A stretch of 64,000 bases of DNA from Sphagnum compactum (lineage: Eukaryota). The notes under the pieces were generated by a model that was given only the letters and a program-made list of their open reading frames with translations, was not told the origin of the DNA and did not search any database. The position numbers and the translations under genes are program-made. The stretch covers positions 11,780,001-11,844,000 of the forward strand of contig OZ234494.1 of the NCBI GenBank assembly GCA_965153455.1, in the 5' to 3' direction. This document shows, in pieces, positions 1 to 64,000 of the stretch. Within the stretch, counting starts at the first letter, position 1; each line of letters opens with the position of its first letter.

Positions 1-469
1 AGGGGTCCAAAGAAAAAAACAAAACGTTTTATAACTTGGAAAGCTTATTTTTCTTATTTTTCTTCTTGTTAGTTTTTCATTACTCCTTTTCTTTTGCACT
101 TCAAAGGTGATTATAGGATATTTTTAGTAATTATGATTATTTAATGAAAATATGATTTTAATATCATTATCTAGTTTAAATTAATAATTAGCTTAGGACG
201 TTTGTATACTTGTAGGTTAATTAATGTAACCTATTTACATTAATATTTTAACATGAATAGTAAAATTTAAATATATAATACCTATTTATTATATCTATAT
301 AATTGATTATCACTATAATTATAATAAACATTTAATTAATAATTATGATTATTTATAATAAGTTTTAAATATTATCATATTAATTGATTTTGAATATTTT
401 TTGTTTGATCAAATGTACATTTTCTGAAAAAATATTCCAAAATAAAATAAAGTCAAACATATTTAAACC

Positions 470-1422
470 ATGGTTTAGTTTAATTTAATTTAGCATAATT
501 TAGTTTAGCAATAATTAATTTTAACCTAACTTAATTTAACCATTGTTAATTTTAACCTAATTTAATTTAGCCATAAATATTTTAGCATAATTTAATTTAA
601 CCATATTAATTTATCCTAATTTAATTTAGTTTAGCCATAAATATTATAGCCTAACTTGATTTAGCCATAATTAGTTTGGCCTAACTTAATTTAGCCATAT
701 TTATTTTAGCCTAGTTTAATTTATCTTAATTTAGTTTAGCCATAATTAATATAATCTAATTTAATTTAGCCTAACTCGATTTAGCCATAATTAGTTTGGC
801 CTAACTTAATTTAGCCATAGTTAATTTAAATTAATTTAATTTAGCCATAATCGGTTTAATTTAACAAATTAGGCCATGGTTAATTTTAGCCTTATTTAAT
901 TTAGCCATAATTATTTTAACCTAACTTAATTTAACTATGCTTAGTTTAGCTTAATTTGATTTAATTTAATTTAATTTAGCCATAATTAATTTAGTTTAGC
1001 TTACTTTAACCATGGTTAATTTAACTTGATTTAATTTAATTTAATTTAACTTAGCCATAATTAGTTTAGCCTAGCTTAATTTAGCCATGGTTAATTTAAT
1101 TTTTTAATTTATTTAGCCTAGGTTAGTTTAAGCATGGTTAATTTAACCTAGGTTAGTTTAGACGTTATTTTAAACCTCTTAGTACTAGAGGTACATAATA
1201 CTAATATATATAGCCTATGTAGATATATTATGTATAGTAATTTAAGTATGACACGTGTCCATGTTATACACATTTAGTTGCATGTTAGTTGCACACACAA
1301 CCGTATGGCCCAAAAATTATACAATACCGAATTTGTAGTTGCAAATATGACTAAGATAGTTACAACCAGTTGCATGCCAGTTGCATAGTGACTGGTTGCA
1401 AATGACAAGATTTCTAGTAGTG
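470..1422. mobile_element. Right end of a CACTA (En/Spm)-type element with AT-rich subterminal repeats
   Basis: Ends in TTCTAGTAGTG at 1412-1422 (reverse complement CACTACTAGAA); preceded by repeated AGTTGCA motifs and a degenerate TTAATTTAGCC array at ~470-1160. Confidence 0.55.
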
Positions 1423-1458
1423 AAGTCTTGACTTAAGGCAATAGAATATATAATATTT

Positions 1459-2095
1459 TCATAATCCATTATTTCTTAAAGCATTTAAAAAATTATGTAT
1501 CATTAAATATGTTGGTGTATAATGTATTTTTTCATTGTCAGAATCAAAGTTATCAGATGATGCATTATTATAAGTAAGAATTTGAGATTCTGAATTCATA
1601 TGCAAAGTAAACAAACTTGCCCATTGATGATGAATGTTAACATTCAAATATTTGGATAATAGTGTTTCAATTGAATCTCATAAAGTGACCATCACCATAT
1701 TTGGATGAACATTTTTTGACATATAAGGTGATTTGTATTCAAGATGTCATTTAATTAACACACCTATTGTTGTACCATCATGGGGTAAATGTGGTAGTAT
1801 TGATTGAGTTTGATCCATATTTGTAAGGACATTAATAACACTAACATGTATCTTATATTGCCCATTCCCTTGGAGTTTATAAATTTGAGCAAAAATAAGA
1901 CGTGGTGAAATAAGATGTTTTTCTAATTATGTTAATTTTTGGACTATGGAATAATTTTATTTTTAGAAATTTGATTTGGTACCTGATATAAAGGTGGTTT
2001 ATTTTTACTAATATTACGTAACAACTTGTACATATGTATGATGTTGAAGTAGGTTTTATTTGAATTCGAAAACATATGGAAAGTTGTCTTAACAA
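1459..2095 (-). pseudogene. Decayed Helitron/Helentron Rep-associated coding fragment (DUF6570-like)
   Basis: Minus-strand translation through stops gives LIFAQIYKLQGNGQYKIHVSVINVLTNMDQTQSILPHLPHDGTTIGVLIK*HLEYKSPYMSKNVHPNMVMVTL, matching the GQY..G.VINV...LP......I.V.LKR.L.YK..Y...NVRP pattern; a CxxC (ICTSC) lies upstream. Confidence 0.55.
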
Positions 2096-2514
2096 TTGAT
2101 TTGAAAAACATTTAAGTTGTTTTTAAAAACATAACCTTTCACAACTAAAACATGGAATTATGGGAACATTTTAGATTTGTTTATTATAAATGTCAATGTA
2201 TATTGAATTATGTGTATTTTTTAATATATTAACATTATGTTCTATTTTATTTGATTGAATGTCATGTTTTGTAAAAAGTTGTTGTGTGAGAATTGGTTCT
2301 TTAATTTTTTTTAGAATGCATTGAACATATGACAATTAAACTTTGTCATTTATGAAATATTCTTGTAATTATTTTAGTGTATATATATATATATATTTCA
2401 TGCGATTCATAATTTATAATATATGTGTAAATTTGAAAAAAAAATGATGCAAAGGAAAGGATAGGAATTTACCTCTTTGAATGTAAATTAAGCACTTGAT
2501 AATTTGTTGTGTAA

Positions 2515-3271
2515 CTATAAAAGACAAGTTTGAGTAGCTTCGTCCACAACCTTTGTTAAAATTATGTAATGTTGCGTTTTTAAATATCGATCTCCTTTTG
2601 TTGTTGTTGTCACATTCTTGATTAAAACCATTTCACAATGGCCTCCATTGTACGTTTCAAGAAATTGTTCATATTTTGTTTTAAAATTGTTACCAAGAGT
2701 AAAAACGTCTTGGTCAAATTCACCTTCTACATCTACAATCAACAATTTTTTTCATCTTTGCTATCCCCTACTCCCTTTACACTAATGACAATGACAACAA
2801 TGGTAGCAGACCTCCAATTCTAAATAAATTGTTTGAATCTTCTAATGGAATCCATGTGAAAAAACATTAAAATTAACTCAAGTTGGAATGTAGGAATTGA
2901 TGACACAATGGTTATCGACTCAATTATGATGATAACATGCATGTCACCCTTCTCAAAACTTCTTTTAGACATTGACTCAATGCTAAAATTTTCCACCTTC
3001 ACAAACATGCCTTTTTGCAAATGCTGCTCATGCATTTCTATATAAGGTGATTTCACCCTCAAAATGATTGTGGTCAGAGCTGCCTTGTTCACCAAATCAC
3101 AATGAAAATATGCATAGCCTGGATTTTCCATGCTCCTATTTACAAGTTGATCAAAGTGCCATACCTATTAAGCACCTTTGCTTCAAATGTAACATTTATA
3201 ATTCTGAAATCCAAATATTCAGTACAACAACTAATCTAGCTTCCTTCACTGGAACAATAGCCGTTCTGTAA
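2515..3271 (-). pseudogene. Decayed ORF upstream of the Helitron fragment, possibly OB-fold/RPA-like
   Basis: ORFs 2820-3131 and 2515-2745 are collinear, beta-rich pieces of one interrupted protein; plant Helitrons often carry RPA70-like genes. The fold is inferred only. Confidence 0.3.
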
Positions 3272-4389
3272 AAAATGAAATAAAAACTTATTAAAAGGAA
3301 TTTGACAACAAACAAATGAAATAACACTTGGCAAAACAAAAAGTTACAGAAGCACACGACAAAACATACACTTGTAGAAACACAGACTTGTAAAGGAAAC
3401 AACAAAACAATCAATAAATGGTGAAAGCTTAAACTAAACACATTATTTTTGTTGTGAAAAAAAAGACAACAAACATAGAATGTTATATTTATACGAGACA
3501 AAAAAGACCTAATTTAAACCCTAAACCTTTTTTTACTTTATATTAACTTTAAGTAATTTTGATTATAGACGATTTCAACTTAATAATAAAGGATCAAATC
3601 CATGGTTTGGAGGCTAAATTATGGTCTAACAACGAACAAGACATCAATACCCTTGACATTTTATAAATTTTAGTTATTGACTTTCAGTAATTTCAATTAT
3701 GGTAGATATTTACCATTAACCATAAATATTGATGAGCCATGGTTTGGTAGCTAGATTGTGGTTTAATAATGAGCAAAACATCAATACCCTTGGCATCTTA
3801 TGAATTTGAATTATGCATCTCATTCTTACACCCGAACTTTAAATATCTCAACCTAGATTTGAAAGATATTAATACATAAACCTTAAATTTTTCTTCACTA
3901 TTTAACCATTATTTTCATTTCACTTAAATATATTATTATTATTTGTTAAACCTCAACTTTTTAATCATGTTCATAAAAAAAAATTAGAAACAAAAAATTC
4001 AAATTTCTTTTTTTTCCTTTTTTGGTTAAATCTATTAAGTGTTAAATTTTTTTAAATTTTTTTTTTGTTCTTTTAGTTAAATTTTTAAAATGAAAATTTT
4101 GTGTTGAAATTTTTCCATTACCCCCAAAAAAATATATATATTATAAAATATTTTCTTAAGAAAAAATCTTCATTAAATCACCATATCACAAAAGGAAAAA
4201 GACCAAAAAAAAAAAAAAAAAAAACCCCATCCACGTTCTCAAACACCCCATCCCACACCACCAAAAGAATCATTCCTCAAAAAATTAAAAAGATCCCACC
4301 TTCTTGCCTTGCAAAACAAACAAATTTCTCCCTCCCGTGCCACCCAAGAAACAACCCTTTGGGTTCGTCCCCATCCCCAAAAAAATCAC

Positions 4390-5469
4390 CTAAGTTGATT
4401 AAAGTTAAACTAGGTTGAACCTAAATTAACTTAGGTTAAACTTAAACTAACCAAGGTTAAACCTAAGTTTATCTTAGGTTAACCAAGGTAAAACCTAGGC
4501 AATACCTAAACAAAACTTAAGTTAACCTAAATTCACTCAAACTAACTTAGGTTAACGTAAGCCTACCAAAATGAACCTAAGTTTATTTACTAAACCTAGG
4601 TTGGCCTAGAATTTTTTGGCATTATATATGCTAACATTGGCCTACCTAAAGTAATCTAGGATTGCTTAAGTTATGACATATGTCACGTCTTTGAAAATGA
4701 CTTATAATCATGTAATCACAATTGTAATCATATAATTGTATTGATGATAATAGTCATATAAATGCCAACAACAAGTGTCCACATCTAATTACATGATTAA
4801 GTTTGAACACTGATCATAGACTATTATTCATGAAAACCATGTTTTGGCATAATGTTTCAAAGAAGATCCTCAACCCCATTTGGAGCCATAACTACAACTT
4901 ATCACAAGACGGACTTGTTAGGTTTAACCTTTAGGATAAGCCTAATTTAAACTTATATGTTTATCCTACATTTAACTTAGGTTTAATTTAATTTAACCTA
5001 GTTTAACCTAAGTAGCTTAATTTCACCTTGTTTACTATTGTTTGACCTAATTTAACGTAGTTTAACCTAAGTAACTTTATTTAATCCAAATAACCTCATT
5101 TAATCTAAATATATTCATTTAACTTAATTTAATTCAAATTGGTACTTTGAGCCGAATTTAATCTAATTTTCTTGGGTTTGGTCTAAATTAATTAATTTCA
5201 CAAGTTTAACCTAATTTCATTTAAATAGTATAGTTTTACCCTAATTTTGTTAGGTAGCTTAGTCCAACCAAGTTTAATTTAAGTAAATTAAATTAGCCTA
5301 TTTTAACTTAACTATATTAAATTTAACCAAGTATAGGCAACTTTAACACACTTTAGACTAAATTGCTTAATTATGTCAAGTTTAAACAGATTAAGCCTAA
5401 TTTAGCTTAGGTGAATTAATTAGCTAATTTTAGCCAAATATAGATTATTTTAAACAAATTCTAGTAGTG
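4390..5469. mobile_element. CACTA-type element end with AACCTA/TTAACC subterminal repeat arrays
   Basis: Terminates in TTCTAGTAGTG (5459-5469), the same terminus as at 1422; dense degenerate short repeats at 4390-4600 and 4920-5460. Confidence 0.5.
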
Positions 5470-8401
5470 TTTTACTTGATTTGCCCTATAGGAGTTTTAA
5501 TGTGTAACTTTCATTCATTTTTTTCATCCATAGTTGAAATTTTGGTCAAAAGGTTTTTTGAATGTTTTTTTGGCCTATCCTTACATAATTAATGTTTTTG
5601 AAAGCAAATGATATCAACTTTAGGGCTTAGCCCCATATAAAAGTTAAAGAGTTTGTGGGCGCCACATTTTGTATTTAGCCTTTTTATGTTGTAGGAAAGT
5701 AAATGAATATTCATGAGGAACAATTTGGAATTTGGGAGGTTTACACAAGTTCCCATTTTGCTAGTCATTCCCCATTTGCTTCCCAATTCCTCATAGATTA
5801 TATAATGATTAAAAATTTGAATCCTTTTCTTGCCTAAGTGGCATTATTAATTTTTTGTTTCTTGTTGCCACCTTCATCGCCCTTTTTCACATTATTATTC
5901 AAGTATGTTTAGGAAGTGTCATTACTCCCAACATTTGAAGGTCTTGCCTTGATGCATTCATCCTTTGATTCATTTCTTTTATATTCCCAAGTCTACTTGA
6001 TTCACGTGCTCCAACATGCATAAAATTGTTGCACCTCCATGGCTAGTTTATGTATAGTTATGTACTTTGGGAATTTTCAAACCTTTTGTTTCATCTCCAA
6101 AAAGGCCAATATCTTGCAAGACAATTAAATTAGTTGTTGAGTTCGTTTTATGCCTTTATTGGCTCCTTGCCTAGGCATTAAAAAAAAATTCCTACATTTT
6201 TCATTAAATTAATTTAGGTTCCTTGTTTTGTTGTAGGGTGGTTGTTTCTCCCTTTTCAATAGTTGTTATTTTTGTGAGATTTTCATTGCTAATTTGTCAC
6301 ATATAAATACTTCATAAAATGTTAATGTCCGGGTCTAATAGTAGCTTTCATTAAGCGAATTACTTTAAATGTCACATTTTATTTTTCAAATTCCTCTTCC
6401 TTTTCACCATCACTTTTCGAACTTTTCATCTCTACAACCATCTTCAAATTTCCTTGGTGACTATGCCATGGGGAAAATTTCTCCATCACCCACTCATGTT
6501 TAGTTAATTTGCATATTGGATCTATTTGTTATTGCAAGGAATCCAACTTGTCATGACTCTACGTTTGTTGTTTATTGATCAAATGGAAAAAATTGTTGTT
6601 CTTCCTTGCATTTTCCATCATGCTCATCCTTTGTTCTTGCTAGAGATTTTGGGATTACACTTACCTTTTAGTACATTTTTTTATAGTTTACCTTAATGAT
6701 GTGGTGTGTTTCACAAAATAAACCTCTTTAACTTTATATTTATTAACCATTTCCATTAACCCATATTTATCCACATGTAGACCAACATTGTTATTTTTTG
6801 ATTCTTGTGTTCCTTCATTTTTTATTTCAACATTCTTGTGGTATTATTTTGGGCCTCTTCTTTCCACAACAACACATTTTGGGTTTTGTGATTGACCATT
6901 ACAACTACATATTAGTTAGGAAGAACATATGTGACTAGTGACTAATGAGTTGTTAAACCCATGTCATTTCACCCGTTTAATCACAAGGGACGTTTAGTTG
7001 CAAAGCCTAATCGTTTATAGCAACTAGGATTTACATTTTTTTATAATAATGAAATTCCATGTCATCATTAACTTGGTATGATGTGTAAAGTGCATGTTGT
7101 CTCAACTTAGTCATTTTATTCAACTAAGTGTTACAAAAGACACCTTGATAGATGGATGATATGTGTCAAAAATCTATAAAACATGTTATGAATCATTGCA
7201 CATTACCAAAAATCAACCTAGTTTAACCCCATGTAGCTAACATAGCCAAAAGGCAACTTAGCATAACCTAACTACATCAAGCAACCTAGCCTAATTCACT
7301 TAGCCAAAAGTCAACTTAAGTTAACTAGCTAGCTAGGCTAACTACCTATGCTAGGCAATTTAGGCAACTTAATTTAAGTTAGGTGACTTAAATTAAAAAC
7401 AAATGTTGGATTCCTAACTCAAGAAACGTAAATTAAGCTACTTAGTCTAAACCAAGTGGCGTAAGTATCAAAGGTTACAAGAGTGAGAACTTGAACCTTT
7501 CACCTTCACTTTGGGGTTCAAGTTTTCATCCGTTATGCTACCACATTTTCTTATACTAATTATATTGAACAAAAAGTTATAAAACTCAAAAAATTTAGCT
7601 TTGAAGTAACTTTGGCCACCCCAAGTTGATTTAGGTCAACCTACTTATTATCTACCAACCTAACCTATATTTAAACCTCCCTAGGTTGATTTAAGATGAA
7701 CTGATTTGTCAACCTATATTACTTACTAACCTAGCCTAAGTTAACCTAGGCATTCTTAGGCTAAAAATTTAATTAATCTCAGATAATTATGTTGCATCTA
7801 GTCACACATCATATTTACATCTAATTGTATAAACTTCAGATGGTTACAAACTTAATAAAATATTTTTTAATGAAGCTACTTAGGTTAACTTGGCAAAAAA
7901 CCTAAAGTTAGGAATCACTTGATGTTGACAAATAGGACCGCATCATCTTATTGGCATATAACATGCCATGTCATCATCATGGGAGATAAATCGTTATTAG
8001 TTGCAAAGTGGATGGTTTTTGCAATTGACTAACTACTAAACAAAAATTGAAAAATAATATGATAATTTACCAAAATATCCAACAAGTTGTCATATTGACT
8101 ACAATTGCAAAACCATGATGCTATGTGGTGTGTTAATGTATTTTGCTATTACTTAGTGATTGTTATGACAAAGTAGTTATAAATGCGTTTAAAAAAAACA
8201 ATAGTTATGTTTGTGTCTGATTCAAAAAACAAGATTTGTTGTAGTGAGGGTAAAATTTTGGACTTGCATCTTGATGCAAAAAGTTACATTGAGGGATTGG
8301 ATATCATTTCTAATATAGTGATCAACCAATAAATGCCTCATTTGATCCAAAGTAGCGTATGAGTCATCATGTTGACTAATAGTCAAATATTTTATTACCA
8401 C

Positions 8402-8531
8402 CATAATGCCAGAACATGTCTTTTATGAGTGGCCTTATTCAACTATAATCATTTTTCTAATCATTTAAAAAGTTGTTTATGACATCGTAATTGAATATGA
8501 CAAGTTGTAAAAGACATGTTTTGGCATTGTG
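8402..8531. mobile_element. 130-bp miniature TIR element (CACAA/CACTA-like termini)
   Basis: Left CATAATGCCAGAACATGTCTTTTA versus reverse complement of right end CACAATGCCAAAACATGTCTTTTA (22/24 match). No TSD seen. Confidence 0.55.
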
Positions 8532-8929
8532 TGCACGTGGGATGCCACATCATCATGTTGTGAGATTAGAACTTGTTATTTTAGTCACAAAAGTTAAGGT
8601 ATTTTTAATTAATTAATTTTAATTAATTTAAAACATATTATTATAATTTAGAAAATAAGTTATCTATTAAAAAAAGCCCAATAGTCATCATATTAATTAC
8701 AATCACAAAACCATGACATCACATGACATCTCAATGACCTTTGCAATTACATAGTGATTTTTGTGATTAAGTAGTTACAACTATAGTCGACAAGGATAAT
8801 ATTCATTTCTTTGATTGATCAAAAAACCCATAATGTGTTGTTGTGTTCCTTGATCTTTCCTTTTTGTTTTTTCTTGTCTACACTTACCCCTCTTCTACCT
8901 CTCGATCCAATCAAGTGTTTTGAGGCCTT

Positions 8930-9743
8930 CCTTTTCACCCAAAAGGCCTAGTAATCACTTAATAAATGTTGCAAGTTGCCATAAAAGTGGTATATTATTA
9001 AATATTTCTCAAATTTTAATGTGACATCAACTTTTCCCGATTCATTCCCAAAATGTCAATTGTTGATACCTAACCAGATTCATTGTCCATTTTATTGTAA
9101 CATATAATCTTTGATTTCATTTCTTGTGGTTAATTATTAAAATCCTCTCCCAACACCCTTCAAACATGAGCAACAATTTGCTTATCAACATGTCTATATT
9201 CCAAAGGTAGCATTTTGAAGGTGCATCATACTAAAATTTGTAGCCCATGTGGGTGCTCTAGGTTGAACAATTAGGAACCCTCTCTTGGTAGATTGTTGTG
9301 CCCATGAATGTTCTATCCAACTGTTAACATTAACAATTTCACAATGCCTTCAAGCATTGTGAAGTTTAATAATATAAACCTTTGCCTAGCCTCCATTTGA
9401 AAATTGATCACATTTATGAACATCATTCACTTAACAATAAATGAACAAGGATGTTAAAACCAATAAAATTGCCAATGATTGTGTGTTACAAATGGTAGTT
9501 GATTTCTTACTAAAGGATCTCCATTGACATCTCCTCTTGTGGTACCCTATCAAATTCTCTAATTAACAAGCTCATGTGGTTGCGGAACATGACATCCAGG
9601 AACATTTCATTTGGTGAACTTTGGAAAGGGTTGAGTTTCCCTATTTGCATTGGATTCACATTGAGGGTTTCCATGAGCCTATTAACTTTAGTCATGTTGA
9701 TATCTCCAATAATTTGGGCTTTTTGTGTGCCCTTTTCCATCAT
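8930..9743 (-). pseudogene. Highly decayed plant L1-type ORF1 relic (tentative)
   Basis: Interrupted minus-strand coding-like sequence ending in YHFYGNLQHLLSDY, resembling a mutated CX2CX4HX4C knuckle. Confidence 0.3.
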
Positions 9744-10671
9744 CCATTTGTTTTAGGGATTCAAGATTGAAGGCCATTAACACCTTTTTGAAAGACAACA
9801 TCCCTCTGGGAAGCCCCTCCCAAACCATGATTAGCAAAACTAAAACCTAAAACGTTAAAACAAACAAACCTTTGAACCTTCAATGTTGTCGCCATTTAAC
9901 ATAACCCCTATTGCTAAATAAGAGTGGTCAAAAGTTCATAATATAGAAGAATTTAATTAACAAAAACAACAAAAATAAAAATAGGAACAACACAAGTTTA
10001 ACAATCTTGATTGATATCACAATAAACCAACACACCATCTCTTGTGCTTTTCAAAAACATCCATTGCTCCTCTTGCTATAGTCTTTTTCACATTAACCTT
10101 ATTTCAAATTCATGGTTAAAGTTTTTTCCACATTAAATTTATTTCAAACCCAAGGTATTATGGGGAAGATGTTTTGAATATATGGGATCATGATATATAC
10201 TTAGTGCTATTTAATCTATGAAAACTTGATTGCATTTTATATTGTCATACCTTTTTCTCTTTTTTTTGGAATTGTGGATACTTGATAAGTAATATATTGA
10301 TATTTTTTCACTTTCTAATGTTGCATCATAGGCTAGCATCACAAGAGGGATTTAACATTAAATTGCGAAAGGTTTTCAAAGCCTATTTATAATCTAATTA
10401 ATTTGAGTTCCGCATCACAATGTTTACACCCCTCGCCTATTAAAGTGATGGTCTACTAATGATGATCAACTATTTTTTATTTTTAATGTTTTCGTAGAGT
10501 TTTCAATAATTCATCATTATTTATGTTAACGTCAAATTTAATTTAAATGAATATACATTTCATGGACATGAAAAGACACATATTTAATTTTTTTTCATAT
10601 CTATGTTGGTGGAGAGGGGTAAAAAATGACGTAGTTATAAAATGGAAGTAGTCAGTAGCAAAGGTGGAAGA

Positions 10672-11113
10672 TCTATCTATGAAGGAAGGTAGTTTGTTTT
10701 GTTGTGTAGTTATGAGACCCACCGAATTGGGATGCTTCAAATCATGTTTTTGGTGTCTTTGGAAAGCTCTTGATGAGAAGGGGTGCATGGGCTTGGTTCC
10801 ATGACGTTTGGACTCATGGTGCAAAAGTTCTTAAATATTGAATGATTTTTTCACTGAAAATTAAATTAAATTGTAGCTGAAAATTTCGGAGGAATTGGAG
10901 TGTGCCTTTTGGTGTTGTTGGAAAGATCTTGATGAGCAGGATTTAATGGAATTTATTTGGTAAGATTTGGATTCAGAATGTGGGAGATATTGATTTTTAA
11001 GTGATTTATGTGGTTGAAAAATTCAAATAAATTATAAAAAACCAGGTTCTGGAAGGAAAAATCAGTTGAGGAGGATGTGGTAGCACTTGGGCTGATGGCA
11101 TAGGCCACACTAG
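10672..11113 (+). mobile_element. Non-autonomous Helitron (~440 bp)
   Basis: A|TCTAT start at 10672 and CTAG|T end at 11110-11113, with a GC-richer imperfect hairpin (GGGCTGATGGCATAGGCC) just upstream of the end. Confidence 0.65.
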
Positions 11114-12007
11114 TAGTTATTAAGAAGGTATTAGGAAAAGGAAATACTTATTAAAAAAGAAGTGAAATAGTTAGGCTTGAAAATGAGGTAATTGTTTCTA
11201 AAATTGTCTTTGGAATGGTCCATGGATGACCATACAAAGGATTCCGAAAAAACCCCCATATACTAGTTTCGATTATTCATCACTAAAATTTTAAAAAATA
11301 TTTTAAAAAAATGCTAGCAAACTAAAATCAGAATTTAAATGTGATAAATAAATTTCAAAAACAAAAATGTGGCAAAATTTGGAGATTTATTTTTCAGAAA
11401 AACGAGAATATTGGGACATAGATATTATTGCTTTAATACTCATTTTTCATATTTTGAAAAAAATAATTGCACCAAAAAAACACTGCTGCTGCTTGGTACA
11501 TTTAGTTTAATATTGAACATTAAGATATTCGACATTTAAATAATGAACCTTGAACCAAAAATTGCTATCTACTACTACACACAATATTTTTCCCATCTAT
11601 AGGATTTGAAACCTTTGAAGAGGAAATCAACTAAGGATTCTATAAACATTAATTTTCAACTGTTGAAACCTCCATGTGGAATCATTGCCTCTAGTTTCAC
11701 AACTTCCACAAATTGACAATGCCAATTGTCAATTTGTTTTTCAATCAAACTAGTTGTTTATGCCATTTCATTGTAGCCATGAGTATAATTGTTTTATGTC
11801 ATTCCCATATGAATTTCATGATTAAAGTCAAGGATGGATGATCAAAATTTCAAAAGATCATACCAAAAAAAAATGGTCAAATTTTGTCATATCAAATCAA
11901 TGAATAATAATGAAAGATGCACCCAATGGTTGAAACATTTTTTAAAGGATAAATTATAAGTTCAGACATTCGGTGTATTGTGTACTTACACGTGTTCAAA
12001 GGTCTTC

Positions 12008-12302
12008 ATTTTGTAAGGACCAAACCAACATAGGCCTATTTTGTAAAGACCTAACCAACATAGTAGACCTAATATGTAAAGACCCATTTTGTAAAGACCT
12101 AACCAACATAGTAGACCTAATATGTAAAGACCCATTTTGTAAAGACCTAACCAACATAGTAGACCTAATATGTAAAGACCCATTTTGTAAAGACCTAACC
12201 AACATACTAGACCTAATATGTAAAGACCCATTTTGTAAAGACCTAACCAACATAGTAGACCTAATATGTAAAGACCCATTTTGTAAAGACCTAACCAACA
12301 TA
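12008..12302. repeat. 48-bp minisatellite, ~5.5 near-perfect copies plus one degenerate lead copy
   Basis: Unit CATTTTGTAAAGACCTAACCAACATAGTAGACCTAATATGTAAAGACC; explains the 16-aa periodic ORFs on both strands. Confidence 0.95.
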
Positions 12303-12711
12303 AATCAACATAGACTAACCCTAGTTATTCTTCATGACTTTGGTCATACCTCAAGAAGGCTCAGACCCAACATCCCAGTTAGTTACCAACAAATGAGCTG
12401 GAAGTTTTGGTTGATATAGGAGATGTAATTGATCAATATGAGTAGGTAGTTACCAACATTATTTAAAACTCATCAAGAACAAAAGGCCAGAAAATACTTC
12501 TTATACAGCTTTTGAGAACCAGAGGGAGCATCATAAAATTTTGACACTTGGCAACAAGAGCTACTTACTACTCATTGAAAGGATTTTTTGGGGGAAAAAT
12601 TCACTAAAATTGATAGATTTTATTAAATATTTTTTTATTTCTGAAATCGCCATATTTAGGCTCTTTAGGTCCTAGCAAGTTGTCAAAATGTAATAAGATT
12701 CTCAAACTTTT

Positions 12712-13041
12712 GGGCCTTGCCTTGGTAGGCCCTTTATTGTGTTTAGATTCATTATAGAGTATTATAGTAGCTTAAGGGAATTTGGCCCCTAGGTAATAAA
12801 TAATAGGTCTATTTTTTACATGAGGATTTTTGAAGGATGATATTTTGGCTTGTGTTGAAACTTGAGATTAGTTATAAAGTTATAATTATCTTGAATGATT
12901 TTAGTCTCTTTTTTCAGGATTTTGGAAGATTATATAATTTTTGCATGGTGAAATATTTGAGTTTTCATAATTCTTCTTTTGCCTTAAGATACTTTTAAAT
13001 TAATGTAAATGGCAAGGCCACGGTGTGACACACCCCTTTGT
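12712..13041 (+). mobile_element. Non-autonomous Helitron2/Helentron-like element, copy 1 (~330 bp)
   Basis: 5' GGCCTTGCC (12713-12721), subterminal inverse GGCAAGGCC (13011-13019), 3' hairpin GGTGT-GAC-ACACC; sits in T-rich sequence splitting another repeat; homologous to 17820-18156 and 39883-40217. Confidence 0.65.
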
Positions 13042-13768
13042 TTACTTTCCTCTCTGACCTGTAGCCAAAATTTTGCTAATTACTCTTGTGCATGATTGCC
13101 AATGAGGCTACATCCACAAAATTGAGAAAAAAACAAGGCAATGGCATGTTAGCTACTTATGAAAGGAAATAAATATGGGTTGTTTTTGGCGGTATTGAAA
13201 AAAGTAAAAAGCAAAGTATATCCAATATTCTCTCACCCATTACCATTCACTGACATAAATTGATTCATATTTATTTATTTATAAAATTTTGAAATTATTA
13301 CATTCTCACGATCTATTATGATGTGGTGTGGTCATCCGAGGAGTGAAATTATTCCGATTGTAACCTGCTATAATAATTATGATGGTTTTTTCAGTTCACT
13401 ATTTTCAGGATTATTTAATGATGAAACTGACCATAGGGGTAAAGCACACCATATGTGTGCAGGAAAAAAAATGTTATGTCCAATGAAATTGCTAGATCTG
13501 GTTGTTTTTGAATTTTTTTTTTCTTTGCTATCTTGAGTGAATTAACAGTTAAAATGTGTAATATGATAGGGTTTGGTAGGTTTGTGAGAATTTTAGAAGA
13601 CCAATAGAAATGGCCGATTAGGGACCATTATTTTCAATATTCAAGAGAAACGGTTATGTGTAGACTTGAAGATTTATTTTTTCAGGCCAATGGGATTGTT
13701 GGATTTGGTGGACTGAAGTTGTTTTCTTAGTTAACTTGAGGGAACTAATAGGTAGTTCAATGTTTACC

Positions 13769-14063
13769 TAGTGTCTTTTTTTCGGGGGCGAAATTCCGCC
13801 AAATTTCTACCTAAAAAATATGATTTCAACCTATACAAAAGAGTTTCCATGAAAAAAAAAGGGGCCCCAAATTCGCCATATTTCGAGAAAAAAAAGTTTC
13901 CAGATTGCCAGATTTTTATGATAAGTTCCACTAAGTAGCCAAGAATATAGAAGGATCCTTTTTTAAGAAAAAACAAATTCCTACTTTCGTATTTAGTCTG
14001 TAGCCAAATGTGGCTAAATCATTTTATGGATGATTGCAAGTTCAGCTACATCACAAAATTTGG

Positions 14064-14101
<38 letters not shown>
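13769..14101 (+). mobile_element. Dispersed ~310-330 bp repeat with (C/T)AGTG-Tn ... An-C(A/C)CTG termini
   Basis: Homologous to 14447-14757 and 22727-22965; contains the TAGCCA-AATG-TGGCTA palindrome at 14001-14016. Confidence 0.65.
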
Positions 14102-14105
<4 letters not shown>

Positions 14106-14164
14106 ATAGGCAGGGTTCTGACACATTCCATTTGCCAGGGATGGGCCTCTTGTTGGTTCTACCG

Positions 14165-14436
14165 ATTTCTGTTGCTGATGTAATTCAATGGGGGGTTCTG
14201 GCACATTCCTTGTGCACTGTGTTTATGTCATATGGTGGTCATCTGTTCCGTTCTACCGATTTTCAGTACACTGTAATTACTGTAGTTACTGTAGTATCTT
14301 ATTTCTGTTGCTGATGTAATTCAATGGGGGGTTCTGGCACATTCCTTTTGCACTGTGTTTATGTCATATGGTGGTCATTTGTTCCGTTCTACCGATTTTC
14401 AGTACACTGTAATTACTGTAGTTACTGTAGTATCTT
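14165..14436. repeat. Tandem duplication, 2 x 136 bp
   Basis: ATTTCTGTTGCTGATG...GTAGTATCTT begins at 14165 and again at 14301 with few differences. Confidence 0.95.
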
Positions 14437-14446
14437 CGTCGCTGAG

Positions 14447-14757
14447 TAGTGTTTTTTCTAAAAAATTTGACCTGAAAAATATGAATTTGCCTTATACAAA
14501 GGAATTTTCATGGGAAAAAAAAATGGCCCAAAAAATTCGCCAGATTTCCATTTTTTTTTTAAATTATTATTTTTTGTTTTTCCAAATTGTCAATTTTTTA
14601 CGATAAGTTCCAGTAGGGTTGTCAAGAGTATAGAAGGATTCTGGTTTTTCTTTAATTTTTAAATTCATATCTAGTATGTAGTCAATTCTGGCTAAACCAT
14701 CTTATGGATGATTGCCACTTCAGCTACATCCAAAAAAATTTATGAAAAAAAACCCTG
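14447..14757 (+). mobile_element. Second copy of the CAGTG-Tn/An-CACTG dispersed repeat
   Basis: TAGTGTTTTTT start, AAAAAAAACCCTG end; internal match to 13769-14101 (GATAAGTTCCA, ATAGAAGGAT, ATGGATGATTGC). Confidence 0.65.
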
Positions 14758-17700
14758 GCACTTGGGGGTGCTGAATTATTTTAAAAATATTTTTTCAAGA
14801 TCCACTTCGGCAGTACAAATGATAATCTATGAAATTTCAGCAATAAATATAGGCAGGTCCTTTTGGCAATAAATATAGGCAGCTCCTTTTGGCAACTACT
14901 TTTGACTTTGAATTTTTTAGAGGAACATTATTTACTATTTTTTTCTGCAAAAAAAAAAAAAAAAAAGGTGGGGAAGAAATAATGTTCCACCAAATTATAG
15001 GATAGAAAAAAATGTTGTCAATTATTGGATTACCTGCTCTACAATGGAGGATTGGTGTGAAGCAAGAAGCTCTCTAGGTTTCCACCAATTTTGGTTATTT
15101 TCCCTCCATTTTGTAATTTCTTTAAAAATTTGACATTTTAAACAAATAAATTCTAAAATATTTCAACATTTTCAAAAATAATCTAATTACTACCGAACCT
15201 AAAAAAAAAGGTACTACAGTGTACAAATCAATGTATGAATCTGATTATCTAATCTTTCTAGCATTTCTTCTCCAGACAAACTAGCATACCGTAGCCTAGG
15301 GTCAGTTTTCACATTGACAAAAAAAAATTTTAAAAAAATTTGAAATTTGAAATTATTGAAATTTTCATGATCTATATATGAGATTGTCACATGAGTAGTG
15401 AAAGTTATTCAGAGTGTAGCCTATGATAATTATGTTGATTTTCAACATCATGTCAACTTCATATTTTCACAATAATTCATTTCACTATTTTGATGATTAT
15501 TTAATGACAAAACTGACTTTAGGTAAGGTAGTTTCCTTGGCACCTTTTGGCACAAATTATATTATTTTAAGAAAAAATGCTTATATTTTTCAAGAAGTAA
15601 TTTTCTCAAAGATTTTTTTTTTGGGGCGATGGAAAATGAAGAATCGTTTGAAAATATTCAGGAGTATTACAATTTTTCAATCCAATCTTCAAAATTAATT
15701 AGTTTTGCAGCAAACATGTGCTGAAGCTGCCCCCTTACTACAGTAGTAGCTTGCTTGCACACTTGGTAGGTGGGCTTTTCTTTTTGCTTTTTATGTGTGT
15801 CAACTTTGTTTTGGCATGATTTGCTGTGTTTTACTATTTCTATTCTTGTTAAGAGGAGTATAGCACTACAGGCATTGCAATTGGCATTGTGCATTTTTCA
15901 TATTCTTGTCATGCCCCCAACACTGACAGGTGAACTATTCCAACTTCTAACAAGCAAGATATGAACAAACCCAATTCAGCTTTCCTTCTTTTATGAAGGG
16001 TAAAGCTCGACAATTCATTTTATCGTGGTTTTAGCTCCCTTCTCTTTGGGGCTATTGCCGCTCGGGTGTGTAGAGAGCTTACGACCATAATGCCCTCAAT
16101 GGAACCTTACCACTCTTTTTTTTTTTAATTGGCAAAAATTTCACCAGAAAGAGAAATTCAAAATTCAAAATAAAATGATTTTGGAGGGTTTCAATCTTAG
16201 AGAAAACAAGTAAAAGATCACAAGATTCCCATATTTGGTTTTCAGTGTTAATCATAAAGACAAAAGGTTGATTAGAAATTTTGTGCTTCATATCTGGTTT
16301 ATATGCTCTTTTTTCTATAGCTTCCTATGTATGATCATCACTTATGTTACATTAAAAAAATCCTTAAAAAGACACCGTACTTAGTAATGTTTCATTTTTG
16401 TGAAGCAAAATTTATTTTGTAGTGTGGCAACAAATTTTTGTGGATTTTTAGGATTGAAAAAATGGATTAAAAAAGAAATTACTATTTTTTTGGAAAAAGC
16501 TCGTCACACTTTAGAAACCACAAAATTGATGGAAAAAAAAAGGAAAAAAAGACAAAAAAGAAAAACCCAACATGTACAGTAATCCTAAAATGAAACCCCA
16601 ATGGAAAGTATAGTGAGTTGAAACTCAAGTGATCACCAAAAACAGCAACAACAACAGCTTTCATAAATGTTCATCATTGCTTCCACAAAACAAAAAAGGA
16701 ATCCAGTCCAGTCTATTATTTGGCAGGCACAGAGACAGAGAGAGAGAAGCCAAAAAACCAGAGTCATGATAGTGACCAAATTCCGATTGAAGAATTACCA
16801 CCTAATTCGGGGTACGTGCAGGTGGCGGTCAGGGTTTCAGATCACGAGAAAAAAGTGTTAGGGAGAATTGGGTCAGACTCCAGAGCCTTCAGAAAGCCCA
16901 GAAATGGTAGTGGCTCATATAACACGTCGTCGGTGCTCTTCTTGTCTTTATAGAAACCCTCCCATTATGGAAACAACTCTCTTTTTTCATTTCCTGGCTT
17001 CTTTCCTGTTTCGTAGAAAAGAAATAATTTTCATGGGAACGTGGGAACATATAAAATTGGGGGAGATCCCTCGGTGGCGGCGGCATCATAATAATAATAA
17101 TAACAACAACGCCCTAGGGTTCTTCTGCTGTGGGAGATCCCTCAAAATACACAAAGAAAAAAATATTTAAAAAAAAAGGGAGTTGTTTCTTTACAAGAGA
17201 GAGAGATTTTCGACAACCAGCACAAAGTGTATATATCATGAAAGTGATCTCAAGCCTACTTATAGGTGTAGGTACTTCTAGGTGTAAGATCACTCCTACT
17301 AGGTGCTTCTTAGGTGCTTTCTTTTTGCTTGCAGATACCTACCTTACTTCTAAGGTACCTTTCCCATGTGTGTACCAGGAGGAGCAGAATTTTTACCATC
17401 ATATAAATAATTCCAAGAACATCAATGATCCCCTGTGCACATAGAGAGGTAGTAATAGTAGTAGTATTTCCCTGCATTCTTTCGGAACTTTCAAAATCAT
17501 TTTTTTCATTTCATTTCTAAGTATAGCCTATTTTCTGGATAGGTGCATCTTTTATACTCCATGCGTGCAATTTTGGTTTTCAAAAAAGCTGCAACAGGGA
17601 TGTTTGTTCTTTTGTGTTTGGGTGTCACTTACCGCCATTTGAACTTATTGGTCTTTGTATCTCTGTTTTGCCTGATCACCATGTAGTCTCTCAAGTACAC

Positions 17701-17819
17701 AAGGGTTAAGCAGGTCTTGAAGGCCTTTTTACTAATATGTAAATTGTACTTTGGATTTTGTTTGCAACTACATATAATAAAAAACTTTTTTGTGAGTGGG
17801 TTTGGGTTTTTTCTTTGTT

Positions 17820-18156
17820 GGTATTGCCTACCAAGGCCAAGGATATTATTATTGTGTTTAGATTCATCATCATAGAGAGTATAGTAGCTTAAGAGATTTT
17901 GGCCCCTATGTATAGTAGGTCTATTTTTATATGAGGATTTTTGAAAGATGATATTTTGGCTTGTGTTGAAACTTGACATTAGTTAGAGAGAGTTATGATA
18001 TCTTGAAGCATTTTGGTTTCTTTTTAGAGGACTTTTTTTTTGAAGATTATATTTTTGCGCGGTGAAATATTTGAATTTCCATAATTTTATTTTTTCTTTG
18101 CCTTAGAATACCTTTTTAATGTAAATGGCAAGGCCACAGTGTGACACACCCCTTAT
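17820..18156 (+). mobile_element. Non-autonomous Helitron2/Helentron-like element, copy 2
   Basis: Aligns over its full length with 12712-13041; ends GGCAAGGCCACAGTGTGACACACCCCTT. Confidence 0.65.
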
Positions 18157-18899
18157 TCTTTCATGTCTCACATACCATAGGAATTTTGTCTGGATCAGCA
18201 CTCAGGTGTTGAATAATGTTTCTTGTATTTTTAAAATAGAGTTGGGCAGTAAAAAATTGGTGATTTTGACCTAGTATTATGCTGAAATAAAAAATTATAA
18301 ATACAACTTACACAGTTGTTTCAAGTTTGAATCTTTTTTTGATATTGATGAACAAATAATTTTCTTTATTAACTTTAAAGGTTTTGAGTAGTTATATTTC
18401 AATGTGGGGGTAGCTATTAGAAATTGCACCCAAAACCCACTTGGGTATCGAGCTAGGTATTAGAGTTGATAACTACGATTATCAAAAAAATCAAATATCA
18501 AGTTTTGATATATAACTGCTGTTTCCCAAAAACTAAAAAACTTGATTATTACATGTAACCCTAATTCTCAAAAAACAAATTTGACAAGTCAAATAACCAC
18601 CTAAAAAATTGTCGATTCTTTCATCAAACCTGAATGGTAACCCTATCTTGTAAATCATGCTACTTCCAAGTTCCAACTCTTTGTCAAGTGTTTTTTAATA
18701 AAACAAACCTCTGATACTACAACCAGACTCGTACGTTTATAAATTGATACTAGTACAACAGAAGTAGTAATTGCAAGAGTTGTTCAGTTATTGATTTCAA
18801 AAGGAACTTGTGGTCCTGGTTATTATTTTTATTTTTTAATTAATTTTTTCCTTCATGGTTGTTTGTTGGGGTGGCAAGATTGTGTGGCATTTTTACATA

Positions 18900-20235
18900 G
18901 TGTCGAGGTATGGGTGAAAAAAAACAATCACATGTGGTAGGAGTAGTTGCAAGCACTACTTGAAAAGTTTTTCCAATGTTTAAGAACTTTGCACGGTAGC
19001 TTTAGCCTCATTCCCATTATTGTTGGATTCATTTGTTGGATTTGAATAACAAGAATTTTCGTGATCCTCTTCTTCTACACTAGTGAACATATCACTTGGA
19101 ACAGACTTTCCAACCATGGTTTCAATGGCCATATCCATGAAACCCTAAACCTTGATTTTATGTTGTGTTTTTTTGAGGATTGTTGCAAGGCTTTATCCAC
19201 CCATGTTATTAATGTGTTTTGTCTAGTTCAAGATAATTATTTTTTGCCATAACAAAGTTTCTTTCCTTTCTAAATGTTGTTTTGAATGGTTTGAAGCAAA
19301 TGACATCCAATGGTTAGAGCGCATGTGAAATATGGGTAAGTAAGGTGACCATGTTCAACGTAATTTCTACTACTTGTTCAAGTGTTTCTATTGTCACATG
19401 AAAACCATGCCCATCTAGAATAAAAAAATGTCAATTCTTTTCAGAAACCCCCCCTTGGAACATACTATAGAAAGAAAATTCAACCACTGGTTGAAGAGGT
19501 AAGTTATCATCCATGGTTTTTTTTACATTGCCATGTATGTTCTTGCTCTACATAATTCAATGTAATCTTTTTGCATCCTTGAACCTCTAAAAATGTAAAA
19601 TGGAAGCAAGGTTGCCCTTGCAACATTAATAACACAATTCATAGTCAACCAATCTCGAGATTTAGGGATGGTGTTGTAAACATCATGAAAACTTCATCTA
19701 CTTAAAACCCTAGCATTAGATTGTCACCTTAATTGAATTCCAAATGTGATATGATGGATATTTGTGTTATGTGTACATGATTTTCAAGTTGTAATAAAAT
19801 GTATGGCATGCTTCCCTAGTAAGCCTTTTCGCCCTAGACACCTTAAGTCCTTCTATGAGCCAAATACTGATTTTTGGATGATGTTTTAAAACCAATACCA
19901 TTAGTTGCTTCTTAGAACACCATTCTGAAATAGGGTAGGTATGGTCTCTGTGATTTCAACAACCTTCAATTTTAACTATTGTAGGGCGATAAATAATCCA
20001 ACATTCTACATATTCAAAACTGAAGTGACAATTACTACATCCTCTTGTTCTGTTAACACACCTTAGGGGCCCATTTTTCTACTTTTGGTTTTACCATTAA
20101 GGTGATTTAAAAGTGAGGACAATGGAATGTTCTAATATCTACTATCCTTTTGCAAAGATGTGTGTCCTTTTTTCCACTACATCCATGGCATAGATTCTAG
20201 TTATTGAGTATCCATTTGGCCCATTTAAACACATT
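18900..20235 (-). pseudogene. Decayed pogo/Fot1-type (Tc1-mariner superfamily) DDD transposase
   Basis: Minus strand gives HTH_psq-like MDVVEKGHTSLQKDSRY*NIPLSSLLNHLNG, a CENP-B-type HTH region, and catalytic motifs HFFILDGHGFHVT and VTLLTHISHAL*PLDVICFKPFK; many stops and frameshifts. Confidence 0.85.
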
Positions 20236-22726
20236 TGGTACTTTGTTAGTTCTAGTTTATCTTTATATTATTGTTGTGGGAAGATAATGTTGTTATTGTG
20301 TTGGTGTTGGGGCTGGTTTTGAATCTTGATTATGTTGTGTTGTTGGGGTGTCATGTTGTGGATGTTGGTTTTTTTAGTTTTCACAATTGGTACTTGAAAT
20401 CTCATTCTATCATTTTCATGGAACATTTAGATGTGTTGGAGTGTAATATATCAGTGGTGCACCCCTAGTATGTTGTAATGATTGTTGCAAGGCTACTTCC
20501 TACATTGGTACATTCATTTTAGGCCTATTTTTCCTAGTCCCAATCTCCAAAAACTTGGGGGTGTTTGTTAAGGTCTTACAAGAGGTACAAATCTATGTTT
20601 CTTTTATGAAGACCAATATATCAAAAATTGTGCTAGATTCGAATAGTTTTCAATTGCATAAGTTTCCACTTCCTCACAAAAAACATGTAGTTCATAGAAT
20701 TCAACAAAGTTTTTCCAATCTAATGTGACATCAGTTGTGGATGTGCATAAAATAGGAATGTATCTCAAAGTGTGACGTGATGGAAGAGAAGGAAATGTAC
20801 GACCCTTGCTATTATTAGAATGAGATAACATTTTTAGGAATGTAGATTCATGATTCCAACAATAATATAGGTAGTTTGAATATTTGATAGTGTATACTTG
20901 TACTAGCTTTGGTATGCCACTCATATTTGGCTTTTTTTGCACTATATCTATTTTTTCAAGCTCTTTTACCTCCTTTTTGACTACAAGTGTAATAAGAACT
21001 CCTTATACCTCCTCCTTAATTTCAAATGCAATAGGAACCTTTTTCTTGACCTCCTTCGTATTAAAGTCAACTTCTATTACCTTCTTGATTTCGATTGTAG
21101 CTAAGTTGTTGTCTAAACCCTTATTCATCCCAAATTGTACTTTTTTTAGAAAGCTGTGAAACTCTTGTAACTCACTTTCTACTTGATGTGACATGCTTAG
21201 TTTAGAATTACAAGGTTTTATTTTATGATTGCAAAGATATCTACCCTTACATTGTTACTACATGATTTTTTGTGAGAAATGCAATATACGAATTGTGATG
21301 GGGAAGTCCTTAATTGAATGACCGGGTTTTTATTCCAATGGAATATTCAAAGTTGTCTTAGTGTTATAATAGGCTTTGTTGATGGATATTCTAAAATAAG
21401 GCAAGTTGTTTATTTTGATGTACACAAATAATAAAATTTGAGGTTGACGTATGTTGTTACTTGTTCATTTAGGGATTTATTTTCAAACACTTGTATGGAT
21501 GTGTTTGTGCATAAAAATTTCAAATTCACAATCACATAACTATTGTTTAACATTGCCTTGGACCCCTATTCCAAACAAAAGATTGCATAGGAGCAATCCT
21601 AATTGTGTGCACTCCAAACTACTACCCTTTAAAAGTGGGATGTTTGGCCCCCCTATTTCCAAACACTTAATTTCCCAAACGCATTTGGTATCATAAAAAT
21701 TTCAGAACACAAGATTCATGACCAGACATTCGATGATAGGTGTGAATTTGAACAATAATCCACAGAACAAAAAAAAACTAGCGCGCAAGTGTTAACATAT
21801 TCTAAATGGCTGTTCAGTCACCGGCTGCCGATTGGTGATGGGCTGTTCTACCCTATCCACTGGCTATCACAATTGTATTGTAGAATCTCAGTTGGGTTCT
21901 GCACACAAGTGTCAAATAATTTATTTATTTTATAATTAAAAATTCTTCATGTGAGTTTTTTAGTTTTGAACTTTTCGGCATATAATGAATTTATATATAT
22001 TAAATTCTAACTCAACTTCAGAGTTCTTTTCTTGTCCTTGTGGTCATTCTCTTCGCGACCAACATGCTTATTTGTATTAGGGCGTGGTTTGATTCCAGAT
22101 TTCTGTAATTTAAATTTTTGAATTTTTTTGACAACGGAGTTAAATTTTTTTTCACAAAATTCAACAAAATAAAAAATAATTTCATTTATTCTGAAGTTGC
22201 CCATGTACTACAGAATGTAGTGTTAAATTTTTTTTTTAAAAAATCAAATGTCTTCAGATTGTTATGAATTTGAGGAAGAGATTGTCACCAGCATGAACAC
22301 TTTGCATGTAAGGATAAGTGGAGCAAGTACTCAGGTAGAATCCTTTAGATTGTTTTTTGTTTTGTTTTTTTTTTTTTTTTGTTTGGGGTCAATTTTGTGA
22401 CATACCCAAAGTGCCCATCACCCATAAGATAATTTAGCCAAATTTGGTTATGAATGACATATGAAAGTAAATTTTTTAAGTAGGCCTTTTATGTATTTTG
22501 GCTACCTATTGGAACCAAATACAAACATTTGGAGATTTTTTTATCAATGGTTTGTTAGAACTTTGGCATTTGAAAACCTGGAAAAAAAATCACTTCATGT
22601 CTGCTTTTAATTTCCCATTTTTCACCAAATTGTGCCATAAAGAGTGTTGCCAATGCACTAAAGAATGGACCCACTAGCCAGAACTAACTGGTTCCATTGG
22701 TGTATATGGAGGGCACCTTACCCTCA

Positions 22727-22965
22727 TTGGTTTTTTTGGGGGGTGAAAGTTTGCCCAAATTTCAACCTGAAAAATATGGTTTTGTCCTACACAAGGGATT
22801 TTTCATGGGAGAAAAATGACCCAAATTAGCCACATTTTGAAGGAAAAAAATTAAAATCCAAATCACCAGATTTTGATGAGAAGTTCCAGTAGGTAGCCAA
22901 GAAAATAGAAGGATGCTGGTTTTTTTCTACTTTCATTTGTAGTATGTAGCCAAATCTGGCTAAAT
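22727..22965 (+). mobile_element. Third, 3'-truncated copy of the CAGTG-Tn dispersed repeat
   Basis: Matches 13769-14016 through TAGCCAAATCTGGCTA; a related reverse copy lies at ~22350-22650. Confidence 0.6.
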
Positions 22966-23364
22966 TGATGAAACCCCCTTGCTTACCCTGGCTAATATTA
23001 CAGCCGCAAAAGAGGAAACACTAATTACGCATTTTAGTGTATTTGGAGGTTGCATAATATAGTGCAGTTTTTACCTCTGCCAAAAGGCAGGCATTTCGGC
23101 AGACAATTATTCATTTTTGTGATATAATTATCTTTACTTAATTTGATGTTATTTTAAAAACTTCAATAAGGCTTTGATGAAGATTCAATAACAAAAATCA
23201 TAATGAAATGAAATGAAATTAAATTTTATTATTATTTTTTGTATTGTTGTTGTTTTTTTTATGTTATAAAAATTTATGATTGCCCTAAGATAGTAGACAT
23301 GCATGTATAATTTTAGGTTTTACCAAGCATATATGGGACAAACACAATTAGTTTCTATTTAGAA

Positions 23365-23408
23365 AGAAGAAGAAGAAGAAATGATGATGATGATGATGAT
23401 GATGATAA
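23365..23408. repeat. Compound (GAA)n(ATG)n microsatellite
   Basis: Directly visible. Confidence 0.9.
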
Positions 23409-24902
23409 TGAAAGAATGGTGTGAGAATGCATGTACAATTAGAAAAAAACCAGACCAGGTTTTCACTGCTGGATAACAAGCTCCAAACTGGGCAGTTCCA
23501 GGAATTCAGATCCTACCCGCAGCCCTGATTGCCAGAACAGCCCCATTCTGGGTCCTTATCTTACACATAATGCCTTGCCCTAACGTCTAAGGACTCTCAC
23601 TAGGATCCGGACACATTCCCTGGTGGAAAGGGAATATAGGGAGGTAAGAAATGACGGAATTGACCACCATGGCCAAATTCTGACAATCTGAAAATCTTGT
23701 ACGGTCTCCGTTCACAGTGGTAGACAATTCCTTCTGACATGGGCAAAAGGTCGTTCCAACAGTGGGAAGTCACCCGTCTGAATTTTCACCCTACAGGAGA
23801 CACTTAAAAATTCTGGACCGGAATTCTGGAACTTTGATTCTGGGCGGATTCCTGTCATTCACCCGTCGGAATGATTACCAAAACTCATCATTCCAACGTT
23901 CTGACGGAATTCCAGTGTGTATAGCCAGACAGACATACCGGAACAGTGCCTTTTTCTTTTTCTTTTTTCTTTTTCATTCGAAAATTTGGCGAAATTAATC
24001 ACAAAAAATAAGAAAAATTAGTCGAATTTACACTAGAAAACAACAAATTTCCAAAAATTTCCCATTTCCCAATTTCTTTGTCGAGAAATATCCAAATTTC
24101 GCCAGAAAAAAAAGAAAAAAAACACTGGCACTGGAACGACAACCCGCCATAACTACGGGTCCCTTTTAGCCGCGGGCGTCTGCTTCGGAACCACACCCGC
24201 CCCGCCATAGCTTCGGGTCCCTTCGCGCTGCAGGCGTCTGTGTTCCGTGCGCACGTCCCCCTTGGTCTCTTGTCTGCTGCGGCTGCACTGCTATATCTTC
24301 GTAGCGTGTTTCTTTCGGGTCTCAGAAGCGACGAATTCTTTTTTCGCAAGTTTTGATATCGGATACACTCTTTTGCGGTGTTGGAGACGGCATTTTTTGG
24401 GAAGGTTTTATATTCTGTTTTCAAAAGATTTTGCGTTGCGGAAAAGGTGACACTCTATTCTGAAGTTTGATCTTGTTGTTGTTGTTGATTTTGTGTTTTT
24501 TGGAAAGATCTCGATGTCTTGGGATGGTAATCTGATTGCACCGGCAGTCAGCAGTCGTAGTATCGATCCTCTTGACTTCTTTCATGAACTTTGTTCTCGC
24601 ATCGCACGTCTCTTTTTTTTTTGGGGTCTCTTTCATCAACTTTGTTGTCATTTCTTCTTCTTCTTCTTCTTCTTCGCCTCTTTCATCAACTTTGTTGTGT
24701 GACCTTTTCATACGTTGCTGTAGACCTGCAGCATTCGCGCCCGAAAACCGAGAGTATCAATAAGCAAGGACTTTTGTCTTCCTTTCTCCGCCATGGCCTT
24801 CGTCTTCAGTGGCGAACGTTGAACTGTAAGATGGTTCTTAATTTTCCCTGCATCGTTATGGTTCGAGTATTGTTACCATCAGCCGCCTGAATAGAGTCGG
24901 AC

Positions 24903-25037
24903 ATGGCGACAGCGGAGAGGAAGCCGATTTTTTTGCCTTCTCCCTCTGGCAAGATTGAGCCGGAGTCGAGTATGAGTGACAAAATAGCTCAAGTTTTGCA
25001 GTTGGTGCAGAAAGAAGGCCCTCTCTCGAAGAAGCAG
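24903..25037 (+). CDS. Sec14-like gene exon 1 (MATAERK...PLSKKQ)
   Basis: ATG at 24903; joins in phase 0 to exon 2 via a CAG|GCACGA donor. Confidence 0.75.
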
Positions 25038-28000
25038 GCACGAGATTATTACTGCACTTCTTATTATCATTCTTGTCTTGGAAGACGTTCGCCGCTAACT
25101 GCAGAGTCAAGACTTTTGTAATTATTTTCATTTAGTTGTTAGGATCGCTGAAGTTTTCTTAGCCGTCAAAGTTCAGAGTCTACTGTCTTTTGCCAAGTTT
25201 TGGTGTGGAAGAAGTTTGTTTTCTTTCTAGAGATGGCTTGATGACTTTCACCTCTCTACTACTTCAGGCTGCTTTCTGCGATGACGCCTGTGTGGAGCGC
25301 TATTTGAAAGCGCGGGGGAACAATTGCCGGAGGGCCGCAAGACTGTTGAAGGCGACTCTCAAGTGGCGGGAAAAGATTAACATTGGTAATCTTATCATCT
25401 CTATGAATATTACGGCCCAAGGAGTGAACATGCTGCACTGATCTTATTAGCACGGTAATCTTATCATCCTGAGCAAGTGTTGATCGCACGACATCTGAGC
25501 AGAAATAACTCAATGTGACGTTCCTTACATGTCAGGTTACCTGATAGCAGATGAATTCCCTGCTGAAATCGCAGCAGGAGCTGCGTATGTTGCCGGCCTC
25601 GATGACGAGGGTCGTCCAGTGTTGGTACGTTTGTGCTTGATGCAAACATTTGTTGATCTCCTCTCTGCAACACAAGTATGTTGAGTCCTTCATGAAGTTG
25701 CAACTCAGGCTGGGGGGCCTGCTTAGTTTCGTTCCTTAGAGCAACTCCACTGGTGCTCAGTTTGTGGCCCTGCAAAAGAAAATTAGATTAAGAAAAGTCA
25801 AAATATGCCAGTTTGGCTCAGCAAAGTGGTTTTGGCGGAGCATTTTTGCACAGAATGCTGAGGCTGGTAAAAGGCATGGCAAAGCCTAACACCTATTGTT
25901 GATTGGCTAGATAGTTTGATTTGTCCAGTTTGGTTGCTATTAGTAGTCTCCCACCTATTTGCAGTCCCAGTTTTAGTTTTGTGGGTGGGGCTGAAAAATA
26001 AATAATAACTAAACTTGGATGTGAGAAATATTTTTGCATGGTCACATACTGAGTTCCACTGGAGATGCTCTTATGCCATGTTTTTCTTGTTATAGTGTGT
26101 AAAGTACACAGAGATCAAGTTCAAGTTATTGCAAGAAGAGCTGGTCTACTGATATCTGCCCTGTTTCATGATTGCAGATTATAAAGAAGAAACCAGATCA
26201 CATTGTGAATCGTAACCAGAAACCGTAAGCTTTTTTTACTAATATGCAAACTGAGAATTCTAACAGGTGGTGTGCTTGGCAGCATTTTGGGCTCACTACT
26301 GTGCAATATTGTGTGGAAGAAGATGCTTACATGATTTTGATATGCATGTCAGGGTTGTGTGCCTCCAAGTAAAAGTTGATAAAAGGATCTGAATACTGGG
26401 TTACTCAGAGATGCCAGTGCATGTACACATATAACCTCATACTGCAGTTCTTAGTTCACCTTCATCTCCTAGCCCCAAGTTTTGATTTTAAGGAGGTGTT
26501 GAGAGAGGTGTTTGATGACTAAACAGATATCTACGGTATATCATCTTCACAATGGAGGTTGCTGTTGCTGCCATGCCACCAGGGGTTGACCAATGTGTCC
26601 TCATTCTAGATGCTGGGGGTAAGTTACTCATTTCTTGTTATACACTTAAGAAATCTCAAGCTGAAATATGGGATTCACAGTGGTCAAGCAAGATGACCTT
26701 ACTTGTGTATAGAGAGACAACAGCTTGCAAGATCAAAATGGGATTTGATGTGCACAACGGAGTCGGATATTAGAGTGGTCATCAGTCTCCACTTCTTAAT
26801 GGTGAGGCTAGAACCTGGGAAGCACTGTGGCAAGATCCCACTGCATAGCTTCTGATCAGGGATGCTACTAGAAGTAACATACTGGTTGGAACACTTCTGT
26901 AGGTGCTATCCAATGCAATCACTGAAGCAATGAAAGGATAAAAAGTACAGCATTTTTTTGGGCTTATGCAGTATCGTGTCCAATGCAATCTCTGGAGCAA
27001 TGGAGAGATAAAAACACATTGTTTTCCTTGGCTCATCCATTATGTGCAAGACTGGCCTAGTTTTCATCCTTTCTGATTGCAGAGCTTGTCCAAACTTGGA
27101 CATCAGTTGCACAGACAAAGTTGTGGATGCATTCCTTGTGTAGGAAGCCTCATCTATTACATGCTCTCAATGTGTGCTTGCACTAGGAATATGTTCTATT
27201 TGGACTATGGGCTACCCCAGTCAATTTTGATGCACAGGCCTTACTCAGTAATGTGTCACAGTGAAGATAGCAAAGGAGCCTGAAAGGGGAAAATGTGCCC
27301 AAGACTTGTGTTCTCCACAGCACTTGATTCTAGAACCACTGGACAAACTATGGTAAATCAGATGCAATACTGTGCCAGGCATGAAAAGTCACAGTTCTCA
27401 GTATATTTCACATGGTTGCACTTACAGTCTGCTATTCTGGGCAGGTTACTCAAGGATCAGTGCTCCATCTCCAGGTGGAATCCTTGCCACGTTAAGGATT
27501 ATTGCTGATCATTATCCAGAGAGGCTGGCAAAAGCCTTCATTGTGGATGCCTCCTCCATGTTCTACTATGCTTGGAAGGTGGGCAGGCTTTTTTGCATGT
27601 GTAAAAACAAGTTGCAATATATGTTGATATCATTTCAGATTTTAATGTTCTTACTGACCTAGCCTGAGGTGTGCTGATGTTGAAAGCATTTCCAGAATAG
27701 ATCTGCATGCTAAGGCACTGACCTGTGAACAATCCAGGGAATTTGCACATTTGTTGACCACTCAACAAGAGGCAGGTTGAGCTTTGCGTATTTGAAGGAT
27801 TACATATCTGTAAAGCCACAGCAAGCTCTCAAGGCTACTCCACCATCCTCACCACTTGCTCACTCTCCTGAACAGGCCTACTTTCCAGATGATATTAGCC
27901 TTCCAAGCTCCATATACAATTCCACATCAGGTCAGTTATTGAACTCCTACTTGATATGACAGGTCTATCAAAACTTCTTGTTTCAGTCTTTTGATTTTCT

Positions 28001-29836
28001 CTACTCTTTATACCAAGATCAACCTATCAAATTTGAAAGCTAGATTGAAACTTCTTGTGAATAATCTTTTTGACTGGATGTGTAAGTCCCATTATTTCAG
28101 TTTTTTGTTAGTTCAGAGGTCAGCCCTTAACTTCAAATGTGTTGTGGTTGGAGAATAGGGACAAGATTAGGTCTATGTAGTCTTTCCATAGCAAGGTACT
28201 AAATGCAGCAGTTTATCTGTTTGGATTTCCAGTTAAATAACTTCCTCTTGTTTGGTCAGTCGATTTTTACATAGTGAATTGGTATCCCAATGGTGACTGG
28301 TTATGCAGTTTTTAAACCTAGCTTCCACCTCTTCTCCGATGTATTTGATTTTTTGAATTGTCTTATTAAGTCTAATTCCTGTTTTCCTTAGTAAGAAGGT
28401 TGCAGATCATCCATTTGTTCCCGATGTCTCTGATTTCTCTAACTTCATGTATCTAGACAAAGATGCTATTGGCAGTGGCAAATGCTTTAAATCATTTTGT
28501 GAAAAAAGATGTTTTGCATTTCTTCCATTGGAATCTTCCTAATGATCAGTTCAGAGGCTTCTTAATTCTAAGTGGGGAGCTTTTCTAAGCCAATTTTATC
28601 ACCTGATGTTCTTGCTCCACAATTTCTCCTTGTTTCTCTCTGTTACTTCCTCCTTTCTTCTTGTGGTTTTTCCCTTTCTCTTTTTTTAAGAAAAGATGTT
28701 CCTCTTTCTTCTTGGGGGATTGTTTTGGTCTTCTCCTTTTCATTAAGTTTTGTTGAGATAGCCAACATAATGGCTAAGTTTCCCATTACTGCGTTTCTGC
28801 CTGTCTTGTGAGGGCTCAGCACATGGGTTGATGTTAATATTGGACATTGGCCTGCATCCATTGCCAGGAACTGATGACATCAGTGGGATTTTTTGGTGTG
28901 TTGTTAATACCATACATGTTGCTACTGAAGGTCCCTGAGTATGTGTATGACAATCGCTGTTGTTCAAACTGCTTCTCTATATTTGTTTTGTGGTCTTATT
29001 TTCTCATTTGCTTTGGAGTTTGTTTCCTCTTTGTCATGCTAGCTGATCGGTTGCTGTTATGATGTCAGATCTGAAATGTACATAACCTTATTGTTGGGTC
29101 ATCTCTCAAGTTTTTTTCAGTTGAAGTGTAAGCATTGAGAAGTTCTCAGTACTTCTGTAGATAATACATTGGACTTTCCTTTCATCATTATGGTGTTGCT
29201 TGCATGCTAAGTGTGGCACCAAGCTTCTCATAGTTCATATTCCAAAACTTGGGAGATGGGGAAATGTTCTTCCAGCCTTCTACTGTGGCCTCAAGTAGAC
29301 TAACTTAATGGTTCCATATGTCACCTGCAGGCCCAGGTGGAATTCCTCTTTCTCCTTGTTACAACACAGATTCTCCAGAGATTGTTGAGAAGACCTTTGG
29401 GGATGGACCTCAATTGACATCCGGGAATGTTCAAAGGTCTTTTTCTTTTTCTTTTTCTTCAGCACCTGATCCCACATGCCACTCACCAGACTTACAAGAA
29501 GGGAGGCTGTCAAGTGCCAGAAAGGACAAATGGATGGTAAGCAACTCTGAAACTCCCATCTCAGCTCCTGCAAGAAGCAGGAGACAAAAAAAGCCACCTC
29601 CCTCACCAGATGGTTTGTTGTCAACACCATATTCAAGGAAAAAACCAGAGGGTTTGTCAGCGGAAAACAAAAACAAAAGTGTTGACATTTTCCGACCCTA
29701 CGTGAGGTTTCTCTCGGAACTGTATGATGAGGCAGCTTACAGAGCATTGATGAAGCCTCCCCTCGGTGGCCTGATGTCTATAGTCTCAAGAGATCATCTG
29801 AACTACCAAAGGAATTCTGACTCCAGCCTGACCTAG
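24903..29836 (+). CDS. CRAL-TRIO/Sec14-like lipid-binding protein, 8 coding exons, ~437 aa
   Basis: join(24903-25037,25268-25385,25536-25624,26178-26224,26527-26618,27445-27578,27738-27930,29331-29836) = 1314 nt, open. Motifs: [14 protein letters not shown]...LKWR (CRAL_TRIO_N), [44 protein letters not shown], and C-terminal [25 protein letters not shown]. Confidence 0.9.
25268..25385 (+). CDS. Sec14-like gene exon 2
   Basis: TTCAG| acceptor, [17 protein letters not shown]...WREKINI, |GTAATC donor. Confidence 0.9.
25536..25624 (+). CDS. Sec14-like gene exon 3
   Basis: GTCAG| acceptor, [29 protein letters not shown], |GTACGT donor. Confidence 0.9.
26178..26224 (+). CDS. Sec14-like gene exon 4 (47 nt)
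   Basis: TGCAG| acceptor, [15 protein letters not shown], |GTAAGC donor; needed for phase. Confidence 0.85.
26527..26618 (+). CDS. Sec14-like gene exon 5
   Basis: AACAG| acceptor, [30 protein letters not shown], |GTAAGT donor. Confidence 0.9.
27445..27578 (+). CDS. Sec14-like gene exon 6
   Basis: GGCAG| acceptor, YSRISAP...[24 protein letters not shown], |GTGGGC donor. Confidence 0.9.
27738..27930 (+). CDS. Sec14-like gene exon 7
   Basis: TCCAG| acceptor, [22 protein letters not shown]...YNSTS, |GTCAGT donor. Confidence 0.85.
29331..29836 (+). CDS. Sec14-like gene exon 8 (last coding exon)
   Basis: TGCAG| acceptor in phase 1; Ser/Pro-rich linker, then the conserved C-terminal block; TAG at 29834-29836. 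Confidence 0.88.
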
Positions 29837-30666
29837 ATTTAGATGTGCAGATGGGCATGGATATACCTTCCTCAACATATAGTTGTCATTCCTTGTTTAC
29901 CTTTAGTCACACTTGGACTTTTGTTTGTCCATGTTGTCCATGGGAAACAGAATGAAGGGTGTTTCATGTCGTTGTGTTTAGAGTCACTGCACCTCCATTT
30001 GGATCACACCCAAGGATCCAGGAGCATTCTTTCCTTGAGCTTAAGATGGATTGAAAATGTGCATGTCATGTATGTGTGATGCCACGTTCTTGACACAAGT
30101 TCAAGGCATTCACGTCTTTCTTGCGTCTAGAGGAGGCTCTCCATTCCGGCAGCGTCTCTTTGGTTGATAGATAGTTGCATTTCTTTATCATTCTTCACTC
30201 ATTCTCAAGCTTTTATTTGTTTTTACTAGGAATGGGTGGAGGGGATTAGCCGATTCCACCCATTCCATTTTGCTATTTGCAATTCTTCCACTTCCAAGGC
30301 AAACTTAAGTGATTCACTTCAATCCATTTTTTGGGCTCTTTTCCAACATGTTGTTTGCTGTCTTGATGGCAAGCACTTCTCCTTTTTGTGTTCATATGTG
30401 ATGGATTTGCCTCTTCCTCTCTAGTTGCATTCCCAAGAGACTTTCCTCATTAGTTGCCAACCTCATGGTTTGTTAGAGATATGTTTTTCTTTTTCATTTA
30501 CTCATCAATTGGGTTCCGAACTTTTTCACATAAAAGAGGATGTTCAATGCATTTCAATTACTTGCATCCCTTAACATTCCCGGACTAATAGACCTCCTAT
30601 TAATTGAATGTTGGTTATATAGTCTAGTTCCAATGTTGGGTTTGGAGATTCCTAGGTTTTAGGTCA

Positions 30667-30744
30667 CCTATTTATTAAGAATGGTAGTTTGTTCATCATG
30701 TTGAGACCTATTCACACTTGGGCCAATGGTGCATGCCATAGTAA
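30667..30744 (+). mobile_element. ~78-bp ends-only derivative of the Helitron at 10672-11113
   Basis: 5' part (CTATTTATTAAGAATGGTAGTTTGTT..TGAGACC) fused to 3' part (CACTTGGGCCAATGG..GCCA). Confidence 0.5.
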
Positions 30745-32544
30745 AAACAATTAAGCAACAATGATAATATTTAGATGATTCAAGAATAGCTACCACAATT
30801 ACATTTGAATATAGTGGAATGGATAGTGAACCTTTGATTATTCCAATGATGGTGATTCATTGAAGGTAGTTTAGATAAAGCAATTTTAGGTTCCCATAAG
30901 TTGTTCTTTTGGATGATCACTCCAAATTGAAATTTATTTAGCCAATTACTAAGTAAAGAGGAATGGAAAGGTGTCTTTTTGAACCTATGTATTTTCAAAG
31001 TTTTTCTTTAGCAATGTAATTACAAATAGATTTTCGATATCTTTTGCACTAATATGTGTTCCATTTCTTTTCAATGGAATGTAGATCCAATTTGATGGAA
31101 TTTAAGCATCTAAATTTAGTAAAATTCAATTCAAGTTGTGTGTAATGCCATTTCAATATTTTCATTTGGATGGAATTTGACTTCCACAAAATCCATTCAT
31201 TTTTTTCATAAGTTGCCCAAGTTACAATAGGAACAACAAATTCCCATTTGAGATCATTCGTTTTTACCATTTCTTTTTCCATCCCTCATTTTTGTTCTTT
31301 AAAGAACAATGTTAAATTTTGAATTTATTTTTAATGGATGATAGATGTCTACATTTGCAACATCATATAATGTAATAATGCAAATTATTATTATTAGTTT
31401 CATGCCTTTGATTTTATTTTATTTTGAATGATTATTACGTGTTAACATGGCATGACAATCCTAATCATATTCTTTGTCTTCTTCTTTTTTTTTCTTCAAT
31501 TCGATTCAATCAGTGAAACATTCAATTCTAGCCTTCAATTTATTTTTTATTGGAAGCATTCAAATCAAGCATTATTTTCCTACATTTAAAGTTGAATGAT
31601 GGTACGTGCTTGGAAATGTAGCAATAACATTGTGAAATTAATTTAAGTTTTGTTGTAACTTGTCATCCTTATCATATATGTTAATTATTCTTTGGACTTA
31701 TCTAGAGTTATCTAGACTTTGAGCCATTCACAACAATATAGCATTAGCTTGTGCACCCTAAAAATGAATCTTCCAAGGCTACCTACTTCATTTCATTCAT
31801 CTACCAACCTACAAGAATATGAAAAGGCATATCAATTTTACCATTACCTTTGGGGGAACAAGGTGGAGGTTCATCAATTTAATAATCATTTTTAAATGTA
31901 TGGAATGTACTATTATAGTTAAATTGATTTTTAAATTTAATTGTATGATCATTTAGCTTCATTACCGAATAGTAATAACACTATTATTTAGTTATAATTT
32001 TTTTGAATTGACATTATATAACCTTGGATTAATCCAAAGTTTTTTCCTTATTCATAAGGTTCTAGTATGTATATAAAGTGTCAGGTATTTACTATGAGAA
32101 CATTAGTTATTTGGTGGGAAGGAATTTAAATTAGAACATAATTCATAAATGGAGAAAATCAACTCAATTTATAGTTGAAAATTTCAATGCTTCTAAAAGA
32201 ACAAAATGAACATTAGCCATGACAAATAATTGATTTTTGCCACAAATATTTATTTAAAGTGTAATAAGATTTTTTTTCAAATCAAGATTGAGTTCTTTAA
32301 TCAATTGAAAGTCTTGAAAGCATGATTAATTATTTTCGTGAATTGTATTGGTGTTGTTAAAATTGATTATGTATTAAGGCCATGAATCGCATGAAAATAA
32401 AGGGGTAATTTTATTGGACAAGAGGATGGTGCCTTTAGCAAATGACCAACATTTCTATTGAATGATGTCACTATCATTATTGGATGATGTTTTAATCACC
32501 AATAGAAATATTCTCCAAGTGTTGGATGATGTCACATTCACCAA

Positions 32545-33491
32545 TCTTATATATAAATTCACTAAGTCTGTCTGTGATGGAGGTTTTGGGGGGTGGGGGA
32601 GGGAGAGGCCGGTGAAGGAGCGGGTCGTCCATTCGATGAAGTCCTTTTCACACCAGAAAAATTGTTATGACCCAAAAAGTTGTCAAAATATATATTTTGT
32701 GTTGAGGTACACAATTATCTTCCAAAAAAATGTAATTTTCAAATCATTTCAAGCCATTTTTGAACAAGAATAATGAACAAATGCATTAGTTATAGTGTTT
32801 TAATAATGTTTTTAGGTATTTTAAATTCATTTGAATCATTTCAAACTTATTCAAGTGTTTGTATAATGTATTTAAAACATTATTACATAAGAACACCAAC
32901 TAAGTCTGTCTATGACGGAGGTTTTGGGGGGTGGGGGAGGGAGAGGCCGGTGAAGCAACGGGTGGTGGGAAGAGGTTTCCAGGAACTGCTATGGCTTTTG
33001 GGCGAACTTAGCATTACCTGTGGATTTTATTCAAAAGACTTCCATTTTGCTTGAAAGGGTCCCTGTGATGGAAAGCTGCTATCAAGTAGAAGGTAAAAGG
33101 CCTCCTGACACACTGCATCCTGGCAAGAACTTTGCTCAAAGTGTGGTGGTTCAAGCTAGATTAGAGTACCCATAACCTAACCAGTAATTGGCTTTTCAAT
33201 GGTGATTTGAAAGGTATCCTTTTTTTTTTGGCACGGATGGTAGAAGTTTGGAGGTAATAATACTATGACACATTTCATGAAGAGATTTTATGAGATTTAT
33301 GGGCCTGAAACTCACAGGAAATCAACTATTTTTCTAGCACGGGGGAGGGGGGGGGGAGGGGGCAACACAGGGCGGGAAGTTAATTATATATAACAGGGGA
33401 ATGGGGGGGGAGGGGGGGGTCGACGGGGTAAATGGGAAGGACCGGGCGGGGGGGAGCTCGACGGGTGCATTATGCATCGGGTTCACACTAG
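32545..33491 (+). mobile_element. Non-autonomous Helitron (~950 bp) with an internal duplication and G-rich tracts
   Basis: A|TC start at 32545; hairpin GGTGCA-TTA-TGCATC followed by CTAG|T at 33488-33491; ~57-bp segment repeated at 32561 and 32899. Confidence 0.7.
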
Positions 33492-36323
33492 TAGGTAGTA
33501 ATATTCTCTAATTGCTATTAACACTTGACTATTGCTATTAAGGGAGACTTTAAACACCTCCCAATGAACATTGTCTAATGCATTCATTAGTCAATAATGT
33601 TTAACCCCACACAAAATTACGTGGTTTTGTTACATGGTTGGATTGCTTTGATTAAAAAATTGATCATTGATATTCATAGTCAAAAATTATGTTAATGATT
33701 TGTATTATCTCTCTCACTTAAAAGGTATTAGGTTCAAAATTGGTGTGAGGCAATAAAACATGCAAAATAAAAAATTAGGAATCTTTTTGTAAAACCATGT
33801 AAGTCACAAAAAAAAAACTCAAAAATGTGTTGAACAAAGCTTGTTGGGGGATATTTAAGGTCTCCCTTACTACTAGTATTTTGCTATTGTTATTGGATTA
33901 TAATTAATATTATCTACAAGGTACAATTCCTATAGTAATCAAATGGAGGAATTATTTGTGTTAAACAAGCAAATAGTTGGAACAGATGAGGCATAAACTA
34001 AATGGTAGAAAAAAACATTGATTTAAAAATTTGAGGGGTAAGGTTTCAAAGAAGACTCTTCTCACCTTCCAATTCAATTTTTTCAGGCCTAATAATCACA
34101 ACAAAACATTAAACACACCCCAAAGCTACTTGCAAAACCTTAACCTTATTTTTTCCATGAAGTGTTATCAACACATGAAAAAATACACATTCTTTTATTA
34201 TAAAAATGATGCTACTATCCCTTAACTACATAATGATGCTACCACCACATTTTTAGTCTAATATTATTTTAAAGACAATATTATGTACTATTATTACTCC
34301 ATACTAATCACCATGGCTCCTTCACATAATCTTGTTTTAACATTAGTGCCCCTAATAAGTTTTCAAATATTGAGACTTGTTTTCCATCACTTAAATGGTT
34401 TTGGTCATTAATAAAAAATAAATCATTAGTTTGGCAACTATGTGTATTCCTTAAATTCACCTTTACAAAATTCAAGTCATTTGAAGATGGTCAACCAGAC
34501 ATCAATGGTTCATCAAAATTAAACAAAAGAAGAAGAAATATGTTATGTGAATATAAGTATAGTTTTTCATGTATTATGAGTAATGTGAATAGGTATACAT
34601 TCAGAAACTTTAACCCAAAAAAAGTTATGAACTTTTGAATGTCCTAAAATGGATTTTATTTTCATATGTCCATATCATATTCATTTTTTGATGGATTCAA
34701 TTAAATTTTTTCAACATGTATGTTAAAGTGTTATCTAACTAGGTTTTTATACACATAATCTTTATTAGTTCATTAACCACCGTGCAATCCCCCACTTCAA
34801 TAATGATATCAAAATAAACTATCATTTAACATTATTAATTGAACTTTTTATGAATTATTTATTTATCAAAATTGATTCACCTTATGTTGCAATCACCTTT
34901 CAAGAGATTTATTTATTTTTAATCTCAATAAATTGTCATTCTAATGTAGTCCCACATGGACCTACAAATTTTTTGATAAGAAAATAAAATATATGATAAG
35001 AAGAATAATGCTTCCTATGGAATCTAATTGATGGTGAAGTCCATGTGAATTTGTGGTGAATTTTGAACCCAATTTTAACTATAGTTACACTAAACATTTT
35101 ATTTGCATGTTTTGCATTATAGAAGAAATTGAAAGGTATTTATGAAATGTGTCATCTAGCAATTTTTTGGGTGGTGAATTTGTTTTAAAAGAAATTCCTT
35201 GGAAAATTTTAGAATAAGTGTTTTTGTAGTGTAAAATGTGGATTTTCATGTAAAATGTGAATTTTCGTATAAAATTTGTTATTTTTTCATATTCAACAGT
35301 TGAAAAATAAAAGAAAACATCATTTGTGTCATATTATCCTAATCATACCAAAGCCCTCACCCCCTTGTCCTAGTCAGAAGGAATTAAGAAAAACATTTTA
35401 TGCTTTGAAATTTTAATTGTTATTATTGAATTTAGGAGTTCCCACCAATGCCACTTCACAAGCTTGGCTCTAACAAGTCCACATGCACACTATTCATGAA
35501 CATGGTTGTTGTTTTTAAGGTGAATTTAGTCATTCCTAGAATAACCATGTAAATCAATCCTCACCCTACACAATCTCAATGTGAATGGGTTACCCATGCT
35601 TGAAACTCACCCCTACAACCAATTAATAAAACTAACTAACCGTAGGTACCCATCACAATAAAAATTACCCATGTCTAAGACTCACACCCACGACTAACTA
35701 ATAAAACTAACAATAGGTATTCGTCATAGAAAAGATTACTTTTGGAAACATCAACTTGTATCCATCAATGAGTGAAAAAAGTGAATGTTCATGACCAATT
35801 TTGGTGTTAGGAGAACGTGTCATAGTGTGGGCATTATATTGTGGGAAACAAGGGTGGCAAAGCGCAAGGTTTCAAGTGTTAATGCTCATCAAGCATTAAG
35901 CTTACACGATAGTGCCATTCCTAGCATAACAACCAACAATTGTGTTGATCCAATGGCCAAAGTTCCCCATCATTATAACACTTGCATGAATGAGATCCCT
36001 CACTTGTGTTACAACTCTTCCTCATGTGTTACAACAAACCCTACTGGAGCACAAAAAAGACAAAAGACAAACCTACATGTTCACAAAACAACAAAATATT
36101 GACACCCAAAAGTCTTCATGAACTCGTGAAGTCGGCACAACATGTCCTTAAACAACACAAGATACTTTAAAGAACAGTGCAGAAACCACCACCACAAACC
36201 AACAAGAGTCAGGTTCATAACCAAGTCAACAAGGAATAATAATAATAACCCTTAGAGCTTTGCTGGCTATGGAGTGGAGTTGATTTTTAAACTCCTCTCC
36301 CCCCCCCTCTCCGGTTTTGACCT

Positions 36324-36559
36324 GTCTTTCCTTTTTCCTGAGCGCCTCCACTGCCGCTACATATATTTTCACTGCTCCTATATGTACAACCGCAATAATT
36401 ACCCCGAACCTTGTGCATTAAATGCTGAGTTTCAGCATTTCATACCCAGATTTAATAAAACTTCCTTACTTTGGGGACCTCAGTCAAAGAGGGGATAGGG
36501 AGTGAAAAGAGGCCCAAAGACAGGGTGAAGACTGGATGACTTTAAGGAAAACTCTAATA
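36324..36559 (+). repeat. Left arm of a long inverted-repeat pair (partner 41742-41971)
   Basis: GTCTTTCCTTTTTCCTGAGCGCCTCCACTGC...GAACCTTGTGCATTAAATGCTGAGTTTC...CAAAGACAGGGTGAAGAC is reverse-complementary to 41742-41971. Confidence 0.85.
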
Positions 36560-36730
36560 TCACAGAGAAAGCAAAAATAAGTCTTTCATATCACAGAGAA
36601 AGCAAAAATAAGTCTTTCACAACAAACTATGGATAACCTGGTCAAACTGGGGGTAAAGTATGGATAACCTCATCAAAATGGGGGTCAAACTGGGGGTAAA
36701 CTATGGATAACCTCGTCAAACTGGGGGTTA
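36557..36730. repeat. Two short tandem arrays (2 x 31 bp; ~3 x 31-42 bp)
   Basis: ATATCACAGAGAAAGCAAAAATAAGTCTTTC x2; TATGGATAACCTnnTCAAA(C)TGGGGGT x3. Confidence 0.85.
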
Positions 36731-37969
36731 CCCATATAGCACCCGGAACTGGGGGGCACTGGATGAAATCCAGAAAGTCAGGATGAAAACAGTCCGCAGG
36801 CGAACAAGAGGGGACCAAAACTGGTTTTCTCACCCAAATTGGAGTTTTGCCCCCATTTTGTTGCCTTTCTGTACTCCGGATCATTATTCTTCATCAAATC
36901 AAAGTCTTGTTAGTATAAGATCCTGCAAATCTTCTGAATTGATACCCAGTTTCGTTAAACAATGTCAAGTTTTGCTCACTTTACAGATACACACACAGTG
37001 CATGAAACAGGGATTACAGGGTTAAACTAGGGTCCGAAGCCAGCATGACTTTAGGATAGGTCAAATGTGTGCTATTTTTTTTAGTATTATCAAAATTTCT
37101 ATGTTTGAATCTATCATGCTGAAAACTTTTAATTTACATGCCACAAGATTATATAAATATAAAAAAATTCAAATATTTAAAGAAAACCCAAATGACTATT
37201 TCAGAACTGAAGAATAATCAAAGTAACTTGGAGGCCAGTTTTGTGGCCCACCTTATCTATGTAGATTAGTCTCTCTGTTTGGTACTCACAAACAACCATA
37301 TTCCAAGCAATGATAAAAATCAATTTAATTGTGTTGTGGTAAATTTTCAATTTTTGATTACCTGGCATATATGGCCATGCTTTTTTTTTTCCCCCTATTT
37401 TTAATTTCAGAAAATTGGAAAATTGTTGCTGAAATTGCCCATTCGACCCTGAAAAACTATATGTTTCCAAAAAATATTTATAAAAAAAATGAAAAAATAT
37501 CAAAAATTCACCACAAACAAAATCACATGGATATGGTTGTATGTGAATCAAAAGACTGCTCTAGAGTCTACATACATAAAGGGGGAATTGGTTTCAGTGT
37601 TCCTATTTTGTTTATTTCTTTCAAAACTCATTTAAATTTTAGTACCCACCCAACAGTGTGATTCCAGTTTTTTTTATTTAATTTATTCTAGTTATTTTAT
37701 TTTATTTTATTTTATTTTAAAATTCAGAATCAGAGAACCGCCAGTTCTGGGTAATTTTTCCAAAAATCAGAGTCAAAGAACTGCTGGTTCCGTTTATTAT
37801 TTAAAAACCCTCAAAGGACCGTTGGGTTTCACAAGTGACTCAACAAAGAACAGATGATTTTCCGGGGGTTTATTTAACTTTTTCACAAAATTTTTTTGGG
37901 AACCATGGTTGCATATGGGTTCCAACATGTACCCAAAGTTGGCAACTCGCTCACATTTTGTTTCTAATA

Positions 37970-38195
37970 GCCAGAGTGAACCATCACCCACCGACAAGGC
38001 AGGATGAATGGTGTGTGGACGGAAAATACCGTCTTTCAAATCCTATTCCTATCCCATAGCAAACCATGGTGGTTAGCTATGTACTAATCTAAAGGGGCCA
38101 GAGTGAACCATCCATCACCCACCAGTGGACAAGGGCAGGATGGATGGTGTTCTTGTATTCTTGTCTTATAGCAAACCAAGGTGGGTTAGCTATAT
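37970..38195. repeat. Diverged tandem duplication (~125 bp x 2)
   Basis: GCCAGAGTGAACCATC...GCAGGATG..TGGTGT...ATAGCAAACCA.GGTGG.TTAGCTAT occurs twice. Confidence 0.75.
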
Positions 38196-38656
38196 AAACT
38201 AAGAACATCTCCACCAACACACTATACAAACACATTTTGGATGAAGATTACTAAAAATTTGTCCAAAAAGTTCAATAAAATGACTTGTGGCTCAGCATTT
38301 GAGTAGCATATTTACAGGTGAAAGCCACAAGCACAGTCTAATATTTACTCTTGATTCACCAGATGCAAGTCTAGATGGTTTGTTATTAATAACTTCTGAC
38401 CATTTTTCCTCACCCAAGGTCATGTCCATGAGTTAGGCTTGGAATCGTTAAACAAATAATCTTGGATAAGAAAAATACTATTGGAGGGCTAAATGGGTTT
38501 AGGCTTTAGGGTTTAGGGTATGGGTGGAGCTGCTCGAAGGCTCTGAAGGCTAGGTGAAGAACCCGGAGTCACCAACAGGGCAAATAGCAGCTGACCACAT
38601 GCCCAAACTCTTCTTAGATCTTAAGTTTGTATCAAAACTCGAGGAAATTTTTTGGC

Positions 38657-39010
38657 TCGAGGTCCTCCTCTTTTGATGATATGCTCATTTTATAGGCAGA
38701 GTGTGTCAGTGGCTTTTCAGAGAGTTCAGGCCATCGATATCTTGAGTCGAGCAATTGTTGTTGCAGCAGGAGAAGCCTCTTCTAGGCTTGGTGTCTTTTC
38801 AAGATTTTCACCCATCTCCTTGCATGACTTGCTTCTTCACGTTACTGATGATGGGTTTAGGTCTTAAGTTTTGTGATTTCTTCTCTCAGGGCTCCCCATT
38901 GTGCATTCTGCACTTTCGAGTGTGGTCTTTTGTTTGGACTTCGATCCTTGTTTTTTCTCTTGTTCCCTTGCCACCAGGCGTTTTTTCCTTTATTTATTTA
39001 TTTATATTTA
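38657..39010 (+). mobile_element. 5'-truncated RLE-type (CRE-like) non-LTR retrotransposon fragment with a long TSD
   Basis: Encodes FYRQSVSVAFQRVQAIDILSRA (similar to the R.SVALQR..A C-terminus of CRE-clade proteins); ends in (TTTA)n; flanked by ~46-bp direct repeats at 38611-38656 and 39011-39057. Confidence 0.6.
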
Positions 39011-39182
39011 TTCTTAGAACTTAAGTTTGTATCAAAAGTGTAGGAAATTCTTTTGGCACTGTGTCATTTGAGCACCAAAAAGTCACCAATCTAAAACTTC
39101 AATTACATATCTCCTTTGGATAGTCCTTTGGTTAAAGGTACCTACCAATTTCTTTCTTCTTTATATATATATATATATATAT

Positions 39183-39302
39183 AGGCTAGCTGCTTTCATC
39201 AGTCTCCTTTGACAGTTTTTGCACATGAGGAATGCATTTTGGTGAAATTGTGGAAACCAACTACAAAAACTGTCAAAGGAGACTGATGAAAGCAGCTAGC
39301 CT
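39183..39302. repeat. Perfect 39-bp inverted repeat with 42-nt loop (candidate hairpin RNA/MIRNA or MITE)
   Basis: 39183-39221 AGGCTAGCTGCTTTCATCAGTCTCCTTTGACAGTTTTTG is the exact reverse complement of 39264-39302. Confidence 0.9.
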
Positions 39303-39882
39303 TACTTGGGTGCCTTTGAAAAAGAGCAATAAAAAGTGAAAAAAAAAGGTATGTTTAGGTTCATAGAAATACAATAACTAACTTATTATTTTTTGAGCAA
39401 GCCAATAGCAGCTCAATTGTTTCTGTCTCCAACTGCTAAAGGTACCAATACTTGAACTGATTTCAAAAAATAAAATAAAATAATATATATATATATATAT
39501 ATATTGAAAATTAATGATATATCCCCTGTCTGGGATTTAGGGGTTTCCCTTCTTTTTCTTTTTCCAATTTTTGTTTTGGTAACAAAATTTGAATTTTTTC
39601 CCCAAAAATTGCAAAATTAGTTGAATACAGTAGAAACTAAAAAATTCCAGAAATTTTGCAGGTTTTTTTAAAAACTTTATGACCAAAAAAATCCCCAAAA
39701 AAATCATTGGTGAGATCTTTAGCATATGTAAAGAGAGCTTTGTTTGTCTCCATTTTCTTTCAAGTAATTATGCATGGGATGATAAGGCACAAGTGCCTTC
39801 TACCCGGTGAACTAAGGGTGCAGTCCAAGGTCCAGCAGGGTGGGCGGAAGACACTGACACAACTTAGCCCTTGCCTTTCGTA

Positions 39883-40217
39883 ACAAGGGGTGTGTCACAC
39901 CGTGGCCTTGCCATTTACATTTAAAAGCATCGTCAGGCAAAAGAAGAATTATGGAAAACTCAAATATTTCACCATGCAAAAATTATATAATCTTCAACAA
40001 AAAATCCTCTAAAACAAACCAAAAAATCCTTCAAGATATCATAACTCTATAGTAACTAATCTCAAGTTTCAACACAAGCCAAAATATCATCTTTCAAAAA
40101 TCCTCATATAAAAATAGACCTATTTATTATTACCTAGTAGGGGCCAAAATCCCTTAAGCTACTATAATACTCTATAATGAATCTGAACACAATATCCTTG
40201 CCTTGGTAAGCAAGGCC
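39883..40217 (-). mobile_element. Non-autonomous Helitron2/Helentron-like element, copy 3
   Basis: Reverse-complement copy of 12712-13041 with GGCCTTGC start and GGCAAGGCCACGGTGTGACACACCCCTTGT end. Confidence 0.65.
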
Positions 40218-40590
40218 AACAAAGGATGTTGCCTTACTGCATCATCTTTTTGCCACCCTAGGGAGCTTACATATAAGATCCCCACTCCAAGGAGATTGAT
40301 TACATGAGATCTCTCTCCTGCTCCAGGAAGAAGCCAAAAATTCCATCTGGTAAGGCATCCCATAGATACACTACAGATTTTCTCCGACCTCGTTCTGTGT
40401 TTGTATGAAACCCCTGGGAGGTCCAACTTCTGGAGTTTGAGGATTGAGAAAAACCCATCCAAAACTCTAGAAATGCATCTTAAATTTTTAATAGGGTGAT
40501 GAACTATTTTGCAGCTTAGCTCGTTGCCAGTCTTGAACTAAGCTAACAAAAAAAATCCCATGATGCAGTTGCAAACTAAAACTCACAGGG

Positions 40591-41008
40591 AAATCCCATG
40601 CAGCAATTCCTTGAAAGGAAAACAGGAGTAACAGATCTAATTCTGAGATATATATAAATCCCATGCAGCAATTCCTTGAGAGGAAAACAGTAGTAACACA
40701 TTTAATTCAGAAGTATGTATGTAAATGCCATGCAGCGATTCCTGGAGAGGAAAACAGTAGTAACAGATTTAATTCAGAAGTAATGTATGTATGTAAAATC
40801 CCATGCAGCGAATTCCTGGAAAGGAAAACAGTAGCTAGTAACAGATTTAATTCAGAAGTATGTATTTTAATCCCATGCAGCAATTCCTGGAAAGGAAAAC
40901 AGTAGCTAGTAACAGATTTAATTCAGAAGTATGTATGTATGTAAATCCCATGCAGCGAATTCCTTGAGAGCAAAACAGAAGTAACAGATTTCAATTCCTG
41001 AGTATATA
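40591..41008. repeat. Tandem array, 6 units of ~65-75 bp
   Basis: AAATCCCATGCAGCAATTCCT(T/G)GA(A/G)AGGAAAACAG..GTAACAGATTTAATTCAGAAGTATGTAT units start at ~40591, 40656, 40723, 40796, 40869 and 40943. Confidence 0.92.
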
Positions 41009-41741
41009 ACTTATTTGCTGAGTGGATTGGATCTATGATTTGAGACTCCGAAGGTTCTAGAGAGAAACTTTTTCCCTGGAAAAAGAATCATCAGTGAAGG
41101 ATGATGGAAGGATATGCCAATTCACTGACTTGAACCTGACACATATTCTTCACCTCTGTGTTCTGTTGTAATTGGGGGAGGATCGGTTCAAAGGGGGTAG
41201 GCTAGATCCCAGTTATAATACTTTTGCACACACCTCCTTCTTTTATTTGTTTCCTGGAGTTACTGACACAACTAACCTTCCTCCTCCTCCCCTTGCAATT
41301 TCACTTTAGAGAATCATTGGCTCTTGCTATATATGGTTGAAAAACTTACAAAATCTTGATAGAACCTGAACTTCTTCCAATCTCATATGATGGGTTCACT
41401 CTTTATTGTGCTACTGGCTCCAATGTGTTGTGTTGATTTGTTTCTTATCATTTCATTTGCTCTTTTCCACCCACAAAACATTTAGTGGATATTTTCTTTT
41501 CTTTTCTTTTGTGGTCTTTTTCTTGGCACACCAAGCTTTGCTACAAAAGGACCCAAGTGGTTTTTTATGCTTCATTTTTTGCCAATTCTTTAAATAAATC
41601 AAAAGTTACAAGTGTTCCTCTGATCCACTAAGTGGCCTCCCTCGAAAAGTCCTGAATTGGGCAGTTGAAGCCCCAAAACTGGACTTGCCATTCTACATCT
41701 AGGGACCACCAACCCATCTACCATGAACTCAAAGCACTACT

Positions 41742-41971
41742 TATTAGAGTCATATGTAAAAGTCACCTTGTCTTCACCCTGTCTTTGCGTCTGCTTTCAC
41801 CCCCTATCCCCTCGTTCAGTAGTATTCACAAAGTAATGAAATTTTATTAAATCCCACTACGAAACTCAGCATTTAATGCACAAGGTTCGAAAGTAATTAG
41901 AGTAGTTGCACAGGTAGGAGCAGTGAAAATATAAGTAGCAGCAGTGGAGGCGCTCAGGAAAAAGGAAAGAC
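41742..41971 (-). repeat. Right arm of the long inverted-repeat pair (partner 36324-36559)
   Basis: Ends GCAGTGGAGGCGCTCAGGAAAAAGGAAAGAC. Confidence 0.85.
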
Positions 41972-42869
41972 CAAAATGAAACTCAGTTTACCACCAAAAT
42001 TCCTGGAAAAGCTAGTCAAGGTACCAATTATTTCGTTTTGTAAAATTTTCATTCCCAGTTACGTGTTTGATGCCCTATTATGCTGAAACTGACCCTTCTC
42101 GTCCCCTAATCGCGGGATTTTACGGATAATAGAGTTTTATGGGTAATTCTATTGTGTCTTCAAGATGCTAACTTGTGTTAAACAGCGATGGATGAACATA
42201 GAGGGTCAAGGGATGTACTGTGTCTCGGATCAAATATGGTAGCACCTTTAGAGAATCTTTTGGACGATGCAAGAATACTTTATTTCGACGTGGAATCTTC
42301 AAAATTAATTAATTATTCAACCGACAGAAAGACGTGTTGAATCTGCCCATGTACATGAGATCAGACCATTGTCAATTATATCTGATGCCAGGATTCAGAA
42401 CCCCACAAGCAAGCATATGGGCCCTCAAGCCTATGGGTTATATATGCATATAACCCGCCCTAGAAACCTAAAGGAAAAATCTTTCAAGGTTTTGTTCTTT
42501 TAACAATTGAATACAGCACCAAAATGGGTTGTTATTCCTTCTTGAAGACTTGTGGGTACCCATGACCTTTGGACACTGTGAAGTCCCCCGGTTTCTTTAA
42601 ACCAAGAGAGACACACACAAAGGCGCAAAGCAGCTATTTTTATTTTTATTTTATTTATTTTTTACGTTGAAAAGTCCCCCATGAAAACATACATGGTGAA
42701 GCGAACATTTTGGAAAATTTTCAAAAAAAAAAAAAAATCGCCACATTTTCAGGAGGGGAAAAAAAAAAGTTTCCTGCATGGTCACTTTATCTAAAATCCA
42801 TTACATGCTTGGAAATCCTATGGAGGGAATTAGACTAAAAGCCCCATTTTAGTCTAATCCTATATATTA

Positions 42870-43119
42870 ATCCTATATATTATTATCCCATCTGGGTATA
42901 TTTAGAGGCCGGCCGGTTCTACCAAACCCCCTTCCCAAGCCCTGTCACTACGACCCGCACCTGGCGCTGGAACATTTCAGGCCAGGTGCGGCTCATTTCG
43001 AAACCTCGTTTTTGTCATCTGGGGGGTTGCAGAATCGGCCTCGCAGAGACTATTAACGGGTCAAAATGGACAGGTTCAGACAGACACACTGACAGACCAA
43101 GTGAATTACTATATAGGAT
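42870..43119. mobile_element. 250-bp GC-rich element bounded by ATCCTATATA inverted repeats
   Basis: ATCCTATATA at 42870-42879 and TATATAGGAT at 43110-43119; the right end read on the minus strand matches the 5' end of the 32545 Helitron. Confidence 0.5.
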
Positions 43120-43351
43120 ATGTAAATAGCGACGAGGACTTGGCATACTTGGCATATGAATAATGCACAAAGACTAAATCATTTTGAACCCCGTAATAAC
43201 CTCCAGAAGTGTGTGGGCTGAGTTCGTATTGTTGTGCAGGTGCCTAGATGATGATGTTTGTATTCCCCCAAAATATGCCACCAATCCCCCTGACACAACA
43301 ATACATTGTTACAAAGTTTGTTCAAAACTTTGGTTCACAAAAAAAATTTAG

Positions 43352-43550
43352 ACATCGTCATACCGTCCAAAATCACACTCCATCATCCCATCAAAAATCA
43401 CACATCATCATATGGTACAATATCACACTTCATCATCCTGTTCAAAATCACACCATTGTCATACCCTCCAAAATCACACATCATCATCCCATCCAAAATC
43501 ACACATCATCATCATCCCATTCAAAATCACACATCATCATCCCATCCAAA
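43352..43550. repeat. ~25-bp degenerate minisatellite (ATCCAAAATCACACATCATCATCCC, ~7 copies)
   Basis: Directly visible; causes His/Ser/Ile-rich spurious ORFs in three frames. Confidence 0.9.
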
Positions 43551-45784
43551 GGGAGGGGTTCGGGGGTTTGCACCAGCACTATAACATTCACAAGATACCC
43601 ACGGATTGGCCAGCTATAGGGGATTGGAAGACTAGACTTGAAATTGTGATTCCTACTACATAATGGGATTTAAGGGACACAGTGAACCAACACCATCCAC
43701 CAGTGCATGCACCATCCACCAGATGCCCATTATGGACTCAGTTATGGATGAACCTCAACTGAGTTAATATTTGGTTTCACCTTGGTAACCAATTCTGTAA
43801 GAAATAGGTCTCAAATATAGATAAGAAATAGGTCTTATATATAGGTAGATAGGTAGGAAAATAGGTGTATATTAAGTAAATAGATGGCTTATACCTAGGT
43901 AAGGGTTGTTTTTTGTACCTACTTATTAACAACCTGCTTGTGAGTCCTTAGTAAATAAGTTGCTAAAAAAAAAGCAACTGAGCTAACCACCGTGGTTAAC
44001 TAGGGAACTGGAACCCAACAGAAAACTATTTCCTGACCACTTTCCATCCATCCTTCACGGTGTGCTTGGTGGTTGCTGGTTCACTCTGGACAGATTTAAG
44101 TACTCAAGTTGCTTTGGGTACCTTGCTTGACAAAAGTTGTTCAGTCAAAGGTTGTTTTGTACAGGGTAATGTGTGAGGCTGCAGGCATTACTGTTTATAC
44201 CCCCTTGATACCCGGCGGGTATCACAAGGCCCAAAGACGAAAAAGAGGTAAAAACAATGTGAAATGTTTCGAACAATCAAATGTCTGTCTGCAAGTGTGA
44301 ACATTTTTGTTTTCCAAAATGCCCCGCGAGTTCTTACACTCAACAAGCTTTCCTTTCAAATTCACTACAAATCTTGTCAGAGAAAGGTTGTTACATTAGA
44401 GAGGAAGGAAGGGATTAAGAAACCCAAATGGATTCTACTGTGGAATGTGAAAGGGTAGGAGGCCTAACCCTAAAGACCCAGGGAAATATTTGCCTGCTCT
44501 CTATTGTGAAGACAGGCAAAGATTCTGTGGCAGGTAGGGTTTGCTCACAGGGTTAGGTTTAGGGAAAAGATGAATAGGAGGAGGAGGAGGAGGAGTAGAG
44601 AAAAACAGATTTACCTCAAACTTCCCCTCTGAAGAAGGGTGACACATAACTTCCTCATGTCTGTCAAGCTACATTATTAGAACATTCATTAGATATTATA
44701 GGGATTAGGGATTTTATAGAGCGTTCATTTAGAGGGTTTAGGGTTTAGCTCCCAATGAATGCTCACTAAAATCCCACCAGCCTTTTTGCAATGTTGATCT
44801 TCATCATCACTTTCTCTTTTATCCTTAAGTGTCCCACCACACAAATATTTGAAGAAGAAAAGAAGGATAACCTAAAAATTGTCCAAACCCATTATGAGAA
44901 ATATTTCAAGAAGCAAAGAAGGATAGCCTAAAAATTGCCCAAACCCAACATGAATGAATGAGTGTTTCTTTACTGCATCATAGTCGTCCAGTTCTTTGCC
45001 CAAGTAGGTAAGAGTGCCGGTCTATGTACACTTAAGAACTCAAAACACTGCCATGTTCTAGCCCAAGTTTTAATGGCCTTGGGGTTCAAAGATGGACCAT
45101 AGGACTTCTTTGGGCGCTTCTATTTCCCTTTAGATCACCCCATTTGGTAAAAGGACACCCAAGATATCACCTCCAAAACAACAAGGGCTGTTGCCCTAGA
45201 AAAAATCCCCTCCAAACTAATCATGCTAAAATTTTCAAGCAATTGACATCCTATCAACACACATTGCTAAGTTGTCACTTGTTTTCCATCTATGCTATCA
45301 CCAAACTCTCTCAACTCCAAAACCAACAAGTTCATTTTGAAACAATGTTCATTTTTATTCAATGGACCAAACTACAAGTTGGAAAAGGATTCAAAATGGA
45401 TGGTGATAGGAGAAGGGTTTGTCCCTAAATCCCTAACTTCTTGAACATTTAAATTCATGTTCTCACACATTCCCTTTCTTATTGCTCTCTTGTGTGTGTA
45501 GCTCAACTCATGGCTTTGTGTTTCAACATTCTAATTGTGGTTGTCATCTTCATGTTTAGTACTACCTCTTGAGGTATAAGTGGGTACCCTTCCAAGTTCT
45601 TATTACTAAATTCACATCTCCCCCCCCCCCCGACCAAGTGTTACCTATGGTTGCAAATATTCACATGTTGGTCCTCATTGTCATCATGTTTGGTCATGAT
45701 TATGATAGTCTTGTTTTTGTTTAAACACATAGGTCTTGATCACAATTTTCTTTCTCTTATTCATATTAGCTAGTTGATTGTGAT

Positions 45785-46300
45785 CGAACTAGTCCTCAAC
45801 ATTGTCTTATTGGTTGTGATGGTGGTCATCTTCCTCTTATTCGCACAACCTTTTTAATTGTCTTCTTGATGGTCTTTAATGTCATCTTGCTAGTCAAGAT
45901 GCTGGTCATATTCCTCCTATTCATATAACCTTCTTAAGCATCTTTGTACTAGTCCTCAACATTATTTCATCAAGTCATAGTGGTGGTCATCTTCCTCTTA
46001 TTTGCAAAACCTTTCTAATCGTCCTCCTACTAATTTTCATCATTGTTTTTTTAGTCATGATAATAGTTGTCTTCTTCCTATTCAAACAACCTTCCCGATC
46101 ATCCTCCTATTGGTCCTCAACATCGTCTTGATCATCATGATGGTGGTCGTCTTCCTCTTATTCGCACAACTTTTCTTGTCATCCTCATGTTGATTCTTAA
46201 TGCAATTTTGTTAATCTTGATGGTAGTCATCTTCCTTTTATTTGCACAACCTATTATATCATCATTCTACTAGTCCCGATGGTGGTCATCTTTGTCTTGA
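45785..46300. repeat. Degenerate ~80-bp tandem array (~6 copies)
   Basis: Recurring GTCCTCAACAT...TGATGGTGGTCATCTTCCTCTTATTCGCACAACCT. Confidence 0.8.
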
Positions 46301-46365
46301 GAACATTAGTTCCCTTATTATAGTCGTCCTAATCTTCATCATCATTGCCTTCATCCTTATTCTCA

Positions 46366-46641
46366 CCTTATTTGGTTTTGATCTTCATCATGCTAATCCT
46401 AATTCTACCTCTCCCCAAACCTCCTTTCAAGTTTCTCTTGTTTATGAAATGTTTAAAGTTGTTGCATGTTTGTTACAATGCATTTTTTTGCTTATTACTA
46501 GGCCCTTGCTTTCTCATCCTATTTGGTTTTGATCTTCATCATGCTAATCGTAATCCTACCTTTCCCCAAACCTCCTTTCAAGTTTCTCTTGTTTATTAAA
46601 TGTTTAAAGTTGTTGCATGTTTGTTACAATGCATTTTCTTG
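46366..46641. repeat. Direct duplication (~150-bp period)
   Basis: TATTTGGTTTTGATCTTCATCATGCTAATC...TTACTAGGCCCTTGCTT occurs twice. Confidence 0.9.
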
Positions 46642-47299
46642 CTTGTTACTAGGCCCTTGCTTGCTTTCTAGCCATTCTTTGAATTTTCGTTGTCAAACCA
46701 AGGTTCATCCCCTATAACCAAGTGGGTGAGCTCATGATCCAACTTTTAAATTGCTATGGAAATTGTATGTTATTTCTTTAATTTCATTGCCTTACAAGGC
46801 TAAGATTAAAATTGCCCATTTTTGTTTCTCAAGTTCTTTTTGAATTGCTATTTCAACCCCCATTAATGAATTGACAACTTAACAACTTGTTTTTATTGCC
46901 TTTTCCTTTCTTTGATTTTGCTTCATTGTTTCTATTCCTTTTTTTTTAATTACCTTTTATCACATGAGATTCTAATATTGATTTGAAATAACCACATGAT
47001 TTTGTGAATAGTTGATTAATGACTCCCCACCATTCATCCTTCTCATAAATAGATGTGGCAAGGACAATAAATTGTTGGTCGATAATGTTTATTGGGTTAC
47101 ATGTTCAACATTCCAAAAAATTTATTCCACCTCCAATGTGAATTCATTTATGTTCACAATTATATTCATTGAATCTATTGTAACTTCTTGATTTGTGACT
47201 ACATGATTCCTATGTATATCCACATAATACCTAAATTGATCATTGACTTGTGATTCACAACCTATAGATTCCATGGTTATTATTATATTAATCAATTAC

Positions 47300-48520
47300 A
47301 TTGTTATAAAATGTTTTCCCCATTACACAATTTCATCTTCCTCATTTGAAATGTATTCATCCCCTTTTCCTTACTTGTGTTAATTAATGTGTACAAGTTG
47401 TTAAGGTTTATTTTCTTGTCAGCCATGACCTCAAAGTTAAGTGGCCAAATCCATGTAACTTTGAACCATGACATTATATTTTTTCTAGTCAATGTTTTAA
47501 CTACCCATCCTATAAAACTTATCTTATCAATTCCATGTAATTGTTATTAACCATATCCTTTTCTTTTGAAAGTTATATTGAAAGGAACTTGCAACAAGTT
47601 CATCTAAACGTTAAAATGTATGTGATATATGTGAAGATAAAGTGATCATATCTAGCCTAAATTCTTGTGCTTGCTCAATTGCATGTAAATCACATGAATT
47701 CCATGCTCATTTAACATTAGCAAGTGTTATTGGTCAAGGAAATTCCACTTAGTACTAACCTCTTGGAATAAGGTATCCATTATTTGAAAAGGAAACTAGT
47801 TGTCCATGTTTATGTTTACATAGCCATACATGTTCTTGGTTTTCATTGTTATATGTAATCATTATTCAACCTCTCCCCCCTAAGATATAAAACATTAACG
47901 AAGATATTCCAATTGTGTTAATAACACAATTGATAATCAATCATTCCCTCAATTTGGGTATCATGTTGCATACTTGGTGCAACCCTTACTTGACCATAAC
48001 CCAAGTTACATTTACTTGCCTACCTATTTGGATTCATGTTTCATTTAATTCCAAATGTGATCTACATTGTAATGATGTTTGTTGTACAAATATTGTGAAT
48101 TGTTGTAAAAGTTATGGTAGGATAATGCAATGAATCCTTGTGTTTGACTAATATTTAGTCCCTTTGCTTAACAAGTGTTTAAATCAAAATGTTGATGCTC
48201 GAACCAATACTGGTAATTATTCCATGGTTCTCCATTCCAAAAAGGTATAATTCTTAGTTTGAATTAAATCTATTATTTTCATCTTTAGCCATTGTAAGGT
48301 AATTAAAAATCCATGTTCATGCATTGCTAAAGTCCAAGCAACCATAACCTAATCTTCTTCCTTTGTTAACACATTAATTAGCCCACATTTCCTAAATTGT
48401 GTTTTGCCATTCAAAAGACCAAAAATAGGTAAAGGGTATGTTCCAATGTCTACTTGCCTTCCTCAATGATGTTGTCCCACTTTCAATTGCATCCATGGCC
48501 TCCTTGAAAATTTTGTTGGT
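47300..48520 (-). pseudogene. Second decayed pogo-type transposase
   Basis: Minus strand: FKEAMDAIESGTTSLRKASRHWNIP (HTH_psq-like) and AIEQAQEFRLDMITLSSHISHTF*RLD (third catalytic Asp region); collinear with 18900-20235. Confidence 0.75.
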
Positions 48521-51500
48521 CGATTTGCCTCTCATATCGAATTGGCTACATCTATTAACCCTTCATTATTTGTTTGTTAATTTTGGACCAAAAGGATATG
48601 AAACATTCTCCTTATGGGTGAAAGCATGGTAAAGTAAACTAGAAAAGTACCTTGTAGCATAAATGGAAAGTGGCCATCAAGTAGGTCTTGTTATATTGAA
48701 TTCAAAAATATTATTTACTTTAATGTTTAATTATTTGAAGTTCTTTGACTTTGTTACAGCTAAATTATAAAACCCACATGTTTAAAGCAGGTTTATATAT
48801 ATTCATGAAGATTCAAGTAGATGGGTCAAATCACATTCAAAGGAACCACAAATGTTACTTTACATGAATCTAGCATGTCTTTTTTCCCCAAATTTTTTTT
48901 TTCATACAAATGATTTTTTGAATGATTTTTTTACAACTTGTTATAAAAATTGGTTAGAATTGTTGCAATAAATCATTTGTGAATAAATATGAAGTTGTAA
49001 AAATCTACATATTCCTTGCAGATTTTATGTTTCATTTTGAAAAATGATGATAATTTGAAATCATACCAAAAGAGGTTTATTTTTAAATTTCAATTTAATG
49101 TAATATAAATTACAACTTTGTTTAATTACATCATGTACATTATATCCCATTTATATGTGGCAAAACACTCTTGAAGTTTTGAATTTTTTTGAATTTTCGA
49201 ATGTACATACTTTGAATTTTCAAAGTTTTAAAATTCCACATTTTTGAAATTGTGAATGTTTTTTTAGTGTGTCTAAAAGGTTATTATCATCTCATTTTTA
49301 CTATCATCAACTTATTTTTATTATATGAGTCCTTTGAAAGTCCTTTGTAAAAATGTCATTTTTTTATGACATAAACTTTCATTTTTTAAAGTATTTAATT
49401 AAACCAAAACCTAAAATTGGATCAAATGGATTTTTAATTTGAGTTTGTTGACATCCATGTGTGGTAAATAATAATAATGTGTTATGATTACCATGTTTTC
49501 AAACAGCAAATAAATAAATAAATCTCTAATTTTTTATGATAGAATCTGACATCTAACTCCCTTTGTGGCTCCTTTGAATGTCATTTGACCCAAATATCAC
49601 AACTTGCAAAGTAGATTAAAAATTCAAACACAAGTAGATTAAACATTGGATCTATTGTATTTTTAAATCAATGGCATGTTAAATATACTAATGAATTTTG
49701 AATTTTTTCATAGTAAAATCAAAATATATTTAATGTCTAATATATAAATAGGAATGAACATAATATTAACATGTTAGTTTCATTCCTATTTTGTTACCTA
49801 TTTTTACAATATTATTTTTTTTGAATTTTGTATTCAATTCATCAAAATTCAATGGTAGCATGAAGGCTTCCATAATGAGACTTTTTAAGAAAATTGAACC
49901 TACTTTCTTATGTTTATGTTGAAAATTTATCATATTTAAAATTTGGATTTGGGTAGACATAATTTTTAGTCCACTTTACCATGCTTGGATTTTTGTCCTG
50001 TGATAGCTCATCCTATTGCCACCTACAAATTGCATGTTCAAGATCATTATGATCTAGATCCTTTTGGCCCTAGCCTCTAACACATTGGAAGTGTGCAATT
50101 TAGCCTTATAAGATACATGTATTGAATTTCCTACATTTGCCCCAATAATTTAAAAAATGTGTAAGGTTAAAGTATGTGTTAAATGCATATGCTTCTAGTT
50201 TTTGTGAAGACTCAATGAAAGCACATGATTCCTTAAAGTCATCCCAATTTATGTAAGTTGTTGGTGTGTAAATTAAACTACGATCTCTTAAAGCTTGTGG
50301 AACTTTTTTTTTTTGGAATTTCTTAGATGATACGTAGGAACTACTAATCTTTGCACCCATATAATTTTTTTTTGAAATTTTGATTGTAAAGTTCATTAAT
50401 TTATTGTAGCCCCTCCTATATGATCTTTTGATTTTACCTCTAAATCTTGTTCTTGTGGCTCCTTTTTTATTATTGTCAAGTTGATTGTGTTTATCTTGTT
50501 CTACTTTCTTGAGGTTTAATTTGTGTTGGTCTAATGTTACTTTGACATATGGTCTTTGTTACTCTACCCCATTTGCTTTCAAATCTAAGTTATTACCTTC
50601 ATCTTTGTACTTCAACATTTTTGCACTAAGACATAGGATTTTTGGGAAGGATTGGAGCTTGTCACTTGTACTACTCGGTAGTTTTGACATGCTAAAAGAA
50701 TAATTGAGAGCAATAGAGTTGTAAAGTTGAATTTCATATTATTCTAGGTATTCCCCAAAACCTTATAAACTTGATGATGTTGTTTTGGTGAGAAACCATT
50801 GTGCCAAAAATTGGTGGGAATTTGGAAGTTTTCCTTCAATAATGTGTTGATTTGAAAATCCAGAGGATTTTGCAATGCTTAATTAGGGATCTCATTTTGT
50901 GCATTAGATTATAGTTAAGGTTGTCACATTTATGGTTAATTGTGTGTTGATTAACATGACACATAAACCCCCATCATAAAACTATTTTTCCCACACCAAA
51001 CATGGGCTTCTATAAAACCATCCCAACTCATTCATGTAATCAAACACTAAAAATACATGCTTTAATTTGATTTCTTTTCATTTTTGTGTTCAATTCAATG
51101 TCCATCACCAAGATTATTTTTCACCCCAAACTTTGGGTTCTATAAAATCAACCCAAATCATTCCCATAACCAAACATTAAAAGTAACCCTCTATCACAAG
51201 TCATATATATTGATATTTGTTTATTTTTGTTGTTGCGGTCAATTCACTCCCCATCACTAAACATTATCACACTTTAAGGTGGCCTTATTTATGTGCATAT
51301 ATGCCTAAGTTTACTCTTATGGTCAAACATGAAAATTTGGTCAAATGCACTAAAATTTTATAACACAATTGTTCACACATGAGCATTTGGTCATAAACAA
51401 TATCTACAACATTTATGATATCTACACTCGCTAGGCATTGGGTGAAAGATTTATATTTGGTGATGGACCCTTTTACCCTACTTTCAATTCCCCAGGTTTT

Positions 51501-52129
51501 TCATAAATCTTGATGTCTAATACATTACAATATTGAACAATTGCCAAGATGGAACCCATGTATATAGAGATTGGTCCTAGTATCAAAGAACCAACTAAAC
51601 TAGTATGACCTAAAACAATATTAGCCTTGTATTAATACCTATCTTGTAGGGATATGATATATTACCAATTTAATATTAGGGCTGGATTAATATTGATATC
51701 AAGTATTTACATGTCACATACCCAACCAAAAATCAACCTTGGACCTTGATACTAGGACCAAACTATTATGTATTTTTCTAAAAATGTAATACTAGTACCA
51801 AGCATTATGAAAGTTTATTTTAATTCAATACTATTATCATGCTACTATAAATTTTTTAGAAATTTTACCAATACCCATTAATATGTTCAAAAGTTGATAC
51901 CCATCATATTTTACCCATCAACCTTCTTATAAATATTGTTTTACATATTCCCATGATCAAAGTGGATACATAGTTCCAAACCTTTTGTAATATTTTTGTT
52001 ACATAATCATAATTGGAATAGTGGTCATAATTAATATAGAATATGTAATTGCAATGTTAGCCACAATGCTATGAATATGATACAATATATTTCCAAGAAT
52101 GTATAGGAATTTGATCATTTTTGGAATAG

Positions 52130-52760
52130 ATTCAAGAATGAACAAACTTTTTTGCATTGACATATGTTATTAATGAAATTAGAACCTTGTGTAGTTTACT
52201 GTGATGTTTTGAGAAATGCAATGGGAAACACATTCTTTCAATTTGAAGAGGATGGTGATGATCATTTCATTCTTTTTACTAGTAGACAATTGATTGTTAT
52301 AGAGAAGAATTACATGATAAATGAACAGAAAGGTCTTTGTAATCATCTTCTTGTTGAAAAAGTTTCATCATTATTTGTCAAAGTAAAAAGCCAAGGTTAT
52401 GATTAACCACAACGCATTCACATACTTTGTCAATAAATTCAACCCAAGTCAAAGGCTTGCATGATGTTTGTTGTTAATGGAAAAGTTTGAACTCAAGATT
52501 GTTCATTATTCAAAAAGGCACCATGGGAATGTGCATGGCCTTTCAAAGGTGCTTGAATTGGAGATCTTTAGAAGATGATGAGTTCCCATACTCTAATTTT
52601 ACAAACATTAATGTGGAAGAGACATTAAAAAAATACCAAAACATCATTCAATACTTGGATGGCATGAAGTTTCTAACATGGGTTATGAAATTAATTAACG
52701 AAGACAAGGATTATGCACAAGATTTGAAACTATTCAATCCTTGGTAATCAATTATATCAT
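52130..52760 (+). pseudogene. Ty3/Gypsy pol relic (RT-RNase H)
   Basis: VYCD...GNTFFQ...FTSRQLIVIEKNY...IFLLKKFHHYL matches the Ty3 RNase H pattern; heavily degraded. Confidence 0.65.
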
Positions 52761-53775
52761 GAAAGGAAATATGGTGAATGAATAATGTAGTAGGAGGAAA
52801 TGATTTTCATTGATCATTGCAATAATTTCCTAATGAGTTATAAAAATATATGTCAATGTTGAGGAGTTTGTTCCTTCTTGAATCTATTTCAAGAATGATC
52901 AAACTCCTTTACATTGACATATGCTATTAATATATTTCCACAAATTACAACAATATAACAATATTCCCTCTTCACAATTCTATGAATATAGACTTGTGTT
53001 TTAGCATTGGAACTAAAAATGTGGAATTGAAGTAGGTTAACTAAACCAAGATTGAGTAATTCATTACACAACCATGTAAACCTATGTTTTATTTTTGCAA
53101 CATCACCACCTTATGTGGGAATCTCTTATTCCATAACAATAACGTCAATAAACCTTTTTACAAAAGCCAACCTTTATTATCATGTTACATATGCTCCCAA
53201 GTCAAATGCTAAACCATTCCACATTCATTTTTTAAATACAAAAGGAAAAGGAACCATAGCAATTGCAATCATAATTAAGGTGAGGATTATTCCAATTGGC
53301 AACTACTATTATGATTACAACTTGTACTATTCCAATTACAACTACTATATTGATTGTGACCATGAATGTACCCCTATAATGAATGAAGAATGGAATGATA
53401 TATTATGCCATGCACATTCCATTTGATTCATCCATCCATGATTACATCAATGAATGACATAAAATAAACTTAGGTTTTTTCTCATAAGCCTAATGATTGT
53501 TTCATTTATGTGGATGTGATCGGCAATATGTTGTAAATGCAAATCAAGGATGAAAAACCTCAATGATGATGGCACATAGGTCATGGTTTATGAAACATGT
53601 TTTTATAAACAATGTTTCATTTAATTCAAACATGACCTTTCCAATCATGTTATAAACATTCAAAAATATTTGAGAATCCCAAATAATGGTTCATTCCACT
53701 TACTTACTTACTTACTTACAATTTAGCGTCATTAAGTGGGCCAAACAGCGCCCGGGCCAGAAAGCCCAATTGACA

Positions 53776-56700
53776 TTAAGTCTGATGAAGCAATTCAGAT
53801 CTAACCGTCTGACATTGCACTAAAAATCTAGCAAGGATGCCTTGCTGCTGACAGCTCAACAATTCAGCCAAAGGTGTGATGGCAGTTAGTGGCAATGAAC
53901 CTCTAAACCTCTCTCGAACACTTTGATAGGCAGGGCAAACCAACAAGAAGTGGTCCTCATCCTCAACCGCACCCAAGTTGCACAATTTGCAATAACGCTG
54001 CTGCACAGGCACCTTCACTGGCTTGACTTGCCTTCCGAGCTCAATTTGCAGCTTGTGATTCGCACAACGAAAACGTGCCAAGCTTCTCCTAAACGTGCAT
54101 TGTTTACCCTGGAGAGGTATTCTTTGTACCCATATTGTGCTGAGCTATTCAACCCCATATAGGCTCTCACCTTGCTGGAGTCAGCTGTAGCCACTTGATG
54201 GTGTACAATGTATTGCCTTTCAACCAACTGCTTGAGGCGAGCACATGGTGGCAGCTGATCGCTATCGATGCACAAATTGTACGTCGACAGTCGTTCATCT
54301 ACTTGTGCTAGCCAGCAAGCAGGCAATCGACTCTTTCTACCCACAGCATTCTAATTCCCGAGTAAGACTTTTCGCCTGGCTGCAAGCAACTACAGCTGTA
54401 CATCATAAGCTAGCCTGAGCATGCGATCTGAGTCTACCTCAGAACTGACACGTGAGAGAAAGCGCATGGTCTGTTACCACCAAAATATTTCTAGGGGAAA
54501 CCTGCCAAACTCTGCCAGCACGATGTAACTGGATGTCGTGGTGCTGACCCCCAGCGACGACTTCAGAAAAGCCTGATGAACCACCTCTAACTGTTCGCGT
54601 GCCATGTGGTCTGACCATACTTCACACCCATAGCTAAGCACTGGTTTGACTAGTGCATCAAACAGCTGGCATTGTAATGCTGGATCAAAGATGCGCAGCT
54701 CTGCGCATCTGCGCCGCAATGCAAAAACTGCCTTTTTCCCTGACATTACTAACCGCTGTATTGTAGCTTGCATACCTTTTGTGCCATGCAGCTCAACACC
54801 TAGATACTTGAAAGAGTTTAGTTGCTCTATAGTTTCGCCCTCATACTGAAAAGCCTGACACACAGACTTGCGTGCTTCAAACACAACAACCTTGGTTTTC
54901 TTGACATTCACAGTCAACTGACGCTCACCGCAAAAAGCTTGCAAGACATCTAGTTGCTTCTGCAATCCAGCAGGAGTGTGTGACATGAGAGCTAACTCGT
55001 TTGCATATAGAAGCAAGCGAACAGTTAGCTGTCCCAACATTGGTGGTGCGTCACCCTCCAAAGCATTTAGCCGTTTCTCTAGGCCATCTATGAAGAGGCC
55101 AAACAGGAGCGGGCTGAGGGGGCATCCTTGCTTCACTCCGATGTGGCAGAGGAAAGTGGGCGTGAGCCCCTCTTTTGGATGGTGCAGGCAGGCCTGGTCT
55201 TGACGGTACATGGAGCGCAAGCACTCCAGTATCCGCCCACTGATGCCAAGTCCCTCCAGCACCTGCCACAACAGGTCCCTTGGTACTGTATCAAAGGCTT
55301 TTTTGAAGTCCACAAAACAAGTGTATAGCTTTTTTTTCTGAAATCTGGCTTGTTCGGTCATAGTGCGAAGAATAAACAAGTTATCTGTTGTCCTAAAGTC
55401 CTTTCTGAAACCAGCCTGTCCCTTTGCACGTGAATCATTGGTCTCCGCCCATTGACTGATGCGGGACTCAAGAATCATTGCAAACACCTTGGCTAAGACT
55501 GGTCCTACTGTGATCCCCCTATAATTATACAGTGCATGTATGATCCCAACAGAGAGTGATTCACAATAGCCCTCATGCAGTATTTTGTTAAAAGCAATCA
55601 ATAGTGGTTGCTGCAGGGCAACAGCCGCATCCAAAAGGAACTCTGGTTTGATGCCATCAATGCCTGCAGCTTTGTGTCGTTTTAGCTTTTTGAACGCTTG
55701 CTGTACTTCAACTAGTGTGATGTCAACATTCAACTGTTCGCAATCAATACCATTGGGTGGAAAGGAGATCACCTGGGCTTGAATAGCGGCACCTGCCACA
55801 GCTCCTGCTGTGGCTGGTGCCGCCGGAGGCTGCAGTAGTTGCTAGAAGCCATCCCTGAGCGCTTCGTTGGTGATGCCATTGACACCCTCAGTGGGCTTGC
55901 GGTACCGCTTCCAGAATGCTGCAGGATCTGCCTTCGCTAAACCACATAGCTGCTTAGCCTTGAGCACATCATAAGCACGTTTCTTCCTTTTGTACAATTG
56001 TTTCATTTGCTTAAGTCTGACCTACCTATCTGGGTGTACATGTGACAATTTAGCAAATTGGCTTTTGGTCTGGCGACATTCTGTGTCAAACCAGGGTTTG
56101 TGGCTGTGCTTTATTGCTTTTCCTAAGGCCACTTGTCTATTTCTAAACACTTTTTCTGCAGATTGTGTGATGCACTGTTGTAATAGATTGACTATTGTTT
56201 GTACGTCAGATGCATCAAGTACATCTGAGCTTGCCCAGACACCGATGTTATGATGTACATTCCTGCTAAACTCTGCTGCTTTGGCAGTGTCATATTTAAA
56301 ACGTGTTAGGTGTTTGATCGCCTTTTGCTGAACAGGAGGGGGTTGCCACTGCTGTGTGATTGTAAGTACCAATGGTTTATGATCAGAGTGCGCATCTTTG
56401 TGACCTGAGTACTTTTCATCGCAGTTAACCTCTAAATGCTTGACACCCTCTAATTGGTCAGCTGTCGTAAGAAAATAGTCCACAGTGCTAAAACCTTTAT
56501 TGGATAGGCATGTGTACTCCCCTTATATGTCTCCTGGTGTGCGGCCATTGAGGATGAACAGCCCAGTAGTTCTGCAGAGATCCAGGAGCTCACGATGCCA
56601 GCTAGTCGTGACAGTGTCGCGGTTCTGGCGCTCCAGAATATCGTTGGGCAGGGTGTCCTTAATGGCATGTGGCACCAGCAGCACATCTGCTAGTTGACTG

Positions 56701-57191
56701 TAATCAATGAAGTCAGTGTTTGTGCCTGTCCTTGCATTGAAATCCCCAGCAAGAAGCACACCGCCTAAGCTCATGGCTTTTCCAACCTCTTGGCATATGT
56801 GTTCAAACAGGCTGCTGTCCACATATGGCGAGCCTTGTGGAACAGCATATACTATGCACAGGAACAAAGGCCTTTTGAAAGCATTGCCCAAGCGCAGCCA
56901 AATCCTAGTCCCATCCCTTGCAGTCTTCCAAACAGCAGTACTATTTGCCCATGTTTCCCTGACTAGTACCGCAATGCCTCCACTGTGCTTTCGAACGACA
57001 CCCTGTGTAGTCACAGGCCTGGTAACATCAAAACAGCAGAACCCCGGTAGGGCCGGGAATGTATCGCCCGGAAAGTGATGTGTTTCTGTCAAAGCAACAA
57101 CGTCAACATGTTGAAATAGGTCAAGCAGATGTTCATGTGTTTCTAGCTTTGTGATAGCGGCCCCATGGATGTTCCACAAGCACACGCGCAA
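53776..57191 (-). pseudogene. LINE ORF2: APE endonuclease - reverse transcriptase - CCHC zinc finger
   Basis: LRVCLWNIHG, LTETH, GDFNAR, VDYF, SDHKP (EN); NYRGIT, QAGFR, FVDFKKAFDTV, GVKQGCPLSPLLF, YANE in place of YADD (54996-55007), FKYLG (RT); CKLC...EDEDHFLLVC. Six in-frame stops and one frameshift near 54090. Confidence 0.93.
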
Positions 57192-57212
57192 GTGTCTCTG
57201 GCCCCCGCCCCC

Positions 57213-58079
57213 CTATGCAGTAGGAGAGTTTACGACTTTGTGGTTGATATAGAGATCGGCCCCACGCCAGTTGACCCGTTCGCCAGCCTCTTTGGCCTCC
57301 TTGAAGGTGGCCCAAGCAGCTCGTTTCTAGGCCTGCTAAGCGGGAGTCAGGTCCTTGTCGAGCCCAAGCTGAGTGCCCTGCAGGCCTTTGCGATTGCGCA
57401 GCACCGTGAGTTTGTCGTGTACCGATGCCAGCGTGATGATGACTGCCGGTGCCTTGTCAGTGGCCTTATCGGGTCGCCCCGACGACATCTGCCGGTGCAC
57501 CTTCTGCACCTGCACACGGTCAGCAACCTTCAGCCTGTCGAACAGCTTTGTCTGCACCAACTCCATAAGTTGTTTTGAGGTTTCCCCCTTGCTCATGGTT
57601 AACTCGGTGACCCAGATGTTTGCCTCCCTGGCCTTGACCAGGTCAGCATCCGTTGCCCGGTCCACCTTGTTGGCAACCTTGTCAACCTTCCTGCCCACAA
57701 CCTCCTTCCACTTCTCCCCACTGTCCTGCATGGTATCAAAACTCTTAGCCATCGCATCTACTTTATTTTGCAGCTTTTCGACTTGGCCAATAACGGCCAC
57801 AATCTTAGCTTCCATTACTGGAGCCAGAATGTTTTCCGCAACCTGCTCCATAGTGACCTCAATAGCATTGTGCACATCCTGTTTCGTCACCACATCGGCC
57901 CTAGGGACCATGAGATGGTTAACGATGGCTGTTGCAGCGGCTACCTTGCCGGTCTTGGCAGGCTTGAGGTTGTAGCGTGTACAGAGTGCCTAGAGTTCAG
58001 CCGCCTGCATCTCCATGATCGTTAACAAGTCCTTGTTCCATTCCCATGCTTTAGCGTCGAAAACCGTGGCATTCGTCAT
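57213..58079 (-). pseudogene. LINE ORF1 (~288 codons): SAP-like N-terminus, coiled coil, RRM/CTD-like region
   Basis: ATG at 58079 is in frame with ORF 57336-57911; three internal TAGs (57992, 57338, 57329); continues ...DLTPA*QA*KRAAWATFKEAKEAGERVNWRGADLYINHK to TAG at 57215-57213. Confidence 0.8.
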
Positions 58080-58082
58080 TTT

Positions 58083-58114
58083 CTAAACCCTAAACCCTAA
58101 AAACCGTAACCTAA
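58083..58114 (-). promoter_or_regulatory. Telomere-type (TTTAGGG) / telo-box repeats immediately 5' of the ORF1 ATG
   Basis: Minus strand reads TTTAGGGTTTAGGGTTTAGAAAATG; a degenerate second cluster lies at 58579-58616. Confidence 0.55.
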
Positions 58115-61100
58115 ATACGCATTAAGTTCACCATAATAACCTGCCAAAGGTTGTGTATCTGCAGACTCAGCAAGAATCACATCACTCAAGAGCTCAAAAG
58201 CACTTACATCATCACCCTTATTGAATTTTCAGAGACTGCAATTTGAAATGGAGCGGTCCACATAGAAGAAACTGAACTCAGCAGCACCTATATTAGCTTT
58301 GATGATATTGATGCTCTAGATGTGTTGTCAATGGAGTGGCCTGTAGTTATAGCTATTGAGGATGCTAAGGTGGAACTTGCTGATGGGCTTGTTGTTGATG
58401 TATCAAAACAACATTTTGTTGTTAGGCCTGAGGTTACAATTGAGGTTGCTATTGTTGGGGCATTTGCTAAGAATCTGTTGAGGAATTTGCTATTGGGTAG
58501 TTGACACAGCCTGCAATTGTTGTTGCTGGAGTTCTAGTTGATGTTGATTTTGTAACTAATGCCTGAACATGTCTTGAAGCCCTAAATTCCTCAAAACCTA
58601 AAAAACTTAAACCTTAATGAACGCAAACCTGTCGCTAGTGGTTTTTTGTGAGGTTTTGGTGACTGGCGCCGCGTTGTCGTCGTCGTCGACGAAGAAGGAA
58701 GATTGCCACTTTGGCTGCCCTGCTCTCCCGGCTGCTGGGGCCCGTCACCGCTGTTGTTGTCAGGCCGCCAGGAGCAAGCAGCATCGGGGACGCGATGGAC
58801 GAGGAGGGCGAGCGAGCTTCGTGGTGCTGCTCTTCGCGCCCCCTGCTCGCTTCTGCAGCTCCGTTGCTATTTTTTTTTCCTTTGTTTTTCACGCACTCCA
58901 ACATTTGCTGTTGCTCCCTGCTTCACTCAAACGTTGTTCCTTCTCATAGCAGAGTCCACCATTCCATCCTCTACTACCCTAAAGAATAAGCACCAGCATA
59001 GAAAACCAGCTAAAAGAAAAAAAAATTGAGTTAGTAGAATGGCACTTGCTGCTTCTGCTCAGTTCTGCTTCTGCTTCCACTTGTCCATATCTTTGTCTTT
59101 AACTTCACTAGGAAGAAACTAGTCATTTTTAACCAACCAATTTGCAATTGCATATCATTTTCAATTTTGATACAATTATAATTTTTAATTTAAAAAATCC
59201 ATGTGGAATTTTGAAATTCTTGAATGGAATTAGAATCGGTTTTTAATTGAACTGGGACAACACCATGTTGACCACATATGGTTTGATGACATGGTATATA
59301 TTTACTATTACATATTATACATTTTACTTATAATTCACATGTTGACCACATGTTGACATCACATGATTTGACATCACATCACATGTTCTTCATGTCATGC
59401 ACATTTAATAACATGGCACAACCAAATTTGATTGTTTGTTTACTTTTATGAACTTCACATGTTTGCTAAATTGTTGACATGTCCCTAAGTTTGTCAAATG
59501 ATCCATGCCAATTCCCAAGACATGTTTTTTATTCCCACAAAAGAAGGTACAAGAGCTCCAAGATAAGGCTATGAAGATTTCATTAAGATGAAATAAAAGT
59601 GAAATCAATTTTTACAAACCAAAAAAAGATAGAAATTAATGCAAATTGAAGCCAATTTAATACACAAACTTAAGTCACATGATACTCATTCACATGACCC
59701 ACCATGGTTTAAACTTGGGAGGAATTGGCACTCCTTTCCCTATATTATATTATAATATGATGATGGAGACTACATCAAAGTTATAACAAAAGTTCTTGGG
59801 ACTCCCAAGTGGGAGACATGAAATTGTCAAATTGCGAGTCATGTGATTTTTCAAGCTCATAACTTCTTGGTATGAACTTTAATTCAAAATATATCAAAGA
59901 AAATTTGTAACCATTGGACATATCTTTCCAAATGTATGCAAGTTTTTATCATGGATACTTATATCATGTTGCAAAAAAATAGATATATAATCCATTAGTA
60001 TGTGGAGTTTGTAACAAAACCTTCATATGTCATGTCAACCCAACTAATTTTTAGTTAGTTCATTATTTTCTAACAAGTCACCAATTAAATGGACACATTT
60101 GGCTCCTATTAGTATGCATTCATCAACAATTTCCTTATTAAACACATGCCATGATAGTGTTGAAACATGTAAAAATATATATAGACCCACACTTATTGGG
60201 CCACATATTTTTTTCAAGTATGTCTAGTGCCTAGGAAAAATAAATCATTGGACAAAAGACCCAAATGATGCATGTACATGCATTTTTTTGTTTCACCTAA
60301 TTGGTCATTGCATGTGTTGTTGAAAACATAATGTTACATCATATCTTGCATTGCAATTGTCATTTCCACTCATATGCATTTTGCTATTCTAAAACCACCC
60401 CAAATTACATGTTCCTTTTCATCTTGACAATCCCCATTGTGTTTCATTGGAAAAATATTTGTTTTCCACAAAACAATTATGTGCACACCATATTCTTTAT
60501 GTACTCTTCAAAACCTAACAACCCCCATGGATGAATTCACAATAAAATGACAAGTTCCAAGTGTAACCAATGAAACCACCTTCAACTTTCTTGGCATCCC
60601 CAAGCATCCCTTGTTGTCACCTCAACGTAAACTTAACATTGTTGACATATCATACATTATTTTCCCTCATTTGCCTGAAATGGTTGAACACACGCATATT
60701 GTTGCCAAACCTCATTGTCCCCTTGCATCCCCTCACCATCTTGAGTTGTCTTTTTAGCATCCCTTTCATCCTCAATAATGCATTGTCATTTTTTGCATCC
60801 CTTCCCTTTGGTTGTCTTTGACATAGTTGATTTTACTTGGGGTGTCACCCAAAGTAAAAAATTCTTACCTAAAACTTTAAATTACAAATGACACCCTATT
60901 TGATCATCCTTTAAGTTCTAGGGATGTCCCTAAAAACCTAGGGATGGACATTGACAACCATAGACTTTACATATGTAATTATTCCATCAAGTGAAAACCC
61001 CTCAAATCAAGAACATAAGGAATTTGAAATATCCATAAACCTTGTTCATTCATCTTCCATGTTCAAACACATTGTAATAATGTCATTACTATTGAAATTA

Positions 61101-61428
61101 TATGCACCACATTTCCATGAATATTTTTCTTCACATGCATAACATAAAATCAATACATCAATAGAACCCTATATTTGTGAGGAAGGACATGATCCATGTG
61201 TACACATGTAGTTCACCACATTAGAAAGTTAATAATGTTCAATTCCCATACTAATAGTGCAAGTTGTACCAATATATTAGAGATAAAATATGGACAATTA
61301 TCATTGTTATAAAAAATATTTATGATAATTGTTCCAATTTGAGAATGTATATTAAAAATTTAACCAAAACAATCATGGAAGCTTTAACAAGGTCTATCTA
61401 CTCCAAAGTATGAAACTAAAAGTGAAGT

Positions 61429-61525
61429 GTTTCAAAATAGGGCCTTCTGGGATTTGAGGTCCCATCTTGAGGCTGATAGGCCAAGGGGGAGGGACTAAGA
61501 ATCCCAGAAGGCCCTATTTTGAAAC
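61429..61525. repeat. Perfect 26-bp inverted repeat with 45-nt spacer
   Basis: GTTTCAAAATAGGGCCTTCTGGGATT (61429-61454) is the exact reverse complement of 61500-61525. Confidence 0.88.
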
Positions 61526-64000
61526 CCTTATCTGACATAAAGAACCGGTTGAATTTTTTTTGCCTCCTTTTATGTCCGCCTTCTTCTATTGCTTTCTTTT
61601 TCTTTGGCCTAACCCTAGCCATTACTTTCCCTTACTTTCTTTATGCGCACACCTTTCTTCTTTCAACGGATAGTACAAAGTATCTTCATTTTTTTCTTTT
61701 TGTGCACGCCATTCTTCTTTCAATAGATTGTACAAGGCGTCGTCTTTTCACTTTCACTTAACAAGGTCAAAGCTGGAACATCACCATTGCCATCGCTCAA
61801 GTTCATGTGCGTCACTCACGTTCTTTATTTCTTGCTACTAACCTTTATCTCCTTCATTTTCTTTTCAATTTTTCTCCCTCATCTTCTCTCTTCTTAATCT
61901 TAGTTTTTTCAGTTTATTCTTCTCTATTTTCTTTTTTCAGTTTTTAAAAAAAAATTCTTTTGTTCATCTCCACATTTGCATTTGCCTATTTTCTTCTTGA
62001 GCATTTTTGTAACTTTTTTGTGACATTGATTTTTTTATTTTTTATTTTTTATGTGCTTCTTGTCGCCATCTTCTCTTACACGCTCTATGTTCTTTTCCTA
62101 CAACACAATTATGCAACACACTTTATCTTCTTCTTATGCAAATTTTCTAACGATCTTCATTATTTTTTTAATCTGAAGTTTTTCATTGTTGTTTCCCCTT
62201 GTTTATTCATTTCTTCCATTATGTGCGAAGTGAACCACACTTTCTTTTCTTTGTTTATCATTTTCCATGCACAACGCTTTTGAGAGCCTTCTTGGCTCTA
62301 TTAGTTTTTTATCCTCCATTTGATCTTAATTTGATTTTAAAAAAAATTCTATTTTCTCCTTCCCTTACATTTTGTACTCATCTTTTTTTTTTTTTTTTCA
62401 TTTTGTACATTATTTTCGTGGACTGAAAAATCACTTGTTACTTCTTATGCAAAGTTGATAAAATTTTGTTTTGGAAAACTTTTGATTCATATATATATAT
62501 TTTTTATTTTTTCCAGTGAAAAATGCAACATAAAAGTATAATTGGTTTTCCATTTTTCTATTTTTTTTAGAATTATGATTTCAAATTTCCAAGTGTTTTT
62601 TCCCTCCATGCTTTACAATTTTCTCTTACATTGCGATGCAAGGCCTATGTTTTGCAGCTTGAGTTTTACTTATATGTTGCATAGAGCTCTGAAGAACTTG
62701 AACTTGACCTGGATGCTACAATTCAGGATGTTGTGGGTTGCTTGAACTTTATTTGGACGATGCAATTCACGATGCTGCAAGTTTTGTTGTTTGGAGTTGA
62801 CTTGAGTTACATATTCAATTTTTGTACTTTTACAACATCTTCATTTGTAAATGTTGGACTTGGATTTGTGTTTCATATTCATTTTAAGAGTTCAAACATT
62901 TACATACTCAGATTTTTGCACTTTGAAATACATTGGGATTTAGTTTTTTTTTTCATTGTATGGGAATCTACTTTTGGAATCTGTTGTTAAAATTGGAATC
63001 TGGTTTTGGAATCTTTTGTTTAGTTTGAATTTCAAATTCAATAGATTTTGAAATTTTTATCTAAAATGAGTTAAAAGAAGATAAGAAAATCAAAAGAAAA
63101 TAAATTTTGATGTAAGTAAAAGAAAAAAAAGATTAAAATTTTAAAATTTTGAAATTTTTTTAAAAAATGAAAAAAAAAAACCTTCTAGATTTCAAAAGGC
63201 CCAATACAAGCTATACTAGACCTTCCAAAATCCGGAAGGTACAATTGACAAAAACTATAAAATTTGGACAGGCAAATGCCTTAAAAATACAAAGAAAGAA
63301 TTCGATTGGTTTTTTACGGTCATAGAAAATTGAATAGTTTTGTTTTTCCATGTGTTATGTGGAGCGATCCCTTTAACCCATGTGCAAAACCAACATCCAA
63401 CCATTGTTTTATTTTGCCACATGTGTAAGTGTTCTTTTTATTGATGGCATGGATGGGCATGTTCCAAATCTATTTCAACTCATTAAATTGTTGTTTATAT
63501 TAAACATTCTGATATTTGAGTAGTTTTTTCTTAACCACCTTTGAAAACCAATATCCATAAGTTATAACCTTTACACATGACTTGGAGTATGGTTATGTGA
63601 TATTTGTTTTAGCTTTTTATCAAGTCATTTACAATTTCAAGTATGTGTAAGTACATTTGTTCACCAACCACTTTGGTTGTGTTTGGATGCAAACAAATAT
63701 TAAGTTTAGTGATTCATGTTACTTTAAACCTATTAATATGCAATTAAACTTTAATCTTTTTTAATTAGCTATTATTTAAAAATATTTGATGTGTCTTCTT
63801 TTGAATTATTTGGTTAAATGTGGAGAAAGGTAGTTATTAGGTGAATGTTTATCACAACTTATAAAGTTTCAATCTTTTCATTTAGTATTAAATTGATGCA
63901 TGATATATTAAGGTATAATATTGATATTTTGTAATGTTAATGCCTTGCACAAGTAGTAATCGGGGGTTTGATCAAAAGGTGCATATTGAAGCCATTGTTG

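What the first reader, a model, noticed from the sequence alone, without database searches (positions are those of the whole stretch)
57150..57240. LINE ORF1 and ORF2 share one frame, joined by TAG-GGGGGCGGGGGC with no ORF2 start codon: readthrough signal or fused single ORF
Seen: on the minus strand ...CCT ACT GCA TAG GGG GGC GGG GGC CAG AGA CAC TTG CGC GTG TGC TTG TGG AAC.... ORF1 (ATG 58079) and the endonuclease motif LRVCLWN are in the same frame, 7 codons after the TAG, with no ATG between. An imperfect stem (CCA-GAG-ACAC / GTGT-G-CTT-G-TGG) starts ~11 nt after the stop. Known: gammaretroviral gag-pol uses UAG followed by a purine-rich spacer and a structure for readthrough, whereas two-ORF LINEs usually use reinitiation or translational coupling. 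Inference: this family either makes an ORF1-ORF2 fusion by programmed readthrough or encodes one ~1430-aa polyprotein. Caveat: this copy has many decay TAGs, so the junction TAG may be a mutated CAG.
Basis: partly seen in the sequence, partly recalled or inferred. Interest (0 to 1): 0.75.

Follow-up and report, generated by a model that had tools for sequence, protein, structure and literature searches.

The report
LINE stop codon paired with tail
In five related families of a jumping gene, the two genes share one reading frame across a conserved stop codon, and the RNA just behind that stop can pair with the element's own tail 3.5 kb away, which suggests the copying enzyme is made by a readthrough switch so far described in plant RNA viruses.

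Summary
Observation confirmed; mechanism extended. The junction stop is real: 127 of 137 junction-bearing copies have TAG or TAA and none has CAG, while decay stops revert. Three more families in this genome (44-53% identical in the endonuclease) and one intact 33%-identical element from another organism keep an in-frame stop. Four of the five families lack an AUG before the endonuclease. Instead, bases +9 to +19 after the stop are complementary (9-16 bp) to the loop and 3' arm of a hairpin at the element's 3' end, about 3.5 kb away. Three positions show compensatory changes, two resting on one element. This resembles tombusvirid long-range readthrough (UAG-GGR) and the 8-nt spacer-then-helix of MuLV. 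Best reading: programmed readthrough stimulated by the 3' end, making an ORF1-ORF2 fusion from full-length RNA (0.65). Against: no translation data; family B has an in-frame AUG and a UAA-GGC subfamily; pairing is weakest in the window's own family. LINE readthrough was suggested before for Paramecium, and this scan noted in-frame LINE junctions in two other genomes. I found no report of the long-range pairing.

The parts
58083..58100 (-). Telomere-repeat-like (telo-box-like) motif just before the ORF1 ATG; varies between copies
   Evidence: Sequence; similar but non-identical motifs before the ATG in most of 12 family-A copies
57216..58079 (-). ORF1, 288 codons, coiled-coil-like N-part plus L1-type RRM-CTD; decay TAGs at 57992, 57338, 57329
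   Evidence: Translation; family profile matches human LINE-1 ORF1p structures, E 6e-6; coiled coil is by eye
57213..57215 (-). Junction UAG, candidate readthrough codon
   Evidence: Stop in 127 of 137 copies tallied, CAG in none; the only stop in a 1491-codon frame of the intact distant element L231
57205..57212 (-). 8-nt spacer; first codon GGG kept in families A, B1, C, D, E though unpaired in the model
57194..57204 (-). Proximal pairing element, +9 to +19 after the stop (10 bp incl. one G-U with the 3' end in this copy)
   Evidence: third codon positions identical in all four own-genome families at 5 of 7 junction codons vs 12 of 161 in the endonuclease, p 1e-4
56733..57179 (-). APE-type endonuclease domain (WN motif at 57171-57176)
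   Evidence: Pfam PF03372, E 1.8e-9
54789..55526 (-). Reverse transcriptase domain
   Evidence: Pfam PF00078, E 3.2e-28
53935..53991 (-). C-terminal Cys/His motif of ORF2
   Evidence: Translation; role inferred
53776..57212 (-). ORF2 frame as a whole; broken in this copy by six decay stops, a short deletion and a frameshift near 54090
53754..53767 (-). 3' UTR hairpin (5-bp stem, pyrimidine loop); its loop and 3' arm (53754-53763) are the distal partner of the junction, so hairpin and long-range helix exclude each other
   Evidence: Hairpin predicted in all five families; pair table
53699..53718 (-). Tandem-repeat tail, five TAAG units
   Evidence: other families end in other short repeats

Best explanation
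A decayed copy of an APE-type LINE family whose ORF2 is made by programmed stop-codon readthrough. Shown: in-frame stop, conserved context and conserved complementarity. Inferred: most ribosomes stop at UAG and release ORF1p. In full-length RNA the loop of the 3' hairpin nucleates on bases +14 to +19 after the stop, and its 3' arm replaces the hairpin's own 5' arm. This gives a 9-16 bp helix that starts 8 nt behind the stop, where readthrough-stimulating structures of MuLV, alphaviruses and tobraviruses start. A near-cognate tRNA then reads UAG and a roughly 1440-residue ORF1-ORF2 fusion is made. The passing ribosome melts the helix, and the 3' hairpin refolds and can be bound for reverse transcription in cis. 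ORF2 is thus made rarely, and only from RNA with an intact 3' end. Family B may have relaxed the stop context or moved toward AUG reinitiation.
For: Stop conserved, CAG absent. Five families down to 33% identity keep the frame, the fifth across a 15-nt length difference. No ATG in the spacer of own-genome A, C, D or of E, and no near-cognate start at a shared codon (by eye; D has none). UAG-GGG matches the Tombusviridae context and the 8-nt spacer matches MuLV/tobravirus geometry (PMC3159437 passages). The best helix of the junction within the whole downstream element lies 15-38 nt from the 3' end in 7 of 11 elements (one a tie); 0-3 of 300 tail shuffles reach it for B1, one B2, C, D, E. Compensatory changes at +10, +11, +15; the +15 partner is a hairpin loop base, so the local hairpin cannot explain it. 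E's junction pairs with its own tail at -15.5 kcal/mol and 0 mismatches, and with the other tails at -5.0 to -7.7 and 2-4 mismatches. No spliced copies among 71 family-A junctions.
Against: No translation, proteomic or structure-probing data. Family B has an in-frame ATG at codon +10 in 37 of 40 copies and a 21-copy clade with UAA-GGC-type junctions (support 100/99). B1-B2 differences in ORF2 are 18 synonymous to 15 non-synonymous, so ORF2 was probably made without UAG-GGG, with the pairing kept. In family A the helix is shorter (9-11 bp; 14-21 of 300 shuffles reach it) and is not the best helix in 2 of 3 elements, including the window's. Predicted cofold gain is only -1.6 to -3.6 kcal/mol for D and two A copies, and D's lowest-energy fold lacks the helix. 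A and D junctions do not prefer their own tails. Two of the three compensatory positions rest on one element, L231. The RT tree does not resolve A-D, so +11 may be one event.
Confidence: 0.65

Rival explanations
1. Termination-reinitiation helped by the same long-range helix: ribosomes stop at the stop codon, are held by the helix and restart nearby, at an AUG in family B and at non-AUG codons elsewhere, making a free ORF2p.
For: Family B has an in-frame AUG 27 nt after the stop and tolerates UAA-GGC while keeping the pairing. SART1 coupling needs a downstream structure, and L1 uses unconventional reinitiation (PMC5972666 passage). That L1 can do so without AUG is recalled; the paper was not held.
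Against: No shared near-cognate start; family D has none before the WN motif. Reinitiation does not need stop and ORF2 in one frame, nor UAG-GGG. B's Met sits three residues before the conserved Trp, where other families have Val, Phe or Thr, so a start there would cut the first endonuclease strand (inference).
Confidence: 0.2
2. The pairing serves RNA survival or RNP assembly (folding the 3' end back to the ORF1 stop to escape nonsense-mediated decay, or to favour cis binding), and ORF2 comes from basal or context-only readthrough.
For: An ORF1 stop 3.5 kb from the 3' end is a likely decay trigger (own knowledge). The pairing persists in B2, where the stop context changed.
Against: Does not explain the fixed start of the helix 8 nt behind the stop in all five families.
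Confidence: 0.1
3. TAG|G or the conserved CAG is a 3' splice site, and ORF2 is made from a spliced RNA.
For: TAG|G fits the acceptor consensus, with pyrimidine-rich sequence upstream in A and B.
Against: 67 of 71 family-A junctions carry the ORF1 end directly upstream; the other four are one G-run deletion and three with unrelated flanks. A spliced, ORF2-encoding RNA should be copied in cis (inference). C lacks the pyrimidine tract, B2 lacks TAG, and E has CAT for CAG.
Confidence: 0.03
4. A fused single ORF, with the TAG a decayed CAG.
For: One predicted protein, P0004, has Gln at the junction; CAG-to-TAG decay is common here.
Against: CAG in 0 of 137 copies; the genome-wide motif search with a non-T first base gave 2 matches, neither a LINE; the intact element L231 has the TAG as its only stop.
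Confidence: 0.01

Closest known systems
Tombusviridae PRTE-DRTE readthrough (CIRV, TCV; PMC3234231 abstract, section 14 and first part of section 15 read)
   Same: UAG-GGR stop; pairing over about 3.5 kb between sequence 3' of the stop and the genome's 3' end; distal partner within a 3' replication element with mutually exclusive folds; proposed roles in quality control and cis-preference.
   Different: Here a retrotransposon, not an RNA virus. No conserved local stem-loop with a bulged PRTE; the long-range helix itself starts at +9. No experiment yet.
Gammaretroviral gag-pol readthrough and the 8-nt-spacer stems of alphaviruses/tobraviruses (PMC3159437 passages)
   Same: UAG-G, 8-nt spacer then a helix; structural protein fused to a polymerase.
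   Different: Their structures are local (compact pseudoknot, or stems within about 100-150 nt); no protease domain was seen here to cut the fusion.
Paramecium Group 3 non-LTR elements (PMC5405496 passages)
   Same: ORF1 and ORF2 in one frame; readthrough of the ORF1 stop suggested from consensus sequences.
   Different: A separate ciliate clade. No signal, pairing or test is given in the passages seen; supplements were not read.
SART1 stop-start coupling and mammalian L1 reinitiation (PMC5972666 passage)
   Same: Bicistronic LINE RNA; SART1 needs structure downstream of the junction; ORF1 here is L1-type.
   Different: No overlapping stop-start here, and no AUG in four of five families.
RTEX / RTE-X LINEs of green algae and Marchantia (PMC3747384, 10.1101/827881, PMC3905857 passages)
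   Same: ORF1 present, APE + RT, short tandem-repeat tail, 3' stem-loop of the kind described for stringent LINEs.
   Different: Clade membership was not tested against labelled references; no esterase was found in ORF1.

Membership tests
APE-type non-LTR retrotransposon (LINE) | APE endonuclease followed by RT in ORF2 | tested here: met
   Pfam PF03372 and PF00078; nearest solved proteins R2 and L1 ORF2p
APE-type non-LTR retrotransposon (LINE) | ORF1 nucleic-acid-binding protein | tested here: met
   Profile matches L1 ORF1p RRM-CTD, E 6e-6
APE-type non-LTR retrotransposon (LINE) | Dispersed copies, 5' truncation, simple-repeat tail | tested here: met
APE-type non-LTR retrotransposon (LINE) | Target-site duplication | not tested
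   5' boundary not defined
RTEX (RTE-X) clade | RT phylogeny with labelled RTEX references | not tested
RTEX (RTE-X) clade | Tandem-repeat tail rather than poly(A) | tested here: met
   PMC3747384 table passage; shared with other clades
Type III (UAG-G) readthrough site | UAG followed by G, in frame with the downstream ORF | tested here: met
   Families A, B1, C, D, E; subfamily B2 has UAA-GGC
Type III (UAG-G) readthrough site | Structure beginning about 8 nt 3' of the stop | tested here: met
   By prediction and covariation only; long-range helix +9 to +19
Type III (UAG-G) readthrough site | Measured readthrough product | not testable with these tools
   Needs reporter, proteomics or ribosome profiling
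Tombusvirid PRTE-DRTE system | Long-range pairing with the 3' terminal region | tested here: met
Tombusvirid PRTE-DRTE system | PRTE in a bulge of an extended local stem-loop | tested here: not met
   Local folds differ between families and are no better than shuffles in the window copy
Tombusvirid PRTE-DRTE system | Distal element in a switchable 3' replication structure | tested here: inconclusive
   Exclusive hairpin predicted in five families; its role in reverse transcription is inferred
SART1-type translational coupling | Overlapping stop-start | tested here: not met
   None in any family
L1-type reinitiation | ORF2 AUG after a short spacer | tested here: inconclusive
   Absent in A, C, D, E; present at codon +10 in 37 of 40 B copies

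The most novel reading that the evidence does not exclude
A lineage of LINEs gates its reverse transcriptase with an RNA switch: the 3' hairpin that the enzyme binds for reverse transcription alternately pairs 8 nt behind the ORF1 stop to trigger readthrough. This would make a Gag-Pol-like ORF1-ORF2 fusion only from full-length RNA, and give an RNA-level basis for cis-preference. In-frame ORF1-Gln-endonuclease proteins predicted from distant relatives hint that the arrangement may extend well beyond these five families.
Probability: 0.5. Interest if true: 0.9.

Novelty: new variant of a known kind. Interest (0 to 1): 0.8.

Why it matters
How bicistronic LINE RNAs make ORF2p, and how ORF2p prefers its own RNA, are long-standing questions; the tested cases are reinitiation or coupling. 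Here the sequence gives a specific, mutable signal: an 11-bp helix whose natural compensatory variants define the experiment. If confirmed, it puts a tombusvirus-like long-range readthrough switch in a nuclear retrotransposon, ties ORF2 synthesis to 3'-end integrity, and predicts an ORF1-tethered ORF2p. It also warns that short dual-luciferase cassettes without the 3' end would miss the effect.

Tried and rejected
CAG consensus: rejected. RNA runs: contigs of four moss/plant RNA libraries cover the junction. One joint was listed (66 nt, depth 2, one contig, non-GT-AG ends, TAG kept). No other letter was listed at the TAG, but 479 rows were not shown and contigs cannot show strand, level or absence, so this is no evidence either way. 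More relatives with DNA: four scans of viral contigs found none. Searches of 401, 401 and 48 prokaryote genomes found only the known contig. A search for longer forms of L231's ORF1 found none among 8000 candidates, which is weak evidence. Rfam: no match. PDB search with the endonuclease alone: nothing meaningful. In one search families B and C were mixed by a faulty rule; the counts used are. One search's junction pattern was mis-spaced and found nothing.

Full report
Observation. The element lies on the minus strand from about 58100 to 53699. ORF1 (ATG 58079), TAG 57215-57213 and the endonuclease motif are in one frame with no ATG between. ORF2 has an APE domain and an RT domain. ORF1 matches L1 ORF1p by profile. 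This copy is dead, with several decay stops and a frameshift. The host is a 382-Mb genome; close relatives turn up in moss metagenome runs, so a moss is inferred.

Is the stop real? I tallied non-redundant junction-bearing copies among the loci fetched. These are a sample: the genome searches score only their best candidates, and the metagenome scan kept 80 of 149. Own genome: family A 12 TAG of 14 (one single-base deletion, one truncation); B 16 TAG, 23 TAA, 1 TTG of 40; C 20 TAG, 1 TAA of 21; D 3 TAG of 3. Metagenome family A: 48 TAG and 4 TAA of 59, the other 7 with indels or truncations. None of 137 has CAG. In 51 ungapped A copies the junction is a stop in all, while decay columns reach at most 12 of 51. 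A genome-wide motif search gave 56 exact matches beginning TAR and 2 beginning with A, C or G, neither in a LINE. Copies are not all independent: some share flanks, and metagenome contigs repeat insertions.

Conservation across families. B, C and D are 44-53% identical to A in the endonuclease N-part and have different ORF1 ends, yet keep the stop 13 codons before the conserved Trp. A fifth family, E (L231, 33% identity, another organism), is intact: one TAG in a 1491-codon frame, 18 codons before the Trp, with no ATG between. In A-D the third codon positions are identical at 5 of 7 junction codons against 12 of 161 in the endonuclease (p 1e-4). The constraint is therefore on the RNA.

The long-range helix. 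Bases +9 to +19 after the stop are complementary to a segment near the 3' end. For 11 complete elements I asked where the first 30 bases after the stop pair best in everything downstream. In 7 the best helix lies 15-38 nt from the end: 11 bp in C and D, 12 in B, 16 in E, and 9 (a tie) in one A. The four exceptions are the window copy, another A and two mutated B2 copies. Shuffles of the last 100 nt reached the observed score in 0-3 of 300 for B1, one B2, C, D and E; in 14-21 for A; and in 38 and 125 for the mutated B2 copies. The pair table over 16 elements shows G-C (A, D, E) versus A-U (B, C) at +11, G-C versus A-U (E) at +10, G-C versus U-A (E) at +15, and C-G versus U-G (E) at +12. E's junction pairs well only with its own tail, B/C junctions prefer theirs, and A/D junctions do not discriminate. 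The distal partner is the loop and 3' arm of a 4-5 bp hairpin found in all five families, so the two folds exclude each other. The +15 partner is a loop base. A 3' stem-loop is typical of stringent LINEs (PMC3747384 passages); that this hairpin is the enzyme's binding site is inference. Predicted gains from pairing run from -1.6 to -21.3 kcal/mol, and D's best fold lacks the helix.

Mechanism. In Tombusviridae readthrough occurs at UAG followed by GGR, and in MuLV, alphaviruses and tobraviruses the stimulatory structure begins about 8 nt after the stop (PMC3159437 passages). In CIRV, readthrough needs a 3.5-kb interaction with a switchable 3' replication element (PMC3234231). The LINE junction has the codon context, the spacing and the long-range partner. 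I infer readthrough into a roughly 1440-residue fusion, limited to RNAs with an intact 3' end, with the hairpin freed as the ribosome passes (0.65).

Against. Family B has an ATG at codon +10 in 37 of 40 copies. A clade of 21 copies has UAA with GGC or its decay forms (41 rows in the tree, support 100/99). Fixed B1-B2 differences in ORF2 beyond codon +1 are 18 synonymous and 15 non-synonymous, which suggests selection on ORF2 in that lineage, though the branch cannot be assigned. So ORF2 was probably made without UAG-GGG, by UAA readthrough or by reinitiation. This keeps helix-aided reinitiation (0.2) and an RNA-survival role (0.1) open. Splicing is unlikely: no spliced copy among 71 family-A junctions.

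What is known. Two earlier notes describe in-frame LINE junctions in other genomes; I did not test them, and the lines shown mention no 3' pairing. Reviews give SART1 coupling and L1 reinitiation as the known routes (PMC5972666 and PMC5009743 passages). Nine full-text searches, judged from listings and abstract starts, showed no long-range readthrough element in a LINE. The library lacks most subscription journals and Repbase Reports, and I read no supplements (those of PMC5405496 and PMC3159437 may bear on this). RTEX is the likely clade by resemblance only. PMC4176336, PMC11203168, PMC3905857 and 10.1101/827881 were seen as passages.

Verdict. A real, conserved feature. It works like a tombusvirid long-range readthrough signal but is not a member of that system, since it lacks the local PRTE stem-loop. 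New variant of a known kind; interest 0.8.

Noticed in passing
window 58083-58100 and 5' ends of L003-L016, L183, L187: Telomere-repeat-like motifs sit directly before the ORF1 ATG but differ between copies, with unrelated sequence further up. This may reflect capture of, or insertion behind, telo-box promoters rather than a fixed 5' UTR.
   Followed up: partly
L021, L022, L025, L030, L146-L179 (family B2): A 21-copy clade changed UAG-GGG to UAA-GGC in the one family that has an in-frame AUG, and kept the long-range pairing: a possible natural switch of expression mechanism.
   Followed up: yes
proteins P0116, P0123, P0144: Distant predicted proteins run from an ORF1 end into the endonuclease in one frame with a Gln 11-12 residues before the WN motif.
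   Followed up: partly
L201-L227, 3' ends of family A: Family A has a long and a 2-nt shorter form of the 3' hairpin; the short form pairs over only 9 bp with the junction.
   Followed up: partly
L001/L005, L003/L006/L013, L007/L010: These copies share 250-590 nt of 5' flank at 95-99% identity, so they are duplications or share a captured 5' piece and are not independent insertions.
   Followed up: partly
L231 (contig CADCWO010000055.1): An intact LINE of this lineage lies on a 4.8-kb contig filed in a cyanobacterial genome bin; it is probably eukaryotic DNA of unknown host.
   Followed up: partly
family A copies, codon columns: Decay is dominated by C-to-T and G-to-A at CAG/CTG and CG sites, as expected from plant-type methylation.
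   Followed up: no
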